Shown here piece after piece: positions 1-64,000 of a stretch of DNA of 64,000 nucleotides. How positions within the stretch are numbered: position 1 is the stretch's first letter; each line of letters opens with the position of its first letter. The stretch lies in NCBI RefSeq assembly GCF_045037415.1, contig NZ_CP173438.1; one strand, 5' to 3'. The position numbers and the translations under genes were made by a program. This DNA is from Escherichia coli. Lineage in GTDB: Bacteria; Pseudomonadota; Gammaproteobacteria; Enterobacterales; Enterobacteriaceae. Under the pieces are notes generated by a model. It searched no databases. It had not been told where the DNA came from and worked only from the letters and a program-made list of their open reading frames with translations.

Positions 1-307
<307 letters not shown>

Positions 308-327
308 TTATAAAAATTGCTAAAATG

Positions 328-341
328 CTAAACCGGTTTAG
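328..341. promoter_or_regulatory. perfect 14-bp palindrome CTAAACCGGTTTAG; candidate LacI/GalR-type (ScrR) operator upstream of scrY
   Basis: Exact dyad symmetry with central CG, about 45 bp upstream of the scrY ATG; related copies at 387-400 and 1391-1420. Confidence 0.45.
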
Positions 342-386
342 GTGTTGATAATAAAGCTGACTTTTTAGCCAGAGCAATTATTTTCG

Positions 387-400
387 CTAAACCGATTTAG
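387..400. promoter_or_regulatory. near-palindrome CTAAACCGATTTAG; second candidate ScrR operator
   Basis: One-mismatch copy of the 328-341 palindrome in the scrK-scrY intergenic region. Confidence 0.4.
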
Positions 401-450
401 TAAATGTGACAGGCACGACAAATCGGGTTACAGATACAACAGCAGGATCA

Positions 451-1371
451 CTATTGTGAAGGGAGATCGTGTTGTCGGGGTAAGGCGGTCATCGCGCCTT
501 TAGCCGTGGTCGCCAGAGCACCACAAATCTGAGCTTGTGCAATGATTCGTTCAAGCTGTCTGGTATTTGTTGGTATTCCAGAATCAGCCAGACCGGCAAG
601 TAATCCAGCGACAAAAGCATCTCCTGCCCCGGTCGTATCGACGACAGAAACAGGTTTGGCGGGATAGTGGATAAACTGCCCCTGAAAATACACAAGTACG
701 CCATTTTTTCCTTGTGTAATAAGCAATAAAGTCAACGGATAACGTTGTACTAATGAATATGCGCCTTGCTGAACCTGGCTTTCGTCACTGATGAATAACA
801 ACTCTTCTTCGGACAATTTAGCGATATTCGCCAGCGAAAGCGCACGATCAAGGTATTTCCTTAACAGCGCTTCACTCTGCCAGAGATCGCTGCGGATATT
901 GGGATCAAAACTGATGTTTCCGCCAGCCTGACGTATTTTCTCCATAGCCAGAAATGCGGTACTTCGGGAAGGTTCTGCACTGAGCGCAATGGAACAAAGA
1001 TGGAGCCATTCACCCGGCCCAAATGCAGGAAGGTCATCAGGTTGTAAAAAAAGATCGGCACTTGGGCGTACCATAAAGGTAAAGTTTCTTTCTCCTTGCT
1101 CATCAAGTCCTACAGCCACAATTGAGGTGCGATGTTGAGGATCAAGAGACATATAACGTGTATCAACATTTTCTGTACTCAGTGTTTGATACATAAAGCG
1201 ACCGAAAGGATCATCGCCAACTTTGCCAATAAAGGCACTTTTCCCCCCCAGCCTTGCGATACCGACTGCAACATTAGCAGGCGCCCCACCAGGACACTGT
1301 AGTAGTCTCCCCTGGCTTTCGGGTAATAAATCAACAACCGCATCACCGAGTACCCATACTCTTGTGCTCAT
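451..1371 (-). CDS. scrK: fructokinase, PfkB/ribokinase family (ScrK-like)
   Basis: 306-aa ORF; PfkB signatures (GGAPANVAVG near N-terminus, DTTGAGDAFVAGLL near C-terminus); strong resemblance to enterobacterial ScrK over the whole length. Confidence 0.85.
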   Translation of the reverse strand: MSTRVWVLGDAVVDLLPESQGRLLQCPGGAPANVAVGIARLGGKSAFIGKVGDDPFGRFMYQTLSTENVDTRYMSLDPQHRTSIVAVGLDEQGERNFTFMVRPSADLFLQPDDLPAFGPGEWLHLCSIALSAEPSRSTAFLAMEKIRQAGGNISFDPNIRSDLWQSEALLRKYLDRALSLANIAKLSEEELLFISDESQVQQGAYSLVQRYPLTLLLITQGKNGVLVYFQGQFIHYPAKPVSVVDTTGAGDAFVAGLLAGLADSGIPTNTRQLERIIAQAQICGALATTAKGAMTALPRQHDLPSQ

Positions 1372-1390
1372 AAAGGCTCCAATATACTAA

Positions 1391-1420
1391 TTGCTAAACT
1401 AATTAAATCGGTTTAGCAAT
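1391..1420. promoter_or_regulatory. inverted repeat TTGCTAAAC-N12-GTTTAGCAA containing TAAATCGGTTTAG; candidate ScrR operator in scrK promoter region
   Basis: Dyad symmetry read from sequence, 20-50 bp upstream of the scrK ATG (1371, minus strand); shares the half-site of the 328-341 palindrome. Confidence 0.4.
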
Positions 1421-1535
1421 TAAAGCATAAACGCTGCTCAGGAGAGAACAATATTCAGCAGTGGTTACCCGGTATTTTGTAGTGGAAACGTGAATATGCC
1501 GGGATTAATCATCTACCCGGCACTGTTTATCTCAC

Positions 1536-3014
1536 TTACGCATTCGACCAGCTCTGGATCGAATCCGCATTCCCCAATTCCCCATGCATCACTTCATACG
1601 ATTTTTTCAGGATCACATCAGTATGTTTGGTTAGGTCTTTGAAAATGCCTTTATTCATCGCGTCGTAGCGTTTGGCATTGCTCTCAATCGGTATGAAGAT
1701 ATCTTTCACGCGAACCATTTTATCGACAGCCGTTGTGTAATCCGGGTATAGCCCCAGACCTACCGCCGTATTGATCGCAGCCCCCAGACTTGCACAACCG
1801 TTAATGGCGTTTCGGCGTGCCGGAAGGTTGAACACGTCGGCAAAAATCTGCATAAACAGATCGCTGTTCGAACCGCCGCCAGTAATGATCACATGCTTTG
1901 CAAAGTGATTCATTTCATGACACATATTGTCGTAATTATTCTTCAGCGTCAGCGCCACGCTTTCCAGTATCGAACGATATATCCATGCGTAATCCATGCT
2001 GGAATCAAAACCGATCATAATCCCGCGTTTGTACGGTTCCCACGGATTGGTCAGCCAGTCCAGCACCGTCATCAGACCATTACAGCCAGGCGGCACGCAA
2101 GACGCTTTTTTGTTGAGCAAATCTTCCGGTGAAAGATCCTGTGCTTTGGCATCCTGAATTAACGACTCGCCTAACATGTCGCGCAGCCAGCTCACCGTCC
2201 ACATGCCTTTGCGAATACCGTAACCTTCATACAGCAATGTTTGCGGAATAGAAGACATAATCGGCCAGTACGCCACCGGATCTTTCGGCAGTGCTTTGCC
2301 GTTCATCATCAACGCGATATAGGTGCCAAGAGAAATTACCGCCGTTTCATCATCCAGTAACCCGGCTCCCAGAGCTTCTACCGGTTTATCACTGGTGGTA
2401 CAAACAACCGGCAGCCCAGCCGGGAAATGTGTCGCCAGCGCAGCTTGTGGTGTGATATGCCCAAGAATGGTGCCCGGCATTTGCACGTCAAAAAGCATCT
2501 GGCGGGGGATATTAAACTTTTCCATTACCGTAGCATCTTCGCTCCATGCCCAGCTCTTATAATCCACCGGCCACTGACCAAAATAGTTGGCGATATTGTC
2601 TTTAAACTCGCCGGTTAAGCGATGTGTCAGATAACCCGAAAAAGAGGTGACATAGGCCACGTCAGGATTAGTGTGTTCGTAAGGGCGTGTAACGCGTGCA
2701 TCCTGCCAGCTAATCAACGGCGCGGCTGGCGTACCATCGGCTTTCAATAGCGCACGGCAGCAACGGATTGAGCCCAGGCCAATGCCGACAATATCTTCTT
2801 TATTCCCGGCAAACTGGCTCATCAAATCGTGACTGGCAAAACATAGTGATGCCCATAAATCATCGTCAGGATGTTCTGCGGTATCGGCATCTGGCGTGTG
2901 CATCGGCTGCAATAAGCCTTTGCCTTCGCAAACCACATTACCTTCCAGATCGTACATCACCACTTTTGTGCTCTGACTTCCGCCATCAATCCCTATGATG
3001 TATTTTTTCGACAT
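1536..3014 (-). CDS. ygcE: FGGY-family carbohydrate kinase
   Basis: 492-aa ORF; N-terminal GIDGGSQSTK sugar-kinase motif; length and sequence consistent with E. coli YgcE. Confidence 0.85.
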   Translation of the reverse strand: MSKKYIIGIDGGSQSTKVVMYDLEGNVVCEGKGLLQPMHTPDADTAEHPDDDLWASLCFASHDLMSQFAGNKEDIVGIGLGSIRCCRALLKADGTPAAPLISWQDARVTRPYEHTNPDVAYVTSFSGYLTHRLTGEFKDNIANYFGQWPVDYKSWAWSEDATVMEKFNIPRQMLFDVQMPGTILGHITPQAALATHFPAGLPVVCTTSDKPVEALGAGLLDDETAVISLGTYIALMMNGKALPKDPVAYWPIMSSIPQTLLYEGYGIRKGMWTVSWLRDMLGESLIQDAKAQDLSPEDLLNKKASCVPPGCNGLMTVLDWLTNPWEPYKRGIMIGFDSSMDYAWIYRSILESVALTLKNNYDNMCHEMNHFAKHVIITGGGSNSDLFMQIFADVFNLPARRNAINGCASLGAAINTAVGLGLYPDYTTAVDKMVRVKDIFIPIESNAKRYDAMNKGIFKDLTKHTDVILKKSYEVMHGELGNADSIQSWSNA

Positions 3015-3040
3015 GATTTTTCTCCTGTAATTTTCCTGGC

Positions 3041-4318
3041 TTACTTGCTGCTAGCCATTGCGGGGGCGCTATCAGCAGTACGAATTTTTTGGAACAGCAA
3101 AAAGGTAAAGATGATCACCATGCCAAGCGCCGCCATGCCCATTAGCCACATGTTGCGATAGGCTTCTGCAGCGGGCAGGGTGTCTTGCCAGTAGCCGATA
3201 ATCGGGTAAACGAAGACATCCGGCAGGAATCCAATCACCGAACAAATACCTACCGTGGTGCCCATAATGTAAGACGGTGTTCTCGCTTCGCCAGGGCAGG
3301 CCCAGTACAGCCCGCGTGAGGCGTAACAGGTGAATCCCAGTAATAAAATCAAGCCAATCCCCATCGCGACCGATTGCGGGTTAGAGTTCGTGACGAGCAG
3401 GGCTGTCAACGCCAGCAAACCGATGATGGAAAGGATTTGGACCACGCGGGTAGGGGATTTCACTTTACTGTAGGTGGTGATAATGCCGCCAAGTGGGCCG
3501 CACAGCGCGCGGAAGATTTTGTTGATCACAATCCCCATGTAGCTCGCCGCCACCAGCGACATGCCGTACATTTCGGTCAGATAGTTGGTGGAGTAACTCA
3601 GAATGGCGTAGATGGTGAAGACACCAAAAATCACCATGCTGCAATACCAGGTAGTGCTGATGCGCAAAACGGCCAGGATGTCGCTAAGCTGGAATGACTG
3701 TTTTTCTTCGTTATTGGCACTGCGTAGGTTGTTGTTATCGCTAACAAAAAACCAACACAAAATGCCCAGCAGAATGTAAACCACACTATAGATAATAATG
3801 ACCGTTTTCAGGCTGGCGCTGTCATCCGGTGCAAAGCGAGAAAAGACCCACATGGTAAACACCGCCAGCGACATTACACCGACGCCGCGCAGCCCTTCCA
3901 TCCAGCCCATAATTTTCCCTTGCTCGCTATGATCGCCCAGCAACGATGCGGCTTTAATCGACACCGACCACAGCATTAAAATCGTCGTTATCGCAAAGGC
4001 GACCTGAATACAGAGCATTACCCACAGCGGTGGATATGTTGCCATTAACAGACCCAGTAATCCGGTAATGATCATCGCGGAAGTAATCATTTTGCGATGT
4101 GAAAATTTATCGGCAATAACGCCGCTAGGGGCATAGAAAATAATGGCCGCAATACCAAAGGTACTCATTATTAAACCTATCTCGGTATTGCTGAATCCCA
4201 TAAATTTTGCCATGGGAATTTGATAAATATAACGTAAATAAGCCAGGTCGAAACTAACGCCGCCGCTAAAACTAATTATCGCGAGGGTTATCCAACGGCG
4301 ATATGAGTTGTGTTGCAT
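3041..4318 (-). CDS. yqcE: MFS transporter
   Basis: 425-aa ORF, about 12 hydrophobic segments; 26 bp upstream of ygcE, likely co-transcribed. Confidence 0.85.
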   Translation of the reverse strand: MQHNSYRRWITLAIISFSGGVSFDLAYLRYIYQIPMAKFMGFSNTEIGLIMSTFGIAAIIFYAPSGVIADKFSHRKMITSAMIITGLLGLLMATYPPLWVMLCIQVAFAITTILMLWSVSIKAASLLGDHSEQGKIMGWMEGLRGVGVMSLAVFTMWVFSRFAPDDSASLKTVIIIYSVVYILLGILCWFFVSDNNNLRSANNEEKQSFQLSDILAVLRISTTWYCSMVIFGVFTIYAILSYSTNYLTEMYGMSLVAASYMGIVINKIFRALCGPLGGIITTYSKVKSPTRVVQILSIIGLLALTALLVTNSNPQSVAMGIGLILLLGFTCYASRGLYWACPGEARTPSYIMGTTVGICSVIGFLPDVFVYPIIGYWQDTLPAAEAYRNMWLMGMAALGMVIIFTFLLFQKIRTADSAPAMASSK

Positions 4319-4496
4319 ATCGTATTCCCATTTGTAATAGACAAAAAAAAGAGAAAAGTAAGCCGCCCTTTCAGGTGGATTACTTTTCTCAGGTCTCTAG
4401 TAATTGCAATAAGAAATAACATGGAAAGCAGAGGTGTTGTGTGAGAGTAATCACGCTTCTGCTTTTTTAAATTATTTGACAATACGAACATCACAC

Positions 4497-4512
4497 TGTG
4501 ATTACGATCACA
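4497..4512. promoter_or_regulatory. CRP binding site, perfect consensus half-sites TGTGA-N6-TCACA
   Basis: TGTGATTACGATCACA read directly; lies in the divergent yqcE / ygcW promoter region, flanked by TTGACA (4476-4481) and TAAAAT (4535-4540). Confidence 0.5.
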
Positions 4513-4565
4513 TTAGCAGTTATGTCCTTATGCTAAAAATTATCTCCAGTTACCAGAGATAATGA

Positions 4566-4612
4566 GAAAGGTAACTTCCCTCTCGCGGGGGAAGTTACCT
4601 TTCTTTTTTTTT
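4566..4612 (+). terminator. intrinsic terminator / attenuator in the ygcW 5' leader
   Basis: 15-bp perfect stem GAAAGGTAACTTCCC / GGGAAGTTACCTTTC with 8-nt loop, followed by 9 consecutive T; ends 24 nt before the ygcW ATG; no plus-strand gene upstream. Confidence 0.6.
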
Positions 4613-4636
4613 GCCTTACGGAAATTGGAGCTAACT

Positions 4637-5422
4637 ATGTCAATCGAATCTCTCAATGCGTTCTCAATGGATTTTTTCTCCCTGAAAGGTAAAACAGCAA
4701 TTGTTACCGGCGGGAATAGCGGTTTAGGCCAGGCATTTGCCATGGCGTTGGCCAAAGCTGGCGCAAATGTCTTTATTCCTAGTTTCGTCAAAGATAACGG
4801 CGAAACAAAGGAAATGATTGAAAAACAGGGCGTTGAAGTTGATTTTATGCAGGTGGATATCACCGCAGAAGGCGCGCCGCAGAAGATTATCGCTGCCTGC
4901 TGTGAGCGCTTCGGTACCGTCGATATTCTGGTCAATAATGCCGGTATTTGTAAGCTGAATAAGGTGCTGGACTTTGGTCGTGCCGACTGGGACCCGATGA
5001 TTGACGTGAACCTGACCGCCGCATTCGAGTTAAGCTACGAAGCGGCAAAAATTATGATCCCGCAGAAAAGCGGTAAAATCATTAATATCTGTTCATTGTT
5101 CTCTTACTTAGGTGGTCAATGGTCACCTGCTTATTCTGCCACTAAACATGCTCTTGCCGGATTCACCAAAGCCTATTGCGATGAATTAGGCCAATATAAT
5201 ATTCAGGTGAATGGTATTGCTCCTGGTTATTATGCAACCGATATTACGCTGGCGACCCGTAGTAATCCAGAAACTAACCAGCGTGTTCTTGATCATATTC
5301 CGGCAAACCGTTGGGGTGATACTCAGGATTTAATGGGGGCAGCCGTATTCCTCGCAAGTCCGGCATCGAATTATGTCAACGGACATTTATTAGTGGTTGA
5401 TGGCGGTTATTTAGTGCGCTAA
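4637..5422 (+). CDS. ygcW: short-chain dehydrogenase/reductase (SDR), KduD-like
   Basis: 261 aa from the ATG at 4637; TGGNSGLG Rossmann motif; the upstream in-frame extension from 4562 overlaps the terminator hairpin and is rejected. Confidence 0.85.
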   Translation: MSIESLNAFSMDFFSLKGKTAIVTGGNSGLGQAFAMALAKAGANVFIPSFVKDNGETKEMIEKQGVEVDFMQVDITAEGAPQKIIAACCERFGTVDILVNNAGICKLNKVLDFGRADWDPMIDVNLTAAFELSYEAAKIMIPQKSGKIINICSLFSYLGGQWSPAYSATKHALAGFTKAYCDELGQYNIQVNGIAPGYYATDITLATRSNPETNQRVLDHIPANRWGDTQDLMGAAVFLASPASNYVNGHLLVVDGGYLVR

Positions 5423-5491
5423 TTCATAACGGTGGTTTCTGTTTTCTCTTATTAATAACTATTCCATTTTTATTATCAGGAAGGAATTATT

Positions 5492-6946
5492 ATGTCTTTA
5501 TCTCGCGTAGCGATTGTCGACCAGCTAAAGGAAATTGTTGGTGCAGATCGCGTTATTACCGATGAAACGGTATTAAAGAAAAACAGTATTGACCGTTTTC
5601 GTAAATTTCCGGATATTCATGGAATTTATACTTTGCCGATTCCGGCAGCGGTCGTAAAACTCGGTTCCACAGAACAAGTATCCCGTGTGCTGAATTTTAT
5701 GAATGCGCACAAAATTAACGGTGTGCCACGTACCGGTGCTTCCGCCACCGAAGGTGGACTGGAAACCGTTGTGGAAAACTCGGTGGTGCTCGACGGCTCC
5801 GCCATGAATCAAATCATTAATATTGATATTGAGAATATGCAGGCCACGGCGCAATGTGGCGTTCCGCTGGAGGTGCTGGAAAACGCATTGCGCGAAAAAG
5901 GTTACACCACGGGGCATTCTCCGCAGTCAAAGCCGCTGGCGCAGATGGGCGGCTTGGTGGCGACCCGCAGTATCGGGCAGTTCTCCACACTCTACGGCGC
6001 AATCGAAGATATGGTCGTTGGTCTGGAAGCGGTGCTGGCAGATGGCACCGTCACACGCATTAAAAAAGTGCCACGTCGCGCGGCTGGCCCGGACATTCGT
6101 CATATCATCATCGGCAACGAAGGTGCACTGTGCTATATCACTGAAGTCACAGTGAAAATCTTCAAATTTACGCCGGAAAACAATCTCTTCTACGGCTATA
6201 TCCTGGAAGATATGAAAACCGGCTTCAACATCCTGCGTGAAATCATGGTGGAAGGGTATCGTCCGTCGATTGCTCGTTTGTATGATGCTGAAGATGGCAC
6301 CCAACACTTCACCCATTTTGCCGACGGCAAATGCGTGCTGATCTTTATGGCTGAAGGTAACCCTCGCATTGCGAAGGCGACGGGTGAAGGGATTGCTGAA
6401 ATCGTGGCGCGCTACCCGCAGTGCCAGCGCGTGGACAGCAAGCTGATCGAAACCTGGTTTAACAACCTGAACTGGGGACCGGATAAAGTGGCTGCCGAAC
6501 GTGTGCAGATCCTCAAAACCGGCAACATGGGCTTTACCACTGAAGTGTCCGGCTGCTGGAGCTGCATTCACGAAATCTACGAAAGCGTTATTAACCGTAT
6601 TCGTACCGAGTTCCCGCACGCCGACGACATCACCATGCTGGGCGGTCACTCCTCTCATAGCTATCAGAACGGCACCAACATGTACTTCGTCTACGACTAC
6701 AACGTCGTTGACTGTAAGCCGGAAGAGGAAATCGACAAGTACCACAATCCGCTCAACAAAATCATCTGCGAAGAAACCATTCGCCTCGGCGGTTCGATGG
6801 TGCATCACCACGGTATCGGTAAACATCGCGTTCACTGGAGCAAACTGGAACACGGCAGCGCGTGGGCGTTGCTGGAAGGGCTGAAAAAGCAGTTCGATCC
6901 TAATGGCATTATGAACACGGGTACTATCTATCCGATTGAAAAATAA
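5492..6946 (+). CDS. ygcU: FAD-linked oxidase (GlcD / D-lactate dehydrogenase / alkyl-DHAP synthase family)
   Basis: 484-aa ORF with N-terminal FAD-binding PCMH-type domain pattern. Confidence 0.85.
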   Translation: MSLSRVAIVDQLKEIVGADRVITDETVLKKNSIDRFRKFPDIHGIYTLPIPAAVVKLGSTEQVSRVLNFMNAHKINGVPRTGASATEGGLETVVENSVVLDGSAMNQIINIDIENMQATAQCGVPLEVLENALREKGYTTGHSPQSKPLAQMGGLVATRSIGQFSTLYGAIEDMVVGLEAVLADGTVTRIKKVPRRAAGPDIRHIIIGNEGALCYITEVTVKIFKFTPENNLFYGYILEDMKTGFNILREIMVEGYRPSIARLYDAEDGTQHFTHFADGKCVLIFMAEGNPRIAKATGEGIAEIVARYPQCQRVDSKLIETWFNNLNWGPDKVAAERVQILKTGNMGFTTEVSGCWSCIHEIYESVINRIRTEFPHADDITMLGGHSSHSYQNGTNMYFVYDYNVVDCKPEEEIDKYHNPLNKIICEETIRLGGSMVHHHGIGKHRVHWSKLEHGSAWALLEGLKKQFDPNGIMNTGTIYPIEK

Positions 6947-7039
6947 TGTGTCAGGCAGCGTTCCGCGATGACGGTGCGTTGCCTTTTCGGCTTCTCAGGC
7001 GAGAAGCCGTTCTTATTACCGGACAATGAAGGGGTAAAG

Positions 7040-8377
7040 ATGAACACTTCACCGGTGCGAATGGATGATTTACCGCTTAACCGTTTTCACTGTCGAATTG
7101 CTGCGCTCACTTTCGGCGCACACCTGACCGACGGTTATGTTCTCGGCGTCATTGGTTATGCCATTATTCAGCTTACGCCCGCCATGCAACTGACGCCGTT
7201 TATGGCGGGAATGATCGGCGGCTCGGCGTTACTTGGTTTGTTTCTTGGCAGCCTGGTTTTGGGGTGGATCTCCGACCATATCGGGCGGCAAAAAATCTTC
7301 ACCTTCAGTTTTATGCTGATTACGCTCGCTTCGTTCTTGCAATTTTTTGCCACCACGCCAGAGCATCTTATTGGATTACGCATTTTGATCGGCATTGGTC
7401 TGGGAGGCGATTACTCAGTCGGTCACACCTTGCTGGCTGAATTTTCCCCGCGCCGCCATCGCGGTATTTTGCTGGGCGCATTCAGTGTGGTGTGGACCGT
7501 AGGCTATGTGCTGGCAAGTATTGCCGGACATCACTTTATTTCCGAAAGCCCGGAGGCCTGGCGCTGGCTGCTGGCATCAGCGGCGTTACCAGCCTTGCTG
7601 ATTACGCTGCTACGTTGGGGCACGCCGGAATCGCCACGCTGGCTACTGCGCCAGGGGCGTTTTGCAGAAGCTCACGCTATCGTTCATCGCTATTTTGGCC
7701 CGCATGTTTTACTGGGCGATGAAGTGGCAACGGCGACCCATAAACACATCAAAACCTTGTTCTCTTCGCGCTACTGGCGGCGCACAGCGTTTAACAGCGT
7801 CTTCTTTGTCTGCCTCGTAATCCCATGGTTTGTGATTTATACCTGGCTGCCAACTATCGCCCAGACTATTGGACTGGAAGATGCGCTGACTGCCAGTCTG
7901 ATGCTTAATGCGTTGTTAATTGTGGGCGCGCTGCTGGGATTAGTTCTGACGCACCTGCTGGCACATCGCAAGTTTTTGCTGGGAAGTTTTTTGCTGCTGG
8001 CGGCAACGCTGGTAGTGATGGCCTGTTTGCCTTCCGGCAGTTCATTAACGCTGCTGCTTTTTGTTCTCTTCAGCACCACCATTTCGGCAGTCAGTAATCT
8101 GGTGGGCATTTTGCCTGCGGAAAGTTTTCCTACTGACATTCGCTCGCTGGGCGTCGGTTTTGCCACCGCCATGAGTCGGTTGGGGGCGGCGGTAAGTACT
8201 GGCCTGCTGCCGTGGGTGCTGGCGCAGTGGGGAATGCAAGCCACCTTATTACTCCTGGCGGCAGTGTTGTTGGTTGGTTTTGTTGTGACCTGGCTATGGG
8301 CACCAGAAACCAAAGCACTCCCGCTGGTGGCGGCGGGAAATGTAGGAGGTGCGAATGAACATTCTGTTAGCGTTTAA
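7040..8377 (+). CDS. ygcS: MFS sugar-type transporter
   Basis: 445 aa from the ATG at 7040 (RBS GAAGGGG upstream); multiple transmembrane segments. Confidence 0.85.
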   Translation: MNTSPVRMDDLPLNRFHCRIAALTFGAHLTDGYVLGVIGYAIIQLTPAMQLTPFMAGMIGGSALLGLFLGSLVLGWISDHIGRQKIFTFSFMLITLASFLQFFATTPEHLIGLRILIGIGLGGDYSVGHTLLAEFSPRRHRGILLGAFSVVWTVGYVLASIAGHHFISESPEAWRWLLASAALPALLITLLRWGTPESPRWLLRQGRFAEAHAIVHRYFGPHVLLGDEVATATHKHIKTLFSSRYWRRTAFNSVFFVCLVIPWFVIYTWLPTIAQTIGLEDALTASLMLNALLIVGALLGLVLTHLLAHRKFLLGSFLLLAATLVVMACLPSGSSLTLLLFVLFSTTISAVSNLVGILPAESFPTDIRSLGVGFATAMSRLGAAVSTGLLPWVLAQWGMQATLLLLAAVLLVGFVVTWLWAPETKALPLVAAGNVGGANEHSVSV

Positions 8378-9134
8378 AGCCGAACCGGATGCCGGAATGC
8401 TGGCGGAAAAAGAGTGGCAGGCGGCGGCTCAGGGTAATAGCGGACCGGATGTTTCGCTTCTGCGAAGTTTACTCGGTGCTGATGAACAGGCCGCAGCTGC
8501 GCTGCTGTTGGCGCAGAGAAAAAACGGTACGCCGATGTCTTTAACCGCGTTGAGCATGGGGGATGAACGGGCGTTGCACTGGCTGCGCTATCTCATGGCT
8601 CTTGGGTTTGAGGAAGCTGTATTGCTGGAGACGGCGGCAGATCTGCGCTTTGCGCCGGAATTTGTCGCTCGCCATATTGCCGAATGGCAGCGTCAGAATC
8701 CGCTGGATCTGATAATTACCGGCTGCCAAAGCAGCGAAGGGCAGAATGGGCAAACGCCATTTTTGCTGGCGGAAATGCTGGTCTGGCCCTGCTTCACCCA
8801 GGTGGAGCGCTTTACTCTCGACGCACCGTTTATCACCCTCGAACAGCGTACTGAACATGGGGTGCGCTGTTGCCGGGTTCGCTTGCCTGCGGTGATTGCC
8901 GTGCGTCAGTGCGGTGAAGTGGCCTTGCCAGTTCCGGGAATGCGCCAGCGAATGGCTGCGGGGAAAGCAGCAATTATCCGTAAAACTGTTGCTGTCGAAT
9001 TGCCAGCGATGCAGTGTCTGCAACTGGCAAGAGCAGAGCAACGACGCGGAGCGACGCTGATTGGTGGGCAAACGGTAGCAGAAAAAGCGCAAAAGCTATG
9101 GCAGGACTATTTACGCCAAAGGATGCAGCCATGA
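8355..9134 (+). CDS. ygcR: electron transfer flavoprotein beta-subunit-like (FixA-like)
   Basis: 259 aa from the ATG at 8355, preceded by AGGAGG; stop overlaps the ygcQ start (ATGA). Confidence 0.85.
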   Translation: MNILLAFKAEPDAGMLAEKEWQAAAQGNSGPDVSLLRSLLGADEQAAAALLLAQRKNGTPMSLTALSMGDERALHWLRYLMALGFEEAVLLETAADLRFAPEFVARHIAEWQRQNPLDLIITGCQSSEGQNGQTPFLLAEMLVWPCFTQVERFTLDAPFITLEQRTEHGVRCCRVRLPAVIAVRQCGEVALPVPGMRQRMAAGKAAIIRKTVAVELPAMQCLQLARAEQRRGATLIGGQTVAEKAQKLWQDYLRQRMQP

Positions 9135-9991
9135 ATATCGTAATTGTGACAATAAATCAGGACCATGCCGCAATAGCGAGCTGGCTGGCGGCGCAGGATT
9201 TCAGCGGTTGTACCCTGGCACATTGGCAAATAGAACCACAGCCGATGGTTGCGGAACAGGTGCTGGATGCACTGGTGGAACAGTGGCAACGAACGCCTGC
9301 GGACGTTGTCCTTTTTCCTCCGGGCGCGTTTGGCGATGAACTGTCGACCCGGCTGGCCTGGCGTTTACATGGTGCAAGCATCTGCCAGGTGACTTCGTTA
9401 GATATTCCAACCGTAAGCGTGCGCAAATCCCACTGGGGAAATGCGTTGACGGCGACGCTGCAAACAGACAAACGCCCGCTATGCCTTTCGCTGGCACGTC
9501 AGGCGGGAGCAGATAAAAACGCCACGTTGCCCTCTGGGATGCAGCAACTGAACATTGTCCCAGGTGTGCTTCCCGACTGGCTGGTTAGCATAGAAAATCT
9601 GAAAAATGTTATCCGCGACCCATTAGCTGAAGCCAGACGGGTGCTGGTGGTGGGGCAGGGCGGAGAGGCAGATAACCAGGAAATCGCTATGCTGGCAGAA
9701 AAGATGGGAGCCGAAGTGGGCTACAGTCGGGCACGAGTGATGAACGGTGGCGTTGATGCCGAAAAAGTGATTGGTATTTCCGGACATCTGCTGGCACCTG
9801 AGGTGTGTATTGTTGTTGGCGCTTCCGGCGCAGCAGCGTTAATGGCGGGCGTACGCAATAGCAAGTTTGTGGTGGCGATTAATCATGACGCCAGTGCAGC
9901 GGTATTTTCACAGGCAGATGTTGGCGTAGTTGATGACTGGAAAGTGGTGCTGGAGGCACTGGTGACAAACATTCACGCAGATTGCCAATAA
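9131..9991 (+). CDS. ygcQ: electron transfer flavoprotein alpha-subunit-like (FixB-like)
   Basis: 286 aa from the ATG at 9131; translationally coupled to ygcR. Confidence 0.85.
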   Translation: MNIVIVTINQDHAAIASWLAAQDFSGCTLAHWQIEPQPMVAEQVLDALVEQWQRTPADVVLFPPGAFGDELSTRLAWRLHGASICQVTSLDIPTVSVRKSHWGNALTATLQTDKRPLCLSLARQAGADKNATLPSGMQQLNIVPGVLPDWLVSIENLKNVIRDPLAEARRVLVVGQGGEADNQEIAMLAEKMGAEVGYSRARVMNGGVDAEKVIGISGHLLAPEVCIVVGASGAAALMAGVRNSKFVVAINHDASAAVFSQADVGVVDDWKVVLEALVTNIHADCQ

Positions 9992-9994
9992 CGT

Positions 9995-10115
9995 GCTGCC
10001 GGATGATCCTGCCGATGGTTCTGGGCTGGGGACTTGTAGGCCTGATAAGACGCGTCAAGCGTCGCATCAGGCGCTGAATGTCGGATGTGGCGTGCAGCCT
10101 ACAAATCACACCAAA
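9995..10115. repeat. REP/BIME palindromic elements between convergent ygcQ and ygcP
   Basis: GCCGGATG and TAGGCCTGATAAGACGCG...CGCATCAGGC motifs typical of E. coli REP units. Confidence 0.7.
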
Positions 10116-10138
10116 TTCAACTTGTTACGATTATCCCG

Positions 10139-10714
10139 TCAAAGCAATTTTTTCGCTAACGTCCAGACCCCAGTATTCGTGGTGGAAAGCGCCACAACAC
10201 CCGCGTTAATCGCATTACGCGCATCTTCTTCATCGCACACCAGCCCGCCAGCAATCAGCGGTTGGCGGATTTTCTCCGTCACCCAGCCCAGCACTTTAGG
10301 CATGCAGCCTGGCAGGATCTCAATACAATCCGGATTCGATTGCGCAACTTGCTTATCAATGTTGTGAAACGAAATCGAATCAACAATAAACAGTCGATGA
10401 ATACAGAAAAAACCTTCCGCTCTTGCTGCTTTCAGCATTGAGGCTTTGGTACTGATAATTCCGTCCGCCTCGGTTACCAGTTTCAAAAACTGAATCACCA
10501 CTTCTTTATTTGACGCGCCTTCCAGCAAATCAACATGAATAAAAGCATATTTCCCGGCGTTCTTAATCTTTTTAACGATATTACTAATGGTGCAGATATT
10601 GCCGTACAACACGGAAATAAACTGGCATTCAGAGTCGATTGCCAGTTGCAGGCTGGCATTATCTTTAACGGCAGCAATCACCGGATTCTGGCGGAGCAGG
10701 TGTAAGAGGGGCAT
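10139..10714 (-). CDS. ygcP: GlpP-family glycerol-3-phosphate-responsive RNA antiterminator-like protein
   Basis: 191-aa ORF; family assignment by similarity to GlpP-type antiterminators. Confidence 0.8.
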   Translation of the reverse strand: MPLLHLLRQNPVIAAVKDNASLQLAIDSECQFISVLYGNICTISNIVKKIKNAGKYAFIHVDLLEGASNKEVVIQFLKLVTEADGIISTKASMLKAARAEGFFCIHRLFIVDSISFHNIDKQVAQSNPDCIEILPGCMPKVLGWVTEKIRQPLIAGGLVCDEEDARNAINAGVVALSTTNTGVWTLAKKLL

Positions 10715-10730
10715 AAATTATCCTTATTAT

Positions 10731-10991
10731 TTATCCAAAGCGGTAGGTGATGCCGAATCCGGAAGGCGGATAGCGCCACTGTTGTAGTGTTGATTCGTCG
10801 CACAGCAAACGGCAGGTGCCACACTCCAGGCAGCCGTGATAATCAACACGTAAGCCACCTTCAGGTGTGAGCGAAAAAAGACCTGCTGGACAGGCGTTAA
10901 TCAACCGTTGTGCCGTCTGGCGCTCAACGGAGTCAGTCGGAACAATGTGCGGCGCATCAGCAGCGCGCCAGAGATTACGGGCTACAGACAT
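10731..10991 (-). CDS. ygcO: ferredoxin-like protein (FixX-like)
   Basis: 86 aa from the internal ATG (MSVARN...); CLECGTC cysteine motif; overlaps the ygcN stop by 10 nt. Confidence 0.75.
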   Translation of the reverse strand: MSVARNLWRAADAPHIVPTDSVERQTAQRLINACPAGLFSLTPEGGLRVDYHGCLECGTCRLLCDESTLQQWRYPPSGFGITYRFG

Positions 10992-12253
10992 CGCAGACTC
11001 CTGATAACATCGCCCGTCAGATGCCACAGGCCGTGACGACGTAAATGACGCCAGAGCAACTGGCGCAGCGGTGGAACAGGTGTATTCCCCTGATCCCATA
11101 AATCACGGGAAATATCCTGCATTAACCCAGGCCACACCCGATACCAGCCAGGACGTTGCAAAAGCGCCGGAACATGCTGATAACGCTGTAGAACATCCCA
11201 CAGCAGGCTGCGCTCTACGTTGTGATGATAAAGCGGAAACAGATTTTGCGGCTCGCGGTGTTGGCAGGCGCTTATCAGCGTTTGTGCCGCCGCCTGCGCG
11301 CCAGTTAGCGCCATATCCATGCCGCGCACGGAAATTCCGGTATTGACGCAACTGCGCAACGCATCGCCCACCAGCAGCCAGCCGTTACCGGCGTATTGCA
11401 CCGGCATACTGCGCAGGCCACCTTCTGGCACCAGATGCGCACCATACTCCAGTAATTCCGTGTTTTTGATAAGCGGGCGCACTGCCGGATGCGTTTTAAA
11501 GCGAGTCAGCAGCTCGCTTGCCGGAACACTACTTTGCGTAAGGGAGGAGAGCGGGCAAACAATCCCTAACGAGAGCGTTTGTTGATTAGTATAAAGAAAT
11601 GCGCCGCCGGGTAAGTCATCACAGATCCCGCCGCTGAACAACAACGCTGCGCCTTCGTTATTCTCCAGATGAAAACGTTCTTCAATAGCGGATGGTTCCA
11701 GCGTCAGCACTTCTTTGATTCCCAATGCCATCGCTTCGCCAGCAGGACGAGTCACTAACCCGTGGCGTTCCGCCAGGACGCTGTTGGCACCTTCTGCCAG
11801 CACCACATAACGGGCGTGAAGAATATCGTCACCACAAATGACACCACACACCCTGCCGTTTTCTTCATACAGTGCATCTACCGTCGCACCGGGGATGCAT
11901 TCGACACCTTCTTTTTCGGCTTCGGCAACCAGCCACGGATCGAATCGTGCACGTAATACACTCCAGGATTCACCGCCGGGCTGTAAGCTGGAAAACGTCG
12001 TTGCGCCATCTGGCGTTAACAGAGAAAGACTTTCGTGAGTGATGCGTCGTTCAAGGGGCGCGGTCAGGTGAAATTGCGGGAGGAGTTCCGCGAGCGCATG
12101 GGTATATAAACGCCCGCCGGAAAGATTTTTGCTGCCGGGAATCTCCGCTCGTTCCAGTAACAAAACGGATAAACCCGCTCGCGCGCAGCGTAACGCGCAA
12201 GCGGTGCCAGCAATTCCGGCACCGATAATAATAATGTCGCAGTCGTCTTCCAT
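10982..12253 (-). CDS. ygcN: FAD-dependent oxidoreductase, ETF-quinone oxidoreductase-like (FixC-like)
   Basis: 423 aa from MEDDCDIIIIGAGIAGTACA (FAD-binding GxGxxG). Confidence 0.85.
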   Translation of the reverse strand: MEDDCDIIIIGAGIAGTACALRCARAGLSVLLLERAEIPGSKNLSGGRLYTHALAELLPQFHLTAPLERRITHESLSLLTPDGATTFSSLQPGGESWSVLRARFDPWLVAEAEKEGVECIPGATVDALYEENGRVCGVICGDDILHARYVVLAEGANSVLAERHGLVTRPAGEAMALGIKEVLTLEPSAIEERFHLENNEGAALLFSGGICDDLPGGAFLYTNQQTLSLGIVCPLSSLTQSSVPASELLTRFKTHPAVRPLIKNTELLEYGAHLVPEGGLRSMPVQYAGNGWLLVGDALRSCVNTGISVRGMDMALTGAQAAAQTLISACQHREPQNLFPLYHHNVERSLLWDVLQRYQHVPALLQRPGWYRVWPGLMQDISRDLWDQGNTPVPPLRQLLWRHLRRHGLWHLTGDVIRSLRCL

Positions 12254-12330
12254 GTCATGCCCCAGATATCCAGAACACAACACCCTAACATAGCGTTACT
12301 TAAGGGAAATTGACCGCCGACACACTCTTA

Positions 12331-12696
12331 TCATTCGCCGCGATAGATACAACCTGCGGTGCAGGTTTCTTTTACCATCACCGCACTTAACAGCGGCACA
12401 ACGGGTTTAACCTGATCCCAAATCCATTTTGCTAAAACTTCGCTGGTTGGGTTTTCCAGACCTGGAATATCATTGAGATAATGGTGATCGAGGCGCTCAT
12501 AAGTTGGTTTAAACGCCGCTTTCAGTTCAGCGAAATCGATAATCCAGCCCGTATGCGGATCGACTTCCCCGGTAATTTCCAGTCGCACCATAAAGGAATG
12601 CCCGTGCAGGCGACCACATTTATGCCCTTGTGGGACGTGCGGCAAGCGGTGAGCGGCTTCGAAGGTGAAATCTTTAAATAACGTGGTGGACATCAT
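12331..12696 (-). CDS. queD: 6-carboxy-5,6,7,8-tetrahydropterin synthase
   Basis: 121 aa from [18 protein letters not shown]...; HKCGRLHGH zinc-binding motif. Confidence 0.9.
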
Positions 12697-13011
12697 AATT
12701 TCTCTACATGACGATAAAACCGCCGTAGAGTACCGGAAAGGCTGTTTTTTCGCATTATCTAAAACGACTTTGTTGCGCAAAATCGCTGATTTATCTTATT
12801 GATGGGCAATATTCATTTGTTTTTCATTGGGTTGGTTAATCTATTTTGTTGTTAAAGACTATTGCTAAAACAGGTTAGTCGATTTGGTTATTAGTTATCG
12901 CTATCCCGTCTTTAATCCACACCGTTCACCCCGTTAACCTTACCTTCTCTTCTGTTTTATGGGCGCTGACAGGGCGCAGAAACAGCTTTGCTTACTGGAA
13001 CATAACGACGC

Positions 13012-14811
13012 ATGACGACACAGGTCCCACCTTCCGCGTTGCTTCCGTTGAACCCGGAGCAACTGGCACGCCTTCAGGCGGCCACGACCGATTTAACTCC
13101 TACCCAGCTTGCCTGGGTTTCTGGCTATTTCTGGGGCGTGCTCAACCAGCAGCCTGCTGCGCTTGCAGCGACGCCAGCGCCCGCCGCAGAAATGCCGGGT
13201 ATAACTATTATCTCCGCCTCGCAAACTGGCAATGCGCGTCGGGTTGCTGAAGCATTACGCGATGATTTATTAGCGGCAAAACTGAACGTTAAGCTGGTGA
13301 ACGCGGGCGACTATAAATTCAAACAAATCGCCAGCGAAAAACTGCTTATCGTGGTGACGTCAACGCAAGGGGAAGGGGAACCGCCGGAAGAAGCCGTCGC
13401 GCTGCATAAGTTCCTGTTCTCCAAAAAAGCGCCAAAGCTGGAAAACACCGCGTTTGCCGTGTTTAGCCTCGGCGATAGCTCTTATGAATTTTTCTGCCAG
13501 TCCGGGAAAGATTTTGACAGTAAGCTGGCGGAACTGGGCGGTGAACGCCTGCTCGACCGTGTCGATGCCGACGTTGAATACCAGGCTGCTGCCAGCGAGT
13601 GGCGCGCCCGCGTGGTTGATGCGCTTAAATCGCGTGCGCCTGTCGCGGCACCTTCGCAATCCGTCGCTACTGGCACGGTAAATGAAATCCACACCAGCCC
13701 GTATAGCAAAGACGCGCCGCTGGTGGCGAGCCTCTCTGTTAACCAGAAAATTACCGGGCGTAACTCTGAAAAAGACGTTCGTCACATTGAAATTGACTTA
13801 GGTGACTCTGACCTGCGTTACCAGCCGGGTGACGCGCTGGGCGTCTGGTATCAAAACGATCCGGCACTGGTGAAAGAACTTGTCGAACTGCTGTGGCTGA
13901 AAGGCGATGAACCTGTCACCGTCGAGGGCAAAACGTTGCCTCTGAACGAAGCGCTACAGTGGCACTTCGAACTGACCGTCAACACCGCCAACATTGTTGA
14001 GAACTATGCCACGCTTACCCGCAGCGAAACGCTGCTGCCGCTGGTGGGCGATAAAGCGAAGTTACAGCATTACGCCGCGACGACGCCGATTGTCGACATG
14101 GTGCGTTTCTCTCCGGCGCAACTGGATGCCGAAGCGCTGATTAATCTGCTGCGCCCACTGACCCCGCGCCTGTATTCCATCGCCTCCTCGCAGGCGGAAG
14201 TCGAGAACGAAGTGCACGTTACCGTTGGTGTGGTGCGTTACGACGTGGAAGGCCGCGCCCGTGCCGGTGGTGCCTCCAGCTTCCTCGCGGATCGTGTGGA
14301 AGAAGAGGGTGAAGTCCGCGTATTTATCGAACATAACGACAACTTCCGCCTGCCAACCAATCCGGAAACCCCGGTGATCATGATTGGCCCTGGCACCGGC
14401 ATCGCGCCGTTCCGTGCCTTTATGCAGCAGCGTGCCGCCGACGAAGCGCCGGGTAAAAACTGGCTATTCTTTGGCAACCCACACTTTACGGAAGATTTCC
14501 TCTACCAGGTGGAATGGCAGCGTTACGTCAAAGAAGGCGTGCTGACGCGCATCGATCTCGCCTGGTCGCGCGATCAAAAAGAAAAAATTTACGTACAAGA
14601 CAAACTGCGCGAACAGGGCGCAGAGCTGTGGCGCTGGATCAATGACGGTGCCCACATTTATGTCTGCGGCGACGCTAATCGCATGGCGAAAGACGTTGAG
14701 CAGGCACTTCTGGAAGTGATTGCCGAATTTGGTGGCATGGACACCGAAGCGGCGGATGAATTTTTAAGTGAGCTGCGCGTAGAGCGCCGTTATCAGCGAG
14801 ATGTCTACTAA
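13012..14811 (+). CDS. cysJ: sulfite reductase [NADPH] flavoprotein alpha subunit
   Basis: 599-aa ORF; flavodoxin plus FAD/NADPH-binding domains; gene order cysJ-cysI-cysH. Confidence 0.95.
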
Positions 14812-16523
14812 TGAGCGAAAAACATCCAGGGCCTTTAGTGGTCGAAGGAAAACTGACAGACGCCGAGCGCATGAAGCTTGAAAGCAACTACCTGCGCGGC
14901 ACCATTGCGGAAGATTTAAACGACGGTCTGACCGGCGGCTTTAAGGGCGATAACTTCCTGCTGATCCGCTTCCACGGCATGTATCAGCAGGATGACCGCG
15001 ACATTCGCGCCGAACGTGCTGAACAGAAGCTGGAGCCGCGCCACGCGATGCTGCTTCGCTGTCGTCTGCCGGGTGGGGTGATTACCACTAAACAGTGGCA
15101 GGCGATCGACAAATTTGCCGGTGAAAACACCATCTATGGCAGCATTCGCCTGACCAACCGCCAGACGTTTCAGTTCCACGGCATTCTGAAAAAGAACGTC
15201 AAACCGGTGCACCAGATGCTGCACTCGGTCGGTCTTGATGCGCTGGCGACCGCCAACGACATGAACCGTAACGTACTCTGCACCTCGAACCCTTACGAGT
15301 CGCAGCTGCATGCGGAAGCATATGAATGGGCGAAGAAAATTTCTGAACATCTGCTGCCTCGTACCCGCGCGTATGCGGAGATCTGGCTCGATCAGGAAAA
15401 AGTCGCCACTACTGATGAAGAGCCGATCCTTGGTCAGACCTACCTGCCGCGTAAGTTCAAAACCACGGTAGTGATCCCGCCGCAGAACGATATCGATCTG
15501 CACGCCAACGACATGAACTTCGTGGCGATCGCCGAAAACGGCAAGCTGGTGGGCTTTAACCTGCTGGTGGGCGGTGGGCTTTCCATCGAACACGGCAACA
15601 AGAAAACCTACGCCCGCACGGCGAGTGAGTTTGGCTATCTGCCGCTGGAGCATACGCTGGCGGTGGCGGAAGCCGTCGTGACAACTCAGCGTGACTGGGG
15701 TAACCGAACCGATCGTAAAAATGCCAAAACCAAATACACGCTGGAGCGCGTAGGGGTTGAGACGTTTAAAGCGGAAGTTGAACGTCGCGCGGGGATCAAA
15801 TTCGAGCCGATTCGCCCGTATGAGTTTACCGGACGCGGCGATCGTATTGGCTGGGTTAAGGGCATTGATGATAACTGGCACCTGACGCTGTTTATCGAAA
15901 ATGGTCGAATTCTTGATTATCCGGGGCGCCCGCTGAAAACCGGCTTGCTGGAGATCGCGAAGATCCACAAAGGTGATTTCCGCATTACGGCGAACCAGAA
16001 TCTGATCATCGCCGGCGTGCCGGAAAGCGAGAAAGCGAAGATCGAGAAGATCGCCAAAGAAAGCGGGTTAATGAATGCCGTCACGCCGCAGCGTGAAAAC
16101 TCAATGGCCTGCGTGTCATTCCCGACTTGCCCGCTGGCGATGGCGGAAGCGGAGCGTTTCCTGCCGTCTTTTATCGACAACATCGATAATTTAATGGCGA
16201 AACATGGTGTCAGCGATGAGCATATCGTGATGCGTGTAACAGGCTGCCCGAACGGTTGTGGTCGCGCGATGCTGGCGGAAGTGGGTCTGGTGGGGAAAGC
16301 GCCGGGTCGCTACAACCTGCATCTTGGCGGCAACCGCATTGGGACACGTATCCCACGGATGTATAAAGAAAACATCACCGAGCCGGAAATCCTGGCGTCG
16401 CTTGATGAACTGATAGGGCGCTGGGCGAAAGAGCGCGAAGCGGGTGAAGGCTTCGGCGACTTTACGGTGCGTGCGGGCATCATTCGCCCGGTGCTCGATC
16501 CGGCGCGCGATTTGTGGGATTAA
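14811..16523 (+). CDS. cysI: sulfite reductase [NADPH] hemoprotein beta subunit
   Basis: 570-aa ORF; CPNGC siroheme/Fe-S cysteine cluster; start overlaps the cysJ stop. Confidence 0.95.
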
Positions 16524-16526
16524 CCA

Positions 16527-16585
16527 TCAGCCCGGTCTTGTAGGCCTGATAAGACGTGTGAGCGTTGCATCAGGCAAGGCAAACA
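16527..16585. repeat. REP element between cysI and cysH
   Basis: TAGGCCTGATAAGACG...GCATCAGGC palindromic unit. Confidence 0.7.
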
Positions 16586-16596
16586 GTGAGGAACTT

Positions 16597-17331
16597 ATGT
16601 CCAAACTCGATCTAAACGCCCTGAACGAACTGCCAAAGGTAGACCGGATTCTGGCGCTGGCGGAAACTAACGCCCAACTGGAAAAACTGGACGCTGAAGG
16701 CCGCGTAGCCTGGGCGCTGGATAATCTGCCCGGTGAATATGTACTTTCTTCCAGCTTTGGCATTCAGGCGGCGGTGAGCCTGCATCTGGTGAATCAGATT
16801 CGCCCGGATATTCCAGTGATCCTCACCGATACCGGCTATCTGTTCCCGGAAACCTACCGCTTTATTGACGAGTTAACGGACAAACTCAAGCTCAACCTGA
16901 AAGTGTATCGTGCTACCGAAAGCGCCGCCTGGCAGGAAGCACGCTACGGCAAACTGTGGGAGCAGGGCGTTGAAGGCATTGAAAAGTACAATGACATCAA
17001 CAAAGTCGAACCGATGAACCGGGCGCTGAAAGAACTGAATGCGCAAACCTGGTTTGCTGGCCTGCGCCGTGAACAATCCGGCAGCCGCGCCAATTTACCG
17101 GTGCTGGCAATTCAGCGTGGCGTATTTAAAGTGCTGCCGATTATCGACTGGGATAACCGAACTATTTATCAGTACCTGCAAAAACATGGCCTGAAATATC
17201 ACCCATTATGGGATGAAGGATATTTATCGGTGGGCGATACCCATACAACCCGTAAATGGGAACCCGGCATGGCGGAAGAAGAAACGCGTTTCTTTGGCTT
17301 AAAAAGGGAATGTGGATTACACGAAGGGTAA
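16597..17331 (+). CDS. cysH: phosphoadenosine phosphosulfate (PAPS) reductase
   Basis: 244 aa from the ATG at 16597 ([14 protein letters not shown]...); C-terminal ECGLH motif. Confidence 0.95.
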
Positions 17332-17348
17332 ATATTGCCGGATAAATT

Positions 17349-17389
17349 AAACGCCTCTGTCAGAAATGATGGAGGCGTTTTTATTTTTT
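17349..17389 (+). terminator. intrinsic terminator downstream of cysH
   Basis: Stem AAACGCCTC / GAGGCGTTT followed by a T-rich run TTTATTTTTTG. Confidence 0.6.
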
Positions 17390-17399
17390 GCGAGCAGCA

Positions 17400-17800
17400 T
17401 TCCGGCATTTAAAGGTGAACATCGCAGGGAAAATTAACAGGTATAGAATGGCATTGGGTGCTTGAGGCTGTCTGGCGTTAAGCATTCGCAAGGTTCCAGA
17501 TGGACAAAAGCCCCAGGCGATATTTCTATCAACCTGAGGCTCGCGTTCGAACGTAGCAATTCGGATGTTAGTCTCTTCTTTGCAGGGAGGCAAGACATGC
17601 TGACAAAATATGCCCTTGTGGCAATCATCGTACTGTGTTGTACAGTACTGGGATTCACGTTGATGGTAGGCGACTCGTTGTGTGAGTTGAGTATCAGAGA
17701 ACGTGGTATGGAGTTTAAGGCAGTTCTCGCTTACGAATCGAAGAAGTAGCCACCACGCGGGGTAAAACCCCGCGTACTGAATTGTGATGGTTTGGCCTCC
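17400..17800 (+). other. hok/sok-type type I toxin-antitoxin locus (antisense Sok RNA expected on the minus strand over the hok leader; not mapped)
   Basis: Contains a Hok-family ORF with an in-frame upstream mok-like extension and a 3' GC hairpin (CGCGGGG-TAAAA-CCCCGCG, 17756-17774). Confidence 0.55.
17597..17749 (+). CDS. hokX: Hok/Gef-family membrane toxin (50 aa)
   Basis: [50 protein letters not shown]: one transmembrane helix plus conserved SLCE...AYES Hok signature; symbol assigned because the hok homologue next to cysH is, as I recall, the hokX/sokX locus. Confidence 0.65.
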
Positions 17801-17874
17801 TGCACCCCTTTTTTATACTCTGTTTCTGGTGGCATTGATTTCCTGCAGGCAAGGGAGTAATCATTTCAAACCCA

Positions 17875-18912
17875 TTAAGATGCCTTCGCCAGCTCCTTCA
17901 CCAACGGTAGCATTATCCGCATAACATCACGGCAGCGACGTTCTATTCTTCCAGGAAGTGCCTTATCAATATGCTGTTGATTATCCAGTCTTACGTCATG
18001 CCAGCTATTTCCCGCAGGGAATGCGGCTGTTTTTGCTCGTTGCTGATAACCATCCTTATTGCCAAGATTCCAGTTAGTCGCTTCCACCGAAAGTACAGCA
18101 ATACCGGCTTTGTCGAATATTTCTGCGTCATTACAACACCCGGTGCCTTTCGGATAGTTTTTATTCAAACCTGGATTTGTGGTGGCGGCAATTCCATGGC
18201 TGCGGGCAATTGCCAGCGCCCGGTCGCGCGTTAATTTCCTTACTGCTTCAGGGGTTTTTACACCGCTGTTGAAATACAATTTATCGCCAACAATTAAGTT
18301 ATCGAGATTAATCACCAGCAGCGTATTTTTCTTTTCGGTGTCACTCATCCGCTTGAGTAAATTCTCAGCGCCTAATTTTCCTTCCTCTTCGCCGCTGGTC
18401 GCCACAAATCGAATACCATACTCGGTAGGCGTATTTTTCAGGCGCTCGGCCAGTTCCAGCATGACACCTAAACCTGCGGCGTTATCATCCATTCCTTGTA
18501 ACGTCAGCCCGCCGAGATTGGCATCGGCGTCAGCATCGCTCAGCGGGGCGTAAGTATCCAGATGCGCCATAATGATGATCTGCTGCGGCGTTTTGCCTTC
18601 ATGAGCGGCAATCACCGTACTTCCCGTCACGTTATGCCAGCTCTTGCGATTATCGCGGGCGGTATAAATATACCGACTATTAAATGTCCGAATATCACTG
18701 CGATAACCCATTTGCTGAAACTGTTGGCGAATATAATCGGCAGATAACATTTCTGCAGGAGTTCCGGTCATGCGTCCCGGAAAGAAAGTAGCAATATGTC
18801 GTGCCTGGGTATTAGCAAAATCGCCAGGTTTAGGTGACGAGGCGTGTACGGGGAGAATAAAGCATACGCCGAGCGCCAGGGCAGCGGTACGGTGGCGCAA
18901 TGCGGAAAACAT
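17875..18912 (-). CDS. iap: alkaline phosphatase isozyme conversion aminopeptidase (M28 family)
   Basis: 345-aa ORF with signal peptide; position between cysH and cysD. Confidence 0.9.
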   Translation of the reverse strand: MFSALRHRTAALALGVCFILPVHASSPKPGDFANTQARHIATFFPGRMTGTPAEMLSADYIRQQFQQMGYRSDIRTFNSRYIYTARDNRKSWHNVTGSTVIAAHEGKTPQQIIIMAHLDTYAPLSDADADANLGGLTLQGMDDNAAGLGVMLELAERLKNTPTEYGIRFVATSGEEEGKLGAENLLKRMSDTEKKNTLLVINLDNLIVGDKLYFNSGVKTPEAVRKLTRDRALAIARSHGIAATTNPGLNKNYPKGTGCCNDAEIFDKAGIAVLSVEATNWNLGNKDGYQQRAKTAAFPAGNSWHDVRLDNQQHIDKALPGRIERRCRDVMRIMLPLVKELAKAS

Positions 18913-19163
18913 AGTGAGTCCTTAAATACCATGCAAATTTTTTTACCGCCATAGTATGAAACTGCCGCTGCGCTAAAACAATTTCAAATCTTCCTAAACG
19001 CCCGAAATCCGGTGCCTTAAGCACTTTTTGATATTAGCTTTGCCAAATCGTTATTCCGTTAAGGAACTACTCATTCTAATTGGTAATTTCATTCGTTCTC
19101 TTACGCTCCCTATAGTCGAAACATCTGATGGCAAGAAAATAGCGGTATTGCAAAGGAACGGTT

Positions 19164-20072
19164 ATGGATCAAAAACGACTTACCCACCTGCGGCAACTGG
19201 AGGCGGAAAGCATCCACATTATTCGCGAGGTGGCGGCAGAATTCTCAAATCCGGTGATGCTCTACTCTATCGGTAAAGATTCCAGCGTCATGCTGCATCT
19301 GGCGCGCAAGGCGTTTTATCCAGGTACGCTGCCTTTCCCGTTGCTGCATGTCGATACCGGCTGGAAATTCCGCGAGATGTATGAGTTCCGCGATCGTACG
19401 GCTAAAGCCTACGGCTGCGAGCTGCTGGTGCATAAAAACCCGGAAGGCGTAGCGATGGGGATTAATCCATTCGTTCATGGCAGCGCGAAACATACCGATA
19501 TTATGAAAACTGAAGGCCTGAAACAGGCGCTGAACAAATACGGTTTTGATGCCGCCTTCGGTGGTGCGCGCCGCGACGAAGAGAAATCCCGCGCTAAAGA
19601 GCGAATCTACTCTTTCCGTGACCGCTTCCATCGCTGGGATCCGAAAAATCAGCGCCCGGAGCTGTGGCACAACTACAACGGGCAAATTAACAAAGGCGAA
19701 AGCATCCGCGTCTTCCCGCTCTCTAACTGGACCGAGCAGGATATCTGGCAATACATCTGGCTGGAAAATATTGACATTGTTCCACTGTATCTCGCTGCGG
19801 AACGTCCGGTTCTGGAACGCGACGGTATGTTGATGATGATTGATGACAACCGTATCGACCTGCAACCGGGCGAAGTGATTAAAAAACGGATGGTGCGTTT
19901 CCGTACGCTGGGCTGCTGGCCGCTGACCGGCGCGGTGGAGTCAAACGCACAAACACTGCCGGAGATCATCGAAGAGATGCTGGTTTCCACCACCAGTGAA
20001 CGTCAGGGCCGCGTAATTGACCGCGACCAGGCGGGGTCTATGGAGCTGAAAAAACGTCAGGGGTATTTTTAA
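19164..20072 (+). CDS. cysD: sulfate adenylyltransferase subunit 2
   Basis: 302-aa ORF; PAPS-reductase-like fold; heads the cysDNC operon. Confidence 0.95.
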
Positions 20073-20073
20073 G

Positions 20074-21501
20074 ATGAACACCGCACTTGCACAACAAATC
20101 GCCAATGAAGGCGGCGTCGAAGCCTGGATGATTGCGCAACAACATAAAAGCCTGCTGCGTTTTCTGACCTGTGGTAGCGTCGATGACGGCAAAAGTACCC
20201 TGATTGGTCGCCTGCTACACGATACCCGCCAAATCTACGAAGATCAGCTCTCATCGCTGCATAACGACAGTAAGCGTCACGGCACCCAGGGCGAAAAGCT
20301 GGATCTGGCACTGCTGGTGGACGGCCTGCAAGCTGAGCGCGAACAGGGCATCACCATTGACGTGGCTTACCGCTATTTCTCTACCGAGAAGCGTAAATTT
20401 ATTATCGCCGACACCCCAGGGCACGAGCAGTACACCCGCAATATGGCGACTGGCGCATCGACATGTGAACTGGCGATCTTACTGATCGATGCCCGTAAAG
20501 GCGTGCTCGATCAAACCCGTCGTCACAGTTTTATCTCCACACTGTTGGGGATCAAACATCTGGTCGTGGCGATCAACAAAATGGATCTGGTGGATTACAG
20601 TGAAGAGACGTTCACCCGTATTCGTGAAGATTATCTGACCTTTGCCGGGCAGCTGCCGGGTAATCTGGATATCCGCTTTGTGCCGCTCTCCGCACTGGAA
20701 GGCGACAACGTGGCTTCGCAAAGTGAAAGTATGCCGTGGTACAGCGGTCCGACACTGCTCGAAGTGCTGGAAACCGTGGAGATCCAGCGAGTGGTGGATG
20801 CTCAGCCAATGCGCTTCCCGGTGCAGTACGTTAACCGTCCGAATCTCGATTTTCGTGGCTACGCCGGAACGCTGGCATCCGGTCGTGTGGAAGTCGGGCA
20901 ACGTGTCAAAGTGCTGCCCTCTGGTGTGGAATCAAACGTCGCGCGGATCGTGACCTTTGATGGCGATCGCGAAGAAGCCTTTGCCGGAGAAGCGATCACC
21001 CTGGTGCTGACGGATGAGATCGACATCAGCCGTGGCGATCTGCTGCTGGCGGCAGACGAAGTGTTACCGGCTGTGCAGAGCGCGTCGGTGGATGTGGTAT
21101 GGATGGCGGAACAGCCGCTTTCCCCGGGCCAGAGTTACGACATCAAAATTGCCGGTAAGAAGACGCGTGCTCGTGTTGATGGCATTCGTTATCAGGTTGA
21201 TATCAATAACCTTACCCAACGCGAAGTTGAAAACCTGCCGCTGAACGGCATCGGCCTGGTAGATCTCACCTTTGACGAGCCACTGGTGTTAGATCGTTAT
21301 CAGCAAAACCCGGTTACCGGTGGGCTGATTTTTATCGATCGCCTGAGTAATGTGACCGTAGGTGCCGGTATGGTGCACGAACCAGTTAGCCAGGCAACTG
21401 CTGCGCCATCTGAATTCAGTGCATTCGAACTGGAATTGAATGCCCTGGTTCGCCGCCATTTCCCGCATTGGGGTGCGCGCGATTTACTGGGAGATAAATA
21501 A
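20074..21501 (+). CDS. cysN: sulfate adenylyltransferase subunit 1 (GTPase)
   Basis: 475-aa ORF; GTP-binding motifs GSVDDGKST and DTPGH. Confidence 0.95.
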
Positions 21502-22106
21502 TGGCTCTGCATGACGAAAACGTCGTCTGGCATAGCCACCCAGTAACTCTGCAACAACGCGAACAGCACCACGGTCATCGTGGTGTTGTGCTGTGGTTTA
21601 CCGGCCTCTCTGGTTCCGGTAAATCAACCGTCGCGGGGGCGCTGGAGGAGGCGTTACATAAACTTGGCGTCAGTACGTATCTGCTGGATGGCGACAACGT
21701 TCGCCACGGATTATGCAGCGATCTCGGTTTTAGCGATGCCGACCGTAAAGAGAATATCCGTCGCGTCGGTGAAGTGGCGAATTTGATGGTTGAAGCCGGA
21801 CTGGTGGTGCTGACCGCATTTATCTCGCCACACCGCGCCGAACGCCAGATGGTTCGCGAACGCGTAGGAGAAGGGCGCTTTATCGAAGTGTTTGTCGATA
21901 CGCCGCTGGCGATTTGCGAAGCCCGCGATCCAAAAGGTTTATATAAGAAAGCGCGTGCCGGTGAACTGCGCAACTTTACGGGAATAGATTCCGTTTACGA
22001 AGCGCCTGAATCGGCAGAAATTCATCTCAATGGTGAACAATTAGTAACAAATTTGGTACAGCAATTATTAGATCTGTTGAGACAGAACGATATTATCAGA
22101 TCCTGA
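21501..22106 (+). CDS. cysC: adenylylsulfate (APS) kinase
   Basis: 201-aa ORF; P-loop GLSGSGKST. Confidence 0.95.
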
Positions 22107-22154
22107 GACACCACCGGGTTTCATGCCCGGTTCGTCAAAGTAACAGGATCAGAT

Positions 22155-22478
22155 ATGCGTAACAGCCACAACATTACATTAACAAATAACGACAGCCTTA
22201 CTGAGGTTGAAGACACCACATGGTCGCTGCCAGGCGCTGTGGTTGGTTTTTTATCGTGGCTGTGCGCGTTGGCAATTCCGATGTTGATTTATGGCTCTAA
22301 CACGCTGCTCTTTTTTATCTACACCTGGCCTTTCTTTCTGGCGCTGATGCCCGTCGCTGTAGTGGTGGGGATTGCACTGCATTCATTGATGGACGGAAAG
22401 CTACGCTACAGTATTGTTTTCACTCTGGCGACGGTTGGCATTATGTTTGGTGCACTGTTTATGTGGCTATTGGGTTAA
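22155..22478 (+). CDS. ygbE: inner membrane protein
   Basis: 107-aa ORF with three hydrophobic segments; position between cysC and ftsB. Confidence 0.8.
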   Translation: MRNSHNITLTNNDSLTEVEDTTWSLPGAVVGFLSWLCALAIPMLIYGSNTLLFFIYTWPFFLALMPVAVVVGIALHSLMDGKLRYSIVFTLATVGIMFGALFMWLLG

Positions 22479-22670
22479 TTGTTCTTTCCCGTCTATTCTG
22501 TTCATAATTCAATCCGTAACTAATAATGAGATTATTTTCTGCACGCCCTGGGTATACGTAACAATGGACAAATGTGGTACATTTGCCCGCGTTGTCGCGG
22601 TATCCCCAACAGAGGATGTAGAGTCGTCTTCGGATGCATGGGATGAAGATGCCGTTTTTCAGGGGGCAGG

Positions 22671-22982
22671 ATGGGTAAACTAACGCTGCTGTTGCTGGCT
22701 ATTCTGGTCTGGCTACAGTATTCGCTGTGGTTCGGTAAGAACGGTATACATGACTATACTCGCGTCAATAATGATGTGGCGGCACAGCAAGCTACAAACG
22801 CGAAACTTAAAGCGCGAAACGATCAGCTTTTTGCCGAAATTGACGATCTCAATGGCGGCCAGGAGGCGCTCGAAGAGCGTGCGCGTAATGAACTCAGCAT
22901 GACCAGGCCGGGCGAAACGTTTTATCGTCTGGTGCCTGACGCGTCAAAGCGCGCACAGTCTGCGGGGCAAAACAATCGATAA
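22671..22982 (+). CDS. ftsB: cell division protein FtsB
   Basis: 103-aa ORF; N-terminal transmembrane segment plus coiled coil. Confidence 0.9.
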
Positions 22983-23000
22983 ATCAGCCCGGGAATTAAC

Positions 23001-23711
23001 ATGGCAACCACTCATTTGGATGTTTGCGCCGTGGTTCCGGCGGCCGGATTTGGCCGCCGAATGCAAACGGAATGTCCTAAGCAATATCTCTCAATCGGTA
23101 ATCAAACCATTCTTGAACACTCGGTGCATGCGCTGCTGGCGCATCCCCGGGTGAAACGTGTCGTCATTGCCATAAGTCCTGGCGATAGCCGCTTTGCACA
23201 ACTTCCTCTGGCGAATCATCCACGAATCACGGTTGTTGATGGTGGTGAAGAGCGTGCCGATTCCGTGCTGGCAGGTCTGAAAGCCGCTGGCGACGCGCAG
23301 TGGGTATTGGTGCATGACGCCGCTCGTCCTTGTCTGCATCAGGATGACCTCGCGCGATTGTTGGCGTTGAGCGAAACCAGCCGCACGGGAGGGATCCTCG
23401 CTGCGCCGGTGCGCGATACGATGAAACGTGCCGAACCGGGCAAAAATGCCATTGCTCATACCGTTGATCGCAACGGCTTATGGCACGCGCTGACGCCGCA
23501 ATTTTTCCCTCGTGAGCTGTTACATGACTGCCTGACGCGCGCTCTAAATGAAGGCGCTACCATTACCGATGAGGCCTCGGCGCTGGAATATTGCGGTTTT
23601 CATCCGCAACTTGTTGAAGGCCGCGCGGATAACATCAAGGTAACGCGCCCGGAGGATTTGGCGCTGGCCGAATTTTACCTCACCCGAACCATCCATCAGG
23701 AGAATACATAA
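23001..23711 (+). CDS. ispD: 2-C-methyl-D-erythritol 4-phosphate cytidylyltransferase
   Basis: 236-aa ORF; conserved ispD-ispF pair. Confidence 0.95.
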
Positions 23712-24190
23712 TGCGAATTGGACACGGTTTTGACGTACACGCCTTTGGCGGTGAAGGCCCAATTATCATTGGTGGCGTACGCATTCCTTACGAAAAAGGG
23801 CTGCTGGCGCATTCTGATGGCGACGTGGCGCTGCATGCGTTGACCGATGCATTGCTTGGCGCGGCGGCGCTGGGAGATATAGGCAAGCTGTTCCCGGATA
23901 CCGATCCGGCATTTAAAGGTGCCGACAGCCGCGAGCTGTTGCGCGAAGCCTGGCGTCGTATTCAGGCGAAAGGTTATGCCCTCGGCAACGTCGATGTCAC
24001 TATCATCGCTCAGGCACCGAAGATGTTGCCGCACATTCCACAAATGCGCGTGTTTATTGCCGAAGATCTCGGCTGCCATATGGATGATGTTAACGTGAAA
24101 GCCACTACTACGGAAAAACTGGGATTTACCGGACGTGGGGAAGGGATTGCCTGTGAAGCGGTGGCGCTACTCATTAAGGCAACAAAATGA
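23711..24190 (+). CDS. ispF: 2-C-methyl-D-erythritol 2,4-cyclodiphosphate synthase
   Basis: 159-aa ORF; [12 protein letters not shown] metal-binding N-terminus. Confidence 0.95.
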
Positions 24191-25216
24191 TTGAGTTTGA
24201 TAATCTCACTTACCTCCACGGTAAACCGCAAGGCACCGGGCTGCTGAAAGCCAATCCGGAAGACTTTGTGGTGGTGGAAGATTTGGGCTTTGAGCCTGAT
24301 GGTGAAGGTGAGCATATTCTGGTTAGAATCCTCAAAAATGGCTGCAATACCCGTTTTGTGGCGGATGCACTGGCGAAATTCCTGAAAATTCATGCCCGTG
24401 AAGTCAGCTTCGCTGGGCAAAAAGATAAACATGCTGTTACGGAACAGTGGTTATGCGCTCGCGTGCCGGGCAAAGAGATGCCCGATCTGAGCGCCTTTCA
24501 ACTGGAAGGCTGCCAGGTGCTGGAGTATGCGCGGCACAAGCGCAAGCTGCGTTTAGGCGCGCTGAAAGGTAACGCCTTTACCCTGGTTCTGCGCGAAGTG
24601 AGCAATCGCGATGACGTTGAACAACGTCTGATCGATATTTGCGTAAAAGGTGTACCGAACTACTTCGGTGCCCAACGTTTTGGGATTGGCGGTAGCAACT
24701 TGCAGGGCGCGCTGCGCTGGGCGCAAACCAATACTCCGGTGCGCGATCGCAATAAACGGAGTTTTTGGTTGTCGGCAGCCCGCAGTGCGTTGTTTAATCA
24801 GATTGTTGCTGAGCGCCTCAAAAAAGCAGACGTTAATCAAGTTGTTGACGGCGATGCGCTACAATTAGCCGGACGTGGTAGCTGGTTTGTTGCAACCACC
24901 GAAGAACTGGCGGAATTACAGCGTCGCGTCAACGATAAAGAGCTAATGATAACCGCCGCATTGCTGGGCAGTGGCGAATGGGGAACTCAGCGTGAAGCGC
25001 TGGCATTCGAACAAGCAGCTGTCGCCGAAGAAACTGAATTACAAACTTTACTGGTGCGTGAAAAAGTTGAAGCCGCGCGCAGAGCGATGCTGCTGTATCC
25101 GCAACAATTAAGCTGGAACTGGTGGGATGACGTCACCGTAGAAATCCGTTTCTGGCTTCCGGCGGGAAGTTTTGCAACCAGCGTTGTCAGGGAACTTATC
25201 AACACAACAGGTGATT

Positions 25217-25236
<20 letters not shown>
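24187..25236 (+). CDS. truD: tRNA pseudouridine(13) synthase
   Basis: 349-aa ORF; conserved position after ispF. Confidence 0.9.
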
Positions 25237-26598
<1,362 letters not shown>

Positions 26599-26737
26599 AA
26601 CGTGAGGAAATACCTGGATTTTTCCTGGTTATTTTGCCGCAAGTCAGCGTATCGTGAACATCTTTTCCAGTGTTCAGTATGGTGCCTTGCACGGTAATTA
26701 TGTCACTGGTTATTAACCAATTTTTCCTGGGGGATAA

Positions 26738-27877
26738 ATGAGCGCGGGAAGCCCAAAATTCACCGTTCGCCGCATTGCGGCATTGTCACTGGTTTCGCTA
26801 TGGCTGGCAGGCTGTTCTGACACTTCAAATCCACCGGCACCGGTCAGCTCCGTTAATGGCAATGCGCCCGCAAATACCAATTCTGGTATGTTGATTACGC
26901 CGCCGCCGAAAATGGGGACGACGTCTACAGCGCAGCAACCGCAAATTCAGCCGGTACAGCAGCCACAAATTCAGGCTACTCAACAACCGCAAATCCAGCC
27001 TGTGCAGCCAGTAGCTCAGCAGCCGGTACAGATGGAAAACGGACGAATCGTCTACAACCGTCAGTATGGGAACATTCCGAAAGGCAGTTATAGCGGCAGT
27101 ACATACACCGTGAAAAAAGGCGACACGCTTTTCTATATCGCCTGGATTACTGGCAACGATTTCCGTGACCTTGCTCAGCGCAACAATATTCAGGCACCAT
27201 ACGCGCTGAACGTCGGTCAGACCTTACAGGTGGGTAATGCTTCCGGTACGCCAATCACAGGCGGAAATGCCATTACCCAGGCCGACGCAGCAGAGCAAGG
27301 AGTTGTGATCAAGCCTGCACAAAATTCCACCGTTGCTGTTGCGTCGCAACCGACAATTACGTATTCTGAGTCTTCGGGTGAACAGAGTGCTAACAAAATG
27401 TTGCCGAACAACAAGCCAACTGCGACCACGGTCACAGTGCCTGTAACGGTACCAACAGCAAGCACAACCGAGCCGACTGTCAGCAGTACATCAACCAGTA
27501 CGCCTATCTCCACCTGGCGCTGGCCGACTGAGGGCAAAGTGATCGAAACCTTTGGCGCTTCTGAGGGGGGCAACAAGGGGATTGATATCGCAGGCAGCAA
27601 AGGACAGGCAATTATCGCGACCGCAGATGGCCGCGTTGTTTATGCCGGTAACGCGCTGCGCGGCTACGGTAATCTGATTATCATCAAACATAATGATGAT
27701 TACCTGAGTGCCTACGCCCATAACGACACAATGCTGGTCCGGGAACAACAAGAAGTGAAGGCGGGGCAAAAAATAGCAACCATGGGTAGCACCGGAACCA
27801 GTTCAACACGCTTGCATTTTGAAATTCGTTACAAGGGGAAATCCGTAAACCCGCTGCGTTATTTGCCGCAGCGATAA
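26738..27877 (+). CDS. nlpD: murein hydrolase activator lipoprotein NlpD (LysM + M23 peptidase domain)
   Basis: 379-aa ORF; lipobox LAGCSD; Q/P-rich repeats; C-terminal M23 domain. Confidence 0.95.
27339..27367 (+). promoter_or_regulatory. candidate major rpoS promoter inside nlpD (TTGCGT-N17-TATTCT)
   Basis: Hexamers read from sequence; places a start site roughly 565 nt upstream of the rpoS ATG, matching the known long rpoS 5' UTR arrangement. Confidence 0.4.
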
Positions 27878-27939
27878 ATCGGCGGAACCAGGCTTTTGCT
27901 TGAATGTTCCGTCAAGGGATCACGGGTAGGAGCCACCTT

Positions 27940-28932
27940 ATGAGTCAGAATACGCTGAAAGTTCATGATTTAAATGAAGATGCGGAATTTGATGAGAACG
28001 GAGTTGAGGTTTTTGACGAAAAGGCCTTAGTAGAAGAGGAACCCAGTGATAACGATTTGGCCGAAGAGGAACTGTTATCGCAGGGAGCCACACAGCGTGT
28101 GCTGGACGCGACTCAGCTTTACCTTGGTGAGATTGGTTATTCACCACTGTTAACGGCCGAAGAAGAAGTTTATTTTGCGCGTCGCGCACTGCGTGGAGAT
28201 GTCGCCTCTCGCCGCCGGATGATCGAGAGTAACTTGCGTCTGGTGGTAAAAATTGCCCGCCGTTATGGCAATCGTGGTCTGGCGTTGCTGGACCTGATCG
28301 AAGAGGGCAACCTGGGGCTGATCCGCGCGGTAGAGAAGTTTGACCCGGAACGTGGTTTCCGCTTCTCAACATACGCAACCTGGTGGATTCGCCAGACGAT
28401 CGAACGGGCGATTATGAACCAAACCCGTACTATTCGTTTGCCGATTCACATCGTAAAGGAGCTGAACGTTTACCTGCGAACCGCACGTGAGTTGTCCCAT
28501 AAGCTGGACCACGAACCAAGTGCGGAAGAGATCGCAGAGCAACTGGATAAGCCAGTTGATGACGTCAGCCGTATGCTTCGTCTTAACGAGCGCATTACCT
28601 CGGTAGACACCCCGCTGGGTGGTGATTCCGAAAAAGCATTGCTGGACATCCTGGCCGATGAAAAAGAGAATGGTCCGGAAGATACCACGCAAGATGACGA
28701 TATGAAGCAGAGCATCGTCAAATGGCTGTTCGAGCTGAACGCCAAACAGCGTGAAGTGCTGGCACGTCGATTCGGTTTGCTGGGGTACGAAGCGGCAACA
28801 CTGGAAGATGTAGGTCGTGAAATTGGCCTCACCCGTGAACGTGTTCGCCAGATTCAGGTTGAAGGCCTGCGCCGTTTGCGCGAAATCCTGCAAACGCAGG
28901 GGCTGAATATCGAAGCGCTGTTCCGCGAATAA
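27940..28932 (+). CDS. rpoS: RNA polymerase sigma factor RpoS (sigma-S)
   Basis: 330 aa from the ATG at 27940 ([17 protein letters not shown]...); sigma-70 family regions 2-4; reading frame intact, codon 33 is GAG. Confidence 0.95.
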
Positions 28933-28947
28933 GTAAGCATCTGTCAG

Positions 28948-28985
28948 AAAGGCCAGTCTCAAGCGAGGCTGGCTTTTTTTCTTTT
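28948..28985 (+). terminator. rpoS intrinsic terminator
   Basis: GGCCAGTCTC-AAGC-GAGGCTGGC hairpin followed by TTTTTTTCTTTT. Confidence 0.7.
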
Positions 28986-29102
28986 GGTACATGTTGAACT
29001 GTTATCGGATACAGCGTTAAAACTTTATCTGACTGACCAGGGGACGGCACTTTTTAGATGTAGAAGACCGGATAGACGCGTCAGCATCACATTCGGCAAT
29101 CA

Positions 29103-29654
29103 TCATTTTAAGCGCGCAGTAATTGTCGCCACGCGTTCACCATATTTCACGGCTGTATCCAGATCGCCCGTAGGGATTTGCTCTGCACCCGCATCGGCTG
29201 GAGATTGCACCAGCAAACCGACCGAACCGCCCAGATTGTTTACATCTTCCCTGGTTGACGCAAGCACATTGGCAGGAGCCTGACCTAAACTCACCCACAG
29301 ACCGCCATGCTGTGAAGCCAGCGTTTGCAGATAGATCAGCGTAACTTGTTTATCGCCATTCAGGCTGGCGCTGTTGGTGAAACCCCCGAAGACTTTATCC
29401 TGCCATTTACGTGTAAACCACGCTTTGGAACTGGCATCAGCAAATTTCTTGAATTGCCATGGCGCACCGCCCATATAGGTGGGAGCACCGAAGATAATGG
29501 CATCGGCTGCGTCCAGTTTTTCCCACTCCTGCTCAGTGATATTTCCTTCGTTATCAATCGAAATTAAATCTGCATGGGCGCCTTGTGCCACTTTTTCAGC
29601 AACCAGTTTAGTGTGACCATATCCTGAATAATAAACCACAGCTATGTTTTGCAT
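29103..29654 (-). CDS. flavodoxin-like NAD(P)H:quinone oxidoreductase (WrbA family)
   Basis: 183-aa ORF; N-terminus MQNIAVVYYSGYGHTKLVAEKVAQGA closely parallels the WrbA FMN-binding loop; AT-rich surroundings. Confidence 0.75.
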   Translation of the reverse strand: MQNIAVVYYSGYGHTKLVAEKVAQGAHADLISIDNEGNITEQEWEKLDAADAIIFGAPTYMGGAPWQFKKFADASSKAWFTRKWQDKVFGGFTNSASLNGDKQVTLIYLQTLASQHGGLWVSLGQAPANVLASTREDVNNLGGSVGLLVQSPADAGAEQIPTGDLDTAVKYGERVATITARLK

Positions 29655-29878
29655 ATAAATATCCTTTTTACTAATGAATGATTTTTTGAGGCAGGTTTTA
29701 AAGATGTGGAGTATTATGCCTTGCAGATATTATTTAAACCATCAAATGATGAACATATTTTTTGAATGAGATAAACATAATATTCGAAGAAAAATGAATC
29801 TCGTAACGTAGTAATATCTAAAATAACAGTCTGTTCAGAGATGCTATAAATCAACAACACATTAATAAAGGACTACGT

Positions 29879-30922
29879 ATGCAAGGCATTAAAATATATA
29901 CAATTCTAGCCTCTTCTCTTATATCTGGTAGTGTTTTTGCTCAAACGGAAATTTCGACTTCAAATTCGTCTACAGTTAATGCAAGTTATGTTGAACCTTC
30001 AGCGGAAAAAATAATATCGCCAAGCGATAAACTCAATAACCTTTTTGAAAGAAATATGTCTCAGCCTTATATTTTACAAAAAATTGGCGAGAGAACTTAT
30101 TATGTTCAACGCTATTTTTATTCCACTACGTTTTATGTCGGAGACAAAGGGGTTTTGCTGTTTGATGCTCCGGAGGGTCGCGGTAAATATTTATTACAGG
30201 CAATTCGTGATGTGACTCCATTACCCGTAACAGCGCTGGTTTATTCTCATTACCATGTGGATCACATTGGCGATAGTCCATTTTGGAACGATGAGGCGAA
30301 GAAAGAAGGCGTGAATCTGCGTATTATTGCCAGTAAAGCCACTGCTGAAAAAATGCAATTTATGAACAGTCGCTTACCCGTCGCCACTCAGGTTTTAAGT
30401 AAAAAAGATGACCAGTTTAAATTTGAAAAGCAGACCATTGAATTACACCGATTTGTTAAAGCAGGACATACCGACGACCATTCTGTATGGTTGCTAAAAC
30501 AGGAAAAAGTAGCTCACAGCCCGGATCTCCTGAATCCTGACCAACTGCCGATGATGGGCTTCGCCGTATCGGATACGTTGGTTTACCATGACAGTAATTT
30601 GCGTCAGGTTGAAATGCTTGACTGGAAATATTTTATTGGCGGGCATGGTAATATTGGTTCACACGATGATTTTAAATTTCAACGCCAGTTTCTTAATGAT
30701 CTTCGGGATACGACAATTAAAGTCAGAAAAGAAGAAAGTTTTGGTAAATTTATGAATAAAACGGCAAATAATCATGCTGATTTTGCGCGAGCCCAGCGCG
30801 AAGCAATTATTAAAAAAGTAACTGAAGTATTACGTCCGAAATATGGCCATATGTATGGCTACGACGCATCTATGCCTGCTAATATCGAAATGGCAATAAG
30901 GTTGGTCGGTTCTTATTACTAA
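29879..30922 (+). CDS. secreted metallo-beta-lactamase-fold hydrolase
   Basis: 347-aa ORF; signal peptide (ILASSLISGSVFAQ); HYHVDH zinc-binding motif; markedly AT-rich versus flanking core genes. Confidence 0.75.
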   Translation: MQGIKIYTILASSLISGSVFAQTEISTSNSSTVNASYVEPSAEKIISPSDKLNNLFERNMSQPYILQKIGERTYYVQRYFYSTTFYVGDKGVLLFDAPEGRGKYLLQAIRDVTPLPVTALVYSHYHVDHIGDSPFWNDEAKKEGVNLRIIASKATAEKMQFMNSRLPVATQVLSKKDDQFKFEKQTIELHRFVKAGHTDDHSVWLLKQEKVAHSPDLLNPDQLPMMGFAVSDTLVYHDSNLRQVEMLDWKYFIGGHGNIGSHDDFKFQRQFLNDLRDTTIKVRKEESFGKFMNKTANNHADFARAQREAIIKKVTEVLRPKYGHMYGYDASMPANIEMAIRLVGSYY

Positions 30923-30969
30923 GATAAAATCAACTTGCAAGAGACTGTAATTATATTGCAAAGTGAAAA

Positions 30970-31002
30970 TTAACCTCGGTAGCGAGATATTACCGAGGTT
31001 AA
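30970..31002. terminator. bidirectional hairpin between convergent MBL-fold gene and ygbN
   Basis: Perfect 12-bp inverted repeat TTAACCTCGGTA / TACCGAGGTTAA with 9-nt loop. Confidence 0.5.
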
Positions 31003-31064
31003 TATTGGCATACATTACACCCTTATCAGGCACTTAAACGATACATCATATCTTATCTGGATTA

Positions 31065-32429
31065 TTAGATGACGAGCCATACGCACCAGGTAATTAAGAA
31101 TCCGGTAAAACCGAGAATGGTCGTTAACACTGTCCAGGTTTTCAGACCGTCTGCTACCGACAACCCCAGATATTTGGTCACAATCCAGAACCCTGAGTCA
31201 TTAATATGTGACGCGCCAAGCCCACCAAAGCAGGCTGCCAGCGTCACCAATACGCACTGAATTGGATTCAATCCCATCACCGCTTCTGAGAGTAACCCGC
31301 CGGTTGTCAGGATTGCTACGGTTGCTGACCCCTGCGATGCACGCAGCGCCAGTGAAATAATAAATGCGGCTGGTAACAGAGGCAGGTCAATCATTTGTAA
31401 CATGTTGGCAAGGGCTTTACCGACGCCCGATTCCACCAGCACTTTGCCAAATACCCCTCCAGCACCAGTAACCAAAATCACTACCGCCGCAGTGGGAAGG
31501 GCAGAGCCCATAATGTCGCTGGTGTGTTGTAAGCTCCAGCCGCGACGTAAAGCCAATAACCAGAATGCCAGCACCAGCGCAATCATTAGAGCTACCATTG
31601 GTGAGCCGATCAACTGTAGCGTACCAAGCAGGGGATGCGAAGGCGGCATCAGTGTTGCAGAAACCGTTCCCGCCATGATAATCGCGATAGGAATAACAAT
31701 TAGCGAGGTGACTAACGCGACGCCCGGTGGATTTATTTTATCGCTTAATTTTGTCGCGCCTTCCTCACTGGCCGGAGCCAGTTGCATCTGTTCCAGTACC
31801 TCGACCGACATCGCATATTGGCGCTTATTGATTATTTTCGCTGCAAAGTAGCCAACAATCCCTACGGGAATAGAAATCGCAATACCGATGATGGTTAGCC
31901 AGCCGATGTCTGCGTGGAGTAATCCCGCTGCGGCGACAGGGCCTGGATGCGGCGGTACCGCCACGTGAACAGTGAGCATGATCCCAGCGACAGGCAGGCC
32001 AAATTTGAGTGGTGATATTTTGGCAACCTTGGCAAAACCGTAAATGATTGGCGCAAGAATAATAAAGCCGACATCAAAGAAGACGGGAATGCCGAGGAAG
32101 AACGCTGCCAGAGTCAGCGCAGCGATAGTTCGTTTGTCACCTAACTTGCGACTGAAATAATTAGCCAGTGACTCTGCACCACCAGAGTGTTCGATCATAC
32201 GCCCCAGCATAGCGCCAAGACCAATAATAATAGTGACGGAACCAAGCACACCGCCCATCCCGGCGATCATCACTTTACCCACTTCGCCCGCCGGTATACC
32301 CGCCGCAAGTGCGACTAACAGGCTGACGAGGAGCAGAGCAACGAATGGTTGTACCTTTGCCTTGATGACCAGTAGCAACAGCATGATTACGCCAGCTAAC
32401 GCAATGCATAACAATGTAATTGTGGACAT
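31065..32429 (-). CDS. ygbN: GntP-family acid-sugar permease
   Basis: 454-aa highly hydrophobic ORF. Confidence 0.9.
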   Translation of the reverse strand: MSTITLLCIALAGVIMLLLLVIKAKVQPFVALLLVSLLVALAAGIPAGEVGKVMIAGMGGVLGSVTIIIGLGAMLGRMIEHSGGAESLANYFSRKLGDKRTIAALTLAAFFLGIPVFFDVGFIILAPIIYGFAKVAKISPLKFGLPVAGIMLTVHVAVPPHPGPVAAAGLLHADIGWLTIIGIAISIPVGIVGYFAAKIINKRQYAMSVEVLEQMQLAPASEEGATKLSDKINPPGVALVTSLIVIPIAIIMAGTVSATLMPPSHPLLGTLQLIGSPMVALMIALVLAFWLLALRRGWSLQHTSDIMGSALPTAAVVILVTGAGGVFGKVLVESGVGKALANMLQMIDLPLLPAAFIISLALRASQGSATVAILTTGGLLSEAVMGLNPIQCVLVTLAACFGGLGASHINDSGFWIVTKYLGLSVADGLKTWTVLTTILGFTGFLITWCVWLVI

Positions 32430-32517
32430 GGGAAACCCTGTCTGAAAGTTATAGTTAACCTACCCCATCCGTAGATGGGGGGATGTATGGGTACGTTGTA
32501 ATTAGGGATTGAGCGAA

Positions 32518-33294
32518 TTAGCGCCAGGCGTCAAACCAGCCAAGCCCTTCTTTGGTGAGGCCACGAGGTTTGTATTCACAACCGATCCAGCCCTGATATC
32601 CCACTTCATCGAACAGGCGGAACAGCCACGGATAGTTGATTTCTCCATCGTCCGGTTCATGTCGATCAGGTAGTCCGGCAATTTGTACGTGCGCATATTT
32701 CCCGGCGTAGTTGCGGATTAAATGTGTCAGGTTGCCATCTACTTTTTGCGCATGGAAAGTATCTAGTTGAATAAACACGTTATCTCGCGCAACCTCTTCA
32801 ACAATAGCCAGTGCCTGATACTGGCTGGAGAAGAGATAATGAGGCTTAACGCCGGGGCTGAGTGCTTCAACCAATATTCGCTTGCCGTGTGGCGCAAAGC
32901 GGTCGGCAGCGTAGCGGAGATTATCAATAAATACTGCCCGGTACCGTTCAGCATCTTCGCCAGCGGGCACGACGCCTGCCATCACATGGACTTGTTCACA
33001 ATTGAGCGCCAATGCATATTCCAGTGCCAGGTCGATGTCTGCGCGTGCTTCGTGCTCACGTCCGGGAAGGGCGGATAATCCCCATTCTCCCGCATTAATA
33101 TCTCCGGGAGCGGTATTGAACAGCGCCAGTGTCAGATGGTTTTGCACCAGTTGCTGCTGGATTTGCTGGGGGGAGTAGTCATAGGGAAACAGAAACTCCA
33201 CAGCATCGAACCCGGCTTTTCGCGCTGCGGCGAAGCGTTCAATAAAAGGCACTTCGGTGAACATCATGGATAAATTAGCTGCAAAACGAGGCAT
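32518..33294 (-). CDS. ygbM: 2-oxo-tetronate isomerase (xylose-isomerase-like TIM barrel; OtnI)
   Basis: 258-aa ORF; hydroxypyruvate-isomerase family; operon position ygbJKLMN. Confidence 0.85.
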
Positions 33295-33298
33295 TGCA

Positions 33299-33937
33299 TT
33301 AACTCCTTAATTCCGCAATTTCACCTGCGGTCAGATAACGGATCGGGCGGTCACCGAGAATAAAAATCAGCTTTGCCGTTTCCTCCAGCTCTTCCATATT
33401 GTTGGCGGCTTCTTGCAGGCTTTCACCGCAAACCACTGGGCCATGATTTGCCAGTAAAAAAGCCTGATTGTCTGCTGCCAGTTCCGCCAGATCCTGTGCG
33501 ATGCGTTTATCGCCCGGTCGGTAATAGGGCACCAGCGGGACGTTTCCCATCCGCATCACCACGTATGGTGTGAACGGACGAATAACGTTATTGCTGTCCA
33601 GCCCTTCCAGGCAGGAAAGCGCCGTCGACCACGTACTGTGCAAATGCACCACCGCTTTACAGAGCGGATTGTTGCGATACAGCGCCAGATGAAAGAGCAC
33701 CTCTTTCGAGGGGTTGTCACCACTTAACCATTCGCCATCCGCGGTGACTTTGGAAAGCCGCTGCGGATCGAGATTGCCCAGGCATGAACCTGTCGGTGTC
33801 GCCAGTAAATTCCCGTCAGGTAAAAGCAGCGACAGATTGCCAGCCGAACCGGTTGCATATCCGCGCTGAAAGAATGAACTGGCAATCCGCGTCATCTCCT
33901 CTCGCAAAGACTGCTCTACTTTTGCGAAATCGCTCAT
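33299..33937 (-). CDS. ygbL: 3-oxo-tetronate 4-phosphate decarboxylase (class II aldolase fold; OtnC)
   Basis: 212-aa ORF; class II aldolase/adducin family. Confidence 0.85.
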
Positions 33938-35196
33938 GATAAAAACTCTCTTTGGGCTCGTGAAAAAAAGGCTTCATCACCGAAGTTGCCAGATTTAAGG
34001 GCGAGTGAGACAGGCTTATCCAGTGCGTTTACCCACGGCACGCCGGGGGAAATGGTTGGGCCAATATGAAACCCTTTTATGCCCAGGCTCTGTGTGACTA
34101 CGCCGGAGGTCTCACCGCCTGCGACAATAAAGCGTGTCACGCCTTCCGCTGCTAACCGCGCCGCTAGTTGAGAAAACAGAGTTTCTACTGCCTGACTGGC
34201 TTTTTGTGCACCGTATTGCTGTTGAATTGCTGCCAATGCGTCAGTGCTGGCGGTGGCAAAAACCAGTGGAGCAAGTACACTTTCCTGGCCCAGAACCCAC
34301 TCTGCCAGCTCGTGTGCATAAGCGGCCAGAGTTTCGGTTGAGAGGCAGCGTGCCACATCAACCTCACGGGCTGGTGCAATTTGACGGTAATGTGCCACCT
34401 GGCGGTTGGTCATTTGAGAGCATGAACCGGAGAGCACTACGCCGCGCCCAGCGAGCGGACGCCCTGCTTCGCGAGCCTGGTTACCGTTTTCTTGCGCCCA
34501 CTGCCGGGCCAGGCCAATCGCCAGACCAGAACCGCCCGTTACCAGTGGGGCATCGCGCAAGGCTTCCCCCTGAATTTCCAGATGGTGTTCGGTCAGCGCA
34601 TCAAGCACCGCGTAGCGATAGCCCTCTTGCTGTAAGCGAGCCAGCTCCTGACGAACGGCTTTCACACCTTGTTCGAAAACATGTGCTGAAACGACGCCGC
34701 AGCGCCCTGTGGATTGCGCTTCAACCAGACGGGGAAGATAGCTGTCGGTCATGGGATTTACCGGGTGATGGCGCATTCCGGATTCGGCCAGCAGTTGATT
34801 CATTACGAACAAATACCCCTGATAAACCGTACGTCCGTTGACTGGCAGGGCCGGAGAGAAGACCGTAAACGGTGTGTCGAGAGCATCCATTAATGCATCG
34901 GTAACTGGGCCGATATTCCCTTTCGCCGTACTGTCGAAAGTAGAGCAGTATTTGAAATAGATCTGTTTGCAACCTTGCTGTTGCAACCAGCTCAGAGCCG
35001 CCAGCGATTGCTGTGTGGCTTCAACCACCGGACAGGAGCGCGTTTTCAGGCTGATCACCAGTGCGTCGATTGCTTCCGGCATTTTACCTGTTGGAACACC
35101 GTTAATTTGTACCGTTGGTAGACCGTTTTCCACCAGAAAACTGGCGATATCCGTCGCGCCGGTAAAATCATCAGCGATAACGCCAATCTTGATCAT
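33934..35196 (-). CDS. ygbK: 3-oxo-tetronate kinase (DUF1537 four-carbon acid-sugar kinase; OtnK)
   Basis: 420-aa ORF (true start may be internal); overlaps neighbouring genes by 4 nt. Confidence 0.8.
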   Translation of the reverse strand: MIKIGVIADDFTGATDIASFLVENGLPTVQINGVPTGKMPEAIDALVISLKTRSCPVVEATQQSLAALSWLQQQGCKQIYFKYCSTFDSTAKGNIGPVTDALMDALDTPFTVFSPALPVNGRTVYQGYLFVMNQLLAESGMRHHPVNPMTDSYLPRLVEAQSTGRCGVVSAHVFEQGVKAVRQELARLQQEGYRYAVLDALTEHHLEIQGEALRDAPLVTGGSGLAIGLARQWAQENGNQAREAGRPLAGRGVVLSGSCSQMTNRQVAHYRQIAPAREVDVARCLSTETLAAYAHELAEWVLGQESVLAPLVFATASTDALAAIQQQYGAQKASQAVETLFSQLAARLAAEGVTRFIVAGGETSGVVTQSLGIKGFHIGPTISPGVPWVNALDKPVSLALKSGNFGDEAFFSRAQREFLS

Positions 35197-36101
35197 GATT
35201 TCGCTCCCGGTAGGGTGATGCCAGAGAAAATCTTGATAACTGCGCTATCGTCTTCTTTCCCGTAACCCGCGTTACTGGCGCTGGTGAACATATTCAATGC
35301 TGTTGAGGCCAATGGCAGCGGGAAGTGCAGGGCTTTGGCGGTATCGGCAACCAGACCAAGATCCTTAACAAAAATATCGACGGCTGAATGCGGGGTGTAA
35401 TCGCCATCCACCACATGACGCATCCGGTTTTCGAACATCCATGAATTTCCGGCGGCATTGGTCACGACGTCATACATCACATCCAGCGGGATCCCCGCAC
35501 GGGCTGCAAGCGCCATCGCTTCGGCTCCGGCAGCAATATGTACGCCCGCCAACAACTGGTGGATAATTTTTACGGTCGAACCCAGTCCCGGTTCTGCTCC
35601 GATGCGATAAACTTTTCCGGCAACGGCTTCCAGCACGGGTGCCAGTCGTTCAAAGGCAATATCGCTACCGGAGGCCATGACAGTCATTTCACCGTTAGCG
35701 GCTTTTACCGCACCACCAGAAACCGGCGCATCCAGCATTTCCAGACCGAATCCAGCCAGAGCGGTAGCAATTTCTTGCGCATCAGCATTGGCGATAGTGG
35801 AAGAAACCATTACTGCCGTACCGGGTTTCAGATGTTGTGCAACGCCTTTTTCACCAAACAGCACCTGTTTAACCTGGGTCGCATTGACCACCAGCACCAG
35901 CAGAGCGTCCAGTTTTTCGGCAAACGTCGCGGCGTTATCAGAAACCCCGCAAGCACCAGCCTCTTTCAACGTAGCGCAGGCATTGCTGTTCAGGTCTGCG
36001 CCCCAGGTAGAAAGACCTGCGCGGACACATGACAGTGCTGCTCCCATTCCCATTGACCCTAAGCCAACGATACCGACATGAAACTCCGATCCCGTTTTCA
36101 T
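35193..36101 (-). CDS. ygbJ: L-threonate dehydrogenase (3-hydroxyisobutyrate dehydrogenase family; LtnD)
   Basis: 302-aa ORF; NAD-binding GLGSMGMGAA motif. Confidence 0.85.
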   Translation of the reverse strand: MKTGSEFHVGIVGLGSMGMGAALSCVRAGLSTWGADLNSNACATLKEAGACGVSDNAATFAEKLDALLVLVVNATQVKQVLFGEKGVAQHLKPGTAVMVSSTIANADAQEIATALAGFGLEMLDAPVSGGAVKAANGEMTVMASGSDIAFERLAPVLEAVAGKVYRIGAEPGLGSTVKIIHQLLAGVHIAAGAEAMALAARAGIPLDVMYDVVTNAAGNSWMFENRMRHVVDGDYTPHSAVDIFVKDLGLVADTAKALHFPLPLASTALNMFTSASNAGYGKEDDSAVIKIFSGITLPGAKS

Positions 36102-36296
36102 CTGCTCTCCTTGTTAATTTAAGTGATATTTTGTTTGATATTGTGAATATAAGCGCGGAAAGATAACGATATGGTGAGCTGATTCACAAAAATTAACATT
36201 GTGTGTTATTTTATGTGAACTAAGCGTTAGTTGCGCCGCGCACGTTTCGCAGGCAAATAGCGTAGAATGTCAGCAGGACAAAGGAAGGAGCAAAAG

Positions 36297-37064
36297 TTGA
36301 TACCCGTAGAGCGTCGCCAAATCATCCTTGAGATGGTAGCTGAAAAAGGCATTGTTAGTATTGCTGAACTAACGGACAGAATGAATGTGTCACATATGAC
36401 CATTCGTCGGGATTTACAAAAACTGGAGCAGCAGGGAGCCGTTGTGCTGGTGTCCGGGGGCGTCCAGTCTCCGGGACGCGTGGCGCATGAACCTTCTCAT
36501 CAGGTAAAAACTGCGCTGGCAATGACGCAAAAAGCGGCTATTGGCAAGCTGGCGGCAAGTCTTGTTCAGCCGGGACGTTGTATCTATCTGGATGCGGGAA
36601 CGACCACGTTAGCGATTGCACAGCATCTGATTCACATGGAGCCACTCACAGTGGTTACTAACGACTTCGTTATTGCGGACTACTTGCTCGACAACAGTAA
36701 TTGCACAATTATTCACACTGGCGGCGCAGTGTGTCGGGAAAACCGTTCCTGTGTTGGGGAAGCCGCTGCGACCATGCTGCGTAGCCTGATGATTGATCAG
36801 GCTTTTATTTCTGCATCGTCATGGAGTGTGCGGGGGATCTCTACGCCAGCAGAAGATAAAGTCACGGTGAAACGGGCGATTGCCAGTGCCAGCCGCCAGC
36901 GAGTTTTGGTCTGTGATGCGACGAAATATGGACAGGTGGCGACATGGCTGGCGTTACCATTAAGCGAGTTTGATCAGATCATTACTGACGACGGTCTGCC
37001 GGAGAGTGCCAGCCGCGCGCTGGCGAAGCTGGATCTCTCTTTGCTGGTAGCGAAAAATGAATAA
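36297..37064 (+). CDS. ygbI: DeoR-family transcriptional regulator
   Basis: 255 aa from the TTG at 36297, preceded by AAGGAAGGAG; N-terminal HTH, C-terminal sugar-phosphate-binding domain. Confidence 0.8.
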   Translation: MIPVERRQIILEMVAEKGIVSIAELTDRMNVSHMTIRRDLQKLEQQGAVVLVSGGVQSPGRVAHEPSHQVKTALAMTQKAAIGKLAASLVQPGRCIYLDAGTTTLAIAQHLIHMEPLTVVTNDFVIADYLLDNSNCTIIHTGGAVCRENRSCVGEAAATMLRSLMIDQAFISASSWSVRGISTPAEDKVTVKRAIASASRQRVLVCDATKYGQVATWLALPLSEFDQIITDDGLPESASRALAKLDLSLLVAKNE

Positions 37065-37114
37065 TGACCTGCAATAACGCCGGGTTACTCATGCTTCACA
37101 GAAGAAGCATGAGA

Positions 37115-37771
37115 CTACTTTATTTTATAAAATGACAGCCGCCCGCTTTTCGGCGATCCGGTATCTATATAAATCTGGTTAGCGAACGTCTGAATGTTAT
37201 CAAACATCATATGACCAAATATAAAGAAGTCGGCGCCGTTTATTTTTTGTAATTCGCTATTAAGTGATTTCTGCACACGATCAACAGGCCAGAGTAATTC
37301 GCTCTCCGCTATTTCTTTGCCAAACTGATACTCCTTCCCCGGATAATCTGCATGTGCGATGACATATTTTATGTTGTCGTTAGTGATTTCAATAATATGT
37401 GGAAGGAGATGGAATTTCAGCAACAGATCTATTGCCTCTTGTTGCTCTGAATCATTTAAATCGAAAAACCAGTCACCACCGCTGGCAAGCCACATATTTC
37501 CATCGCCAGTTTCGAATGCCTCAAGCGCCATCGCTTCGTGGTTGCCTTTGACGGAGATAAACCAGGGCTGGTTTAACAGGCGCAGCACGTTAAGACTCTC
37601 CGGCCCACGATCGATGTTATCGCCTACCGAAATAAGTAAGTCGGTTTCAGGACAAAAAGAGAGTTGATGTAAGCGGGATTGTAATAATTGATAGTCACCA
37701 TGAATATCACCAACGGCCCATATATGGCGATAGTGATGGGCATTGATTTTTTGATAGCGTGTAGATGGCAT
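37115..37771 (-). CDS. pphB: serine/threonine protein phosphatase 2
   Basis: 218-aa ORF; calcineurin-like motifs GDIHGD, GDNIDRG, GNHE. Confidence 0.9.
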   Translation of the reverse strand: MPSTRYQKINAHHYRHIWAVGDIHGDYQLLQSRLHQLSFCPETDLLISVGDNIDRGPESLNVLRLLNQPWFISVKGNHEAMALEAFETGDGNMWLASGGDWFFDLNDSEQQEAIDLLLKFHLLPHIIEITNDNIKYVIAHADYPGKEYQFGKEIAESELLWPVDRVQKSLNSELQKINGADFFIFGHMMFDNIQTFANQIYIDTGSPKSGRLSFYKIK

Positions 37772-37876
37772 GGTTTTACCCTGTAAAATAAGTTTTCCTA
37801 TTATACAGGGTATTTTTATTTGATTCGTCAGTTGTCGTTAATATTCCCGATAGCAAAAGGCTATCGGGAATTATTA

Positions 37877-40438
37877 TTACACCAGACTCTTCAAGCGATA
37901 AATCCATTCCAGCGCCTGACGCGGAGTCAGTGAATCCGGGTCGAGGTTTTCCAGTGCCTCGACCGCAGGCGAAGTTTCTTCCGGTACGGACAGCAAAGAC
38001 ATTTGTGTACCATCCACTTGCGTAGCAGCGGCGTTCGGCGAAATGCTTTCCAGCTCACGCAGTTTTTGCCGTGCGCGCTTAATAACCTCTTTTGGCACAC
38101 CCGCCAGAGCTGCAACCGCCAGGCCGTAGCTTTTGCTCGCCGCGCCATCCTGCACGCTATGCATAAAGGCAATGGTGTCGCCGTGCTCCAGTGCATCGAG
38201 ATGCACGTTGGCGACGCCTTCCATTTTCTCCGGTAACTGGGTCAGCTCGAAATAGTGGGTAGCAAACAGCGTCAACGCTTTGATCTTATTTGCCAGATTT
38301 TCCGCACACGCCCACGCCAGCGACAGACCATCGTAAGTGGACGTTCCACGCCCGATCTCATCCATCAACACCAGACTATATTCGGTGGCGTTATGTAAAA
38401 TATTGGCGGTTTCGGTCATCTCCACCATAAAGGTTGAACGCCCGGAAGCCAGATCATCCGCAGCACCTACGCGGGTAAAGATACGGTCAATCGGGCCAAT
38501 CTCGACTTTTTGCGCCGGTACGTAGCTGCCGATATACGCCATCAGCGCAATCAACGCGGTCTGGCGCATATAGGTACTTTTACCGCCCATGTTCGGACCG
38601 GTAATGATCAACATGCGACGCTGCGGCGACAGGTTCAGTGGGTTAGCGATAAACGGCTCATTCAGTACTTGTTCAACTACCGGATGGCGACCTTCGGTAA
38701 TACGAATGCCAGGTTTATCAATGAAGGTCGGGCAGGTATAGTTCAGGGTATAGGCCCGTTCCGCCAGGTTCACCAGCACGTCGAGTTCCGCCAGCGCGCT
38801 CGCGCTCTGTTGCAACGCTTCCAGATGCGGCAACAGCAGGTCGAACAGCTCTTCATAAAGTTGTTTTTCCAGAGCCAGTGCTTTGCCTTTTGAGGTGAGA
38901 ACTTTATCTTCGTACTCTTTTAGCTCTGGAATGATGTAGCGCTCGGCGTTTTTCAGCGTCTGGCGACGCATGTAGTTGATTGGTGCCAAATGGCTTTGCC
39001 CACGGCTGATTTGAATGTAGTAGCCGTGCACCGCATTAAAGCCAACTTTCAGCGTGTCCAGGCCGGTACGTTCACGCTCGCGGACTTCCAGACGCTCCAG
39101 ATAATCGGTCGCGCCGTCAGCCAGCGCGCGCCACTCATCCAGCTCTTCGTTATAGCCCGATGCGATAACACCACCGTCGCGTACCAGCACCGGTGGTGTG
39201 TCGATGATTGCTCGCTCCAGCAGATCGCGCAGCTCGGCAAACTCGCCCATCTTCTCACGCAGCGCTTGTACCGGTGCACTATCGACATTTTCTAACTGCG
39301 CACGCAACTCCGGCAGTTGCTGGAAAGCGTGACGCATACGGGCCAGATCGCGTGGGCGAGCGGTACGCAACGCCAGACGCGCCAGAATACGTTCCAGGTC
39401 GCCCACCTGACGCAGTACCGGCTGCAGCTCGGCGGTGAAATCCTGCAATGCGCCAATAGTTTGCTGACGCTCAAGCAACACGCGGGTATCGCGCACTGGC
39501 ATATGCAGCCAGCGTTTCAACATACGACTACCCATCGGCGTTACAGTGCAGTCGAGCACTGAAGCCAGCGTATTTTCCGCACCGCCGGCCAGGTTCTGAG
39601 TAATTTCCAGGTTACGACGCGTCGCGGCATCCATAATGATGCTGTCCTGCTGACGTTCCATAGTGATAGAACGGATATGCGGCAGGGTCGTGCGTTGGGT
39701 ATCTTTCGCATACTGCAACAGACAACCGGCAGCACAAAGTCCGCGTGGTGCGTTCTCCACACCAAAACCGACCAGATCTCGGGTGCCAAATTGCAGGTTC
39801 AATTGCTGGCGAGCGGTGTCGATTTCAAACTCCCACAGCGGGCGACGACGCAGGCCGCGGCGACCTTCAATCAGCGACATCTCGGCGAAATCTTCTGCAT
39901 ACAGTAATTCCGCTGGATTCGTACGTTGCAGTTCTGCCGCCATCGTTTCGCGGTCCGCCGGTTCGCTCAGGCGAAAACGACCGGAACTGATATCCAGCGT
40001 TGCGTAGCCGAAACCTTTACTGTCCTGCCAGATAGCCGCCAGCAGGTTGTCCTGACGTTCCTGCAACAGCGCTTCATCGCTGATGGTGCCCGGCGTAACG
40101 ATACGGACAACTTTGCGCTCGACCGGCCCTTTGCTGGTCGCCGGATCGCCAATCTGTTCACAAATAGCGACGGATTCGCCCTGATTCACCAGTTTGGCGA
40201 GGTAGTTTTCCACCGCATGGTAGGGAATCCCCGCCATCGGGATTGGCTCTCCCGCTGAAGCACCGCGTTTGGTCAGTGAAATATCCAGCAGTTGCGACGC
40301 CCGTTTTGCGTCGTCATAAAACAGTTCATAAAAGTCGCCCATCCGGTAAAACAGCAGGATCTCGGGATGCTGGGCTTTCAGCTTGAGATACTGCTGCATC
40401 ATGGGCGTATGGGCGTCGAAATTTTCTATTGTACTCAT
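37877..40438 (-). CDS. mutS: DNA mismatch repair protein MutS
   Basis: 853-aa ORF; Walker [10 protein letters not shown]; N-terminal mismatch-binding domain. Confidence 0.97.
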
Positions 40439-40683
40439 GGGGTTAAGTCCGGCTCCCTGATGTTAAATGTAGTGTGATGGTTTTTATTTTCGTTGTAATC
40501 ACATAAGGCGCACATGATACCGGAGTTAATCATTTCAGGGGAAGACGCGAAAGGTGAGTTCTTGATGTCGGTTCCGCGAAAAATGCTGCTTTGCAGCTTT
40601 TGCGTGATGACGATGAAACAAGATCGCCAAATTCGTCGGTTGAAGAAACCTCCTCCTTCAGAGCCATAGTCCCCTTTAAAATT

Positions 40684-40706
40684 AAGTTGTAATATAAATG
40701 CACCTT
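40684..40706. promoter_or_regulatory. candidate NsrR operator (11-1-11 inverted repeat) upstream of ygbA
   Basis: AAGTTGTAATA-T-AAATGCACCTT; right half close to the NsrR half-site AAATNCATCTT; ygbA is a known NsrR-regulated gene. Confidence 0.4.
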
Positions 40707-40723
40707 AAGAGTATGGAGGCAGC

Positions 40724-41068
40724 ATGTCCGGCAAGCGTATCTCTCGTGAAAAACTGACGATTAAAAAAATGATCGATCTTTATCAAGCGAAATGCCCGCA
40801 GGCGTCAGCAGAGCCGGAGCATTACGAGGCGTTGTTTGCTTACGCGCAAAAGCGGCTGGATAAATGTGTGTTCGGCGAAGAGAAACCAGCCTGTAAGCAG
40901 TGTCCGGTGCACTGTTACCAGCCTGCAAAGCGTGAAGAGATGAAACAGATTATGCGTTGGGCCGGGCCGAGAATGCTGTGGCGTCATCCGATCTTAACCG
41001 TGCGTCATCTCATCGATGACAAGCGTCCGGTGCCGGAGTTGCCAGAAAAATATCGTCCAAAGAAATAA
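40724..41068 (+). CDS. ygbA: nitrosative-stress-induced protein YgbA
   Basis: 114-aa ORF; Cys-rich (CPQ...CKQCPVHC); divergent from mutS. Confidence 0.85.
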   Translation: MSGKRISREKLTIKKMIDLYQAKCPQASAEPEHYEALFAYAQKRLDKCVFGEEKPACKQCPVHCYQPAKREEMKQIMRWAGPRMLWRHPILTVRHLIDDKRPVPELPEKYRPKK

Positions 41069-41106
41069 ATCTGCCGGAGAGCCATACTCTCCGGCAAATA
41101 CGGCGC

Positions 41107-41535
41107 TTACGCTTTGGTGGCAATCAGGATGGCTGATGCTTTGATCAATGCAATAACGCGCGAGCCAGTGGTGAGTTTCATTTCATCCTGACTTTCATTT
41201 GTTACCACTGCCACAATTTCAAAACCCGCATCCGTTTTGATATGGACAGTGGCGTTCACTGCGCCTTCGGTGATTGTCGACACGCTGCCAGCAAACTGGT
41301 TGCGAGCAGAGAATTTCAGTCCACAGTCTTCCGTTGCCAGCGTTACCCACGGGGCTTTAATCAGGGCAATCGCTTCTTTCCCTTTCGCCAGACCCAGCGC
41401 TTGCTGGCTGCTGTGAGTCACAATTGCCACCAGCTTTGCACCACCTGCCAGCGTCAGTTCTACTTCGTCATTCACCGCGCCCATTGCTACTGCGCTAACT
41501 GTTCCGGTTAATTGATTTCTTGCTGAAACTGCCAT
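41107..41535 (-). CDS. tandem Mop/TOBE-domain molybdate-binding protein (molbindin)
   Basis: 142 aa from the ATG at 41535, preceded by AAGGAGG; two repeated Mop domains (ARNQLTGTVSAV... and ARNQFAGSVSTI...); starts 44 nt after the fhlA stop on the same strand. Confidence 0.7.
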   Translation of the reverse strand: MAVSARNQLTGTVSAVAMGAVNDEVELTLAGGAKLVAIVTHSSQQALGLAKGKEAIALIKAPWVTLATEDCGLKFSARNQFAGSVSTITEGAVNATVHIKTDAGFEIVAVVTNESQDEMKLTTGSRVIALIKASAILIATKA

Positions 41536-41579
41536 ACTGCCTCCTTTCATTGAATGTTGATCGAGTATAACCACATCTG

Positions 41580-43658
41580 TTAAATCAATGCCGATTTATC
41601 AATTCCCAGTCGCTTCATTCGTGACAGCAGAGTCGTGCGTTTCAGCCCCAGACGTTGCGCAGCGCCTTTAGGCCCGGCAACCACGCCGTTTGTTTCTTTC
41701 AGCACGCGAACAATCAACTGATATTCATCTTCGCCCTCCTGGGCGACAACCGTTGCGGCAGGCGGCGTTTCAGGTTCTGGTAAAGCAATATCTGGCAATG
41801 ACAGCTGCAGCACGTTGCCGCGTGTTAGCAATACCGCGCGCTCGATGACGTTTTCCAGCTCACGCACGTTGCCCGGCCATTCCATGTTGCTCAGGATGCG
41901 CAGCGTCTCGGCAGGAATGCTGTCGATATTGCGCCCCAGACGACGGGCAATTTTGAAGGTAAAGGCTTTCGCCAGCAGCGGAATATCTTCCGGACGCTCG
42001 CGTAGTGGCGGCAGGTGGATCGGGAATACGTTCAGGCGGTAATAGAGATCGCTACGGAACTCTCGGTCGGCGACCATTTTTTTCAGATCGCGGTTAGTCG
42101 CGGCAATTAAACGTACGTCCGTCTGAATGATTTTGTTGCTGCCGAGACGTTCAAACTCCTGTTCCTGTAATACACGCAGCAACTTCGGCTGTAACTCCAG
42201 CGGCATATCGCCCACTTCATCGAGGAATAGTGAGCTTTTATCCGCCAGTTCAAAACGACCAATGCGCTGAGCGCTGGCACCGGTAAAAGCCCCGCGCTCA
42301 TGACCAAATAGATCGCTTTCCAGCAATCCGGCAGGCATCGCCGCGCAGTTCATTTTGACCATGCGGCGATTATTACGCCCACTGAGATTATGGATCGCGC
42401 GGGCAATCAGCTCTTTACCTGTACCAGTTTCACCGAGGATCAGAACGGTACTGTCACTTTGCGCCACCATTTCAACTTGTTTAAGTACGCTGTACATGGC
42501 TTCGCTGCGGCCAATAATCTCGCCAAATTCACTATCAACATTGTTGAGCTGCTCGGTCAGGGCGAGGTTTTCATCAACCAGCCGTTCTTTCAGACGATGA
42601 ATTTCCTGATAGGCGAGGGCGTTATCGACAGCGATTGCCACACGTTCGGCAATCTGGCGCAGTAAATTCAGATTGGTAGTGGTAAAGACTTTCTCTTCGC
42701 ATTGCGCCAGTTTCAGTACGCCCAGCATGGTGTCGCCAGACATCAGCGGTAACAGGCACAAGGTTTGAATCTGATTGCCCCAGGTGTTGAACAACATGCG
42801 TTCATAGGGGGCTAAATCGTCCCGCTCGTGGAGATTAATCAACAGCATCTCTTTACTTTTGAAGACGCGTTCGGTGAGGGTTCCGGCTTCATCGACTTCG
42901 CTCTGTTCGTGAGCGGGATGCTGTTTATCAAGATAGTGAGTGGAGTAGATGTTGAGTTTGTTCTTACGGTGGCTGCGTAAGACGATGCTGATATCGTCAA
43001 TGTCGAAGTAGTAGTGGATTTCTTTGGCGACTTCGCTGACCAGTTCGTCCATATCCAGGCGGGAAAGCACCGCGTTAGTGATGGCGACCAGGATGCGGAA
43101 GTTATCGCGTTCCCGGCATAACAACTCATAGTCGACATTGTTAACGACGCGGCTCTGGATTTGTTCGGTGACGACAGAAACGATCTGCGTAAATGTTTGC
43201 AGACGATTGAACTCTTTTTCGCTCCAGGGGCGATCGTCATAACGAATAAATTCACAGCCACCAAAAATATGCCCTTCCGCCGCCAGTGGCATCAGGCAAT
43301 AGTGACCAAATTTGGGGTATAGCCCACCTGTGGCCAGCTGCGGCCAGGTTTCACAAAATTCTTCGTAACTGCAATGCAGCGTATCAGGGCGCGACAAAAT
43401 GCTGCGTACCGGACCGTGTGCCAGAACAGTTTCGTCTTCATATTTAATGGGGGTGTCTTTTTCACGCGATGCGTAATAAGACGCACGTTGAGTCTGCGCT
43501 TGCCACAACACAATCGCCGCGTTGTCGGCGAGCGCAGAACGCTTTACCAGTTGCGAAAGAGCCTCACACAGCGAGGCCAGATCGGGCTGCTGCAATAGTG
43601 TCCGAGTGATGTCGAACAACCCTTGCTGTCCGAGATCACTCATCGGTGTATATGACAT
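41580..43658 (-). CDS. fhlA: formate hydrogenlyase transcriptional activator (sigma-54 dependent)
   Basis: 692 aa from the ATG at 43658; GAF domains; AAA+ sigma-54 interaction domain ([14 protein letters not shown]); C-terminal HTH. Confidence 0.95.
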   Translation of the reverse strand: MSYTPMSDLGQQGLFDITRTLLQQPDLASLCEALSQLVKRSALADNAAIVLWQAQTQRASYYASREKDTPIKYEDETVLAHGPVRSILSRPDTLHCSYEEFCETWPQLATGGLYPKFGHYCLMPLAAEGHIFGGCEFIRYDDRPWSEKEFNRLQTFTQIVSVVTEQIQSRVVNNVDYELLCRERDNFRILVAITNAVLSRLDMDELVSEVAKEIHYYFDIDDISIVLRSHRKNKLNIYSTHYLDKQHPAHEQSEVDEAGTLTERVFKSKEMLLINLHERDDLAPYERMLFNTWGNQIQTLCLLPLMSGDTMLGVLKLAQCEEKVFTTTNLNLLRQIAERVAIAVDNALAYQEIHRLKERLVDENLALTEQLNNVDSEFGEIIGRSEAMYSVLKQVEMVAQSDSTVLILGETGTGKELIARAIHNLSGRNNRRMVKMNCAAMPAGLLESDLFGHERGAFTGASAQRIGRFELADKSSLFLDEVGDMPLELQPKLLRVLQEQEFERLGSNKIIQTDVRLIAATNRDLKKMVADREFRSDLYYRLNVFPIHLPPLRERPEDIPLLAKAFTFKIARRLGRNIDSIPAETLRILSNMEWPGNVRELENVIERAVLLTRGNVLQLSLPDIALPEPETPPAATVVAQEGEDEYQLIVRVLKETNGVVAGPKGAAQRLGLKRTTLLSRMKRLGIDKSALI

Positions 43659-43731
43659 TTTGTTCTTCCAGGAAAGCACCGCAAAGCGGTGCAAAAGGTC
43701 ATTGACTAACTATAGGAGATTTAGAATTTTA

Positions 43732-44742
43732 TTAGCATATACGCGGAAGCGGTTCGGCGTGCGGTAGATCGAGGGTTCGTTTCACGCCATACAGACCGGC
43801 AAGACGAACACCTTTACGTTCTACTACTTCGCCAATCAGCGCCGCATCTTTTCCCAATGGATGGGAATGTAACGCCGCCAGCACTTGCTCTGCTGCGTTG
43901 CGTTCAACGGCGATCACCAGTTTGCCTTCGTTGGCAAAGTTAAGGGCGTCCAGTCCCAGCAGTTCGCAAACGCCGCGCACAGCAGGTTTAACCGGCAGTG
44001 CCGCTTCTGAAAGTTCAATACCACAACCGCAGGCTGCCGCGAACTCATGAACCACCGCGTTTACACCACCACGGGTGGCATCACGCAGCGCTTTCACGCC
44101 GGGAATGTCACGCAGCGTCTGAATAAGCGGCGCCAGCACCGCGCAGTCGCTGACCAGTTCTCCATCCAGCCCTAGTTGCTCACGCAGGTTAAGGATAGTC
44201 GCCCCATGGTCGCCGAGTGTACCGCTAACCAGCAATACATCGCCTGCGGTTAGCGTCTGTGCGCCCCAGTGAATATTCGCCGGAATTGCGCCCATGCCAG
44301 CGGTGTTGATAAACAGTTTATCTGCCGCGCCGCGCTGTACCACTTTGGTGTCGCCAGTAACGATGGCAATGCCTGCCGCACGGGCGGTTTCTGCCATGCT
44401 GGTCACTACGGCTTTCAGTGTCTCCATCGGCAATCCTTCTTCGAGGATAAAGCCACAGGAGAGATAGCGCGGAATTGCGCCACTGACCGCAACGTCATTG
44501 GCGGTGCCGCAAATCGCCAGCTTGCCGATATTACCGCCAGGAAAGAACAGCGGGTCAATGACGTAACTGTCGGTGGAGAACGCCAGACGGTCGCCTTCCG
44601 CTACCAGCTGTGCCAAATCAAGACGGGCCTGATCTTCCTGCTCTGCCAGCCACGGGTTGGCAAAGGCTTCCATAAACAGGCTGTTGATTAATTGCTGCAT
44701 CGCCTGGCCGCCGCTGCCGTGGGCGAGTTGGATATTATTCAC
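43732..44742 (-). CDS. hypE: hydrogenase maturation protein HypE
   Basis: 336-aa ORF; C-terminal PRIC motif. Confidence 0.95.
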   Translation of the reverse strand: MNNIQLAHGSGGQAMQQLINSLFMEAFANPWLAEQEDQARLDLAQLVAEGDRLAFSTDSYVIDPLFFPGGNIGKLAICGTANDVAVSGAIPRYLSCGFILEEGLPMETLKAVVTSMAETARAAGIAIVTGDTKVVQRGAADKLFINTAGMGAIPANIHWGAQTLTAGDVLLVSGTLGDHGATILNLREQLGLDGELVSDCAVLAPLIQTLRDIPGVKALRDATRGGVNAVVHEFAAACGCGIELSEAALPVKPAVRGVCELLGLDALNFANEGKLVIAVERNAAEQVLAALHSHPLGKDAALIGEVVERKGVRLAGLYGVKRTLDLPHAEPLPRIC

Positions 44743-45860
44743 GCTTCACTCTCCTGCTGACGATACTGATACCACGCGGCGCACGCTCCTTCGGAGGAAA
44801 CCATCAGCGCACCAAACGCGGTTTGAGGATTACAGGTGTTACCAAACAGCGGGCATTGATGCGGCTTACATTTGCCCGTCAAGACTTCGCCACAACGCGC
44901 ACGCGGGTCATCGCAGACCTGCTGCGGTGCCGGGCGGAAATGTGCTTCGGCATCGAATCGTTGATAATCCGGCGTCAGGTGCACGCCAGAAGATTCAATC
45001 ACGCCTAAGCCGCGCCATTCACTGTCGCCGTTGACACAGAACACATCAGCAATGGCCTGTTGCGCCAGCAGGTTACCGGCATCCGGTACCACCCGACGAT
45101 ACTGATTCTCTACCTTGCTGTGGGCCGCTATTTTCTGCTCCACCAGCATCACCACGCCTTGAAGTAGATCAAGGGGTTCGAAACCAGCGACCACTAGCGG
45201 ACGATGAAAATCGCTGGCGATAAAATTATAGGCATCAGTGCCGATAACCATACTGACGTGGCCCGGCGCGAGGAACGCGTCGATACCGTTATCTGGCTGT
45301 TCCAGCAAACTGCGCAGTGTCGGGATAAGCGTAATGTGCTGGCAGAAGAAGTAAAAATTCTGCACATCGCGGGCTTTCGCCTGTTGCAGAGTGATGGCGG
45401 TGGTCGGCATGGTGGTTTCAAAACCTAAGCCGAAGAATACCACTTTACGGGTTGGATTCTCCTGCGCCAGTTTCAACGCATCCATTGGCGAGTAAACGAT
45501 GCGCACATCGGCACCGCGTGCTTTTGCCTGCAACAGCGACCCCTGTTTCCCTGGTACGCGCATGGCATCGCCAAAGGTACAGAAGATGACTTCCGGATGG
45601 CTGGCAATCTCCACGCAGGTGTCGATTCTACCCATTGGCAGTACGCACACCGGGCAACCCGGACCGTGGATAAACTCAACGTTTTCCGGTAGCAACTGGT
45701 CGAGGCCGAATTTAAAAATGGCGTGGGTATGACCGCCACACACTTCCATAATCCGCAGAGGGCGTTCGGCGGTGTAAGAGAGATGTGAAGCACGTTCGCG
45801 CAGATGCTCAATTAACTGCATTACCTGTTCCGGCGCGCGATATTCATCAACAAAACGCAT
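44739..45860 (-). CDS. hypD: hydrogenase maturation Fe-S protein HypD
   Basis: 373-aa ORF; conserved CGxH and GPGCPVC motifs. Confidence 0.95.
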   Translation of the reverse strand: MRFVDEYRAPEQVMQLIEHLRERASHLSYTAERPLRIMEVCGGHTHAIFKFGLDQLLPENVEFIHGPGCPVCVLPMGRIDTCVEIASHPEVIFCTFGDAMRVPGKQGSLLQAKARGADVRIVYSPMDALKLAQENPTRKVVFFGLGFETTMPTTAITLQQAKARDVQNFYFFCQHITLIPTLRSLLEQPDNGIDAFLAPGHVSMVIGTDAYNFIASDFHRPLVVAGFEPLDLLQGVVMLVEQKIAAHSKVENQYRRVVPDAGNLLAQQAIADVFCVNGDSEWRGLGVIESSGVHLTPDYQRFDAEAHFRPAPQQVCDDPRARCGEVLTGKCKPHQCPLFGNTCNPQTAFGALMVSSEGACAAWYQYRQQESEA

Positions 45861-46132
45861 TATTTTTCCTCGCCATACAACAGCGCGCCGACATCTGGCT
45901 CAACGTCAAACATGTTTTGTAAGGCGTCGAGAGTGTCGCGTGCTTCGGCTTCATTAATTACGCTCATGGCAAAGCCAACGTGAACCAGTACCCACTGGCC
46001 CACGCGTGGCTGACCGTTTTCATCGCAGCTGCCGACTAACGTTAAATCGACATCGCGTTGAATGCCGCAGACGTCGACTTTCGCCTGGTTGCCGTCAATG
46101 GTGCGGATCTGGCCGGGAACGCCTATGCACAT
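45860..46132 (-). CDS. hypC: hydrogenase maturation chaperone HypC
   Basis: 90 aa from MCIGVPGQI (conserved Cys2). Confidence 0.9.
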
Positions 46133-46995
46133 CGCTGTGTCTCCAGCCAGTTCAGCCACTGGTCCATCCCTTCGCCGCTGGTGGCGGAAATAAGGATGAT
46201 TTCAATTTCTGGATTGACTTCACGGGCGCAGGCGATGCACTTCTCAACGTCAAAGTTGAGATACGGCAGCAAGTCAACTTTGTTGAGCAGCATCAGCGAG
46301 GCGGCGGCAAACATGTGCGGATATTTCAGCGGTTTGTCTTCACCTTCGGTAACGGAAAGCACCGCCACTTTGTGTTTTTCACCGAGATCGAAGCTGGCCG
46401 GGCAAACGAGGTTACCGACGTTTTCGATAAACAGAATACCGTTATCGTCCAGTGGCAGGCGCGGCGCGGCGTCGGCAATCATCTGTGCGTCAAGATGGCA
46501 GCCTTTACCGGTGTTCACCTGAATCGCTGGGGTGCCGGTAGCGCGAATGCGTGCGGCATCGTTCACGGTTTGCTGGTCACCTTCAATAACCGCGCACGGA
46601 ACGCTGTCTTTCAGGCGCATTAAAGTTTCCGTCAGCAGGGTGGTTTTACCGGAACCAGGGCTGGAAACCAGGTTGAGCACCAGTTGCTTGCGGGCAGCAA
46701 AGCGCGCGCGGTTGCGTTCAGCCAGACGGTTATTTTTGTCCAGCACGTCAATTTCGACTTCCAGCATCCGACGCTGGCTCATGCCCGGCGCGTGAGTGCC
46801 CGCTTCGCCATGACCGTAATGCAGATCGCCTTCTTCAGTCTGGCTGGGGGTAAATTCAGGCGCTTTAATGCCGGTGATTTTCATCTTCGGGCGTGCCGCC
46901 GGGGCAAATGGCGCGCTACGAAACGCGGAATGAGGGTTATGTTCATCACCCTCGATATAGAGGTTGCCTTCACCGCAACCGCATGTTGTACACAT
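46123..46995 (-). CDS. hypB: hydrogenase nickel-incorporation GTPase HypB
   Basis: 290-aa ORF; N-terminal CTTCGCGEG metal site; P-loop SSPGSGKTT. Confidence 0.95.
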
Positions 46996-46998
46996 CGC

Positions 46999-47349
46999 TC
47001 ACTCCTGGTCTATTTCTATCCGCCGAATCTGTAAACCGTCGTCTGCCACAATCTGTAGCATGTCACCATGACACTGTGGACAGCGGCGGACGCGCTGGGT
47101 CAGTAGCGTCACATACTGTTGGCATGTTTCACACCAGCATTCGGCCTCTTGTTCTTCGAGGTGCAGTTTACAACCTTCCGCCACGCTGCCGCGGCAAACC
47201 AGATCAAAACAAAAGGCAAGAGAGCTGGTTTCGACACAAGAAAATGCGCCAATTTTGAGCCAGACCCCAGTTACGCGTTTTGCGCCGTGTTTTGCGGCCT
47301 GCTGTTCGATCAATTCCAGTGCCCGTTGGCAGAGGGTTATTTCGTGCAT
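46999..47349 (-). CDS. hypA: hydrogenase nickel-insertion protein HypA
   Basis: 116 aa from MHEITLCQ, preceded by GGGAGG; zinc site CETC...CPQC. Confidence 0.9.
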   Translation of the reverse strand: MHEITLCQRALELIEQQAAKHGAKRVTGVWLKIGAFSCVETSSLAFCFDLVCRGSVAEGCKLHLEEQEAECWCETCQQYVTLLTQRVRRCPQCHGDMLQIVADDGLQIRRIEIDQE

Positions 47350-47380
47350 ATCGCCTCCCATTAACTATTGCCAGCTACAA

Positions 47381-47396
47381 GCAATAATTGCGCCAG
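47381..47396 (-). promoter_or_regulatory. sigma-54 promoter for hypA (-24 TGGCGC / -12 TTGCT)
   Basis: Reverse complement reads CTGGCGCAATTATTGCT with GG and GC at the canonical spacing. Confidence 0.5.
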
Positions 47397-47421
47397 TGTT
47401 GATTATCCCTGCGGTGAATAA

Positions 47422-47460
47422 TGTCGATGATGTCGAAATGACACGTCGACACGGCGACGA
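47422..47460. promoter_or_regulatory. candidate FhlA upstream activating region shared by hyp and hyc promoters
   Basis: Cluster of TGTCGA / TCGACA hexamers (TGTCGATGATGTCGAAATGACACGTCGACA) between the two divergent sigma-54 promoters. Confidence 0.35.
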
Positions 47461-47508
47461 AATTCATCTTTAGCTTAGAAATCGCTTTAATAACAATGAA
47501 TTAAAAGT

Positions 47509-47524
47509 TGGCACAGAAAATGCT
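47509..47524 (+). promoter_or_regulatory. sigma-54 promoter for hycA operon (-24 TGGCAC / -12 ATGCT)
   Basis: TGGCACAGAAAATGCT with GG/GC at canonical spacing, about 40 nt upstream of the hycA ATG. Confidence 0.5.
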
Positions 47525-47560
47525 TAAAGCTGGCATCTCTGTTAAACGGGTAACCTGACA

Positions 47561-48022
47561 ATGACTATTTGGGAAATAAGCGAGAAAGCCGATTACATCG
47601 CACAGCGGCATCGTCGCCTACAGGACCAGTGGCACATCTACTGCAATTCGCTGGTTCAGGGGATCACGTTATCGAAAGCGCGCCTGCATCACGCCATGAG
47701 CTGCGCGCCGGACAAAGAACTCTGTTTCGTCCTTTTTGAACATTTTCGCATTTACGTCACCCTGGCGGATGGCTTTAACAGCCACACCATCGAGTATTAC
47801 GTCGAAACAAAAGATGGCGAAGACAAACAGCGGATTGCGCAGGCGCAGTTGAGCATTGACGGCATGATTGATGGCAAGGTCAACATCCGCGATCGCGAAC
47901 AAGTTCTGGAACACTATCTCGAAAAAATCGCTGGCGTTTACGACAGCTTATATACCGCCATTGAAAACAATGTGCCGGTGAATTTAAGCCAACTGGTAAA
48001 GGGACAAAGCCCGGTAGCATGA
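47561..48022 (+). CDS. hycA: formate hydrogenlyase regulatory protein HycA
   Basis: 153-aa ORF; first gene of the hyc operon. Confidence 0.9.
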   Translation: MTIWEISEKADYIAQRHRRLQDQWHIYCNSLVQGITLSKARLHHAMSCAPDKELCFVLFEHFRIYVTLADGFNSHTIEYYVETKDGEDKQRIAQAQLSIDGMIDGKVNIRDREQVLEHYLEKIAGVYDSLYTAIENNVPVNLSQLVKGQSPVA

Positions 48023-48146
48023 GCTGAGGCTTTGCCCGTTTTGCAGGCGTTACGCCTGTTTGGGGATGGGCGTGTCGATGAGTGTCGAAAATGACATTTC
48101 ATCGGCATGTTTTCGTCAAAAATGACAATCACCTGAGGAATGCCTG

Positions 48147-48758
48147 GTGAATCGTTTTGTAATTGCTGACTCCACGCTCTGTATCGGCTGCCACACTTGT
48201 GAGGCTGCCTGTTCAGAGACGCATCGCCAGCACGGCCTGCAATCAATGCCGCGCCTGCGAGTGATGCTCAATGAAAAAGAATCTGCGCCGCAGCTCTGTC
48301 ACCACTGTGAAGATGCACCCTGCGCAACGGTCTGCCCGGTTAACGCCATCACTCGTGTTGATGGTGCCGTACAGCTGAATGAAAGCTTGTGCGTAAGCTG
48401 CAAACTGTGTGGCATCGCCTGCCCGTTTGGCGCAATTGAATTTTCCGGCAGCCGTCCGCTGGATATTCCGGCAAACACCAATACCCCGAAAGCGCCACCG
48501 GCACCGCCTGCTCCGGCGCGTGTCAGCACATTGCTTGACTGGGTGCCAGGTATTCGCGCGATCGCCGTCAAATGTGACCTTTGTAGCTTTGATGAACAAG
48601 GTCCGGCCTGCGTGCGGATGTGCCCGACTAAAGCCCTGCATCTGGTGGATAACACCGATATCGCCCGCGTCAGCAAACGTAAGCGTGAGCTGACTTTTAA
48701 CACGGACTTTGGCGATCTCACCTTGTTTCAGCAGGCTCAAAGTGGAGAGGCTAAATGA
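48147..48758 (+). CDS. hycB: formate hydrogenlyase 4Fe-4S ferredoxin-type subunit
   Basis: 203-aa ORF; multiple CxxCxxCxxxCP motifs. Confidence 0.95.
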   Translation: MNRFVIADSTLCIGCHTCEAACSETHRQHGLQSMPRLRVMLNEKESAPQLCHHCEDAPCATVCPVNAITRVDGAVQLNESLCVSCKLCGIACPFGAIEFSGSRPLDIPANTNTPKAPPAPPAPARVSTLLDWVPGIRAIAVKCDLCSFDEQGPACVRMCPTKALHLVDNTDIARVSKRKRELTFNTDFGDLTLFQQAQSGEAK

Positions 48759-50581
48759 GCGCAATTTCCCTGATCAATAGCGGCGTGGCGTGGTTTGTCG
48801 CCGCCGCTGTTCTGGCATTTCTCTTTTCTTTTCAAAAAGCGCTAAGTGGCTGGATAGCCGGAATTGGCGGCGCGGTGGGTAGCCTGTATACGGCAGCCGC
48901 GGGCTTCACTGTGCTGACTGGCGCGGTTGGCGTGAGCGGTGCGCTGTCGTTGGTAAGCTACGATGTGCAAATCTCTCCGCTTAACGCGATTTGGCTGATT
49001 ACGCTCGGTCTGTGCGGTCTGTTTGTCAGCCTCTACAACATTGACTGGCATCGCCACGCGCAGGTGAAGTGCAACGGCTTGCAGATCAATATGTTGATGG
49101 CTGCCGCCGTCTGTGCCGTCATCGCCAGCAACCTCGGCATGTTCGTGGTAATGGCCGAAATCATGGCCCTGTGTGCGGTGTTCCTCACCAGCAACAGCAA
49201 AGAGGGCAAACTGTGGTTTGCGCTGGGGCGTCTTGGCACTCTGCTGCTGGCGATTGCCTGCTGGCTGCTGTGGCAGCGTTACGGCACGCTGGATCTGCGC
49301 CTGCTGGATATGCGTATGCAACAGCTGCCGCTCGGTTCCGATATCTGGCTGCTCGGTGTGATTGGCTTTGGCCTGCTGGCCGGGATTATTCCGCTGCACG
49401 GCTGGGTGCCACAGGCACATGCCAACGCCTCTGCGCCAGCTGCCGCGCTGTTTTCCACGGTAGTCATGAAAATTGGCCTGCTGGGCATTTTAACTCTGTC
49501 ACTACTGGGCGGTAATGCACCGCTGTGGTGGGGGATCGCACTGCTGGTACTCGGCATGATCACCGCATTCGTCGGCGGTCTGTATGCGTTGATGGAACAT
49601 AATATCCAACGTCTGCTGGCTTACCACACCCTGGAAAATATCGGCATCATCCTGCTGGGGCTGGGCGCTGGCGTAACGGGTATCGCGCTCGAACAACCGG
49701 CGCTGATTGCCCTTGGTCTGGTTGGTGGTCTGTACCATCTGCTTAACCATAGCCTGTTCAAGAGCGTACTGTTCCTTGGTGCGGGGAGCGTCTGGTTCCG
49801 TACCGGTCATCGCGATATCGAAAAACTCGGTGGTATTGGCAAGAAAATGCCGGTTATCTCCATCGCCATGTTAGTCGGGCTGATGGCAATGGCTGCGCTG
49901 CCGCCGCTGAACGGTTTTGCCGGGGAATGGGTTATCTATCAATCCTTCTTCAAACTGAGCAATAGTGGCGCGTTTGTTGCCCGTCTTCTCGGGCCGCTGC
50001 TCGCCGTGGGGCTGGCAATTACCGGTGCGCTGGCGGTGATGTGTATGGCGAAAGTTTATGGCGTTACTTTCCTCGGCGCGCCGCGTACCAAAGAAGCCGA
50101 AAACGCCACCTGTTCGCCGCTCCTGATGAGCGTAAGCGTAGTGGCACTGGCGATTTGCTGCGTAATTGGCGGTGTTGCTGCGCCGTGGCTACTGCCGATG
50201 CTCTCTGCTGCTGTACCTCTGCCGCTGGAGCCTGCTAACACCACCGTTTCTCAACCAATGATCACGTTGTTGTTGATTGCCTGCCCGCTGCTGCCATTCA
50301 TCATTATGGCGATTTGCAAAGGCGATCGTTTGCCGTCGCGTTCCCGCGGCGCGGCCTGGGTGTGCGGCTACGATCATGAAAAATCAATGGTGATTACCGC
50401 TCACGGTTTTGCCATGCCGGTGAAACAGGCGTTTGCGCCGGTGCTGAAACTACGCAAATGGCTGAATCCGGTGTCTCTGGTGCCGGGCTGGCAGTGCGAG
50501 GGGAGTGCGTTGCTGTTCCGCCGGATGGCGCTGGTTGAACTGGCGGTGCTGGTGGTGATTATTGTTTCACGAGGAGCCTGA
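48755..50581 (+). CDS. hycC: formate hydrogenlyase membrane subunit (NuoL/M/N-like)
   Basis: 608-aa polytopic membrane ORF. Confidence 0.95.
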   Translation: MSAISLINSGVAWFVAAAVLAFLFSFQKALSGWIAGIGGAVGSLYTAAAGFTVLTGAVGVSGALSLVSYDVQISPLNAIWLITLGLCGLFVSLYNIDWHRHAQVKCNGLQINMLMAAAVCAVIASNLGMFVVMAEIMALCAVFLTSNSKEGKLWFALGRLGTLLLAIACWLLWQRYGTLDLRLLDMRMQQLPLGSDIWLLGVIGFGLLAGIIPLHGWVPQAHANASAPAAALFSTVVMKIGLLGILTLSLLGGNAPLWWGIALLVLGMITAFVGGLYALMEHNIQRLLAYHTLENIGIILLGLGAGVTGIALEQPALIALGLVGGLYHLLNHSLFKSVLFLGAGSVWFRTGHRDIEKLGGIGKKMPVISIAMLVGLMAMAALPPLNGFAGEWVIYQSFFKLSNSGAFVARLLGPLLAVGLAITGALAVMCMAKVYGVTFLGAPRTKEAENATCSPLLMSVSVVALAICCVIGGVAAPWLLPMLSAAVPLPLEPANTTVSQPMITLLLIACPLLPFIIMAICKGDRLPSRSRGAAWVCGYDHEKSMVITAHGFAMPVKQAFAPVLKLRKWLNPVSLVPGWQCEGSALLFRRMALVELAVLVVIIVSRGA

Positions 50582-50583
50582 GA

Positions 50584-51507
50584 ATGAGTGTTTTATATCC
50601 GTTAATTCAGGCGCTGGTGCTATTTGCCGTTGCGCCGCTGCTCTCCGGTATTACCCGCGTAGCACGCGCCCGTCTGCATAACCGTCGTGGGCCGGGTGTG
50701 TTGCAGGAGTATCGCGACATTATCAAACTGCTGGGCCGCCAGAGCGTTGGCCCGGATGCCTCCGGCTGGGTGTTCCGCCTGACGCCGTATGTGATGGTGG
50801 GCGTCATGCTGACTATCGCCACTGCGCTGCCGGTGGTGACCGTCGGTTCTCCGCTGCCGCAACTGGGCGATTTGATCACCTTACTGTATCTCTTCGCCAT
50901 CGCGCGTTTCTTCTTTGCCATTTCTGGTCTGGATACCGGTAGCCCGTTTACCGCTATCGGCGCGAGCCGTGAAGCGATGCTTGGCGTGTTGGTTGAACCG
51001 ATGCTGCTGCTTGGTCTGTGGGTCGCCGCACAGGTTGCCGGTTCCACCAACATCAGCAACATCACCGACACCGTTTATCACTGGCCACTGAGCCAGAGCA
51101 TCCCGCTGGTGCTGGCGCTTTGTGCCTGTGCATTCGCCACCTTTATCGAAATGGGCAAACTGCCGTTCGACCTGGCGGAAGCCGAGCAGGAGTTGCAGGA
51201 AGGTCCGCTCTCTGAGTATAGCGGCAGCGGCTTTGGCGTCATGAAATGGGGTATCAGCCTGAAACAGCTGGTGGTGTTGCAGATGTTCGTCGGGGTGTTT
51301 ATTCCGTGGGGACAAATGGAAACCTTCACCGTCGGTGGGCTGCTGCTGGCGCTGGTGATTGCCATCGTCAAACTGGTGGTTGGCGTCCTGGTTATCGCGC
51401 TGTTCGAAAACAGCATGGCCCGTCTGCGTCTTGATATTACTCCGCGCATTACCTGGGCCGGGTTTGGCTTTGCATTTTTAGCGTTCGTCTCCTTGCTGGC
51501 GGCGTGA
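50584..51507 (+). CDS. hycD: formate hydrogenlyase membrane subunit (NuoH-like)
   Basis: 307-aa polytopic membrane ORF. Confidence 0.95.
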   Translation: MSVLYPLIQALVLFAVAPLLSGITRVARARLHNRRGPGVLQEYRDIIKLLGRQSVGPDASGWVFRLTPYVMVGVMLTIATALPVVTVGSPLPQLGDLITLLYLFAIARFFFAISGLDTGSPFTAIGASREAMLGVLVEPMLLLGLWVAAQVAGSTNISNITDTVYHWPLSQSIPLVLALCACAFATFIEMGKLPFDLAEAEQELQEGPLSEYSGSGFGVMKWGISLKQLVVLQMFVGVFIPWGQMETFTVGGLLLALVIAIVKLVVGVLVIALFENSMARLRLDITPRITWAGFGFAFLAFVSLLAA

Positions 51508-51524
51508 TTAAAGAGAGTTTGAGC

Positions 51525-53234
51525 ATGTCTGAAGAAAAATTAGGTCAACATTATCTCGCCGCGCTGAATGAGGCATTTCCTGGCGTCGTGCTGGACCACG
51601 CCTGGCAGACCAAAGATCAGCTGACCGTGACCGTAAAGGTGAACTACCTGCCGGAAGTGGTGGAGTTTCTCTACTACAAGCAGGGTGGCTGGCTGTCGGT
51701 GCTGTTTGGTAACGACGAACGCAAACTGAATGGTCATTACGCCGTTTATTACGTGCTGTCGATGGAGAAGGGCACCAAGTGTTGGGTAACGGTTCGCGTT
51801 GAAGTTGACGCCAACAAACCGGAGTATCCTTCCGTGACGCCGCGCGTTCCGGCGGCGGTGTGGGGCGAGCGTGAAGTGCGCGATATGTACGGTTTGATTC
51901 CGGTTGGTCTGCCGGATGAACGCCGTCTGGTGCTGCCGGATGACTGGCCGGATGAACTTTATCCTCTGCGTAAAGACAGCATGGATTATCGTCAGCGTCC
52001 GGCACCGACTACCGATGCTGAAACCTACGAGTTCATCAACGAACTGGGCGACAAGAAAAACAACGTCGTGCCGATTGGTCCACTGCACGTCACTTCTGAC
52101 GAACCGGGTCACTTCCGTCTGTTCGTCGATGGTGAAAACATTATCGACGCCGACTACCGCCTGTTCTACGTCCATCGCGGCATGGAAAAACTGGCGGAAA
52201 CCCGTATGGGTTACAACGAAGTGACCTTCCTCTCTGACCGTGTGTGCGGGATCTGCGGCTTTGCTCACAGCACCGCCTATACCACGTCGGTGGAAAACGC
52301 GATGGGTATTCAGGTGCCAGAACGCGCGCAGATGATCCGCGCCATTCTGCTGGAGGTAGAACGCCTGCACTCGCATCTGCTCAACCTCGGCCTGGCCTGT
52401 CACTTTACCGGCTTTGACTCCGGCTTTATGCAGTTCTTCCGCGTGCGTGAAACCTCCATGAAAATGGCAGAGATCCTTACCGGTGCGCGTAAAACCTACG
52501 GCCTGAACCTGATCGGCGGGATTCGTCGCGATCTGCTGAAAGACGACATGATTCAGACCCGCCAGCTGGCGCAACAGATGCGTCGTGAAGTGCAGGAGCT
52601 GGTGGATGTGCTGCTGAGCACACCGAACATGGAACAGCGCACCGTCGGCATTGGTCGTCTGGACCCGGAAATTGCCCGCGATTTCAGTAACGTTGGCCCG
52701 ATGGTCCGCGCCAGCGGACACGCTCGCGATACCCGCGCCGATCACCCGTTTGTTGGTTATGGCCTGCTGCCAATGGAAGTCCACAGCGAGCAGGGCTGCG
52801 ACGTTATTTCCCGTCTGAAAGTGCGTATCAACGAAGTCTATACCGCGCTGAATATGATCGATTACGGTCTGGATAACCTGCCGGGCGGCCCGCTGATGGT
52901 GGAAGGCTTTACCTACATTCCGCACCGTTTCGCGCTGGGCTTTGCCGAAGCGCCGCGCGGCGACGATATCCACTGGAGCATGACCGGCGACAACCAGAAG
53001 CTGTACCGCTGGCGCTGCCGTGCCGCGACCTACGCGAACTGGCCGACCCTGCGCTACATGCTGCGTGGCAATACCGTTTCCGATGCGCCGCTGATTATCG
53101 GTAGCCTGGACCCTTGCTACTCCTGTACCGACCGCATGACCGTGGTCGATGTACGTAAGAAGAAGAGCAAAGTGGTGCCGTACAAAGAACTCGAGCGCTA
53201 CAGCATTGAGCGTAAAAACTCGCCGCTGAAATAA
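51525..53234 (+). CDS. hycE: hydrogenase 3 [NiFe] large subunit
   Basis: 569 aa from the ATG at 51525; RVCGICG N-terminal and DPCYSCTDR C-terminal Ni-Fe ligand motifs. Confidence 0.95.
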   Translation: MSEEKLGQHYLAALNEAFPGVVLDHAWQTKDQLTVTVKVNYLPEVVEFLYYKQGGWLSVLFGNDERKLNGHYAVYYVLSMEKGTKCWVTVRVEVDANKPEYPSVTPRVPAAVWGEREVRDMYGLIPVGLPDERRLVLPDDWPDELYPLRKDSMDYRQRPAPTTDAETYEFINELGDKKNNVVPIGPLHVTSDEPGHFRLFVDGENIIDADYRLFYVHRGMEKLAETRMGYNEVTFLSDRVCGICGFAHSTAYTTSVENAMGIQVPERAQMIRAILLEVERLHSHLLNLGLACHFTGFDSGFMQFFRVRETSMKMAEILTGARKTYGLNLIGGIRRDLLKDDMIQTRQLAQQMRREVQELVDVLLSTPNMEQRTVGIGRLDPEIARDFSNVGPMVRASGHARDTRADHPFVGYGLLPMEVHSEQGCDVISRLKVRINEVYTALNMIDYGLDNLPGGPLMVEGFTYIPHRFALGFAEAPRGDDIHWSMTGDNQKLYRWRCRAATYANWPTLRYMLRGNTVSDAPLIIGSLDPCYSCTDRMTVVDVRKKKSKVVPYKELERYSIERKNSPLK

Positions 53235-53243
53235 GGAATCGCC

Positions 53244-53786
53244 ATGTTTACCTTTATCAAAAAAGTCATCAAAACCGGCACGGCGACTTCGTCTTATCCG
53301 CTGGAGCCGATTGCGGTTGATAAAAACTTCCGTGGTAAGCCAGAGCAGAACCCGCAGCAGTGCATCGGCTGTGCGGCCTGCGTCAATGCCTGCCCGTCAA
53401 ACGCCTTAACGGTTGAAACTGACCTCGCCACAGGAGAGCTGGCGTGGCAGTTCAATCTTGGACGCTGCATCTTCTGTGGACGCTGCGAAGAAGTCTGCCC
53501 GACGGCGGCGATTAAGCTGTCGCAAGAATACGAACTGGCGGTGTGGAAGAAAGAAGACTTCCTGCAACAGTCCCGCTTCGCGCTGTGCAACTGCCGCGTC
53601 TGCAATCGTCCTTTCGCCGTCCAGAAAGAGATCGACTACGCCATTGCGCTGCTTAAGCACAACGGCGACAGCCGCGCGGAAAACCACCGCGAAAGCTTTG
53701 AGACTTGCCCGGAATGTAAGCGCCAGAAATGCCTGGTGCCGTCCGACCGTATTGAACTGACTCGCCATATGAAAGAGGCCATCTGA
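53244..53786 (+). CDS. hycF: formate hydrogenlyase Fe-S subunit (NuoI-like)
   Basis: 180-aa ORF; two 4Fe-4S motifs. Confidence 0.95.
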
Positions 53787-54553
53787 TGAGCAATTTATTA
53801 GGCCCCCGTGACGCCAACGGCATTCCGGTCCCGATGACGGTGGATGAATCCATCGCCAGCATGAAGGCGTCGTTACTGAAAAAAATCAAACGTTCTGCCT
53901 ACGTTTATCGCGTGGACTGCGGCGGCTGTAACGGTTGCGAAATCGAAATTTTCGCCACGCTTTCGCCGCTGTTCGATGCAGAACGCTTCGGCATTAAAGT
54001 CGTTCCGTCACCGCGTCATGCGGATATTTTACTGTTTACCGGCGCGGTCACCCGTGCAATGCGATCCCCTGCGCTGCGTGCGTGGCAGTCCGCGCCGGAC
54101 CCGAAAATCTGTATCTCTTACGGTGCCTGCGGTAACAGCGGCGGGATCTTCCACGATCTCTACTGCGTGTGGGGCGGTACGGATAAAATCGTTCCGGTAG
54201 ATGTCTACATCCCTGGCTGCCCGCCAACGCCTGCCGCCACGCTGTACGGCTTTGCGATGGCGCTCGGCCTGCTGGAGCAGAAAATCCACGCCCGTGGGCC
54301 GGGTGAGCAAGATGAGCAGCCGGCAGACATTCTACATCCTGATATGGTGCAACCGTTGCGTGTGAAAGTGGACCGTGAAGCGCGTCGTCTGGCGGGTTAT
54401 CGTTACGGTCGCCAGATTGCCGATGATTTCCTGACACAGTTAGGGCAGGGCGAAGAACAGGTTGCACGCTGGCTGGAAGCGGAAAACGATCCGCGTCTGA
54501 ACGAGATTGTCAGCCATCTGAATCATGTTGTTGAAGAGGCGCGTATCCGATGA
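53786..54553 (+). CDS. hycG: hydrogenase 3 small subunit (NuoB-like)
   Basis: 255-aa ORF; [10 protein letters not shown] and GCPP Fe-S motifs. Confidence 0.95.
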
Positions 54554-54960
54554 GTGAAAAGGTGGTGTTCAGTCAACTGAGCCGTAAATTTATTGATGAG
54601 AACGATGCCACGCCCGCCGAGGCGCAGCAGGTGGTCTATTACAGCCTGGCGATTGGTCACCACCTTGGGGTTATCGATTGCCTGGAAGCGGCACTTACCT
54701 GCCCGTGGGATGACTATCTGGCATGGATTGCCACTCTGGAGGCGGGCAGCGAAGCCCGCCGTAAAATGGAAGGCGTGCCGAAATATGGTGAGATCGTCAT
54801 CGACATTAACCATGTGCCGATGCTGGCCAACGCATTCGATAAAGCCCGGGCAGCGCAAACTTCGCAGCAGAAGGAATGGAGTACAATGCTGTTAAGTATG
54901 CTGCATGATATTCATCAGGAAAACGCCATCTATTTGATGGTGAGGAGACTGCGTGACTGA
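54550..54960 (+). CDS. hycH: formate hydrogenlyase maturation protein HycH
   Basis: 136-aa ORF overlapping hycG and hycI. Confidence 0.9.
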
Positions 54961-55420
54961 CGTTTTACTTTGTGTTGGCAATAGCATGATGGGCGATGAT
55001 GGCGCAGGCCCGCTACTGGCGGAAAAGTGCGCCGCCGCGCCGAAAGGTAACTGGGTAGTGATTGACGGCGGTAGCGCACCGGAAAACGACATTGTCGCTA
55101 TCCGCGAACTGCGCCCGACACGGCTGCTGATTGTCGACGCCACGGATATGGGGCTAAACCCTGGCGAGATCCGCATCATCGACCCGGCTGACATCGCCGA
55201 GATGTTTATGATGACTACCCATAACATGCCGCTGAACTATCTTATCGACCAGTTGAAAGAAGATATTGGCGAAGTGATTTTCCTTGGCATCCAGCCGGAT
55301 ATCGTCGGCTTTTACTACCCGATGACTCAGCCGATTAAAGATGCGGTGGAAACGGTGTATCAGCGGCTGGAAGGCTGGGAAGGAAATGGCGGCTTCGCGC
55401 AGTTAGCGGTGGAAGAATAA
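54953..55420 (+). CDS. hycI: hydrogenase 3 maturation endopeptidase
   Basis: 155-aa ORF; last gene of the hyc operon. Confidence 0.9.
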   Translation: MTDVLLCVGNSMMGDDGAGPLLAEKCAAAPKGNWVVIDGGSAPENDIVAIRELRPTRLLIVDATDMGLNPGEIRIIDPADIAEMFMMTTHNMPLNYLIDQLKEDIGEVIFLGIQPDIVGFYYPMTQPIKDAVETVYQRLEGWEGNGGFAQLAVEE

Positions 55421-55655
55421 TTCTTCATTAGGGAATTCAGGGAATTGAACATCAAAACAGGGATGTGCGCTTTTTTATTGAGCTTAGTGCTGCCTGCACA
55501 GGCCACCAGCTTTACCGAATATCTGCCAATGAGTGACAGCGAATACGCGCAAAAGCGGGCGCTGAAACCTCTCCTGACCATGCCTTATGATGCCGAGCAA
55601 ACCTGGCATTTTAGAAAAGTGGGCGTCTGACACGTTACTACAGAGAGAACAAAGA

Positions 55656-56075
55656 ATGACTGCTAATGCTGCACGCGCTGTTAAAGCAACAAGAGAACTG
55701 GTCAATGCAGTCCCCTTTCTGGGAGGCAGTGACTCAGAAGATGATTACCGTGAAGCACTGGAACTGGTCGAATATTTGATTGAAGAAGATGATACTAATC
55801 CACTTATCGACTTTCTGGCGAGCCGCATTGCAGAATATGAAAACAATAACGAAAAGTTTGCAGAGTTCGACAAAGCCGTTGCAGCAATGCCTGTTGGTGT
55901 GGCGTTACTTCGCACGCTGATTGATCAACATAATCTGACCTATGCAGATTTGAAGAACGAAATCGGCTCTAAATCCCTGGTCAGCCAGATTTTATCTGGA
56001 CAACGTTCCCTGACGATATCCCACATTAAGGCACTTTCAGCCCGATTTGGCGTTAAGCCGGAATGGTTTCTTTGA
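55656..56075 (+). CDS. XRE-family transcriptional regulator with C-terminal helix-turn-helix and acidic N-terminal domain (function unknown)
   Basis: 139 aa from the ATG at 55656 (longer ORF from 55587 lacks an RBS); C-terminal HTH LTYADLKNEIGSKSLVSQILSGQRSLTISHIKALSARFGV; acidic N-terminal half (SDSEDDYREALELVEYLIEEDD). Confidence 0.6.
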   Translation: MTANAARAVKATRELVNAVPFLGGSDSEDDYREALELVEYLIEEDDTNPLIDFLASRIAEYENNNEKFAEFDKAVAAMPVGVALLRTLIDQHNLTYADLKNEIGSKSLVSQILSGQRSLTISHIKALSARFGVKPEWFL

Positions 56076-56125
56076 CTGATGGCAGACGCTAAATCGCCTG
56101 ATGCGCTACGCCTATCGGGCTTTGA

Positions 56126-56157
56126 AAGGGCGCAGATTCTTAATTTTGCGCGCCCTT
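56126..56157. terminator. hairpin between convergent XRE gene and DUF4259-like gene
   Basis: Stem AAGGGCGC / GCGCCCTT with 16-nt loop, followed by GTTTGTCATT on the plus strand. Confidence 0.4.
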
Positions 56158-56166
56158 GTTTGTCAT

Positions 56167-56604
56167 TCAGGCTGTTGTCTTTACTACTCTTAATTTATCA
56201 GTAAGCTCAATCAGATATGCTTTTGCTTTTTCGCGTGCTCGCCCCTCGAAAAGCATTATCCACTCATGTGTGTCGTCGATTGTTTGTAAACGGCCCTGGA
56301 GTTTTTTGCTGAAAGTCGACGTGAGCTGATAACCGTCGAGTTGATCAATTTGTTTACTCGATGTGATTTTTTTCCCGGCTGCTTTTTGAATGATAAGTTC
56401 AACGAAACCGATAACATTATTATCGTAATTATCGTAGAGAAATTCTTCATCTCCCTGAAATCCGAACAAATCTTCATGCTGGCTTAAGCGTTGAACAATT
56501 GACTCGGCATCAAAGGTCGAATCATCTTGCAGTTGTTCCTCTACCCAATTAATCAAATCCAGCCCTTCGTCGCTTTCGAGAGCCTCCATTCCCCATGAAC
56601 CCAT
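56167..56604 (-). CDS. DUF4259-like hypothetical protein
   Basis: 145-aa ORF starting MGSWGMEALESDEGLDLINW (the MGxWG...D..LD N-terminus typical of DUF4259, assigned from memory); RBS AGGTAAGGA upstream. Confidence 0.6.
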   Translation of the reverse strand: MGSWGMEALESDEGLDLINWVEEQLQDDSTFDAESIVQRLSQHEDLFGFQGDEEFLYDNYDNNVIGFVELIIQKAAGKKITSSKQIDQLDGYQLTSTFSKKLQGRLQTIDDTHEWIMLFEGRAREKAKAYLIELTDKLRVVKTTA

Positions 56605-56896
56605 TTTGTATCCTTACCTGTTATTTCAGTCGAAATAGTATTATTCAATAAAGGTTCATCGCTAATCTGCGATGAACCTCAAAATACAATCATATGGATA
56701 GCTGACAAAGTGGTCGTTGTTCACGCCGTATCCGGCACGGTTGCTTCCCTTAAATCCTCCCCGTTACTGGCAATTACTTTTTTATACCACCAGAACGACT
56801 TGTCGGAAAAAAGTACCCAGATGTGGACTGGCAACGATAAAATATTCATTAGAAAACGGATTCTCTCTGCCTTACTACGATAAATACTGTCATCAC

Positions 56897-56924
56897 ATGT
56901 CATCGACACTAGTGTCGATGACAT
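56897..56924. promoter_or_regulatory. perfect 28-bp palindrome ATGTCATCGACACTAGTGTCGATGACAT; candidate FhlA-type activator site for hydN-hypF
   Basis: All 14 base pairs of the dyad verified position by position; contains the TCGACA / TGTCGA hexamers also clustered in the hyp-hyc control region; about 110 bp upstream of the hydN ATG. Confidence 0.4.
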
Positions 56925-57031
56925 CGTTTTTCCTGTAGTACAGAATTTAATTTCCTTAAATAACAGTAAATTAAAAACTGGCATGATTTGTGAATGTATC
57001 GGCGCATTAACTGTTATTGCTGGAGAATTTG

Positions 57032-57559
57032 ATGAACCGTTTCATCATTGCTGACGCGAGTAAATGTATTGGTTGCCGTACCTGTGAAGTGGCGTGCGTG
57101 GTTTCTCATCAGGAAAATCAGGACTGTGCATCGCTGACCCCGGAAACATTTTTACCGCGAATCCATGTCATTAAAGGTGTGAACATTTCCACGGCGACAG
57201 TCTGCCGTCAGTGTGAAGATGCACCGTGCGCTAACGTCTGCCCGAATGGTGCTATCAGCCGTGATAAAGGGTTTGTTCATGTCATGCAGGAACGTTGTAT
57301 TGGTTGCAAAACCTGCGTTGTGGCTTGCCCATATGGTGCGATGGAAGTGGTGGTGCGTCCGGTGATTCGCAACAGCGGCGCAGGGCTGAATGTACGGGCT
57401 GACAAAGCCGAAGCCAATAAATGCGACCTGTGCAACCATCGTGAAGACGGCCCGGCGTGTATGGCGGCTTGCCCGACCCATGCGCTGATTTGTGTCGATC
57501 GTAATAAACTTGAACAACTGAGCGCAGAAAAACGCCGCCGCACGGCGCTGATGTTCTAA
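57032..57559 (+). CDS. hydN: electron transport protein HydN (4Fe-4S ferredoxin-type)
   Basis: 175 aa from the ATG at 57032; four CxxCxxCxxxCP-type clusters. Confidence 0.95.
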
Positions 57560-57711
57560 AAATCTTACAGAACTGTTCTGGTATCAAAGGAATTCCCGGA
57601 AATATTCGTAGAATACGAAGCGGGCAGTATCGCCGACCTGTGACTGCCGGATGCGACGCTGTCGTGTCCGGCTGGGCGGGTTACGCAATTCATGATGGCG
57701 GGAATAACTCA

Positions 57712-59964
57712 ATGGCAAAAAACACATCTTGCGGTGTCCAACTGCGTATTCGTGGCAAAGTGCAGGGCGTCGGTTTTCGTCCGTTTGTCTGGCAACTGGC
57801 ACAGCAATTAAATCTTCACGGCGATGTCTGTAATGACGGCGATGGCGTAGAAGTCCGGCTGCTGGAAGAGCCGGAAACCTTTCTTGTTCAATTGCATCAG
57901 CATTGTCCGCCGCTGGCGCGTATTGATAGCGTCGAGCGTGAGCCGTTTATCTGGTCACAACTGCCCACCGAGTTCACTATCCGCCAGAGCACAGGCGGCG
58001 CTATGAATACGCAAATAGTTCCCGATGCCGCGACTTGCCCTGCTTGCCTTGCCGAAATGAATACCCCGGGCGAGCGGCGTTATCGTTATCCGTTTATCAA
58101 CTGTACCCACTGTGGCCCGCGTTTCACCATTATTCGCGCCATGCCTTACGACCGCCCGTTTACCGTGATGGCGGCGTTTCCGCTGTGTCCGGCTTGTGAC
58201 AAAGAGTACTGTGACCCGCTCGATCGTCGCTTCCACGCCCAGCCGGTGGCCTGCCCGGAGTGTGGCCCCCATCTTGAATGGGTAAGTCATGGTGAACATG
58301 CAGAACAAGAGGCGGCATTACAGGCAGCTATCGCACAGTTAAAAATGGGCAACATTGTCGCCATCAAAGGGATTGGCGGATTTCATCTTGCCTGCGATGC
58401 ACGTAACAGTAACGCGGTGGCGACACTTCGGGCGCGCAAACATCGCCCGGCGAAACCGCTGGCGGTCATGTTGCCAGTGGCTGACGGTTTACCAGACGCT
58501 GCGCGCCAGTTGCTTACCACGCCCGCCGCGCCGATTGTGCTGGTGGATAAAAAATATGTACCTGAGCTTTGTGATGATATCGCCCCTGGCCTTAACGAAG
58601 TCGGGGTAATGTTGCCTGCGAACCCGCTCCAGCATTTGCTGTTACAGGAACTGCAATGCCCGCTGGTGATGACCTCCGGCAACCTGAGCGGTAAACCACC
58701 GGCTATCAGCAACGAACAGGCGCTGGCGGATTTGCAGGGCATTGCCGACGGATTCTTGATACATAACCGCGACATCGTGCAGCGGATGGATGATTCGGTG
58801 GTGCGCGAAAGCGGCGAAATGCTGCGCCGTTCGCGGGGGTATGTGCCGGATGCGCTGGCTTTGCCTCCGGGCTTTAAAAATGTTCCGCCTGTGCTGTGTC
58901 TCGGCGCGGATCTGAAAAATACCTTCTGCCTGGTGCGCGGCGAACAAGCGGTGTTGAGTCAGCATCTGGGCGATTTAAGTGACGATGGCATCCAGATGCA
59001 GTGGCGCGAAGCGTTACGCCTGATGCAAAACATCTACGATTTCACTCCGCAATACGTTGTGCATGACGCGCATCCGGGCTATGTCTCCAGCCAGTGGGCG
59101 CGCGAAATGAATCTGCCGACGCAAACGGTGCTGCATCATCATGCTCACGCAGCGGCATGTCTGGCAGAACATCACTGGCCGCTGGATGGCGGAGATGTCA
59201 TTGCGTTGACACTCGACGGTATTGGTATGGGGGAGAACGGCGCTTTGTGGGGGGGAGAGTGCCTGCGGGTGAACTATCGTGAATGCGAGCACCTGGGCGG
59301 CTTGCCTGCAGTGGCGCTTGCTGGTGGCGATCTTGCCGCAAAGCAGCCGTGGCGAAACCTGCTGACGCAGTGCTTGCGTTTTGTGCCGGAGTGGCAGAGT
59401 TATCCCGAAACGGTAAGTGTGCAACAGCAAAACTGGAGCGTGCTGGCGCGGGCCATTGAGCGTGGAATCAATGCACCACTGGCGTCATCGTGTGGGCGGT
59501 TGTTCGATGCCGTAGCGGCGGCGCTGGGCTGTGCGCCAGCCACGTTAAGTTATGAAGGTGAAGCGGCTTGTGCTCTGGAGGCGCTGGCGACTTCGTGCCA
59601 CGGCGTGACGCATCCGGTGACGATGCCGCTGGTGGATAATCAACTGGATCTCGCCACCTTCTGGCAGCAGTGGCTGAACTGGCAGGCTCCGGTTAATCAA
59701 CGTGCGTGGGCGTTTCATGATGCGCTGGCGCAGGGGGGGGCCGCGTTGATGCGTGAGCAGGCCACGATGCGTGGTATCACTACGCTGGTATTTAGCGGCG
59801 GGGTTATTCATAACCGTTTGCTGCGTGCACGTCTGGCGCATTATCTCGCTGATTTCACATTGCTCTTTCCACAGAGTTTACCTGCGGGCGATGGCGGGTT
59901 GTCTCTGGGGCAGGGGGTTATTGCTGCGGCGCGTTGGTTAGCGGGTGAAGTCCAGAACGGATAA
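57712..59964 (+). CDS. hypF: carbamoyltransferase HypF (hydrogenase maturation)
   Basis: 750 aa from the ATG at 57712; acylphosphatase domain, two CxxC-x18-CxxC zinc fingers, YrdC and Kae1-like domains. Confidence 0.95.
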
Positions 59965-59967
59965 AGC

Positions 59968-60185
59968 GTGTTGCATTTGGACACCATTGCCGGATGCGGC
60001 GTGAACGCCTTATCCGGCCTACATATTCATCCCCGCAGGTCGGATAAGACGCGCTAGCGTCGCATCCGACATTTTGGGACAGTGCAATGCGACATAAACG
60101 TATTATGTGATCAACACATGCGTTCCCTGTAGGTCGGATAAGACGCGTCAGCGCCGCATCCGACATTTGGGGCACTGTAGCTCGC
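59968..60185. repeat. cluster of REP/BIME elements between convergent hypF and norW
   Basis: At least three units carrying GCCGGATGCGGCGTGAACGCCTTATCCGGCCTACA and GTAGGTCGGATAAGACGCG...CGCATCCGACA motifs. Confidence 0.8.
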
Positions 60186-61319
60186 CTACATCGACAACGT
60201 TTTCAACAATCCAAATGCCTCTTTCATCCGATCCTCACTGACCACAAAGGCGCGAAGCTGGTCAGCATCGTCAACACCGCGCGCCACCATTCCCTGGCGT
60301 TCGGTATTAATTTGCCAGCGTAAATCCTGACGCTGGGGTTCGCCTGCCAGATGCAGCGGTAATTCCGGCGTTTTGATTTTCACCAGCATCGCCGGGAGTT
60401 TCAGCGGCGTGTTATTGCCGAGAAGATTTTTTGCCAGCACCATCGCGCTAAGTTGAATCGGCTGGAGGAACGGCAATACCTGACCGTTAATTTCCGCGCA
60501 ATCGCCCAGCGCATAAATATCGGCATTACTGGTTTGCAGATAACTATCGACGCAAACGCCGCGATTAATCGTCAGCCCGGCGCGTCGTGCCAGGGCGGTT
60601 TCCGGGCGCAGTCCGGTGGCGGCAATTACCGCATCCACTTCGATGCAGCGCTGGCGGTCCAGCGTTGCCAGAATGCCAGAATCTGTTTTTTCCAGTCCTT
60701 GCAACTGAGATTTTAACAGCAGATGAACGCCCATCTCCGTCAACCGATGCTGCAAGCGGCTGCTGACTTCCGGTGGCATTAACGACGCCAGAATACTGGC
60801 AGCGTTGTCGATTAGCGTGACCGCTTTGCCTGCCCGACAAAAATCCATCGCCAGTTCGCTACCAATCAAACCACCGCCAACAATCAACACGCGTCGGGCA
60901 TCCCGCAGTTGTGTTTCACAGGCGCGATACTCTTGCTGACTATTTAACGTCAGCATTAACTCACGCCCGGGCACTGGCGGGACAAAGGCGCTGGCACCGG
61001 TTGCCAGCACTAACTTGTCGTATTGCCACTGATTATTCTGACTTTTCACCACATGGGCTTCGGCATCGATATCCGTTACCCAGGTGTGCGGAAACAGGCG
61101 CAGATTAAACTGCTCGGCAAATTCACCTGCCGTCTGGCGGGTAAGGTCGTCGGCACGTTGCCCCTGACTGATAACATGGCTGAGGTCAGGTTTGTTGTAC
61201 TCATCCATGCTGTCGGCGGCAATCAGGGTTAATGGAATACAGGCGTCCTGTTTGCGAATATTTTTCACCAGTTGGCGGGCGGCGAAGCCCGAACCAATGA
61301 TCACAATGCCGTTGCTCAT
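60186..61319 (-). CDS. norW: NADH:flavorubredoxin reductase
   Basis: 377-aa ORF; FAD/NAD(P)-binding GSGFAA and GGGLIG motifs; overlaps the norV stop. Confidence 0.95.
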
Positions 61320-62755
61320 TTTGCCTCCGATGCCAGTTCGTCAAAGACATCTTTGCCGAGAGAGCATTCCGGGCACAGGAAGTTATCCGGGACTTCACTC
61401 CACGGCGTTCCTGGCGCAACGTCCTGCATTGGCTCGCCTTTTGCCGGATCGTAAATCCACTGGCAGACGCTGCATTGCATCCGTGGGCCGAGGTCAGCCG
61501 TCGTGGCGGCAGAGGTTTCTTCTTTAACCACCGTATTCACCGTGCTCTGTGGCAGCGGCGCGAGCGCCCACTGACGGGCGATTTCGCGACCGTGTTCACG
61601 ACATAACTCCAGAGCGTCCTGGTCTGGTCGCCATTTGGCTTTCAGGCTAAGCGACATTTCGAAACCCGCATCCTGCAGGCGCGTGGAAAGACGATCCACC
61701 GCACCGCCACTCCAGCCGTGAGAGCCGAAAGCGCTGGCGCGTTTGTTACGGAAGCGTAATCCGGTCATCTCCTCCACCAGCCCGGCGATTTTCGGCATCA
61801 TCACATTATTCATCGTAGAAGTGCCGACCAGTACGCCTTTTGAGCGGAAGACATTGGTCAGGATTTCGTTTTTATCGCTTCGGGCGACGTTGAAAATTTT
61901 CACCGCCACGCGTGGGTCGGTTTCCGCAATCCCCTGGGCGATAGCGTCAGCCATCATGCGGGTGTTATTCGACATGGTGTCGTAGAAAATGGTGATTCTG
62001 TCTTCCTGATAATCCGCCGCCCATTTCAGGTACAGCTCGACAATTTGCGTCGGGTTATCGCGCCATACCACGCCGTGAGAGGTCGCTATCATATCGACTG
62101 GCAAGTTAAAGCCCAGGATCTCGGTAATTTTCGGCGTTACCAGGCGGCTGAACGGCGTCAGGATATTGGCGTAGTAACGCTGGCACTGCTCGAAAAGCTC
62201 AGTCTGATCCACTTCATCGTTGAACAGATGCTCGTCGCAGTAGTGCTGACCGAAAGCATCGTTACTGAACAGCACCGCGTCGCCTGTCAGGTAAGTCATC
62301 ATGCTGTCCGGCCAGTGCAGCATTGGCGTTTCGACAAAAATGAGTTGTTTGCCGTTGCCGATATCCAGTGTGTCGCCAGTTTTCACTACATTAAAATTCC
62401 ACTCCGGATGATGGTGATGACCATTTATCGAGTCGATAGCGTTGGCTGTACAGTAGATCGGCGTATCGGGAATTTGCGCCATCAGTTCGGTCAGCGCTCC
62501 GGCGTGGTCTTCTTCTGCATGATTAATCACGATGTAATCGATATCCGCCAGATCGATTTCATTACGCAGGTTCTGCACAAATTCGCGGCTGAATTTATGG
62601 TCGACGGTGTCGATCAGCACGTTTTTTTCTTCGCGGATGAGGTAGCTGTTGTAGCTGCTGCCGCGCAGCGTTTTATATTCTGTACCGTGAAAATCACGCA
62701 CTTCCCAGTCACGTTGACCAACCCAATGAATGTTATTTTTCACCACAATAGACAT
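61316..62755 (-). CDS. norV: anaerobic nitric oxide reductase flavorubredoxin
   Basis: 479-aa ORF; metallo-beta-lactamase-like di-iron domain, flavodoxin domain and C-terminal rubredoxin CxxC pairs. Confidence 0.95.
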
Positions 62756-62802
62756 AGCAACCTCAATTTATTCAGCGTGTTCTAAAAAGATGTCTTGCTG
62801 AT

Positions 62803-62818
62803 TGCAGATTGCGTGCCA
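62803..62818 (-). promoter_or_regulatory. sigma-54 promoter of norVW (-24 TGGCAC / -12 CTGCA)
   Basis: Reverse complement reads CTGGCACGCAATCTGCAA with canonical GG/GC spacing. Confidence 0.6.
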
Positions 62819-62873
62819 GTTTTTTATCTAATTGTTTTTACTCTATAAATAAAATTATGCTCATTAATGAGTA

Positions 62874-62929
62874 GTCAAAATGACTATCAATCAAATGGTC
62901 GATATGACAATATCTATAGTCAAATTGAC
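62874..62929. promoter_or_regulatory. three NorR enhancer sites (GT-N7-AC)
   Basis: GTCAAAATGAC (62874-62884), GTCGATATGAC (62898-62908), GTCAAATTGAC (62919-62929), upstream of the sigma-54 promoter. Confidence 0.6.
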
Positions 62930-62941
62930 AGTGAGGCAAAG

Positions 62942-64000
62942 ATGAGTTTTTCCGTTGATGTGCTGGCGAATATCGCCATCGAATTGCAGCGTGGGATTGG
63001 TCATCAGGATCGTTTTCAGCGCCTGATCACTACGCTGCGTCAGGTGCTGGAGTGCGATGCGTCTGCGTTGCTACGTTACGACTCGCGGCAGTTTATTCCG
63101 CTTGCCATCGACGGGCTGGCGAAGGATGTACTCGGTAGACGCTTTGCGCTGGAAGGGCATCCACGGCTGGAAGCGATTGCCCGCGCGGGTGATGTGGTGC
63201 GCTTTCCCGCAGACAGCGAATTGCCCGATCCTTATGACGGTCTGATTCCAGGGCAGGAGAGTCTGAAGGTTCACGCCTGCGTTGGTTTGCCGTTGTTTGC
63301 CGGGCAAAACCTGATCGGTGCCTTGACGCTCGACGGGATGCAGCCCGATCAGTTCGATGTTTTCAGCGACGAAGAGTTACGCCTGATTGCTGCGCTGGCG
63401 GCGGGAGCGTTAAGCAATGCGTTACTGATTGAACAACTGGAAAGCCAGAATATGCTGCCAGGCGATGCCGCGCCGTTTGAAGCGGTGAAACAGACGCAGA
63501 TGATTGGTTTGTCCCCAGGCATGACGCAATTGAAAAAAGAGATTGAGATTGTGGCGGCATCCGATCTCAACGTTTTAATTAGCGGTGAGACGGGAACCGG
63601 TAAGGAGCTGGTGGCGAAAGCGATTCATGAAGCCTCGCCACGGGCGGTGAATCCGCTGGTCTATCTCAACTGTGCCGCACTGCCGGAAAGTGTGGCGGAA
63701 AGTGAGTTGTTCGGGCATGTGAAAGGGGCGTTTACTGGTGCTATCAGTAACCGCAGCGGGAAGTTTGAAATGGCGGATAACGGCACGCTGTTTCTCGATG
63801 AGATCGGCGAGTTGTCGTTGGCATTGCAGGCCAAGCTGCTGAGGGTGTTGCAGTATGGCGATATTCAACGCGTTGGCGATGACCGCAGTTTGCGGGTCGA
63901 TGTGCGCGTGCTGGCGGCGACTAACCGTGACTTACGCGAAGAGGTACTGGCAGGGCGATTTCGCGCTGACTTGTTCCACCGCCTGAGCGTGTTTCCACTT
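62942..64000 (+). CDS. norR: anaerobic nitric oxide reductase transcriptional activator NorR (5' part; runs off window end)
   Basis: ATG at 62942; GAF domain then AAA+ sigma-54 interaction domain ([14 protein letters not shown]); truncated by window edge. Confidence 0.9.

What the first reader, a model, noticed from the sequence alone, without database searches (positions are those of the whole stretch)
28990..31060. AT-rich two-gene insert next to rpoS: WrbA-like flavoprotein and secreted metallo-beta-lactamase-fold hydrolase
Seen in sequence: the segment between the rpoS terminator and ygbN is visibly more AT-rich than the flanking genes and carries two divergent ORFs, a WrbA-family NAD(P)H:quinone oxidoreductase (29103-29654, minus) and a signal-peptide-bearing MBL-fold hydrolase with HYHVDH motif (29879-30922, plus), separated by an AT-rich divergent promoter region. 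Established: the rpoS-mutS interval is a known polymorphic hotspot in E. coli. Inference: horizontally acquired pair, possibly a periplasmic hydrolase with a redox partner; function unknown.
Basis: partly seen in the sequence, partly recalled or inferred. Interest (0 to 1): 0.5.

Follow-up and report, generated by a model that had tools for sequence, protein, structure and literature searches.

The report
Known B2-specific two-gene segment beside rpoS
This is the long-known 2.1-kb DNA segment that phylogroup-B2 (uropathogenic-type) E. coli carry between rpoS and ygbN; it encodes a cytoplasmic WrbA-like flavoprotein and an exported zinc hydrolase distantly related to the Vibrio cholerae VarG beta-lactamase, and neither has a tested function.

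Summary
They lie in a 2.1-kb segment that replaces about 60 bp of K-12 sequence between the rpoS terminator and the last three codons of ygbN. The segment is present in 1,042 of 5,426 complete E. coli genomes (1,039 nearly full length), always once and always chromosomal. K-12 lacks it, and O157:H7 carries a different cassette there. It is the "2.1-kb B2 insertion" of Culham & Wood (2000) and "pattern III" (c3302-c3304, o347) of Ewers et al. (2014), so the finding is already known.

Only the hydrolase gene (GC 0.39) and the spacers (0.27-0.34) are AT-rich. The flavoprotein gene (0.50) is not.

- The hydrolase belongs to the VarG/chlorothalonil-dehalogenase-related clade of the metallo-beta-lactamase (MBL) superfamily. 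It has a complete two-metal ligand set and a Sec signal peptide, but scores far below the VarG family cut-off.
- The same divergent gene pair occurs in Enterobacter sp. kpr-6 at an unrelated locus. In an unidentified enterobacterium it is the only content between mutS and rpoS.
- Both genes are under strong purifying selection (dN/dS 0.03 and 0.09).

The "redox partner" idea is not supported. The two proteins sit in different compartments, and the pairing is absent from 12 more distant homologous loci. Function remains unknown.

The parts
27940..28932 (+). rpoS (left flank; the mechanical ORF call starts at 27904, the annotated 330-codon gene at 27940)
   Evidence: 99.2% identical to K-12 rpoS
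28946..28979 (+). rpoS intrinsic terminator hairpin plus T-tract. The left junction with K-12 lies at about 28973/28974, at the 3' end of the hairpin stem just before the T-tract, and the junction with O157-type sequence at about 28988
   Evidence: Terminator scan; fold -21.8 kcal/mol, z -4.3; junction alignments
29066..29098 (.). Degenerate REP-like palindrome between the rpoS terminator and the flavoprotein stop codon; possible 3' stabiliser or terminator of the flavoprotein transcript
   Evidence: Read from the sequence; weak fold -13.7 kcal/mol, z -2.0; more than 3 mismatches to the REP consensus that occurs elsewhere in the window
29103..29654 (-). Flavodoxin-fold, WrbA-like flavoprotein gene (183 aa, no signal peptide; c3304-type)
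   Evidence: Pfam FMN_red and Flavodoxin_1/2/5; PDB 3D7N 'Flavodoxin, WrbA-like protein' E 1e-72; WrbA equivalogs below cut-off; dN/dS 0.034 against the L028 ortholog
29655..29878 (.). 224-bp, 27% GC divergent spacer that must hold both promoters. It contains a candidate extended -10 (TGCTATAAAT, 29842-29851) and ribosome-binding sites for both genes
   Evidence: GC; alignment with L028 and Enterobacter spacers shows only patchy conservation, with 74% mean column identity; motif; no sigma-70 consensus promoter found in the spacer
29879..29941 (+). Predicted Sec signal peptide of the hydrolase (residues 1-21, cleavage after VFA)
   Evidence: Read from the sequence; N-terminal hydrophobic segments in most family members; pLDDT below 50 for residues 1-26
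29879..30922 (+). MBL-fold binuclear metallo-hydrolase gene (347 aa; o347/c3302). MBL domain about residues 60-260, family-specific helical C-terminal extension 262-346
30966..31006 (.). Strong hairpin between the convergent hydrolase and ygbN genes, probably a bidirectional terminator. It takes the place of the K-12 ygbN terminator hairpin
   Evidence: Inverted repeat I3; fold -21.8 and -19.7 kcal/mol, z -5.4 and -5.1; minus-strand terminator-like hit
31065..32429 (-). ygbN (o454, GntP-family transporter), right flank. The right junction falls in its last three codons (31065-31073): ..WLVI* here, ..WAVI* in K-12
   Evidence: 97.8% identical to K-12 ygbN

Best explanation
The segment is the known phylogroup-B2-associated 2.1-kb segment of the E. 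coli rpoS-mutS variable region.

Its core (about 29098-30918) is a self-contained two-gene unit with two parts:
- a cytoplasmic FMN-type flavodoxin-fold protein of the WrbA-like 3D7N subfamily, most likely an NAD(P)H-dependent quinone or electrophile reductase;
- a Sec-exported periplasmic di-zinc hydrolase of the MBL superfamily, from the clade that also holds V. cholerae VarG and chlorothalonil dehalogenase.

The genes are read outward from a shared 224-bp, very AT-rich spacer. Both are kept intact by purifying selection.

The most likely reading is two small-molecule detoxification enzymes that work in different compartments and may share regulation through the common spacer. They are not a physical redox pair. 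The hydrolase probably cleaves a small cyclic amide, ester or aryl-leaving-group xenobiotic in the periplasm. Weak beta-lactam hydrolysis is possible, but it is not an effective resistance determinant.

Shown: position, boundaries, distribution, fold, ligand set, conservation and selection. Inferred: export, cofactors, substrates and co-regulation.
For: **Position and distribution**
- The segment is in 1,042 of 5,426 complete genomes, once each, on the chromosome, at >=99% identity. Carriers include known B2 strains such as Nissle 1917, ATCC 25922 'Seattle 1946' and APEC O18/O2:K1.
- K-12 has a 93-bp spacer at this site, and O157 has a MarR/decarboxylase cassette.
- The literature describes the 2.1-kb insertion, pattern III (c3302-c3304, o347) and its near-exclusive link to B2 (PMC4209514).

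**Hydrolase**
- It hits Pfam PF00753.
- The best NCBIfam family is VarG, aligned over the full length. It is 35% identical to a VarG-like representative.
- All seven metal-ligand columns are present and conserved in 15-19 of 19 family members. They match the VarG ligands H152, H154, D156, H238, D257 and H301 (PMC5595328).
- The model is confident, and the nearest solved folds are 8d2z, Chd, B1 MBLs and alkylsulfatases.

**Flavoprotein**
- It matches PDB 3D7N at E 1e-72 and E. coli WrbA at 1.8e-9.

**The pair as a unit**
- The same divergent pair occurs in Enterobacter sp. kpr-6 and relatives (75% and 86% aa identity) at an unrelated locus.
- It also occurs in an unidentified enterobacterium between mutS and rpoS.
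- Against that organism, dS is 1.23 and 1.29 and dN/dS is 0.034 and 0.088.

**No signs of a mobile element**
- There are no IS elements, integrase genes or flanking repeats.
- There are no defence-system or phage family hits for the hydrolase.
- No close plasmid copies exist.
Against: - No experiment on either protein was found in the searchable literature.
- Substrate, metal content, export and expression are all inferred.
- The hydrolase falls far below the VarG equivalog cut-off.
- Its structural neighbours have at least four different chemistries (beta-lactamase, dehalogenase, alkylsulfatase, unknown), so the substrate class is open.
- Conservation of the divergent pair in three lineages could mean functional coupling, which I rate as less likely.
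- B2 restriction was not re-typed here. It rests on strain names and on PMC4209514.
Confidence: 0.7

Rival explanations
1. Cryptic chromosomal carbapenem-hydrolysing metallo-beta-lactamase. On this reading o347 works like VarG, hydrolysing carbapenems and penicillins in the periplasm, but it is poorly expressed from its AT-rich promoter, which may be silenced by H-NS.
For: - VarG is the best-scoring curated family, aligned end to end.
- The ligand set is the same as VarG's, including Asp in place of Cys221.
- The B1/B2-type 'GHTxD..VW' motif is present.
- VarG hydrolyses meropenem at 2.6e5 M-1 s-1 (PMC5595328).
Against: - The score is 165 bits against the 750-bit cut-off, with about 35% identity.
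- In a survey of 1,827 clinical genomes the 'VarG group' showed no significant association with carbapenem resistance and was commoner in beta-lactam-susceptible genomes (PMC11112869).
- B2 lineages are not intrinsically carbapenem-resistant (own knowledge).
- The gene has no VarR-type LysR neighbour.
Confidence: 0.15
2. The periplasmic hydrolase would release a quinone or hydroquinone-type product from a conjugate, and the cytoplasmic flavoprotein would reduce or detoxify it after uptake. The genes would be co-regulated from the shared spacer.
For: - The divergent pair keeps the same architecture in three lineages, although synonymous sites are saturated or nearly so.
- Both genes are under purifying selection.
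- Homology between lineages covers only the two genes and their spacer, not the flanks.
Against: - The two proteins are in different compartments.
- No flavoprotein gene lies within 6 kb of the hydrolase homologue in 12 more distant loci.
- In four of those loci a LysR regulator is the neighbour instead.
- A 90%-identical flavoprotein gene stands alone between tesB and amtB.
- The flavoprotein family is widespread in Enterobacterales without the hydrolase.
- The two genes differ in composition, GC3 0.46 against 0.33.
Confidence: 0.15
3. A rival about origin only. The pair may be an old resident of the mutS-rpoS interval in Enterobacteriaceae that B2 retained and other E. coli lineages lost, rather than a horizontal gain by B2.
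For: - An unidentified enterobacterium (mutS 3' end 81% and rpoS 89% nt identical to E. coli) has exactly this pair, and nothing else, between mutS and rpoS.
- The block's divergence (78% nt, dS about 1.25) is of the same order as that of the flanking genes.
- The AT-richness of the hydrolase gene is shared by both lineages, so it is not recent.
- B2, O157 and L028 share the rpoS terminator T-tract, while K-12 deviates, so the K-12 form looks derived.
- IS1-mediated deletion of this region is seen in strain AREA_494.
Against: - Block dS (about 1.25) is twice that of rpoS (0.57).
- In E. coli the pair lies next to ygbN, not mutS.
- The Enterobacter copy is at an unrelated locus, so the unit has moved at least once.
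- The one-genome-per-species scan found the hydrolase in only two other Enterobacterales.
- Culham & Wood proposed acquisition early in B2 (cited in PMC4209514).
Confidence: 0.3

Closest known systems
The 2.1-kb B2- and uropathogen-associated insertion in the rpoS-mutS region (Culham & Wood 2000), also called o454-nlpD 'pattern III' with c3302, c3303, c3304 and o347 (Ewers et al. 2014, PMC4209514)
   Same: [quoted passage not shown]
   Different: Nothing differs; this is that segment. The original paper could not be read here, so the match rests on how PMC4209514 and PMC3074542 describe it.
VarG, V. cholerae metallo-beta-lactamase (NCBIfam NF033574; PMC5595328)
   Same: - Full-length architecture, with an MBL domain plus a helical C-terminal extension
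- N-terminal export signal
- HxHxDH...H...D...H ligand set, with Asp at the Cys221 position
- Best-scoring curated family
   Different: - About 35% identity
- 165 bits against the 750-bit cut-off
- No divergent LysR (VarR) gene and no efflux operon next to it
- Beta-lactamase activity untested
Chlorothalonil hydrolytic dehalogenase Chd (PDB 6uxu) and the B. cenocepacia MBL-superfamily protein 8d2z
   Different: - 15-22% sequence identity
- Chd's chemistry (aryl-chloride hydrolysis) is not implied by the sequence here
- 8d2z has no assigned function
Subclass B1/B2 metallo-beta-lactamases (CcrA, BcII, VIM, GIM, IND, CphA, Sfh-I)
   Same: - His116/118/196-type site
- 'GHTxD' motif
- Periplasmic location
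   Different: - Has His at position 121 and Asp instead of Cys221
- About 90 extra C-terminal residues and about 40 extra N-terminal residues
- Scores 50 bits against the B1 cut-off of 200
WrbA, type IV NAD(P)H:quinone oxidoreductase (TIGR01755, NF002999), and PDB 3D7N 'Flavodoxin, WrbA-like protein'
   Same: - Flavodoxin-like fold
- N-terminal 'YYSxYGH' FMN-phosphate loop
- 'FGxPTxxG' motif
- C-terminal half aligns to WrbA
- 3D7N matches at E 1e-72 over residues 3-180
   Different: - Shorter beta2-alpha2 region
- Below both WrbA equivalog cut-offs
- No biochemical data for the 3D7N subfamily were found
The alternative cassette at the same site in O157:H7 and EPEC (MarR/SlyA-like regulator plus hydroxyarylic acid decarboxylase subunits B, C, D)
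   Same: It occupies the same variable slot immediately downstream of the rpoS terminator and shares the terminator T-tract and a REP-like element.
   Different: The genes are unrelated, and in O157 the ygb genes are missing as well.

Membership tests
E. coli B2 2.1-kb rpoS-mutS insertion (pattern III) | Lies between rpoS and o454/ygbN, about 2.1 kb, replacing the short K-12 spacer | tested here: met
   2,132-bp intergenic region against 93 bp in K-12; junctions at about 28974 and 31073
E. coli B2 2.1-kb rpoS-mutS insertion (pattern III) | Contains o347 (a 347-codon ORF, c3302) and the neighbouring small ORF(s) | tested here: met
   347-aa and 183-aa ORFs; PMC4209514 wording
E. coli B2 2.1-kb rpoS-mutS insertion (pattern III) | Restricted to phylogroup B2 | tested here: inconclusive
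   Present in 19% of complete genomes, including named B2 strains, and absent from K-12 and O157. The phylogroup of the 1,042 carriers was not typed here.
MBL superfamily (Pfam PF00753) | Lactamase_B domain with HxHxDH, a distal His, a bridging Asp and a C-terminal His | tested here: met
   PF00753 E 1.8e-12; H124, H126, D128, H129, H197, D216 and H256 present
VarG family MBL (NCBIfam NF033574, equivalog) | Whole-protein score at or above the curated cut-off (750 bits) | tested here: not met
   165.3 bits. Even a closer VarG-like representative reaches only 510 bits.
VarG family MBL (NCBIfam NF033574, equivalog) | Full-length architecture and the VarG metal ligands (H152, H154, D156, H238, D257, H301) | tested here: met
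   Aligned 30-331 to profile positions 40-358 of 374; the equivalent residues are all present
VarG family MBL (NCBIfam NF033574, equivalog) | Divergent LysR regulator (VarR) and linked efflux genes | tested here: not met
   The divergent neighbour is the flavoprotein gene. LysR neighbours occur only at distant homologues L014 and L019-L021.
VarG family MBL (NCBIfam NF033574, equivalog) | Zinc-dependent hydrolysis of carbapenems and penicillins | not testable with these tools
   Needs MIC and enzyme assays
Subclass B1 metallo-beta-lactamase (NF033088) | Score of at least 200 bits; Zn2 ligands Asp120-Cys221-His263 | tested here: not met
   50.4 bits; Asp216 occupies the Cys221 position and His129 is present at position 121
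WrbA, type IV NAD(P)H:quinone oxidoreductase (TIGR01755 / NF002999) | Score at or above the equivalog cut-offs (132.5 and 141 bits) | tested here: not met
   59.9 and 70 bits; only residues 43-183 align well
WrbA, type IV NAD(P)H:quinone oxidoreductase (TIGR01755 / NF002999) | Flavodoxin-like fold with an FMN-binding N-terminal loop | tested here: met
   Pfam flavodoxin and FMN_red domains; 3D7N and WrbA structures matched; 'YYSGYGHT' aligns with WrbA 'YYSMYGHI'
WrbA, type IV NAD(P)H:quinone oxidoreductase (TIGR01755 / NF002999) | FMN-dependent NAD(P)H:quinone reductase activity; tetramer | not testable with these tools
   Needs biochemistry
Genomic island or mobile element | Integrase or transposase, flanking direct or inverted repeats, tRNA target | tested here: not met
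   No such ORFs, no flanking repeats, never on plasmids
Anti-phage defence or phage-derived module | Match to PADLOC or PHROG families | tested here: not met
   No PADLOC hits for either protein. No PHROG hit for the hydrolase, and only generic flavodoxin hits for the flavoprotein.

The most novel reading that the evidence does not exclude
Every phylogroup-B2 E. coli (ST131, ST73, ST95, Nissle 1917 and others) would carry a conserved, selectively maintained but normally silent VarG-type periplasmic metallo-beta-lactamase. A promoter-up or H-NS-relief mutation could then turn it into a chromosomal carbapenemase. In addition, the pair would be an ancestral enterobacterial occupant of the mutS-rpoS interval rather than a B2 acquisition.
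Probability: 0.1. Interest if true: 0.6.

Novelty: already known. Interest (0 to 1): 0.22.

Why it matters
The segment itself is textbook-level strain variation. It is already used as a PCR marker for B2/ExPEC strains.

What remains open is why two intact genes have been kept under strong purifying selection in the most clinically important E. coli lineage. A related question is whether the VarG-related hydrolase has any beta-lactamase activity. A cheap cloning and MIC experiment would settle that.

The unidentified enterobacterium carrying only this pair between mutS and rpoS bears on the old gain-versus-loss debate about this hotspot.

Tried and rejected
- **Mobile element.** I looked for IS elements, integrase genes and flanking repeats and found none.
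- **Plasmid-borne relatives of the hydrolase.** Only distant homologues (<=32% identity) turned up, on large replicons of Rhizobiales, Pseudoalteromonas and Streptomyces.
- **Redox-partner coupling by gene neighbourhood.** This is rejected as a general property of the family.
- **A recurrent neighbour of the hydrolase family.** The only recurrent neighbour is a LysR regulator, in 4 of about 11 loci. Other neighbours are unrelated.
- **Promoters.** The sigma-70 scan found none in the spacer. An extended -10-like TGCTATAAAT lies 28 nt upstream of the ATG, but it is not conserved in the orthologous spacers. Such motifs are also not enriched in the window, with 16 found against 39 expected. RpoS dependence could therefore not be assessed.
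- **Family-wide locus scan.** The first attempt, with the 19-sequence alignment, failed because no stretch was conserved enough. A 5-sequence alignment worked. That scan did not return E. coli itself, so absence from it is not proof of absence in a species.
- **Source organisms of L028 and L007.** Cluster names gave nothing.
- **Culham & Wood 2000.** The paper is not held in the library.
- **Import with diverged flanks.** I checked whether the flanking genes are unusually diverged. They are not: rpoS is 99.2% and ygbN 97.8% identical to K-12.
Full report
**1. What is there**

Between rpoS (27940-28932, +) and ygbN (31065-32429, -) the window has a 2,132-bp intergenic region. It holds two ORFs at exactly the reported coordinates:
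- 29103-29654 on the minus strand (183 aa);
- 29879-30922 on the plus strand (347 aa).

RefSeq annotates them as 'flavodoxin family protein' and 'MBL fold metallo-hydrolase' in genomes that are 99-100% identical over the segment, such as Nissle 1917.

The rpoS terminator hairpin is at 28946-28979 (-21.8 kcal/mol, z -4.3). A second strong hairpin at 30966-31006 lies between the convergent hydrolase and ygbN genes.

**2. Composition**

The 'AT-rich' description is only half right.
- The hydrolase gene has GC 0.389 and GC3 0.330, the lowest of 39 long ORFs in the window.
- The spacers have GC 0.27 (divergent spacer), 0.34 and 0.45.
- The flavoprotein gene has GC 0.496 and GC3 0.462. That is within about 1 SD of the window's ORF mean (0.534 +/- 0.037).

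**3. Boundaries and distribution**

Against K-12, homology ends at the 3' end of the rpoS terminator stem (about 28973) and resumes inside the last three codons of ygbN (31073). About 60 bp of K-12 sequence, including the K-12 ygbN terminator hairpin, is replaced by 2.1 kb, and the ygbN C-terminus changes from ..WAVI to ..WLVI.

B2, O157 and an unrelated enterobacterium share the terminator T-tract TTTTTCTT(T)TG, while K-12 deviates earlier.

There are no flanking direct or inverted repeats and no IS or integrase genes. The flanking genes are 97.7-99.2% identical to K-12, which is ordinary intraspecies divergence.

The interior of the segment is found in 1,042 of 5,426 complete E. coli genomes, once each, always chromosomal, and at >=99% identity in 1,040. 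Of these, 1,039 carry at least 80% of it. K-12 has a 93-bp spacer instead. O157:H7 has a MarR-type regulator plus hydroxyarylic acid decarboxylase genes and lacks the ygb genes.

**4. Already described**

Ewers et al. 2014 (PMC4209514) describe four o454-nlpD patterns. [quoted passage not shown] It was found almost exclusively in B2 strains (251 strains, two exceptions).

They attribute the 2.1-kb insertion to Culham & Wood (J Bacteriol 2000). That paper is not held in the library. Ferenci et al. 2011 (PMC3074542) refer to the same size class. The finding is therefore a rediscovery of a known polymorphism.

**5. The hydrolase**

- Pfam gives Lactamase_B.
- The best curated family is NCBIfam NF033574, 'VarG family subclass B1-like metallo-beta-lactamase'. 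It aligns end to end (residues 30-331 to profile positions 40-358 of 374, E 2e-48), but at 165 bits against a 750-bit cut-off.
- A search of 1.84 billion cluster representatives found a sparse family. There were 1,067 hits at E<=1e-3 and 66 at E<=1e-30, and the closest non-E. coli representative is 58% identical.
- In a 19-member alignment the canonical binuclear ligand set is present in the E. coli protein and conserved in 15-19 of 19 members: H124, H126, D128, H129, H197, D216 and H256.
- These correspond to the VarG ligands H152, H154, D156, H238, D257 and H301, including Asp in place of the B1 Cys221 (PMC5595328).
- Identity to a VarG-like representative is 35%.
- The N-terminus (MQGIKIYTILASSLISGSVFA|QTE) reads as a Sec signal peptide. 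Most family members have a hydrophobic N-terminus.
- An AlphaFold2 model is confident (pLDDT 91, pTM 0.87). It shows an MBL core plus a helical C-terminal extension at residues 262-346.
- AFDB neighbours are all uncharacterised.
- A published phylogeny also groups VarG with Chd. It found that this 'VarG group' is not associated with carbapenem resistance in 1,827 clinical genomes and is commoner in susceptible ones (PMC11112869).

In summary, this is a probably active, exported di-zinc hydrolase whose substrate class is open. VarG-like beta-lactam hydrolysis is a lead, not a result.

**6. The flavoprotein**

- Pfam hits are flavodoxin and FMN_red families.
- PDB 3D7N ('Flavodoxin, WrbA-like protein') matches at E 1e-72 over residues 3-180. 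E. coli WrbA matches at 1.8e-9 over the C-terminal two thirds.
- Both WrbA equivalog models score below their cut-offs, at 70 against 141 bits and 60 against 132.5 bits.
- There is no signal peptide.
- The family is widespread in Enterobacterales (Pectobacterium, Mangrovibacter, Cedecea, Kosakonia, Tatumella and others) at 75-86% identity.

It is WrbA-like in fold and probably in chemistry, but it is not WrbA.

**7. Is the pair a unit?**

The same divergent pair exists in Enterobacter sp. kpr-6 and related metagenomic contigs. There the hydrolase is 75% and the flavoprotein 86% identical, and the pair sits between TehB-like/DUF1869 genes and an alpha/beta-hydrolase/autotransporter. Both genes have host-like GC there (0.54-0.55).

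More striking are metagenomic contigs L028-L030, from an unidentified enterobacterium. They read mutS 3' end, hydrolase (-), flavoprotein (+), rpoS (-), with nothing else in the interval. Its mutS 3' end is 81% and its rpoS 89% identical in DNA to E. coli, and the block is 78% identical.

Homology between lineages covers only the two genes and their spacer. Comparing E. coli with L028:

| Gene | dS | dN/dS |
|---|---|---|
| flavoprotein | 1.23 | 0.034 |
| hydrolase | 1.29 | 0.088 |
| rpoS | 0.57 | no nonsynonymous change (proteins identical) |

The two genes have therefore diverged together and are both under strong purifying selection. The contrast between an AT-rich hydrolase gene and a normal-GC flavoprotein gene is shared by both lineages.

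Against functional coupling:
- None of 12 loci with more distant hydrolase homologues has a flavoprotein gene within 6 kb. Four of them have a LysR regulator instead, as VarG has VarR.
- A 90%-identical flavoprotein gene stands alone between tesB and amtB in another enterobacterium whose flanking genes are about 82% identical to E. coli.
- One protein is periplasmic and the other cytoplasmic.

I therefore rate 'two independent detoxification-type enzymes that travel together and may share regulation' above 'hydrolase with redox partner'.

**8. Origin**

Horizontal gain early in B2 is the published view. The L028 arrangement, the shared terminator T-tract and an observed IS1-mediated deletion of this region in strain AREA_494 keep ancestral presence with later loss alive, at about 0.3. 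The Enterobacter copy at an unrelated locus shows that the unit has moved at least once.

**9. Regulation**

Regulation was not resolved.
- The consensus scan found no sigma-70 promoter in the 224-bp spacer.
- A TGCTATAAAT extended -10-like motif lies 28 nt upstream of the hydrolase ATG, but it is not conserved in the orthologous spacers and is not statistically unusual.
- The 27% GC spacer would be a typical H-NS target. This is inference only.

**10. Verdict**

- The feature is real but already known, and its function is untested.
- The added value here is the placement in the VarG/Chd clade, the intact metal site, the evidence of selection, and the two additional genomic contexts of the pair.

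Noticed in passing
L028:1-3019 (also L029, L030; Logan runs SRR33471182, SRR33471207, SRR33471209): An unidentified enterobacterium has only the hydrolase-flavoprotein pair between mutS and rpoS. Its rpoS is 89% and its mutS 3' end 81% nt identical to E. coli. No named genome matched and the protein clusters carry no names.
   Followed up: partly
window 29066-29098: A degenerate REP-like palindrome (ACCGGATAGACGCGTCAGCATCACATTCGGC) lies just downstream of the flavoprotein stop codon. O157 has a REP-like element at the same relative place after the rpoS terminator. Better REP copies occur at 16548, 60043 and 60137.
   Followed up: partly
window 31065-31073: The last three codons of ygbN differ between B2 (..WLVI*) and K-12 (..WAVI*), so the polymorphism boundary lies inside the gene. 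The K-12 ygbN terminator hairpin is replaced by a different hairpin at 30966-31006.
   Followed up: yes
window 28974-28990, compared with L002, L003 and L028: B2, O157 and the L028 organism share the rpoS terminator T-tract (TTTTTCTT(T)TG). K-12 has a shorter, different tract, so the K-12 arrangement looks derived and rpoS termination efficiency might differ between lineages.
   Followed up: no
L031 (NZ_CP123332.1, strain AREA_494) 4104-5636: An IS1 element has truncated the flavoprotein gene and deleted everything up to a truncated metallophosphoesterase (pphB-like) gene next to mutS. This removed the hydrolase gene and the ygb genes.
   Followed up: yes
L014, L019, L020, L021 (next to distant hydrolase homologues): LysR-family regulators lie adjacent to the hydrolase homologues, divergent in three of the four loci. 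This echoes the VarR-VarG arrangement of V. cholerae. The E. coli, Enterobacter and L028 clade has the flavoprotein gene in that position instead.
   Followed up: partly
L007-L009, 5001-5552: A flavoprotein gene 90% identical to the E. coli one sits alone between tesB and amtB in another enterobacterium whose flanking genes are about 82% identical to E. coli. The flavoprotein gene therefore occurs in several contexts without the hydrolase.
   Followed up: partly
L024, 5001-6062: The closest representative outside the Enterobacteriaceae clade (58% identity) lies just downstream of a same-strand MarR-type regulator gene, inside a homoprotocatechuate-type aromatic catabolism cluster (CHMI, HpcH/HpaI aldolase, aldehyde dehydrogenases). 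This is a weak hint of an aromatic or xenobiotic context.
   Followed up: no
window 27904-27939: The mechanical ORF call for rpoS starts 36 nt upstream of the annotated start ([12 protein letters not shown] before MSQNTLKV). The annotated 330-codon gene begins at 27940.
   Followed up: yes

Follow-up and report, generated by a model that had tools for sequence, protein, structure and literature searches.

The mop gene and its transcription

The 64,000 nt stretch of E. coli DNA analysed here (the window) carries on its minus strand an ORF which we call mop (41107..41535; ATG at 41535, stop at 41107-41109), identified from the ORF list and by homology as encoding a 142 aa ModG-like protein with two Mop domains. 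It lies downstream of fhlA (41580..43658, minus strand; stop TAA at 41580-41582), which encodes the 692 aa sigma-54 activator of formate hydrogenlyase (FHL) and was assigned from its ORF and the RefSeq annotation of an identical locus. The ORF boundaries leave an intergenic gap of 44 nt (41536..41579, minus strand), which contains a Shine-Dalgarno sequence, AAAGGAGG (41540..41547, minus strand), 4 nt upstream of the ATG. The convergent neighbour of mop is ygbA (40724..41068, plus strand), of the nitrous oxide-stimulated promoter family. An earlier sequence-only reading had described an ORF of 142 aa with two Mop/TOBE domains, on the fhlA strand and 44 nt past the fhlA stop codon, with a strong ribosome binding site, and both the coordinates and the features of this description hold. 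The product is entered in RefSeq as WP_000301062.1, 'TOBE domain-containing protein'. FhlA in this strain shares 99.1% aa identity with K-12 FhlA, and the last codons of ygbA differ from those of K-12 (114 versus 117 aa) as part of a polymorphic segment. Some GenBank records carry a 155 aa version of the mop product starting from GTG 41574. We rejected this start and placed it at ATG 41535, because homology to ModG and Mop proteins and the conserved Shine-Dalgarno sequence both begin there and not at the GTG; GGAGG ahead of this ATG is kept in most species examined.

A terminator scan identified an intrinsic terminator between the convergent mop and ygbA genes, with a hairpin of 14 pairs, GCCGGAGAG...CTCTCCGGC, followed by TTATTTCTTT (41069..41099, minus strand). 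This hairpin folds with -29.5 kcal/mol (z -4.47), and from the sigma-54 hyp promoter down to ygbA the minus strand has no other strong terminator. At the other end, just upstream of hypA (46999-47361 in the ORF list), pattern matching with 1 mismatch located a sigma-54-type -24/-12 element, TGGCGCAATTATTGCT (47380..47395, minus strand), which we take to be the promoter of the hyp operon, and which is the likely start of a hypABCDE-fhlA(-mop) transcript. The terminator scan found no terminator in the 44 nt fhlA-mop gap, and folding found no stable structure there (z-score +0.29); on these two results we rejected an attenuator or terminator in the gap. Since there is no terminator between fhlA and mop and a strong one after mop, read-through from hyp-fhlA into mop is expected. 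Same strand, short gap, shared downstream terminator and conserved gene order all fit an operon, and the suggestion in the sequence-only reading that fhlA and mop are co-transcribed thus appears plausible from the gap lacking a terminator, the terminator after mop and the order kept in other species. In this arrangement mop would be read through from the formate/FhlA- and FNR-controlled hyp-fhlA promoters, and we infer that the hairpin at 41069..41099 ends the mop transcript and, with it, the hyp-fhlA-mop transcript.

The gap also contains a candidate -10 element for a promoter of mop itself, GGTTATACT (41564..41572, minus strand), recognised by conservation, with TATACT at 41564-41569. TATACT is invariant in 10 sequences from Escherichia, Citrobacter, Pseudocitrobacter and Salmonella while neighbouring gap positions vary, and YTATAMT occurs in 16 of 49 distinct mop upstream regions (0.9 expected). 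A TG at 41573-41574 lies 2 nt further upstream than the TG of an extended -10 normally would, and no -35 is recognisable; a standard sigma-70 scan called no classical promoter with a -35 in the gap, where the -10-type element alone is conserved. The sigma-38 -10 consensus has been described as CTAtacT without a -35 (PMC3923258; PMC5650638). Boxes of the TATACT type also precede mop copies located elsewhere in Salmonella, Pantoea and Edwardsiella. In the island copies of Salmonella, homology starts only 38-62 nt upstream of the ATG, and in Lelliottia the order is fhlA, terminator, TGTTATAAAT, mop. Because this conserved -10-like box travels with translocated copies, mop probably has its own promoter as well, for which the box would serve as a -10 of sigma-S/sigma-70 type, and from which mop may be weakly transcribed in addition to read-through.

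Other regulatory sites were sought around mop. A sigma-54 promoter ahead of the gene was rejected, as nearby matches were at chance level and lay either within the ORF or antisense to it; sigma-54 sites that look genuine occur at 47380 and 47509 and belong to hyp and hyc. No ModE operator (TATAT-N7-TAYAT, at most 1 mismatch) was found near mop, and we also rejected a version with 2 mismatches seen by eye in a Citrobacter sequence and conserved in neither E. coli nor Salmonella. The only known RNA family in the window is sok (17456-17612), which is unrelated to mop.

A ModG-type molbindin

The mop product matched Pfam TOBE (PF03459) far beyond chance (E 8.8e-35) and TIGR00638 (Mop) with 142 bits (cutoff 55), in each case in two stretches. 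The two Mop/TOBE domains cover all 142 aa, leaving no DNA-binding, ABC ATPase or other partner domain. The NCBIfam ModE model NF007957 reached 88.1 bits (cutoff 369) and aligned only over profile positions 124-261 of 263, so that by profile search the protein lacks the ModE-type architecture of winged helix plus di-Mop. An AF2 monomer model (pLDDT 96.1) was all-beta with short helices. The best solved relative was ModG (1h9j; E 5e-33, residues 1-140 aligned to ModG 4-143), which was also the top Foldseek match for the model (TM 0.95/0.93, rmsd 1.4 A, 48% identity).

Oxyanion ligands in the Tub/Mop/ModE family are Ser4, Arg6, Ala20-Val21-Asn22, Ser40, Lys60 and Ala61 (PMC11980592). Using Tub numbering and allowing Ser or Thr at position 40, we found all of these in the first half of the mop product (S4, R6, A20-V21-N22, T40, K60, A61) and again in the second (S76, R78, A92-V93-N94, T112, K132, A133). 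Across 26 homologues with identities as low as 40%, each of these residues is either invariant or at least 90% conserved. Taken together, profile, model and ligand residues identify the predicted mop product as a cytoplasmic molbindin of the ModG type, consisting solely of two Mop/TOBE domains.

Azotobacter ModG (PDB 1h9j/1h9k/1h9m) is a cytoplasmic di-Mop molybdate-binding protein, a trimer with eight inter-subunit molybdate sites. Like ModG of Azotobacter vinelandii, the mop product has about 142 aa, two tandem Mop domains only and binding residues in both halves. By homology it probably forms a trimer, which corresponds to a Mop-domain hexamer and would hold molybdate, and probably also tungstate, in inter-subunit sites of two kinds. 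The Azotobacter modG gene reportedly lies within the mod locus and is regulated by ModE (Mouncey et al. 1996, as cited in PMC11980592), whereas mop sits behind fhlA with no ModE box near it. Such control is a trait of the Azotobacter gene and not of the family, and therefore limits a claim of orthologous function but not family membership. Moreover, E. coli lacks nitrogenase, and the protein must therefore serve another physiological client than Azotobacter ModG does.

ModE is a transcription factor that binds molybdate at its dimer interface. The mop product resembles the di-Mop domain of E. coli ModE (1h9s, 1o7l, 1b9m) in its two-Mop fold and its SARNQ and KAPWV motifs (34-36% identity, TM 0.88-0.90), but the N-terminal winged-helix DNA-binding domain of ModE is missing and the mop product cannot bind DNA alone. 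Each half also aligns residue for residue with the single-domain proteins (~70 aa) MopII of Clostridium pasteurianum (1gug), Tub of Eubacterium limosum (9beb) and Mop of Sporomusa (1fr3), with the same ligand-residue numbering. The inferred function, storage of oxyanions by six Mop domains arranged as a hexamer, is likewise the same, although fusion of two domains in one chain means that three chains, not six, would make up a particle. Literature searches by gene, accession, family and Enterobacteriaceae ModG found no publications on this gene or experiments on its protein; mop is a genuine but unstudied member of a well-known and well-understood protein family.

Conservation and loss of mop

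Among 49 species loci, mop directly follows fhlA in 36, with gaps of 31-101 nt, including those of E. albertii, E. fergusonii, Citrobacter, Klebsiella/Raoultella, Kluyvera and Pluralibacter. In three Phytobacter/Kosakonia genomes, which have no fhlA at this site, mop directly follows hypE. Free-standing, divergently transcribed orthologues occur in Serratia, Cedecea, Edwardsiella, Pantoea and Salmonella islands, which implies that the protein needs no FhlA or hyp in cis. The interval that holds mop is an insertion hot spot, in which sitABCD and other genes have been inserted after mop and never between mop and fhlA. With dN/dS of 0.02-0.09 against Escherichia, Citrobacter, Klebsiella and other species, mop is under strong purifying selection. 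Comparison of these gene orders identifies mop as the presumptive ancestral last gene of the hypABCDE-fhlA transcription unit in Enterobacteriaceae. A recent insertion or mobile element in this strain was rejected, because mop occupies this site in outgroups too, diverges in step with the species tree, and is present as one copy per genome and never on plasmids.

The gene is present in 1889 of 5426 complete E. coli genomes (about a third). To judge from the named strains in the hit lists, among its carriers are ST131, ST95-type APEC and ST648, all of them major extraintestinal pathogenic lineages, and strains without it include K-12, O157 and ATCC 8739. The divergent allele of ST648 differs by 10 synonymous and no non-synonymous changes, and its 44 nt gap is identical. 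The sequence-only reading had tentatively flagged the gene as absent from this position in K-12, and comparison with MG1655 bore this out: the stop codons of fhlA and ygbA lie 36 nt apart there, with only a hairpin between them. This hairpin, directly 3' of fhlA in K-12, is homologous to the mop terminator. The deletion junction is identical in K-12, O157 and G3/10, and the K-12-type junction is common to 3501 of the 5426 genomes (~65%). These comparisons point to one old deletion as the cause of mop loss in K-12 and in about 65% of sequenced E. coli; it would have taken the mop ORF and its 44 nt leader and left the terminator. Judged by the same comparisons, presence of mop is the ancestral state and K-12 the derived one, and the gene is not a strain-specific novelty. 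Its absence from K-12 also means that mop is dispensable.

Proposed function in molybdate handling

The most likely role of the mop protein, judged from its family and predicted binding sites, is that of a cytoplasmic molybdate/tungstate buffer. FDH-H is a molybdoenzyme. On balance we favour the reading that mop encodes a ModG-type oxyanion binder, forms the ancestral end of the hyp-fhlA unit lost in K-12, is transcribed both by read-through and from its own promoter, and buffers cytoplasmic molybdate as an accessory to FHL function. The protein would retain molybdate in the cytoplasm, so that upon fermentative induction a pool is kept ready for synthesis of the molybdenum cofactor of FDH-H and other molybdoenzymes, and its buffering may also shift the free molybdate seen by ModE. 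Such an accessory would not be essential. Full expression of fdhF and hyc needs ModE-molybdate along with FhlA and formate, and this dependence was described in K-12-type laboratory strains (PMC3149613). As these strains lack mop, mop is not required for the molybdate/ModE response of hyc and fdhF; and since they have active FHL, any contribution must be conditional, for example on molybdate limitation or tungstate exposure.

A less probable reading, though one we take seriously, is that the protein serves general molybdate homeostasis and has no particular relation to FHL, the adjacency of mop to fhlA being historical and most of its expression coming from the promoter of mop itself, for instance through sigma-S in stationary phase. 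The TATACT/CTATACT box ~30 nt upstream of the ATG, found also in copies away from fhlA, is consistent with this, as are the short upstream homology of the Salmonella islands, the Lelliottia terminator that separates fhlA from TGTTATAAAT and mop, and the orthologues of Serratia, Cedecea, Edwardsiella and Pantoea, which are monocistronic and transcribed divergently from adjacent genes. The two genes have also been lost separately, mop from K-12 and fhlA from Phytobacter. However, the fhlA-mop order has been kept across many genera despite the insertion hot spot, E. coli has no terminator separating the two genes, and mop still follows hypE where fhlA is missing.

We consider it improbable that the mop protein is a dedicated molybdate sensor or deliverer of the FHL regulon, tuning FhlA/ModE-dependent expression of hyc and fdhF or loading of FDH-H, a role that would apply at low molybdate or with tungstate present. 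The sequence-only reading had suggested a protein that could buffer or sense molybdate for this regulon, a proposal weakened by the free-standing orthologues, by the promoter-like box that moves with translocated copies and by the K-12-type strains that lack mop. Equally doubtful in our view, and decidedly so, is a regulatory sensor that modulates FhlA or ModE, for instance by forming hetero-complexes with the di-Mop domain of ModE or by passing molybdate on to FhlA or MoeA, and that thereby determines how hyc and fdhF transcription depends on molybdate. The tight conserved linkage to the activator gene, the similarity to the molybdate-sensing domain of ModE and the dependence of hyc and fdhF expression on molybdate, ModE and MoeA (PMC3149613 and its reference 52) all speak for a sensor. 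Against it, the molybdate response is known from K-12-type laboratory strains and K-12 lacks mop, the closest relative is the storage-type ModG and not ModE, there is no DNA-binding or other partner domain, and free-standing orthologues occur in loci without a nearby fhlA.

To our knowledge, Enterobacteriaceae are not tungsten users. That the protein is a tungstate sink, sequestering a poison of molybdoenzyme maturation and so shielding FDH-H and other molybdoenzymes in the gut, is very unlikely: Mop/Tub family proteins do take tungstate as well as molybdate, among gut species, ModG-type architectures have been predicted for more tungsten users than molybdenum users (PMC11980592), and the binding residues are the same as in Tub, but no tungsten-specific feature was identified and the locus holds nothing pointing to tungstate.

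If it does act as a molybdate or tungstate buffer, the mop protein could affect the activities of FDH-H and other molybdoenzymes where molybdenum is scarce in the gut or urinary tract, could shift the ModE set-point and could alter sensitivity to tungstate-based suppression of Enterobacteriaceae. The gene is an easy knockout or knock-in target, with an effect that we expect to be modest. As far as we know, all knowledge of molybdate control of formate hydrogenlyase stems from K-12-type laboratory strains. K-12, the basis of the regulatory model, appears to carry a derived loss of a gene that is kept in about a third of E. coli and in the majority of Enterobacteriaceae. If the mop protein were a dedicated FHL accessory, E. 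coli of the phylogroup B2/F type and most Enterobacteriaceae would handle molybdenum unlike K-12, and natural loss of mop would have rewired the response.

A two-domain Mop protein encoded next to fhlA

On the minus strand of the window, hypE (43732-44742) is followed by fhlA (41580-43658; 692 aa, 99.1% identical to K-12 FhlA), a 44-nt gap (41536-41579) and a 142-aa ORF with its ATG at 41535 and its stop at 41107-41109, here called the mop gene. A Shine-Dalgarno sequence (AAAGGAGG) lies 4 nt 5' of the mop ATG on the minus strand, and ygbA (40724-41068, plus strand) is convergent with mop, with mutS beyond. The position, strand, spacing, ribosome-binding site and size assigned to this gene by the sequence-only reading all agree with the ORF call and the sequence. 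A 155-aa version starting at GTG 41574, 5 nt past the fhlA stop, is annotated in some GenBank records; its extension (41536-41574, minus strand) is unconserved in other species, and this start was rejected. The window is E. coli chromosomal DNA, and at the locus it is 100% identical to that of strain SK1144 and O25b:H4-ST131 isolates. Elsewhere in the window (17456-17612, plus strand), the Rfam model of the sok antitoxin RNA (RF01794) matches over its full length (104 bits against a gathering threshold of 59), which implies a chromosomal hok/sok-type toxin-antitoxin locus.

Databases label the mop product as "TOBE domain-containing protein", "transporter", "molybdopterin-binding protein" or "molybdate transport system regulatory protein", and assign no gene symbol. 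The gene is not surprising in kind, as its family is known; for the gene itself and its linkage to fhlA we found no literature, in a search whose coverage of subscription journals was thin, so that such an absence is unproven.

Every sequence and structure test placed the 142-aa protein in the Mop/molbindin family with a ModG-type architecture. It contains two TOBE domains by Pfam (PF03459, E 8.8e-35) and two Mop domains by NCBIfam (TIGR00638, 142 bits against a cutoff of 55). The NCBIfam ModE and ModC models match it through their C-terminal Mop/TOBE parts only, far under their cutoffs, which excludes both an ABC ATPase and a regulator that carries a DNA-binding domain. Identity with ModE, the E. 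coli molybdate regulator, was rejected since the protein has no DNA-binding domain. The best match among solved structures was Azotobacter vinelandii ModG (1h9j, E 5e-33, aligned end to end), followed by the di-Mop domain of E. coli ModE (E 1e-15) and then by single-domain Mop and Tub proteins. An AlphaFold2 model built with 26 homologues was very confident (pLDDT 96.1, pTM 0.87) and superposed on ModG with a TM score of 0.95 and an rmsd of 1.4 Å at 48% identity, and on the ModE di-Mop domain with a TM score of about 0.88-0.90. ModG has the same two-Mop architecture, whereas the locus and apparent regulation of Azotobacter modG are unlike those of the E. coli gene.

In this family, the type-1 oxyanion site is formed by the backbone of Ala20-Val21-Asn22, and the type-2 site by Ser4, Arg6, Lys60 and Ala61 plus Ser40 from the adjacent subunit, as described in a 2025 paper on the Tub structure (PMC11980592). 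The ligand residues of the 142-aa protein are S4, R6, A20-V21-N22, T40, K60 and A61 in the first half (Tub numbering) and S76, R78, A92-V93-N94, T112, K132 and A133 in the second, and in an alignment of homologues with identity as low as 40% each of these positions is either invariant or conserved to 90% or more. Together with the likeness to ModG, this makes molybdate and tungstate binding, and assembly into a ModG-like trimer, well-founded predictions.

Distribution of mop and origin of the K-12 arrangement

The mop gene with its leader was found in 1892 of 5426 complete E. coli genomes, in single copy and always on the chromosome; 1889 of these matches span 80% or more of the query. Among the named carriers are ST131, APEC O18, APEC O2:K1:H4 and ST648, which presumably correspond to phylogroups B2 and F as far as these named strains go. 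The gene is absent from K-12, ATCC 8739, HS, O157:H7, an O22:H8 strain and G3/10, in all of which the junction is the same: the fhlA stop runs straight into a hairpin, beyond which comes the ygbA stop. This bore out the tentative suggestion of the sequence-only reading that the gene is missing at the K-12 position. A 69-nt probe spanning the junction matched in full in 3501 of the 5426 genomes, and the two alleles combined account for 5390.

The remaining genomes include secondary events. In FDAARGOS_1285 (NZ_CP070152.1; contig L067, 1788-2626), IS1A adjoins a truncated mop gene and nlpD lies on the opposite flank; the interval that elsewhere holds rpoS, mutS and ygbA is gone, an IS1-mediated deletion reaching from nlpD into mop, and this would be an rpoS/mutS deletion strain. 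One genome among the 5426 has a copy only 80-90% identical to that of the window, which may represent a diverged allele or one gained by horizontal transfer.

By sequence measures mop is evidently a real gene under selection. Its dN/dS was 0.02-0.09 wherever dS was unsaturated, against orthologues from E. albertii, a cryptic Escherichia clade, Citrobacter, Klebsiella, Kluyvera, Pluralibacter and others. The ST648 allele differs from the window ORF at 10 positions, all synonymous, and has an identical 44-nt leader. On an ST648 contig (NZ_CP008697.1), the annotation marks mutS and fhlA as pseudogenes with frameshifts, which may reflect assembly errors, and mop between them is intact with an identical protein.

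A survey of one genome per species gave 49 loci with mop. It lies directly 3' of fhlA on the same strand in 36, with gaps of 31-101 nt, including E. albertii, the cryptic Escherichia clade, many Citrobacter, Klebsiella/Raoultella, Kluyvera, Pluralibacter, Yokenella, Lelliottia, Kosakonia and Enterobacter; contigs of E. fergusonii, R. planticola and P. gergoviae have the same order. We infer from this that the order hyp-fhlA-mop is ancestral for the Enterobacteriaceae and that K-12 carries a derived deletion. The hairpin in K-12 is similar to that 3' of mop in carriers and in C. amalonaticus, which suggests that the deletion took the ORF and leader and left the terminator. No special signal marked the deletion junction in the comparison of the window with K-12, where the surrounding region is generally divergent: nucleotide identity is 97.3% for fhlA, 96.2% for hypE and 94.6% for mutS (window 37877-40438, K-12 contig L002, 877-3438). 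The mutS-rpoS region is a known recombination-prone mosaic, which the greater divergence of mutS may fit.

Extra genes, sitABCD among them, sit between mop and ygbA and never between fhlA and mop; the stretch from fhlA to mutS looks like a site of repeated insertion, always downstream of mop. In Raoultella planticola (contigs L008 and L009, 6626-10057) the insertion is a sitABCD-like Mn/Fe ABC transporter. Four other contigs (L024, L029, L031 and L034) carry insertions of about 4 kb at this position, close in size to that of R. planticola. In Phytobacter diazotrophicus, P. ursingii and Kosakonia sp. S29 (contigs L048, L053 and L060, around 3865-4001), fhlA is absent and mop lies about 130 nt past hypE; here the FHL activator has evidently been either lost or relocated, with mop kept at the hyp end.

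Copies away from fhlA also occur. Two from Salmonella enterica (L004, 6001-6429; L010, 5001-5429; 87-89% amino acid identity) lie in islands beside IS66/IS21 fragments and fimbrial usher genes, far from fhlA. Their homology to fhlA-linked loci starts 38-62 nt 5' of the ATG, holds a few remnant fhlA 3' codons, takes in a -10-like box and stops at the stop codon, so they look like translocated pieces of the fhlA-mop locus. In Serratia, Cedecea, Edwardsiella and Pantoea the orthologues stand alone in unrelated surroundings, each divergent from the genes beside it.

Transcription of mop

Three promoters are established for hypA-E and fhlA: a sigma-54 promoter that depends on formate and FhlA, an internal FNR-dependent promoter and a weak fhlA promoter. 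In the hypA/hycA divergent control region we found sigma-54-type -24/-12 elements at 47380-47395 (minus strand) and 47509-47524 (plus strand), with repeated TGTCGA/ATGTCGAAATGACACGTCGACA motifs between them (window 47380-47650), which we take to be as expected of FhlA upstream activating sites. A scan of the 44-nt fhlA-mop gap found no terminator-like site, and the gap has no stable RNA structure (fold z +0.29). Immediately 3' of mop lies a hairpin of 14 pairs (-29.5 kcal/mol, z -4.47) that ends in a T-rich tail; it is the only strong minus-strand terminator-like site from ygbA to the element at 47380-47395 upstream of hypA. Transcripts from the hyp and fhlA promoters should run on into mop.

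The gap also contains a candidate -10-like box (GGTTATACT, 41564-41572, minus strand). Its TATACT stands unchanged in ten sequences from Escherichia, Citrobacter, Pseudocitrobacter and Salmonella, in which the bases between box and Shine-Dalgarno sequence vary freely. YTATAMT is present in 16 of the 49 distinct 60-nt upstream regions, where shuffled sequences predict 0.9. TATAA-type boxes occupy the equivalent position in Pluralibacter-like genomes, Pantoea, Edwardsiella, Enterobacter soli and Lelliottia, the last with a terminator hairpin after fhlA and then the box. For sigma-38 promoters the reported -10 consensus is CTATACT, and they lack a distinct -35 (PMC3923258; PMC5650638); the E. coli mop box has T at -13, not the C of this consensus. 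No sigma-54 element or ModE box was found upstream of mop. The open gap, the 3' terminator and the conserved box lead us to think that mop is probably transcribed by read-through and also from a weak candidate promoter of its own. Co-transcription with fhlA, as first proposed, is plausible but incomplete as an account.

Probable function

The hyp-fhlA transcripts rise as cells ferment and make the molybdoenzyme FDH-H, and ModG, the closest characterised protein, stores and buffers molybdate in the cytoplasm. Storage of molybdate or tungstate is also what the single-domain relatives Mop and Tub do (PMC11980592), and full fdhF and hyc expression needs ModE-molybdate plus FhlA and formate (PMC3149613). 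The simplest reading is that the 142-aa protein would keep a cytoplasmic molybdate pool for cofactor synthesis during fermentation, and that this pool would indirectly alter the molybdate that ModE senses. For a direct regulatory role, as a partner of FhlA or ModE, we found nothing specific in support, and the same holds for a role as a tungstate sink. An essential or FHL-specific role has evidence against it, as K-12-type strains lack mop yet have functional, molybdate-responsive FHL, and the free-standing Serratia, Cedecea, Edwardsiella and Pantoea orthologues have no fhlA nearby. The mop gene offers a cheap experiment, and at the fhlA-mop locus K-12 is the odd one out, a reminder worth having.

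Follow-up and report, generated by a model that had tools for sequence, protein, structure and literature searches.

Organization of the hycI-hydN interval

The interval studied here lies between the end of hycI at position 55420 and the hydN ATG at 57032 of a 64-kb window (the whole stretch of Escherichia coli DNA that was analysed); at this locus the genome matches strains of the ST131 type. In K-12, hycI is followed by a 158-bp spacer and then by ascB-ascF-ascG-hydN, with neither a higA paralog nor a DUF4259-like gene; positions 55421-57031 of the window hold a 61-aa open reading frame (ORF), a 139-aa helix-turn-helix (HTH) gene, hairpins and a convergent 145-aa DUF4259-like gene, and the arbutin/salicin/cellobiose operon ascGFB is absent (Table 1). 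A first-pass annotation had named these elements, namely a possible small ORF with a signal peptide, an acidic protein with a C-terminal HTH, a convergent DUF4259-like protein, a hairpin between the two genes and the absence of an asc operon that K-12 carries at this position, and all of them are borne out by our searches; neither protein proved to be a housekeeping one. The region from 55300 to 57150 matches E. coli strain 98194 at 100%, and at least 80% of it is held by 720 of the 5,426 complete E. coli genomes against which probes were run for all population counts. An Rfam search of the interval returned no credible RNA family.

Table 1. Features of the hycI-hydN interval, in window coordinates.
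Feature	Position	Strand	Description
61-aa ORF	55445-55630	+	5' remnant (signal peptide and about 40 residues) of the gene for a 251-aa exported hypothetical protein
Deletion junction	55626-55627		GGGCGT followed by CTGACACG; BLAST breakpoints 3327 and 4361 of L001
higB remnant	55627-55659	+	Last 33 nt, with the stop overlapping the higA start (ATGA); equals L001 4361-4393
higA paralog	55656-56075	+	139 aa; N-terminal HigB-binding-type domain and C-terminal HTH
REP-like palindrome	56096-56120		Downstream of higA; common to asc+ genomes
Low-GC segment	56125-56718		594 bp, with the DUF4259-like gene; about 15 bp in its place in asc+ genomes
Terminator-like hairpin	56130-56151		Between the convergent higA and DUF4259-like genes
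DUF4259-like gene	56167-56604	-	145 aa; acidic (pI 4.45), all-helical, no signal peptide
Inverted repeat	56652-56679		Perfect 11-bp arms, AGGTTCATCGC and GCGATGAACCT, upstream of the DUF4259-like gene; from a repeat search
asc scar	56719-56798	-	80 bp; half a REP and the last 16 ascB codons (SFWWYKKVIASNGEDL, 56751-56798)
Filler	56799-56877		79 bp in place of ascB-ascF-ascG (about 4.1 kb)
ascG-hydN intergenic region	56878-57031	+	hydN promoter region; conserved, aligning from the ascG stop onward with L003-L006 and K-12

Homology between the window and comparison loci that retain the operon (asc+; comparison loci bear L numbers) extends to 56120-56124, at the end of a palindrome that we take to be REP-like by its likeness to the E. 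coli REP consensus. In the asc+ locus L005 a second REP comes straight after this palindrome, and then the end of ascB. The hairpin between the two convergent genes was picked up by a consensus scan, as a pattern match only, and has a 7-bp stem with four G-C pairs followed by a T-rich tail. Candidate roles for the inverted repeat upstream of the DUF4259-like gene are those of a terminator of upstream read-through or of an operator, and the repeat search also returned a perfect 28-bp palindrome at 56897-56924, inside the ascG-hydN intergenic region.

A higA paralog that has lost its toxin

The 139-aa protein carries a Pfam HTH_3 domain at residues 85-138 (E 7.9e-9), has a pI of 4.7 and is named a HigA family antitoxin in RefSeq. 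Among PDB sequences (phmmer) it matches E. coli K-12 HigA (5IFG_B, E 2.5e-35) over residues 9-138 of its 139, and we infer that its fold remains that of K-12 HigA, the toxin-binding domain at the N terminus and the HTH at the C terminus. The gene is carried by 2,508 of the 5,426 genomes, in one copy each.

Related genomes show what is missing upstream, since in them the full order 251-aa gene, higB, higA is seen downstream of hycI. Window positions 55300-55626 align to 3001-3327 of the locus of strain CU532-9 (L001), and there they include the start of a 756-nt gene at 3164-3919 whose 251-aa product matches nothing in Pfam, NCBIfam, PADLOC or PHROGs; the 61-aa remnant in the window has its own RefSeq entry as a hypothetical protein (WP_001312049.1). 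The annotated HigB coding sequence of CU532-9 follows at 4082-4393, and its product carries the Pfam HigB_toxin domain and matches K-12 HigB (5IFG_A) at E 1.9e-22. Relative to this strain, the window lacks 1,033 bp (3328-4360): the 251-aa gene has lost its 3' three quarters and higB 279 of its 312 nt, and the promoter region of higBA is gone as well, since the stretch upstream of higB (3920-4081) falls wholly within the gap. Breakpoints were taken from BLAST, as a pairwise MAFFT alignment put the large gap in the wrong place. A 1,033-bp deletion thus removed higB, and higA is here an orphan antitoxin gene whose toxin partner has been deleted: full-length HigA homology is present, and both an adjacent overlapping higB and a promoter/operator of its own are absent.

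The same loss is widespread. Intact higB is found in 1,092 of 5,426 genomes versus 2,508 for higA, and the exact junction recurs in 834 (200-bp junction probe, at least 80% covered), including asc+ strains (L005, L059, L060 and L064). The higB probe matched partly in 580 genomes, and the four of these that are listed match just the last 33 nt. An intact higB lies upstream of higA at this site in L001, L004, L066 and L072; the cognate HigB of paired strains bears the accession WP_000547563.1. A second, independent deletion of higB is present in L003, L061 and L062, and the HigA protein is identical in paired and orphan settings, a single accession (WP_000126294.1) serving both.

Ancestrally, then, hycI preceded the exported-protein gene and, after it, a type II higB-higA operon with the toxin gene first, a paralog of K-12 ygjN-ygjM. 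A single deletion of 1,033 bp joined the exported-protein gene at codon 54 to what is left of higB, its final 33 nt, taking the toxin and its autoregulated promoter and sparing higA with its ribosome-binding region. The remaining gene is co-oriented with hyc and starts 235 bp after hycI, and read-through from the hyc operon probably accounts for its transcription, as a consensus scan of the plus strand from 55420 to 55656 found no terminator-like site. The cognate promoter has a small palindrome, TGTTC-N-GAACA, of which the 64-kb window contains no copy, and the search for inverted repeats in the cognate higB promoter gave none above threshold.

A low-GC segment beside the remains of asc

To the right of the REP-like palindrome the window departs from the asc+ loci. 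The 594-bp segment that carries the DUF4259-like gene has a GC content of 0.406 versus 0.521 for the whole window and shares no similarity with the asc+ loci L004 and L005 at word size 7; it is an insert between the two REP elements that otherwise part higA from ascB. A probe for the gene (56140-56640) detects it in 725 of 5,426 genomes, always in single copy and on the chromosome, and we found no copy on plasmids or phages.

Beyond the segment, the 80-bp scar matches the 3' end of ascB and its flank in L003-L006 at 88.8-91.3% identity, its translation gives the AscB C-terminus, and homology with asc+ loci resumes at the ascG stop (56878). The filler that separates the two has no match in asc+ loci at word size 7. 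Within it the 8-bp sequence ACGATAAA occurs as a direct repeat, at 56834 and 56877, and CU532-9 lacks the 43 bp between the repeats. The junction of scar and filler occurs in 724 of 5,426 genomes versus 725 for the DUF4259-like segment, which at the population level is mutually exclusive with an intact asc operon. Because the ascB 3' scar persists, the operon was lost by deletion rather than swapped for a cassette, and that deletion lay away from the site of the DUF4259-like segment; it began within ascB and reached the ascG end, leaving the 16-codon scar and the 79 bp of filler. An earlier paper describes the loss of asc in ST131 (PMC3917908).

The segment running from higA through the DUF4259-like gene and the scar to the filler recurs in genomes resembling E. 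albertii at 96-99% identity, as does the filler taken by itself, versus 92.5-93% for hypF there. The hypF of these genomes is at most 93.5% identical to that of any of the 5,426 E. coli genomes.

Relatives of the DUF4259-like protein

The window protein matches Pfam DUF4259 (PF14078) weakly (E 0.014, 16.7 bits, residues 2-85), and four of eight aligned relatives match the same family at E <= 1e-3, the best at 4.3e-9. Its AlphaFold model is compact (pLDDT 86), and in a Foldseek search DUF4259 proteins take ranks 2-4, 6 and 7 and most of the lower ones, superposing over the whole length at TM 0.6-0.8, with predicted models on both sides; one further match lies within a 1,237-aa Knr4/Smi1-like protein. 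No solved structural relative was found, and NCBIfam, PADLOC and PHROGs gave no match. The allele of this lineage bears an L-to-F change and a 9-bp tandem duplication (56419-56436) that inserts YDN within FLYDN, the most conserved motif; a 142-aa allele is named a DUF4259 domain-containing protein in RefSeq.

Relatives are rare, forming 16 clusters among 1.8 billion representatives. The 45 related loci are all from Firmicutes or Bacteroidetes, bar one betaproteobacterial and three Fusobacterium assemblies, and the closest relative outside Escherichia, at 62% identity, is from Listeria costaricensis. A 1,427-aa protein (P0126) that had surfaced as a candidate relative was rejected as a repetitive autotransporter adhesin whose match is a compositional artefact. 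The contigs of the metagenomic relatives P0129, P0131 and P0132 proved too short to inform on gene neighbourhood. At 17 of the 45 loci, neighbours within 4 kb resemble proteins with Imm68, Imm33, Imm51, SUKH/SMI1_KNR4, SUFU, DUF4253, DUF4261 or DUF4303 domains, and some relatives are fused to, or lie 4 bp from, polyimmunity ORFs of 1,482-1,865 aa. These array-associated relatives are distant, with 26-43% identity mostly over the N-terminal 60-80 residues and two short matches at 55-62%. The nearest relatives (Listeria costaricensis, Isobaculum and a Staphylococcus-like genome) are, like the E. coli copy, solitary and set among housekeeping genes, and no toxin lies close to any of them; the window copy is flanked by higA, a REP element and the ascB scar, and no toxin or immunity gene adjoins.

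Discussion

Using a combination of junction mapping, population counts and protein comparison, our work here traces the hycI-hydN interval to what is, with high probability, a mosaic of three separate events rather than a two-gene module. The first-pass annotation had seen in it one 1.6-kb cassette in place of asc, and had likened the HTH and DUF4259-like proteins to the pairs of toxin-antitoxin or immunity modules, while noting that the genes are convergent. In favour of such a pair, the genes sit side by side, each encodes a small acidic product, the HTH protein is indeed from an antitoxin family, and all 725 genomes with the DUF4259-like gene appear to carry higA, 720 of them covering at least 80% of the interval. 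The replacement of asc fails, however, on the finding that many E. coli have higA flanked by hycI and an intact ascB, and about 1,780 genomes (2,508 versus 725) have higA without the other gene. The pairing fares no better beyond the antitoxin assignment: the partner of the HTH protein is HigB, encoded upstream in related genomes, and not the DUF4259-like protein. The genes are moreover convergent, with the REP-like palindrome and the terminator-like hairpin between them; the homology break at 56124/56125 marks them as parts of separate segments; DUF4259 relatives elsewhere lack a conserved HTH neighbour, and an acidic helical protein is not toxin-like. A single cassette is therefore largely refuted, and we would assign it only a minimal probability. 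The DUF4259-like gene is an independent solitary gene and no part of a higA pair, and the variation seen here between hycI and hydN is ordinary strain-to-strain variation, with no new two-gene system.

The mosaic reading leaves the question of whether the orphan antitoxin is maintained, and for what. Between the window and asc+ alleles that share its junction, which have diverged by about 5% across the region, higA differs by seven synonymous and no non-synonymous changes (pS 0.071, pN 0). Because these same-junction alleles differ only synonymously, the gene looks to be maintained by selection, a judgement that rests on seven substitutions, and recombination with paired alleles may also account for the pattern. 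[quoted passage not shown] We regard such an inert leftover as rather unlikely: neutral evolution would give the synonymous-only pattern with a probability of roughly 0.24^7, each of the 2,508 copies is covered over at least 80% of its length with identity below 95% in only five, and the end points of the two independent higB deletions are no more than 4 nt apart, immediately ahead of the ribosome-binding region of higA. A retained gene could also have been co-opted as a transcription factor at the tail of the hyc operon with targets unrelated to toxins. Its orientation and spacing relative to hycI, the lack of a terminator-like site between them, an intact HTH and the regulatory roles proposed for orphan antitoxins (PMC10790755) would all suit this idea; yet no candidate operator was found, the cognate palindrome is missing from the window, and a protein identical to that of intact higBA operons gives no sign of adaptation to a new role, so that we hold co-option to be quite improbable.

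Most likely, in our view, the present use of orphan HigA would be that of a stand-alone antidote or repressor against incoming HigB-type modules, that is, anti-addiction. Close relatives of the pair, at 78-80% identity, are frequent on plasmids of enterobacteria: 1,047 plasmid records contain a relative of HigB (for example WP_079899846.1), in 531 cases at 60-80% identity, and relatives of HigA on Klebsiella plasmids reach 77.7%. Antitoxins are often highly specific. If the orphan does neutralize the closely related HigB toxins that plasmids of Klebsiella and Enterobacter commonly carry, it would influence plasmid addiction in E. coli of the ST131 type.

For the DUF4259-like protein, the company kept by its distant relatives suggests that it may be of the immunity type, binding and blocking a toxin domain and kept as an orphan. 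The recurrence of relatives in immunity-domain arrays favours this, as do several features of the gene: none of the seven copies compared, from E. coli B2 and E. albertii-like genomes, has a broken ORF, and these copies show very few amino-acid changes; inspection of the DNA shows a good Shine-Dalgarno sequence; and the confident model has a compact fold. A role other than toxin immunity, or that of a hitch-hiker without current function, is however nearly as plausible, given that no family, defence or phage library names the protein, that it has no solved structural relative and that its nearest relatives are solitary; the lineage's own allele bears the YDN duplication within a conserved motif along with the L-to-F change, and many shortened variants exist in public data. 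A bolder reading would unite the two genes as a selected islet of antidotes without poisons, HigA acting against plasmid and phage-plasmid HigB and the DUF4259-like protein against a competitor's toxin, with the block having passed between E. albertii and E. coli B2 on account of its usefulness; we consider this unlikely.

The locus nevertheless offers a cleanly resolved case of chromosomal toxin-antitoxin decay, in which the toxin was lost first, at least two independent times, and higA has persisted unchanged after toxin loss in over half of its carrier genomes. The arrays described above provide a first contextual hint at toxin immunity for the uncharacterized DUF4259 family, on which our literature search found only one incidental mention; no paper on the higBA paralog of this locus was found. 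Neither the decay of the higBA pair nor the DUF4259 hint changes current concepts.

Comparison with known systems

The closest characterized counterpart of the orphan antitoxin is the HigB-HigA pair of K-12 (YgjN-YgjM; PDB 5IFG, 5YCL and 6KML), whose antitoxin equals it in length and in the layout of its two domains and whose toxin aligns over residues 1-100 with that of the related strains, in a toxin-first operon with a 4-nt overlap. Unlike that pair, the window paralog sits at another site, downstream of hycI, and its toxin and promoter are deleted. Plasmids and phage-plasmids of Klebsiella, Enterobacter and Leclercia carry HigBA modules of the same operon layout whose HigB is 79.6% and HigA 77.7% identical to the chromosomal pair, but these are intact pairs on mobile replicons, whereas the window retains a chromosomal antitoxin alone. 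The PADLOC system PD-Lambda-2 is related through the same proteins, the HigB of related strains matching PD-Lambda-2_A (E 6.8e-16) and the window HigA matching PD-Lambda-2_B (E 2.4e-14); HigA, however, spans only profile positions 9-115 of 402, about a quarter of B, component A is absent from the window, and no further genes adjoin higA.

At the level of populations, a survey of E. coli B2 and ST131 strains (mBio 2023; PMC10790755) described a reduced toxin repertoire and abundant orphan antitoxins, to which an antitoxin without its toxin at an ST131-type locus corresponds. We came across no mention of the hycI-hydN higA locus in that survey. In contrast to its broad scope, one locus is resolved here, with an exact deletion shared by 834 genomes, a second deletion and synonymous-only divergence.

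With Pfam DUF4259, the second gene's product shares the N-terminal MG[AS]WG...SDEGLD and FLYDN motifs and a predicted all-helical fold that superposes; it is, by contrast, divergent in sequence and isolated in Proteobacteria apart from near-identical copies in genomes resembling E. albertii. In being small, acidic, cytoplasmic, patchily distributed and horizontally moved, it resembles the immunity proteins of polymorphic toxin systems, and distant relatives adjoin or are fused to polyimmunity arrays (SUKH/SMI1-KNR4, Imm33, Imm51, Imm68 and SUFU). Unlike those proteins, the E. coli copy stands without an adjoining toxin or immunity gene, and its link to them runs only through distant relatives.

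Results

Every element that the first-pass annotation had described between hycI and hydN is present in the window, and its description is accurate, since the ORFs and the hairpin were found as described and the K-12 layout differs: there, hycI is followed by a spacer of merely 158 bp, then ascB, ascF, ascG and hydN. Its interpretation of the interval as a cassette holding a gene pair was only partly borne out. The interval combines three features, each of a known kind: an orphan HigA antitoxin, a deletion scar of the ascGFB (asc) operon and an independent DUF4259 gene. Positions 55300-57150 are 100% identical to E. coli strain 98194, and at least 80% of this stretch is held by 720 of the 5,426 complete E. 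coli genomes on which all population counts are based; the window is E. coli chromosome, and the locus occurs commonly, in 13% of complete E. coli genomes, and is already annotated.

Features of the hycI–hydN interval in the window
Feature	Position	Strand
hycI end	55420	
61-aa ORF	55445-55630	+
139-aa ORF (HTH, higA)	55656-56075	+
REP-like palindrome	56096-56120	
Terminator-like hairpin	56130-56151	
Convergent 145-aa ORF (DUF4259-like)	56167-56604	-
hydN start	57032	

The C-terminus of the 139-aa protein matches Pfam HTH_3, and the protein as a whole (residues 9-138) matches chain B of PDB 5IFG, the HigA of E. coli K-12 (E 2.5e-35); RefSeq labels its gene as a HigA family antitoxin. The acidic N-terminal domain noticed earlier aligns with that of K-12 HigA and is taken to be the toxin-binding domain. 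In strain CU532-9 (locus L001), the order is hycI, a 251-aa hypothetical protein, a 103-aa HigB family toxin (E 1.9e-22 against K-12 HigB, with Pfam HigB_toxin), the HTH protein, the DUF4259 protein and hydN. Window positions 55300-55626 correspond to L001 3001-3327 and those from 55627 onward to L001 from 4361 onward; because the BLAST breakpoints skip from 3327 to 4361, the window lacks 1,033 bp: three quarters of the 251-aa gene at its 3' side, the region upstream of higB, and higB itself apart from its last 33 nt. Judged by sequence, the HTH protein is thus a HigA whose toxin has been deleted in the window. The ORF previously proposed to encode a signal peptide exists; it represents the truncated 5' part of the 251-aa gene, for which searches of Pfam and NCBIfam returned no match.

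Window-type higA occurs as a single copy in 2,508 genomes and higB, at a coverage of at least 80%, in 1,092, so that ~1,400 carriers are orphan; the exact deletion junction of the window is found in 834. A second, independent deletion in ETEC-2265, S3 and TW10722 removed the promoter and higB and left the 251-aa gene intact. In yet other genomes, the 251-aa gene stands by itself, or higBA is present and the 251-aa gene is missing. The right-hand ends of the two higB deletions lie 4 nt apart (window 55627 versus ~6968 in L003, and L061 and L062, loci with the second deletion), immediately 5' of the ribosome-binding region of higA, which could reflect a deletion hotspot or selection keeping higA translatable.

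At the other end of the interval, 56719-56798 shares 88.8-91.3% identity with the ascB 3' end and flank of genomes that retain the operon (asc+), and its minus strand encodes SFWWYKKVIASNGEDL, the AscB C-terminus. Homology to asc+ loci resumes at 56878, the ascG stop, and the intervening 79-bp filler matched nothing in those loci. This scar junction is present in 724 of the 5,426 genomes. The alignments show that asc was lost by deletion and not by replacement; the earlier idea that a cassette had been swapped for asc fails on the surviving ascB remnant and on the DUF4259 segment, which sits at another position. Loss of asc in ST131 has already been published (PMC3917908).

Two copies of an 8-bp direct repeat, ACGATAAA, lie within 56834-56884 with 35 bp between them; CU532-9-type alleles are 43 bp shorter here, having neither the 35 bp nor one of the ACGATAAA copies, and E. 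albertii-like loci keep the full filler. A perfect 28-bp palindrome (ATGTCATCGACACT/AGTGTCGATGACAT) at 56897-56924, ~110 bp upstream of hydN, is also conserved in asc+ genomes. It is a probable regulator binding site of the formate-regulated hydN-hypF promoter.

Homology with asc+ genomes ends at 56124 and restarts at 56719, points that in those genomes lie ~15 bp apart within a REP element pair, the second REP type of which is found again downstream of hypF in the window. The 594-bp segment so delimited has a GC content of 0.406 (0.521 for the window), and its gene, found in 725 of 5,426 genomes and essentially always with the scar (724), was never found in searches of plasmids and phages. 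We read it as a separate insert. Given this 725/724 co-occurrence and the separate breakpoints, the segment and asc exclude each other across the population, yet they occupy different sequence positions; one complex event or two may have produced this state. Three loci (L065, L067, L068) have the order hycI-higB-higA-DUF4259 without the 251-aa gene, and IS66, IS21, IS4-like and IS200-like insertions between the DUF4259 gene and hydN; such an IS-bearing variant may account for the single genome with DUF4259 and no scar junction.

The proposed pairing of the HTH and DUF4259 genes does not hold up at the sequence level: they lie on different homology segments, are convergent with the REP-like palindrome and hairpin between them, and ~1,780 genomes have higA without DUF4259. 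Among DUF4259 relatives elsewhere, no HTH neighbour was conserved.

The DUF4259-like protein matches the Pfam model weakly; its relatives match clearly, and its AlphaFold model, a confident one (pLDDT 86), superposes on DUF4259 models, while a search of solved structures found none resembling it. The branch is rare (16 clusters among 1.8 billion representatives). A scan of ~100,000 species genomes yielded 45 loci, all in Firmicutes or Bacteroidetes save one betaproteobacterial and three Fusobacterium assemblies, and no relative in any other enterobacterium. The nearest relatives stand alone; they come from Listeria costaricensis (62% identity), Isobaculum and a Staphylococcus-like genome. Distant relatives, at 17 of the 45 loci, have genes no more than 4 kb away whose products are similar to proteins with Imm68, Imm33, Imm51, SUKH/SMI1_KNR4, SUFU, DUF4253, DUF4261, DUF4303 or DUF4274 domains, and in several Clostridia a polyimmunity ORF of 1,482-1,865 aa is joined to the DUF4259 gene or begins or ends 4 bp from it. 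With low to moderate confidence, our preferred guess for the DUF4259-like protein is an orphan of the immunity type. In the window allele, a 9-bp tandem duplication at 56419-56436 (ATTATCGTA twice, plus strand) adds YDN within FLYDN, the most conserved motif of the protein, alongside an L-to-F change; both may affect function of the predicted protein. The duplication is specific to the window-type allele (at least 99% identical in 555 genomes).

Twelve Clostridia loci (L020, L025, L028, L044, L047, L049-L051, L053, L055, L057, L058) all carry, upstream of the DUF4259 homolog, a conserved 322-546-aa protein whose CGGG...FPWGD motif is reminiscent of FGE-sulfatase domains; the distance is at most 100 bp at eight of them and 43-44 bp at seven.

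A block spanning higA, the DUF4259 gene, the scar and the filler (55656-56877) is 96-99% identical to five E. albertii-like loci (L066, L069-L072), which also have the ascB scar and whose source names include Escherichia albertii. Their hypF is merely 92.5-93% identical to that of the window, and at best 93.5% to hypF in the 5,426 E. coli genomes. This disparity suggests that the block was exchanged between species or is unusually conserved.

Elsewhere in the window, the sole annotated gene between cysH and iap (17597-17749) encodes a Hok/Gef family toxin; K-12 has its type I-E CRISPR-Cas locus here, which the window strain appears to lack. Between rpoS and ygbN (29103-30922), genes for a flavodoxin family protein and an MBL-fold hydrolase lie in the rpoS-mutS interval, a region known to be polymorphic in E. 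coli.

Discussion

The junction of the window, with a few nearby SNPs, recurs in the asc+ strains MS21324, FDAARGOS_1300, FDAARGOS_1295 and NCTC11151, which points to one old deletion event. Across a region ~5% diverged, higA of these alleles differs from that of the window by seven synonymous and zero non-synonymous substitutions (pS 0.071, pN 0), an outcome with a chance of ~0.24^7 given ~76% non-synonymous sites. We read this as purifying selection on higA after toxin loss, on the basis of seven substitutions and with recombination from paired alleles as an alternative; one frameshifted copy was found. As higA's own promoter and operator are gone and no terminator-like site was found between hycI and higA, we infer that its transcript most likely arises by read-through from the hyc operon. 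Plasmids often carry relatives of the higBA pair: those of HigB occur in 1,047 plasmid records (531 at 60-80% identity), and those of HigA reach 77.7% on Klebsiella plasmids, with one example within a phage-like plasmid. An anti-addiction role for the orphan HigA is therefore plausible.

The locus gives clean evidence that decay repeatedly began with the toxin while the antitoxin was kept, and the context of DUF4259 genes supplies a first clue to their function. A published survey of B2 lineages, including ST131, describes abundant orphan antitoxins and reduced toxin repertoires (PMC10790755).

Follow-up and report, generated by a model that had tools for sequence, protein, structure and literature searches.

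The stretch of DNA analysed here, referred to as the window, comprised 64,000 nucleotides of an Escherichia coli genome. Between 54953 bp and 55420 bp on the + strand it encoded hycI, which closes the formate hydrogenlyase (hyc) operon and was recognised by a match to the Pfam family HycI (E = 1.5e-29) and by the RefSeq annotation of an identical locus. A small open reading frame (55445–55630, +) followed on the same strand after a gap of 24 nt. It was 61 codons long when read from a TTG codon at 55445 and 55 codons long when read from an ATG codon at 55463, and both versions ended at a TGA stop codon at 55628–55630. The antitoxin gene higA (55656–56075, +; 139 amino acids) began 25 nt after this stop codon. 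The sequence-only reading had placed a 55-codon frame from the ATG at 55463 just after hycI, which the sequence and the list of open reading frames bore out. Its remark that the frame had no convincing ribosome binding site held for that ATG but less so for the TTG at 55445, which was preceded at a distance of 10 nt by the motif AGGGA. The 61 amino acid product read from this TTG begins MNIKTGM and is the version called by RefSeq as a 'hypothetical protein' (WP_001312049.1) in a genome that does not differ from the window over this region; the corresponding codon in E. coli strain 38 is ATG. Both the 61 and the 55 amino acid sequences were already public as exact matches on more than 1,000 contigs, where they were named 'hypothetical protein' or 'periplasmic or exported protein', the latter also being the UniRef name for the product.

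The first 20 codons of the frame (55445–55504, +; MNIKTGMCAFLLSLVLPAQA) were predicted from hydropathy and from the alignment of homologues to encode a Sec-type signal peptide cleaved before T21. The n-region was charged (K4), the h-region spanned residues 7–16 with 9-residue Kyte-Doolittle means of up to 2.9, and small residues occupied positions −3 and −1, which is the arrangement recognised by signal peptidase I. The A18-Q19-A20 motif preceding T21 shared its alignment column with an A-x-A-type motif and a T in the Salmonella and Klebsiella homologues. The signal-peptide-like N-terminus and AQA cleavage-type motif noticed earlier are therefore upheld, and the N-terminus is predicted to be a real, inherited Sec-type signal peptide.

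The 61 amino acid sequence matched no Pfam family at E ≤ 1 and no NCBIfam family. Comparison with PDB sequences returned one weak match (E = 0.033), which was regarded as chance. An Rfam scan of 55300–57100 at E ≤ 1 gave a single match, which lay outside the reading frame and far below threshold; as no credible match was obtained, a known RNA element does not explain the locus. Literature searches on the hycI–higA locus, orphan HigA and the RefSeq accessions returned nothing bearing on the locus. The length of the frame is by itself not above chance, as 58 open reading frames of at least 30 amino acids overlapped the 4.5-kb stretch around it and two 73 amino acid antisense frames spanned the same bases. 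What sets it above chance is that its product is 98% identical to the N-terminal part of a conserved 253 amino acid protein.

This relationship was traced by using the 235 nt after hycI as a query, which was found in 2,299 of 5,426 complete E. coli genomes. In many of the 2,299 the homology ended at base 206 of the query, equivalent to 55626 in the window. E. coli strain 38 (L002) has the order hycI, a gene for a 253 amino acid hypothetical protein (WP_001026446.1), higB, higA and ascB. Pairwise blastn showed the window to be colinear with this locus over 54901–55626 and again from 55627 onwards, with L002 positions 3707–4738 absent from the window. Alignment with a locus from assemblies labelled Escherichia albertii (L009/L010), which retains the undeleted order of the window (hycI, a 251 amino acid gene, higB, higA, a 142 amino acid gene on the − strand, hydN and hypF), gave 95.1% identity over 54901–55626 and 95.7% over 55627–57700, with exactly 1,032 bp missing from the window between the two segments. 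The breakpoint against both references lies at 55626/55627. The join is blunt, and the breakpoint read-out revealed no microhomology at the junction.

The left side of the junction ends ...AAAGTGGGCGT, within codon 61 of the 253 amino acid gene. The right side starts CTGACACGTTAC..., which is the final 33 nt of higB including its stop codon (55627–55659, +; aligned to L002 4739–4771); this relic overlaps the start of higA (ATGA). The two frames do not match, and the fused reading is GTG GGC GT|C TGA. Codon 61 was thus made by the junction, although it still specifies Val, and the TGA after it, which lies wholly inside the higB relic, is read as a stop codon because the junction shifts the frame. 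Over its 61 residues the product was 98% identical to residues 1–61 of the full-length protein. The frame consists of codons 1–60 of a 253-codon exported-protein gene followed by a codon and a stop codon created by the deletion, and the possible gene for a small secreted protein suggested by the sequence-only reading is instead the 5′ quarter of a longer gene, terminated by accident at a deletion junction. The reverse event, insertion of the 1,032-bp segment into a 61-codon ancestor, conflicts with the full-length orthologues found in Salmonella and Klebsiella.

The parent gene belongs to a family of 250–269 amino acid exported proteins encoded just downstream of hycI in E. coli, in the E. albertii-labelled assemblies, in Salmonella and in Klebsiella spallanzanii, where its members carry the annotation 'hypothetical protein'. 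The E. coli members, including that of strain 38 (L002 3525–4286), are 253–257 amino acids long. Compared with the 253 amino acid query, identity was 83% for the 251 amino acid protein of the E. albertii-labelled assemblies (L009 4001–4756), about 71% for the 269 amino acid protein of Salmonella enterica (L007 4001–4810) and 63% for the 250 amino acid protein of K. spallanzanii (L008 4001–4753). Metagenomic sequences of 314–348 amino acids shared 35–49% identity; these distant homologues were not located beside hyc genes and their contexts were unrelated, which makes a role of the parent protein as a dedicated hyc accessory less likely. In the E. coli and E. albertii-labelled loci higB–higA comes next after the parent gene, and the Salmonella order is hycI, orf269, hydN and hypF. 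In K. spallanzanii the orthologue has hycI on one side and the asc genes on the other, and a small symE gene on the opposite strand is all that separates it from hycI. Two symE toxin genes and a parDE pair flank the orthologue in that species (L008 3422–5814), and the hycI–asc interval appears to be a toxin-antitoxin insertion hotspot across genera. The parent gene is absent from K-12.

A hydrophobic N-terminal segment was present in all homologues of the family. The small frame of the window retains this signal peptide together with the family segment YLPMSDxEYAQKRALKPLL, and it lies downstream of hycI on the same strand as the complete genes do. It ends at residue 61 and lacks the conserved core at residues ~82–242. 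The alignment has 41 nearly invariant columns, of which 37 fall within residues 82–242 (for example D108, D110, D116, G143-R144-P145 and G183-Y184-W185); the window has lost this entire stretch. The parent protein matched no Pfam or NCBIfam family. Its AlphaFold model was all-beta and of moderate-to-low confidence (pLDDT 60, with residues 40–170 at 75–88), and a Foldseek search of the PDB with this model (pLDDT 60) returned weak matches to integrin-alpha beta-propeller blades (best E = 8e-3, TM about 0.3), which serve at most as a lead. DxDxNG-like motifs were also seen in the parent protein.

The gene to the right of the junction was assigned as higA by its PGAP name, by Pfam (HTH_3, E = 2.1e-9) and by similarity to HigA of known structure (PDB 5IFG_B, E = 2.5e-35). 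The window HigA (WP_000126294.1) is identical to that of E. coli S88, of strain 38, where it is paired with HigB, and of strain 53. The toxin gene higB usually precedes higA. In L002 it is annotated at 4460–4771, and the intact protein matched Pfam HigB_toxin (PF09907; E = 3.7e-23); in the window higA is intact and higB is reduced to its last 33 nt. From its place before higA the small frame had at first been taken for a truncated HigB; this was ruled out, as HigB_toxin did not match it and its sequence is the N-terminal part of the protein encoded upstream. A consensus scan located a promoter-like site upstream of higB (L002 4360–4388), inside the deleted interval, and a weak promoter-like site inside the stub (55562–55591), and it revealed nothing resembling a terminator from hycI through the stub to higA; these promoter and terminator scans yielded consensus matches at chance level (2 found versus 2.5 expected). 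Compared with alleles both with and without higB, higA carried 0–1 non-synonymous versus 7–14 synonymous differences, which suggests that the orphan gene is under strong purifying selection and that the antitoxin is still used. The higA frame is open upstream as far as an ATG at 55587 (55587–56075, +; 162 amino acids), and some gene callers annotate 169 amino acid versions of HigA. Rare database variants (P0042–P0045) carry frameshifts in the stub that generate 188–209 amino acid fusions of the signal peptide to HigA, some of which may be assembly errors.

Carriers of the junction were defined as genomes in which a 100-nt query centred on it was matched over at least 80% of its length. By this measure 830 of the 5,426 complete E. 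coli genomes carried the junction, among them S88, strains labelled ST131 and BH100N, and the strains sampled point to phylogroup B2 and its relatives. Non-carriers matched one half of the query, with the break exactly between bases 50 and 51. The full island was present in 748 of the 5,426. What follows the junction differs between two contexts: ascB in S88, and in the window a DUF4259-like gene, the asc operon having gone.

At least four further independent decay alleles were observed, with some clustering of breakpoints. In the strain 53 allele the 253 amino acid-type gene and higA were kept and higB was lost, with the right breakpoint 4 nt from that of the window. The L017/L019 allele combines a 532-bp internal deletion with loss of higB and leaves a stub of 60 or 66 amino acids ending ...VGVAGSVV; its left breakpoint is 7 nt from that of the window. 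In HS-02 a stub of 51 codons, unlike that of the window, is fused to the sequence beyond higA. Only a scar remains in K-12, consistent with a deletion between the GGGATGT direct repeats at both ends of the gene. The decay alleles were located at 2501–2800 in L017, 2501–2820 in L019, 3501–3672 in L003, 1616–1773 in L004 and 700–1530 in L005. Other lineages thus lost these genes in differing ways, and the parent gene and the toxin are repeatedly dispensable in E. coli. In a further locus, L014 (strain GN05064, about 1490–1515), a 9-nt tandem duplication (GGGAATTCA) was found in a AGGGAATTC-AGGGAATTG motif just before the TTG start.

The sequence-only reading had named conservation of the frame in relatives as a check. 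The 61-codon frame was intact in all six of the deletion-type loci read (five distinct sequences and one identical to the window); elsewhere the same gene either ran to 251–269 codons or was cut by other deletions. An open frame over 183 nt is usually expected at 3–6% divergence even without selection. Between the window and S88 the stub had four non-synonymous and two synonymous differences and higA had none and seven (one-sided Fisher p = 0.021); between the window and BH100N the stub again had four and two, and higA one and nine (p = 0.036). Among the deletion alleles non-synonymous changes in the stub reached 6.5 versus 1.5 synonymous, and pN/pS was 0.5–1.2 for the stub versus ≤0.04 for higA, ratios that rest on small counts. 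The N-terminal 60 codons of intact genes were also fairly relaxed, with 3–5 synonymous versus 1–5 non-synonymous differences. The pattern of substitution, small as the counts are, is supporting evidence for neutrality and not proof of it. Neither purifying selection on the frame nor a short family outside the deletion lineage, either of which would mark an independent small-protein gene, was found.

Downstream of higA the window encodes, at 56167–56604 on the − strand, a 145 amino acid protein with a sub-threshold match to DUF4259 (E = 0.0084). The gene also occurs in the E. albertii-labelled locus (142 amino acids) and is absent from S88, where ascB directly follows higA. Of the asc operon, the interval between higA and hydN in the window has kept 19 codons from the 3′-end of ascB (KSFWWYKKVIASNGEDL..., the same as in K-12 AscB) at 56745–56801 (−) and lacks ascG, ascF and the greater part of ascB. 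A perfect 28-nt palindrome (ATGTCATCGACACTAGTGTCGATGACAT) at 56897–56924, about 90 nt upstream of hydN, was 93% conserved in the E. albertii-labelled locus and may be a candidate regulator-binding site for the hydN–hypF promoter.

The small frame is, with high probability, the 5′ remnant of a gene cut by the 1,032-bp deletion, and so pseudogene-like, rather than a new small-protein gene. The ancestral order was hycI, a gene of ~253 codons for an exported protein, and the type II pair higB–higA. In the lineage of the window a single deletion of 1,032 bp joined codon 61 of the exported-protein gene, out of frame, to the final 33 nt of higB. The native start, the signal peptide and some 40 residues of the mature protein were spared, and nearly all of the conserved core was removed. 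The same event took the higB toxin and the candidate higBA promoter region, and so orphaned higA; to our knowledge, loss of the toxin with retention of the antitoxin is the only viable order of loss in toxin-antitoxin systems. The stub is probably without a function in its own right. Because the native 5′-end was kept and the way from hycI through the stub to higA holds no terminator-like site, the stub is probably still transcribed, through read-through of hyc or from signals upstream of the stub itself, and perhaps translated. A short exported peptide may be made from it and then degraded. At most, the stub would be a leader by which transcription reaches higA. As higA is under purifying selection and would have no promoter of its own, transcription through the stub may be the most economical source of HigA. 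The suggestion in the sequence-only reading that the frame may be non-coding thus came near the truth, in that a non-functional remnant is probable.

Retention of a complete signal peptide and of the moderately conserved YLPMSDSEYAQKRALKPLL stretch is one counterpoint to the remnant reading, and an exported 41-residue peptide (TSFTEYLPMSD...RKVGV) is physically possible. It is nonetheless very unlikely that the frame encodes a bona fide small secreted protein, one of 61 amino acids that is exported, cut after AQA and released as a 41-residue peptide that acts in the periplasm or outside the cell, perhaps in a role gained after the truncation. The preserved start region, the frame that stays open in the six deletion-type loci although the five distinct ones diverge by up to 6%, its carriage by 830 genomes and the UniRef name would all fit such a protein. 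They are outweighed by a stop codon that is a by-product of the junction, by the loss of all but a few of the positions conserved in the family, by the predominance of non-synonymous changes given above and by sporadic frameshift variants that fuse the stub to HigA, and the whole gene has been discarded in other lineages. The short sequences seen (47–70 amino acids) were moreover all from Escherichia or Shigella and consisted of alternative starts, a contig-end fragment and another deletion stub, and they form no independent short family. Two further readings are close to negligible. One takes the frame for a chance product of non-coding spacer with a fortuitously hydrophobic start, for which the abundance of frames of such length in all frames here and the poor Shine-Dalgarno sequence before the ATG could be cited; it is refuted by the 98% identity over 61 residues and by synteny after hycI across four genera. 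The other makes it a replacement toxin, a small hydrophobic peptide that partners HigA instead of HigB. Such a peptide would occupy the usual place of a toxin gene directly upstream of higA, but the sequence resembles neither HigB_toxin nor any Pfam family, is no more than the N-terminal part of the adjacent exported protein, and is followed by a HigA identical to that of genomes that pair HigA with HigB.

A role of the stub as a functional leader or upstream ORF for higA, in which the peptide would be immaterial and the promoter and translation signals kept in the stub, or read-through from hyc, would drive the orphan antitoxin, is compatible with the remnant reading and would refine it; we consider it unlikely, though less so than the other alternatives. 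The candidate higBA promoter lay within the deleted interval, the stub ends 25 nt ahead of the higA start with no terminator-like site on the way from hycI, a weak promoter-like site lies in the stub itself, and a toxin-less higA under strong purifying selection must be expressed from somewhere. Against this, the promoter and terminator scans performed at chance level, and in strain 53 and in alleles of the L017 type another sequence precedes the retained higA, so that no particular leader seems to be required. A more specific proposal, that the orphan higA, its autoregulated promoter lost, is expressed through the stub as a 3′ extension of the hyc operon and so controlled by FhlA and formate, or, in a weaker variant, that the exported 41-residue peptide has gained a new function, is improbable. 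If the coupling to hyc were true, B2-type E. coli would make toxin-free HigA specifically in fermentation; this HigA could counter addiction to higBA elements that enter the cell or regulate transcription, and translation of the stub might matter for the coupling.

With the remnant reading preferred, the biological weight of the small frame is slight and its value for annotation somewhat greater. The 61 amino acid 'hypothetical' or 'periplasmic or exported' protein is best read as the product of a truncated gene, with an orphan antitoxin gene, higA, beside it, and in screens for small secreted proteins the frame would be a false positive. The locus illustrates that a single deletion can both disarm a toxin-antitoxin pair and put, where the toxin was, a misleading mini-ORF with a signal peptide. 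The parent gene is the more interesting item, as it encodes a conserved, uncharacterised exported protein after hycI in Salmonella, Klebsiella and many Escherichia.

Compared with the hycI-adjacent family of WP_001026446.1-like proteins, the remnant is alike in its start region, its signal peptide and its position after hycI. It differs in having only 61 of 253 codons and in the deletion of the beta-rich core, which makes it a fragment and not a functional member. 5′ gene fragments and orphan antitoxins are well-known outcomes of genome decay and of toxin-antitoxin erosion, and many truncated genes that keep their start are annotated as hypothetical proteins in this manner. Like other decayed type II loci of the HigB–HigA kind (the structure of E. 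coli HigBA being PDB 5IFG), the window has lost the toxin and kept an intact higA; unlike them, its deletion also cut an unrelated upstream gene and so placed the stub of a foreign gene in the toxin position. Among the N-terminal pseudogene fragments that automatic pipelines call 'hypothetical protein', the 61 amino acid RefSeq/PGAP call is likewise made in hundreds of genomes, and the remnant shows nothing unusual in this company, its record carrying no pseudogene flag.

Follow-up and report, generated by a model that had tools for sequence, protein, structure and literature searches.

The perfect 28-bp palindrome upstream of hydN is very probably an upstream activating sequence (enhancer) for FhlA, which, judging from the sequence, would serve the sigma-54 promoter of the hydN-hypF operon. 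The window, i.e. the whole stretch of 64,000 nucleotides of Escherichia coli DNA that was analysed, also carries the gene of this activator and the FhlA-type enhancers of the hyc and hyp genes (Table 1). It is already known that hydN-hypF belongs to the FhlA/formate/sigma-54 regulon, and its promoter has been mapped; the palindrome is most likely an ordinary part of this regulon. The promoter and its dependence on FhlA and formate are taken from the literature, and the sequence, the position relative to the promoter, the conservation and the common motifs are results of the present analysis.

The palindrome and the hydN promoter

The palindrome is real and non-random. It was found exactly at the predicted position, as the dyad ATGTCATCGACACTAGTGTCGATGACAT whose halves, ATGTCATCGACACT and AGTGTCGATGACAT, abut without a spacer. 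Among the close inverted repeats of at least 11 nt in the 64-kb window it is the only one with 100% complementarity, and shuffled versions of the window yielded no match to the 28-bp dyad with 3 mismatches tolerated. The predicted direct repeat TGTCATC precedes it, with copies at 56888-56894 and 56898-56904. A repeated or mobile element was ruled out as the identity of the palindrome, which occurs in one copy per genome. An Rfam scan of 56500-57100 returned nothing relevant, with one chance match far below threshold, and no family fits the dyad. Between the palindrome and the IHF-like site lies a second small dyad, CTGTAGTACAG at 56933-56943, which reads CTGCATTACAG in K-12; it is not conserved and is probably a chance occurrence.

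Table 1. Coordinates of the palindrome, its parts and the related features (window positions unless a locus is named)
Feature	Position	Strand	Remarks
Perfect 28-bp palindrome	56897-56924	.	Proposed FhlA upstream activating sequence of hydN-hypF
Conserved 26-bp core of the palindrome	56898-56923		TGTCATCGACA-CTAG-TGTCGATGACA; conservation in 80 species and motifs common to the hyc/hyp, fdhF and hyf enhancers
Central 5-4-5 unit	56904-56917	.	CGACA-CTAG-TGTCG; layout as in the published FhlA matrix, TGWCR-N4-TGWCA
Extra upstream half-site	56888-56897	+	TGTCATCACA; 10 bp before the left arm; moderately conserved
CGTTTTT run 3' of the dyad	56925-56931	+	Dyad and run together score as intrinsic-terminator-like
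IHF-like site	56960-56974	+	ATAACAGTAAATTAA (cf. WATCAANNNNTTR); just 5' of the -24 element; predicted from the consensus only
Sigma-54 (-24/-12) promoter of hydN-hypF	56978-56994	+	CTGGCATGATTTGTGAA; identical to ChIP-seq site OS26 (PMC4591121)
hydN	57032-57559	+	4Fe-4S ferredoxin-like protein; leads the regulated operon
hypF	57712-59964	+	Carbamoyltransferase; second operon gene; RefSeq coordinates transferred from the identical strain SK1144
fhlA	41580-43694	-	Cognate activator; GAF, sigma-54 interaction and HTH_8 domains
Sigma-54 promoter of hypA	47380-47396	-
FhlA-type enhancer IR1, hypA-hycA spacer	47422-47451	.	TGTCGATGATGTCGAAATGACACGTCGACA
Sigma-54 promoter of hycA	47508-47524
FhlA-type enhancer IR2, hycA-hycB spacer	48073-48127	.	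Top FhlA matrix matches of the window
CGWCA-N4-TGWCG upstream of fdhF	6955-6968 of the fdhF locus (L083)
CGWCA-N4-TGWCG upstream of hyfA	2440-2453 of the hyfA locus (L084)

The original prediction had seen no convincing sigma-54 promoter between the palindrome and hydN. Such a promoter does exist: the sequence CTGGCATGATTTGTGAA is site OS26 of Bonocora et al. (2015), a sigma-54 ChIP-seq site assigned to hydN and marked as previously confirmed (PMC4591121). The ascG-hydN spacer is also among the RpoN gSELEX sites. In Salmonella, the counterpart TGGCACGATTCGTGTATA was bound by the sigma-54 holoenzyme in ChIP-chip experiments, and the hydN operon was 13-fold sigma-54-dependent with FhlA listed as its activator (Samuels paper). 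The -24 element has its GG at 56980-56981, which puts the estimated transcription start near 57005, ahead of the first position of hydN (57032). Counted from this GG, the dyad centre (56910.5) is 69.5 bp further upstream, at about -95 relative to the estimated start. Enhancers of sigma-54 promoters are usually found roughly 70-150 bp upstream (Samuels paper), and the position of the dyad at about -95 is a typical one, inside this range.

In 53 of the 81 hydN loci, a match to WATCAANNNNTTR, resembling an IHF site, starts 19 nt ahead of the GG. Comparison of the hydN region (56950-56996) with the hycA region (47480-47526) revealed a common block, TTAATAACA.T.AATTAAAA..TGGCA, with 29 of 47 positions identical. 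The hycA promoter is preceded by the same IHF-like block at 47490-47504, at the same distance from the -24 element as in hydN, and IHF is described in the literature as an activator of hyc and hyp. The promoters of hypA and hycA each differ by one base from the published K-12 motif (Bonocora et al. 2015, PMC4591121). The fhlA gene is intact in the window and lies 13 kb from the palindrome; its reading frame as listed begins with TTG, and translation may in fact start a few codons further in. Expression of hydN-hypF is enhanced by formate-FhlA according to a 2025 review, and the operon has been placed in the formate regulon.

Over the palindrome stretch the window is identical to strain SK1144 and to ST131-type genomes, in which three small genes replace ascBFG between hycI and hydN. 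This arrangement occurs in 724 of 5426 complete E. coli genomes and also in E. albertii. The strain-specific block (55445-56877) comprises a 61-aa reading frame, an HTH_3/XRE protein and a divergent 145-aa reading frame; the last has no Pfam match at E <= 0.001, and one RefSeq record labels it DUF4259. Two terminator-like hairpins are present in the block on the plus strand, one at 56046-56062 at the 3' end of the HTH_3 gene (56075) and the other just downstream at 56130-56151. Homology with ascG-bearing genomes begins at 56878, 19 bp ahead of the palindrome, with CGATAAA, where K-12-type strains have the stop codon of ascG. Therefore, the palindrome belongs to the conserved block on the hydN side and the divergent gene to the strain-specific insert, which lends no support to the suggestion that the element might control the divergent DUF4259-like gene.

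The K-12-type allele contains one mismatch, its left arm reading TCGTCA instead of the TCGACA of the window. Of the 5426 E. coli genomes, 4869 carry the one-mismatch allele and 555 the perfect one, ST131 being among the carriers of the latter. The window differs from the majority allele by a T-to-A change at 56907 that restores the symmetry, a kind of change expected from quasi-palindrome template switching. The element is thus single-copy and essentially universal in E. coli, and its perfection is a minority, lineage-specific allele. Strains with ascG upstream of hydN had been proposed as a check on conservation, with absence of the palindrome counting against the prediction; these K-12-type genomes retain the element with the single mismatch.

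Conservation and motifs shared with known FhlA targets

Alignment of hydN loci from representatives of 80 species of Enterobacteriaceae in more than 15 genera, including Escherichia, Salmonella, Citrobacter, Klebsiella, Raoultella, Enterobacter, Kluyvera, Kosakonia, Lelliottia, Trabulsiella and Cedecea, revealed a near-invariant 26-bp core upstream of hydN, TGTCATCG[T/A]CA-N4-TG[A/T]CGATGACA. The arms carry 1.9 bits of information per position and the 4-nt centre 0.86, against 0.35-0.39 in the flanks; the extra upstream half-site stands above these flanks with 0.79 bits per position, and other genera read (C/T)GTCG(T/A)CA there. The element was found in 79-80 of the 80 species. Its upstream neighbour is an ascG-like gene ending 11-32 nt away in 67 of them, and in 12 loci, Salmonella and the window included, the first gene detected upstream is hycI; in the window, the strain-specific insert with the divergent gene separates hycI from hydN. 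As the core is kept whether ascG, hycI or a divergent gene lies upstream, the element travels with hydN.

Two classes of spacing separate the dyad centre from the GG of the -24 element, one of 58-61 bp in 30 species and the other of 68-71 bp in 50, and no species has 62-67 bp; shared ancestry inflates these counts. The step between the classes is about one helical turn, as expected if an enhancer must face its promoter. The only variable position of the arms is the W on both sides, where the changes are one-sided (17 single and 1 double); such changes would fit the tolerance of a binding protein rather than base pairing. Full symmetry is not the feature that would make the palindrome functional; it characterises a minority allele, and among species the symmetric W position is free to vary.

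The published FhlA matrix, built from 13 sites, reads TGWCR-AWRA-TGWCA and represents two YGWCR pentamers four bases apart. The motif comparison proposed with the original prediction had a divided outcome: the 5-4-5 layout and the words of the dyad match, whereas the matrix gives the dyad centre 6.1 of 17.6 bits, a score equalled by 303 14-mers in the window. The best matrix matches in the window lie in the hycA-hycB spacer (48083 and 48114) and the hypA-hycA spacer (47422). In an incomplete reconstruction of the 13 sites behind the matrix from K-12 sequences, the fdhF site seems to be included with a shift of one base, and a hydN site does not appear to be among them. Taken alone, the matrix neither supports nor excludes the palindrome as a site. 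The idealised FhlA consensus CATTTCGTACGAAATG has no match within 3 mismatches in the window; since it also misses the hyc/hyp enhancer regions, it does not discriminate and is uninformative.

The pattern YGWCR-N4-YGWCR has 14 matches in the window, compared with 4.8 ± 2.1 expected, and these include IR1, IR2 (twice) and the dyad centre. Of 80 hydN loci, 79 contain a single upstream copy of the core CGWCA-N4-TGWCG. A K-12-like genome has exactly one copy in each of two other regions, the 10-kb fdhF locus (CGTCAAAACTGACG, 79.5 bp away from the GG) and the 6-kb hyfA locus (CGACACGGGTGTCG, 103.5 bp away from the GG); both copies are situated upstream of the sigma-54 promoter and score 8.2 and 4.6 bits, respectively, with the FhlA matrix. 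The fdhF and hyf operons are reported FhlA targets. Elsewhere in the window the core is found only as CGTCACTTCTGACG at 52088-52101, within the hyc coding region; this match is probably due to chance, the total for the window being 2 against 0.29 expected.

Longer words are shared as well. The 9-mer TCATCGACA is present in both arms of the dyad, in IR1 and in IR2, and TCATCGWCA has 8 copies in the window against 1.1 expected, 4 of the 8 lying in the three FhlA-type regions. The hexamers TGTCGA/TCGACA do recur in the hypA-hycA spacer as originally noted, at 47422, 47431 and 47446, flanked by the sigma-54 promoters of hypA and hycA. With 55 copies in the window versus 28.7 expected, the hexamer alone is weak evidence and the longer common words are stronger. 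Alignments from 7 genera indicate that TGWCGA hexamers 9-10 bp apart are the conserved parts of IR1 and IR2. A full-text literature search with the arm sequences returned unrelated papers only, with no FhlA or hydN paper among them.

Alternative explanations

The palindrome might instead act mainly as an RNA hairpin, either an intrinsic terminator or a 3'-end stabiliser of the upstream ascG, shielding hydN from read-through; we consider this quite unlikely, and in the ascG-less strain of the window such a hairpin would be a leftover. A terminator scan of the plus strand does report a 12-bp stem with a 4-nt loop and the tail CGTTTTTCCT, and the RNA folds with -17.6 kcal/mol (z = -4.8), compared with -13.6 for the K-12 allele. 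The proximity of the ascG-like gene end in most species (67 of 80, at 11-32 nt) agrees with a hairpin, and so does the covariation of the pairs flanking the core, which extend the dyad. In loci L003-L082 the positions corresponding to 56896-56897 covary with those corresponding to 56924-56925, the Watson-Crick fraction being 0.68 against 0.36 expected for the pair -1/+1 and 0.45 against 0.29 for -2/+2, and off-register pairs match the expectation. On a nearest-neighbour tree the flank pairs underwent 8 compensatory double changes versus 1 in mis-registered controls. However, a T-run follows the dyad in just 19 of 80 species, and the stem is invariant as a sequence, with no compensated drift. 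Core pairs either never vary or break: the sole internal pair that varies, that of the W positions, is disrupted (T opposite T) in 24 of 80 species, among them K-12, and in 22 of the 74 distinct sequences. In addition, the element is kept where no co-directional gene is nearby, as in E. albertii and in the window, whose upstream neighbour is divergent and whose nearest co-directional reading frame ends at 56075; it is also kept in Salmonella, where hycI ends 61-62 nt upstream. A terminator alone leaves unexplained both the motifs common to fdhF, hyf and hyc/hyp and the two classes of promoter spacing. Termination as the sole role is much less likely than as an extra one, and even an extra terminator or hairpin role alongside the enhancer is proposed only tentatively. 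One form of it, which we think doubtful, is a dual element: as double-stranded DNA it would be the FhlA enhancer, and its copy in RNA transcribed from upstream would fold into a hairpin, terminating or stabilising the transcript of ascG (or hyc) and keeping hydN insulated. If this were true, selection on the hairpin or correction by template switching would explain the covarying flank pairs together with the perfect ST131-type allele. The flank covariation could reflect either such a secondary hairpin role or template-switch homogenisation of the quasi-palindrome.

The operator of another symmetric regulator, such as AscG or an unknown repressor acting on hydN or on the divergent 145-aa gene, is a very unlikely identity for the element. 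Perfect dyads are typical of the operators of dimeric repressors, ascG adjoins the palindrome in most species, and a pair of sigma-70-like hexamers overlaps the right arm; such hexamer matches are not above chance, however, with 2 found and 2.9 expected. Operators of the LacI/GalR family have a central CG and the pattern TGNAANCGNTTNCA, and the palindrome has neither, its centre being CTAG and variable. The element is conserved without an adjacent ascG in the window, E. albertii and Salmonella, the homology of the strain-specific insert, to which the divergent gene belongs, stops 19 bp short of the dyad, and the words of the motif are those of known FhlA targets. An AscG operator and control of the divergent gene were both rejected, on the conservation without ascG and on the homology boundary. 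It is extremely improbable that the dyad symmetry, in particular that of the perfect allele, arose from a mutational process (quasi-palindrome template switching) and has no function of its own. The window allele is the majority K-12 allele plus the one T-to-A change that makes the dyad perfect, and the flanking positions tend to prolong the symmetry. Yet template switching cannot explain 22 positions that are near-invariant across genera with fully diverged flanks, nor the constant placement relative to the promoter; the process could explain why the dyad is perfect, but not why the element exists. Of the idea that the palindrome is a regulator's binding site, the part concerning FhlA and hydN-hypF is thus backed by position, common motifs and deep conservation, and the part concerning the divergent gene found no support.

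Proposed mode of activation and comparison with known enhancers

Based on these comparisons, we propose the following course of activation for the FhlA enhancer of hydN-hypF. FhlA activated by formate would bind the array of YGWCR pentamers, TGTCA-T-CGACA-CTAG-TGTCG-A-TGACA, whose centre lies about 95 bp upstream of the transcription start, and may also bind the extra half-site 10 bp upstream. The IHF-like site beside the -24 element would help the DNA to bend, so that FhlA could contact the sigma-54 RNA polymerase already bound at CTGGCATGATTTGTGAA and open the promoter using ATP. The contact of FhlA with the palindrome DNA, the number of subunits bound and the role of IHF are inferred. In a paper citing Leonhartsberger (2000), FhlA is described as a tetramer binding one side of the DNA. 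A tetramer on one side fits the four pentamers plus the upstream half-site, with their repeat of about 10 bp.

This changes little in the picture of the regulon, and the results are mostly by-products. They comprise the position and anatomy of the hydN enhancer, with four YGWCR pentamers and one upstream half-site; the simple core CGWCA-N4-TGWCG common to hydN, fdhF and hyf, which the 13-site matrix scores poorly; and evidence that full symmetry of the palindrome marks no more than a lineage-specific allele. Further small additions are the two classes of promoter spacing and the covariation in the flanks. Better models of FhlA sites and the design of formate-responsive promoters are possible uses.

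Rho-independent terminators resemble the element in having, in Escherichia, a plus-strand stem-loop followed by a T-run, here 15 nt past the ascG stop codon in K-12-type strains. It differs from them in that G-C pairs make up only 5 of the 12 pairs of its stem, most species lack the T-run, and the sequence is conserved rather than the structure alone. Enhancers of other sigma-54 activators also resemble it. The binding sites of NorR (three GT-N7-AC repeats), GlrR (TGTC-N10-GACA) and NtrC (TGCACC-N4-TGGTGCA) are likewise inverted repeats located about 70-150 bp upstream of a -24/-12 promoter and served by an oligomerising AAA+ activator, often with IHF in between. Sequence and spacing are different in hydN, which has TGTC and GACA tetramers but lacks the 10-bp interval that separates them in GlrR sites. 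The FhlA enhancers of hyc/hyp, fdhF and hyf are likewise among the closest known systems. As in hydN, each precedes a sigma-54 promoter belonging to the formate regulon and contains YGWCR pentamers and TGWCGA hexamers 9-10 bp apart; the hyc/hyp sites share TCATCGACA, fdhF and hyf share CGWCA-N4-TGWCG, and hycA shares the IHF-like block beside the -24 element. Unlike the direct or mixed repeats of the other FhlA enhancers, the half-sites of hydN are joined in a single long, symmetric dyad in which four pentamers are spaced 1-4-1. The hydN arms read CATCG where the hyc/hyp sites read CATTT(T)CG, and hydN scores low on the published matrix. In addition, the -12 element of E. coli hydN is GTGA rather than TTGC.
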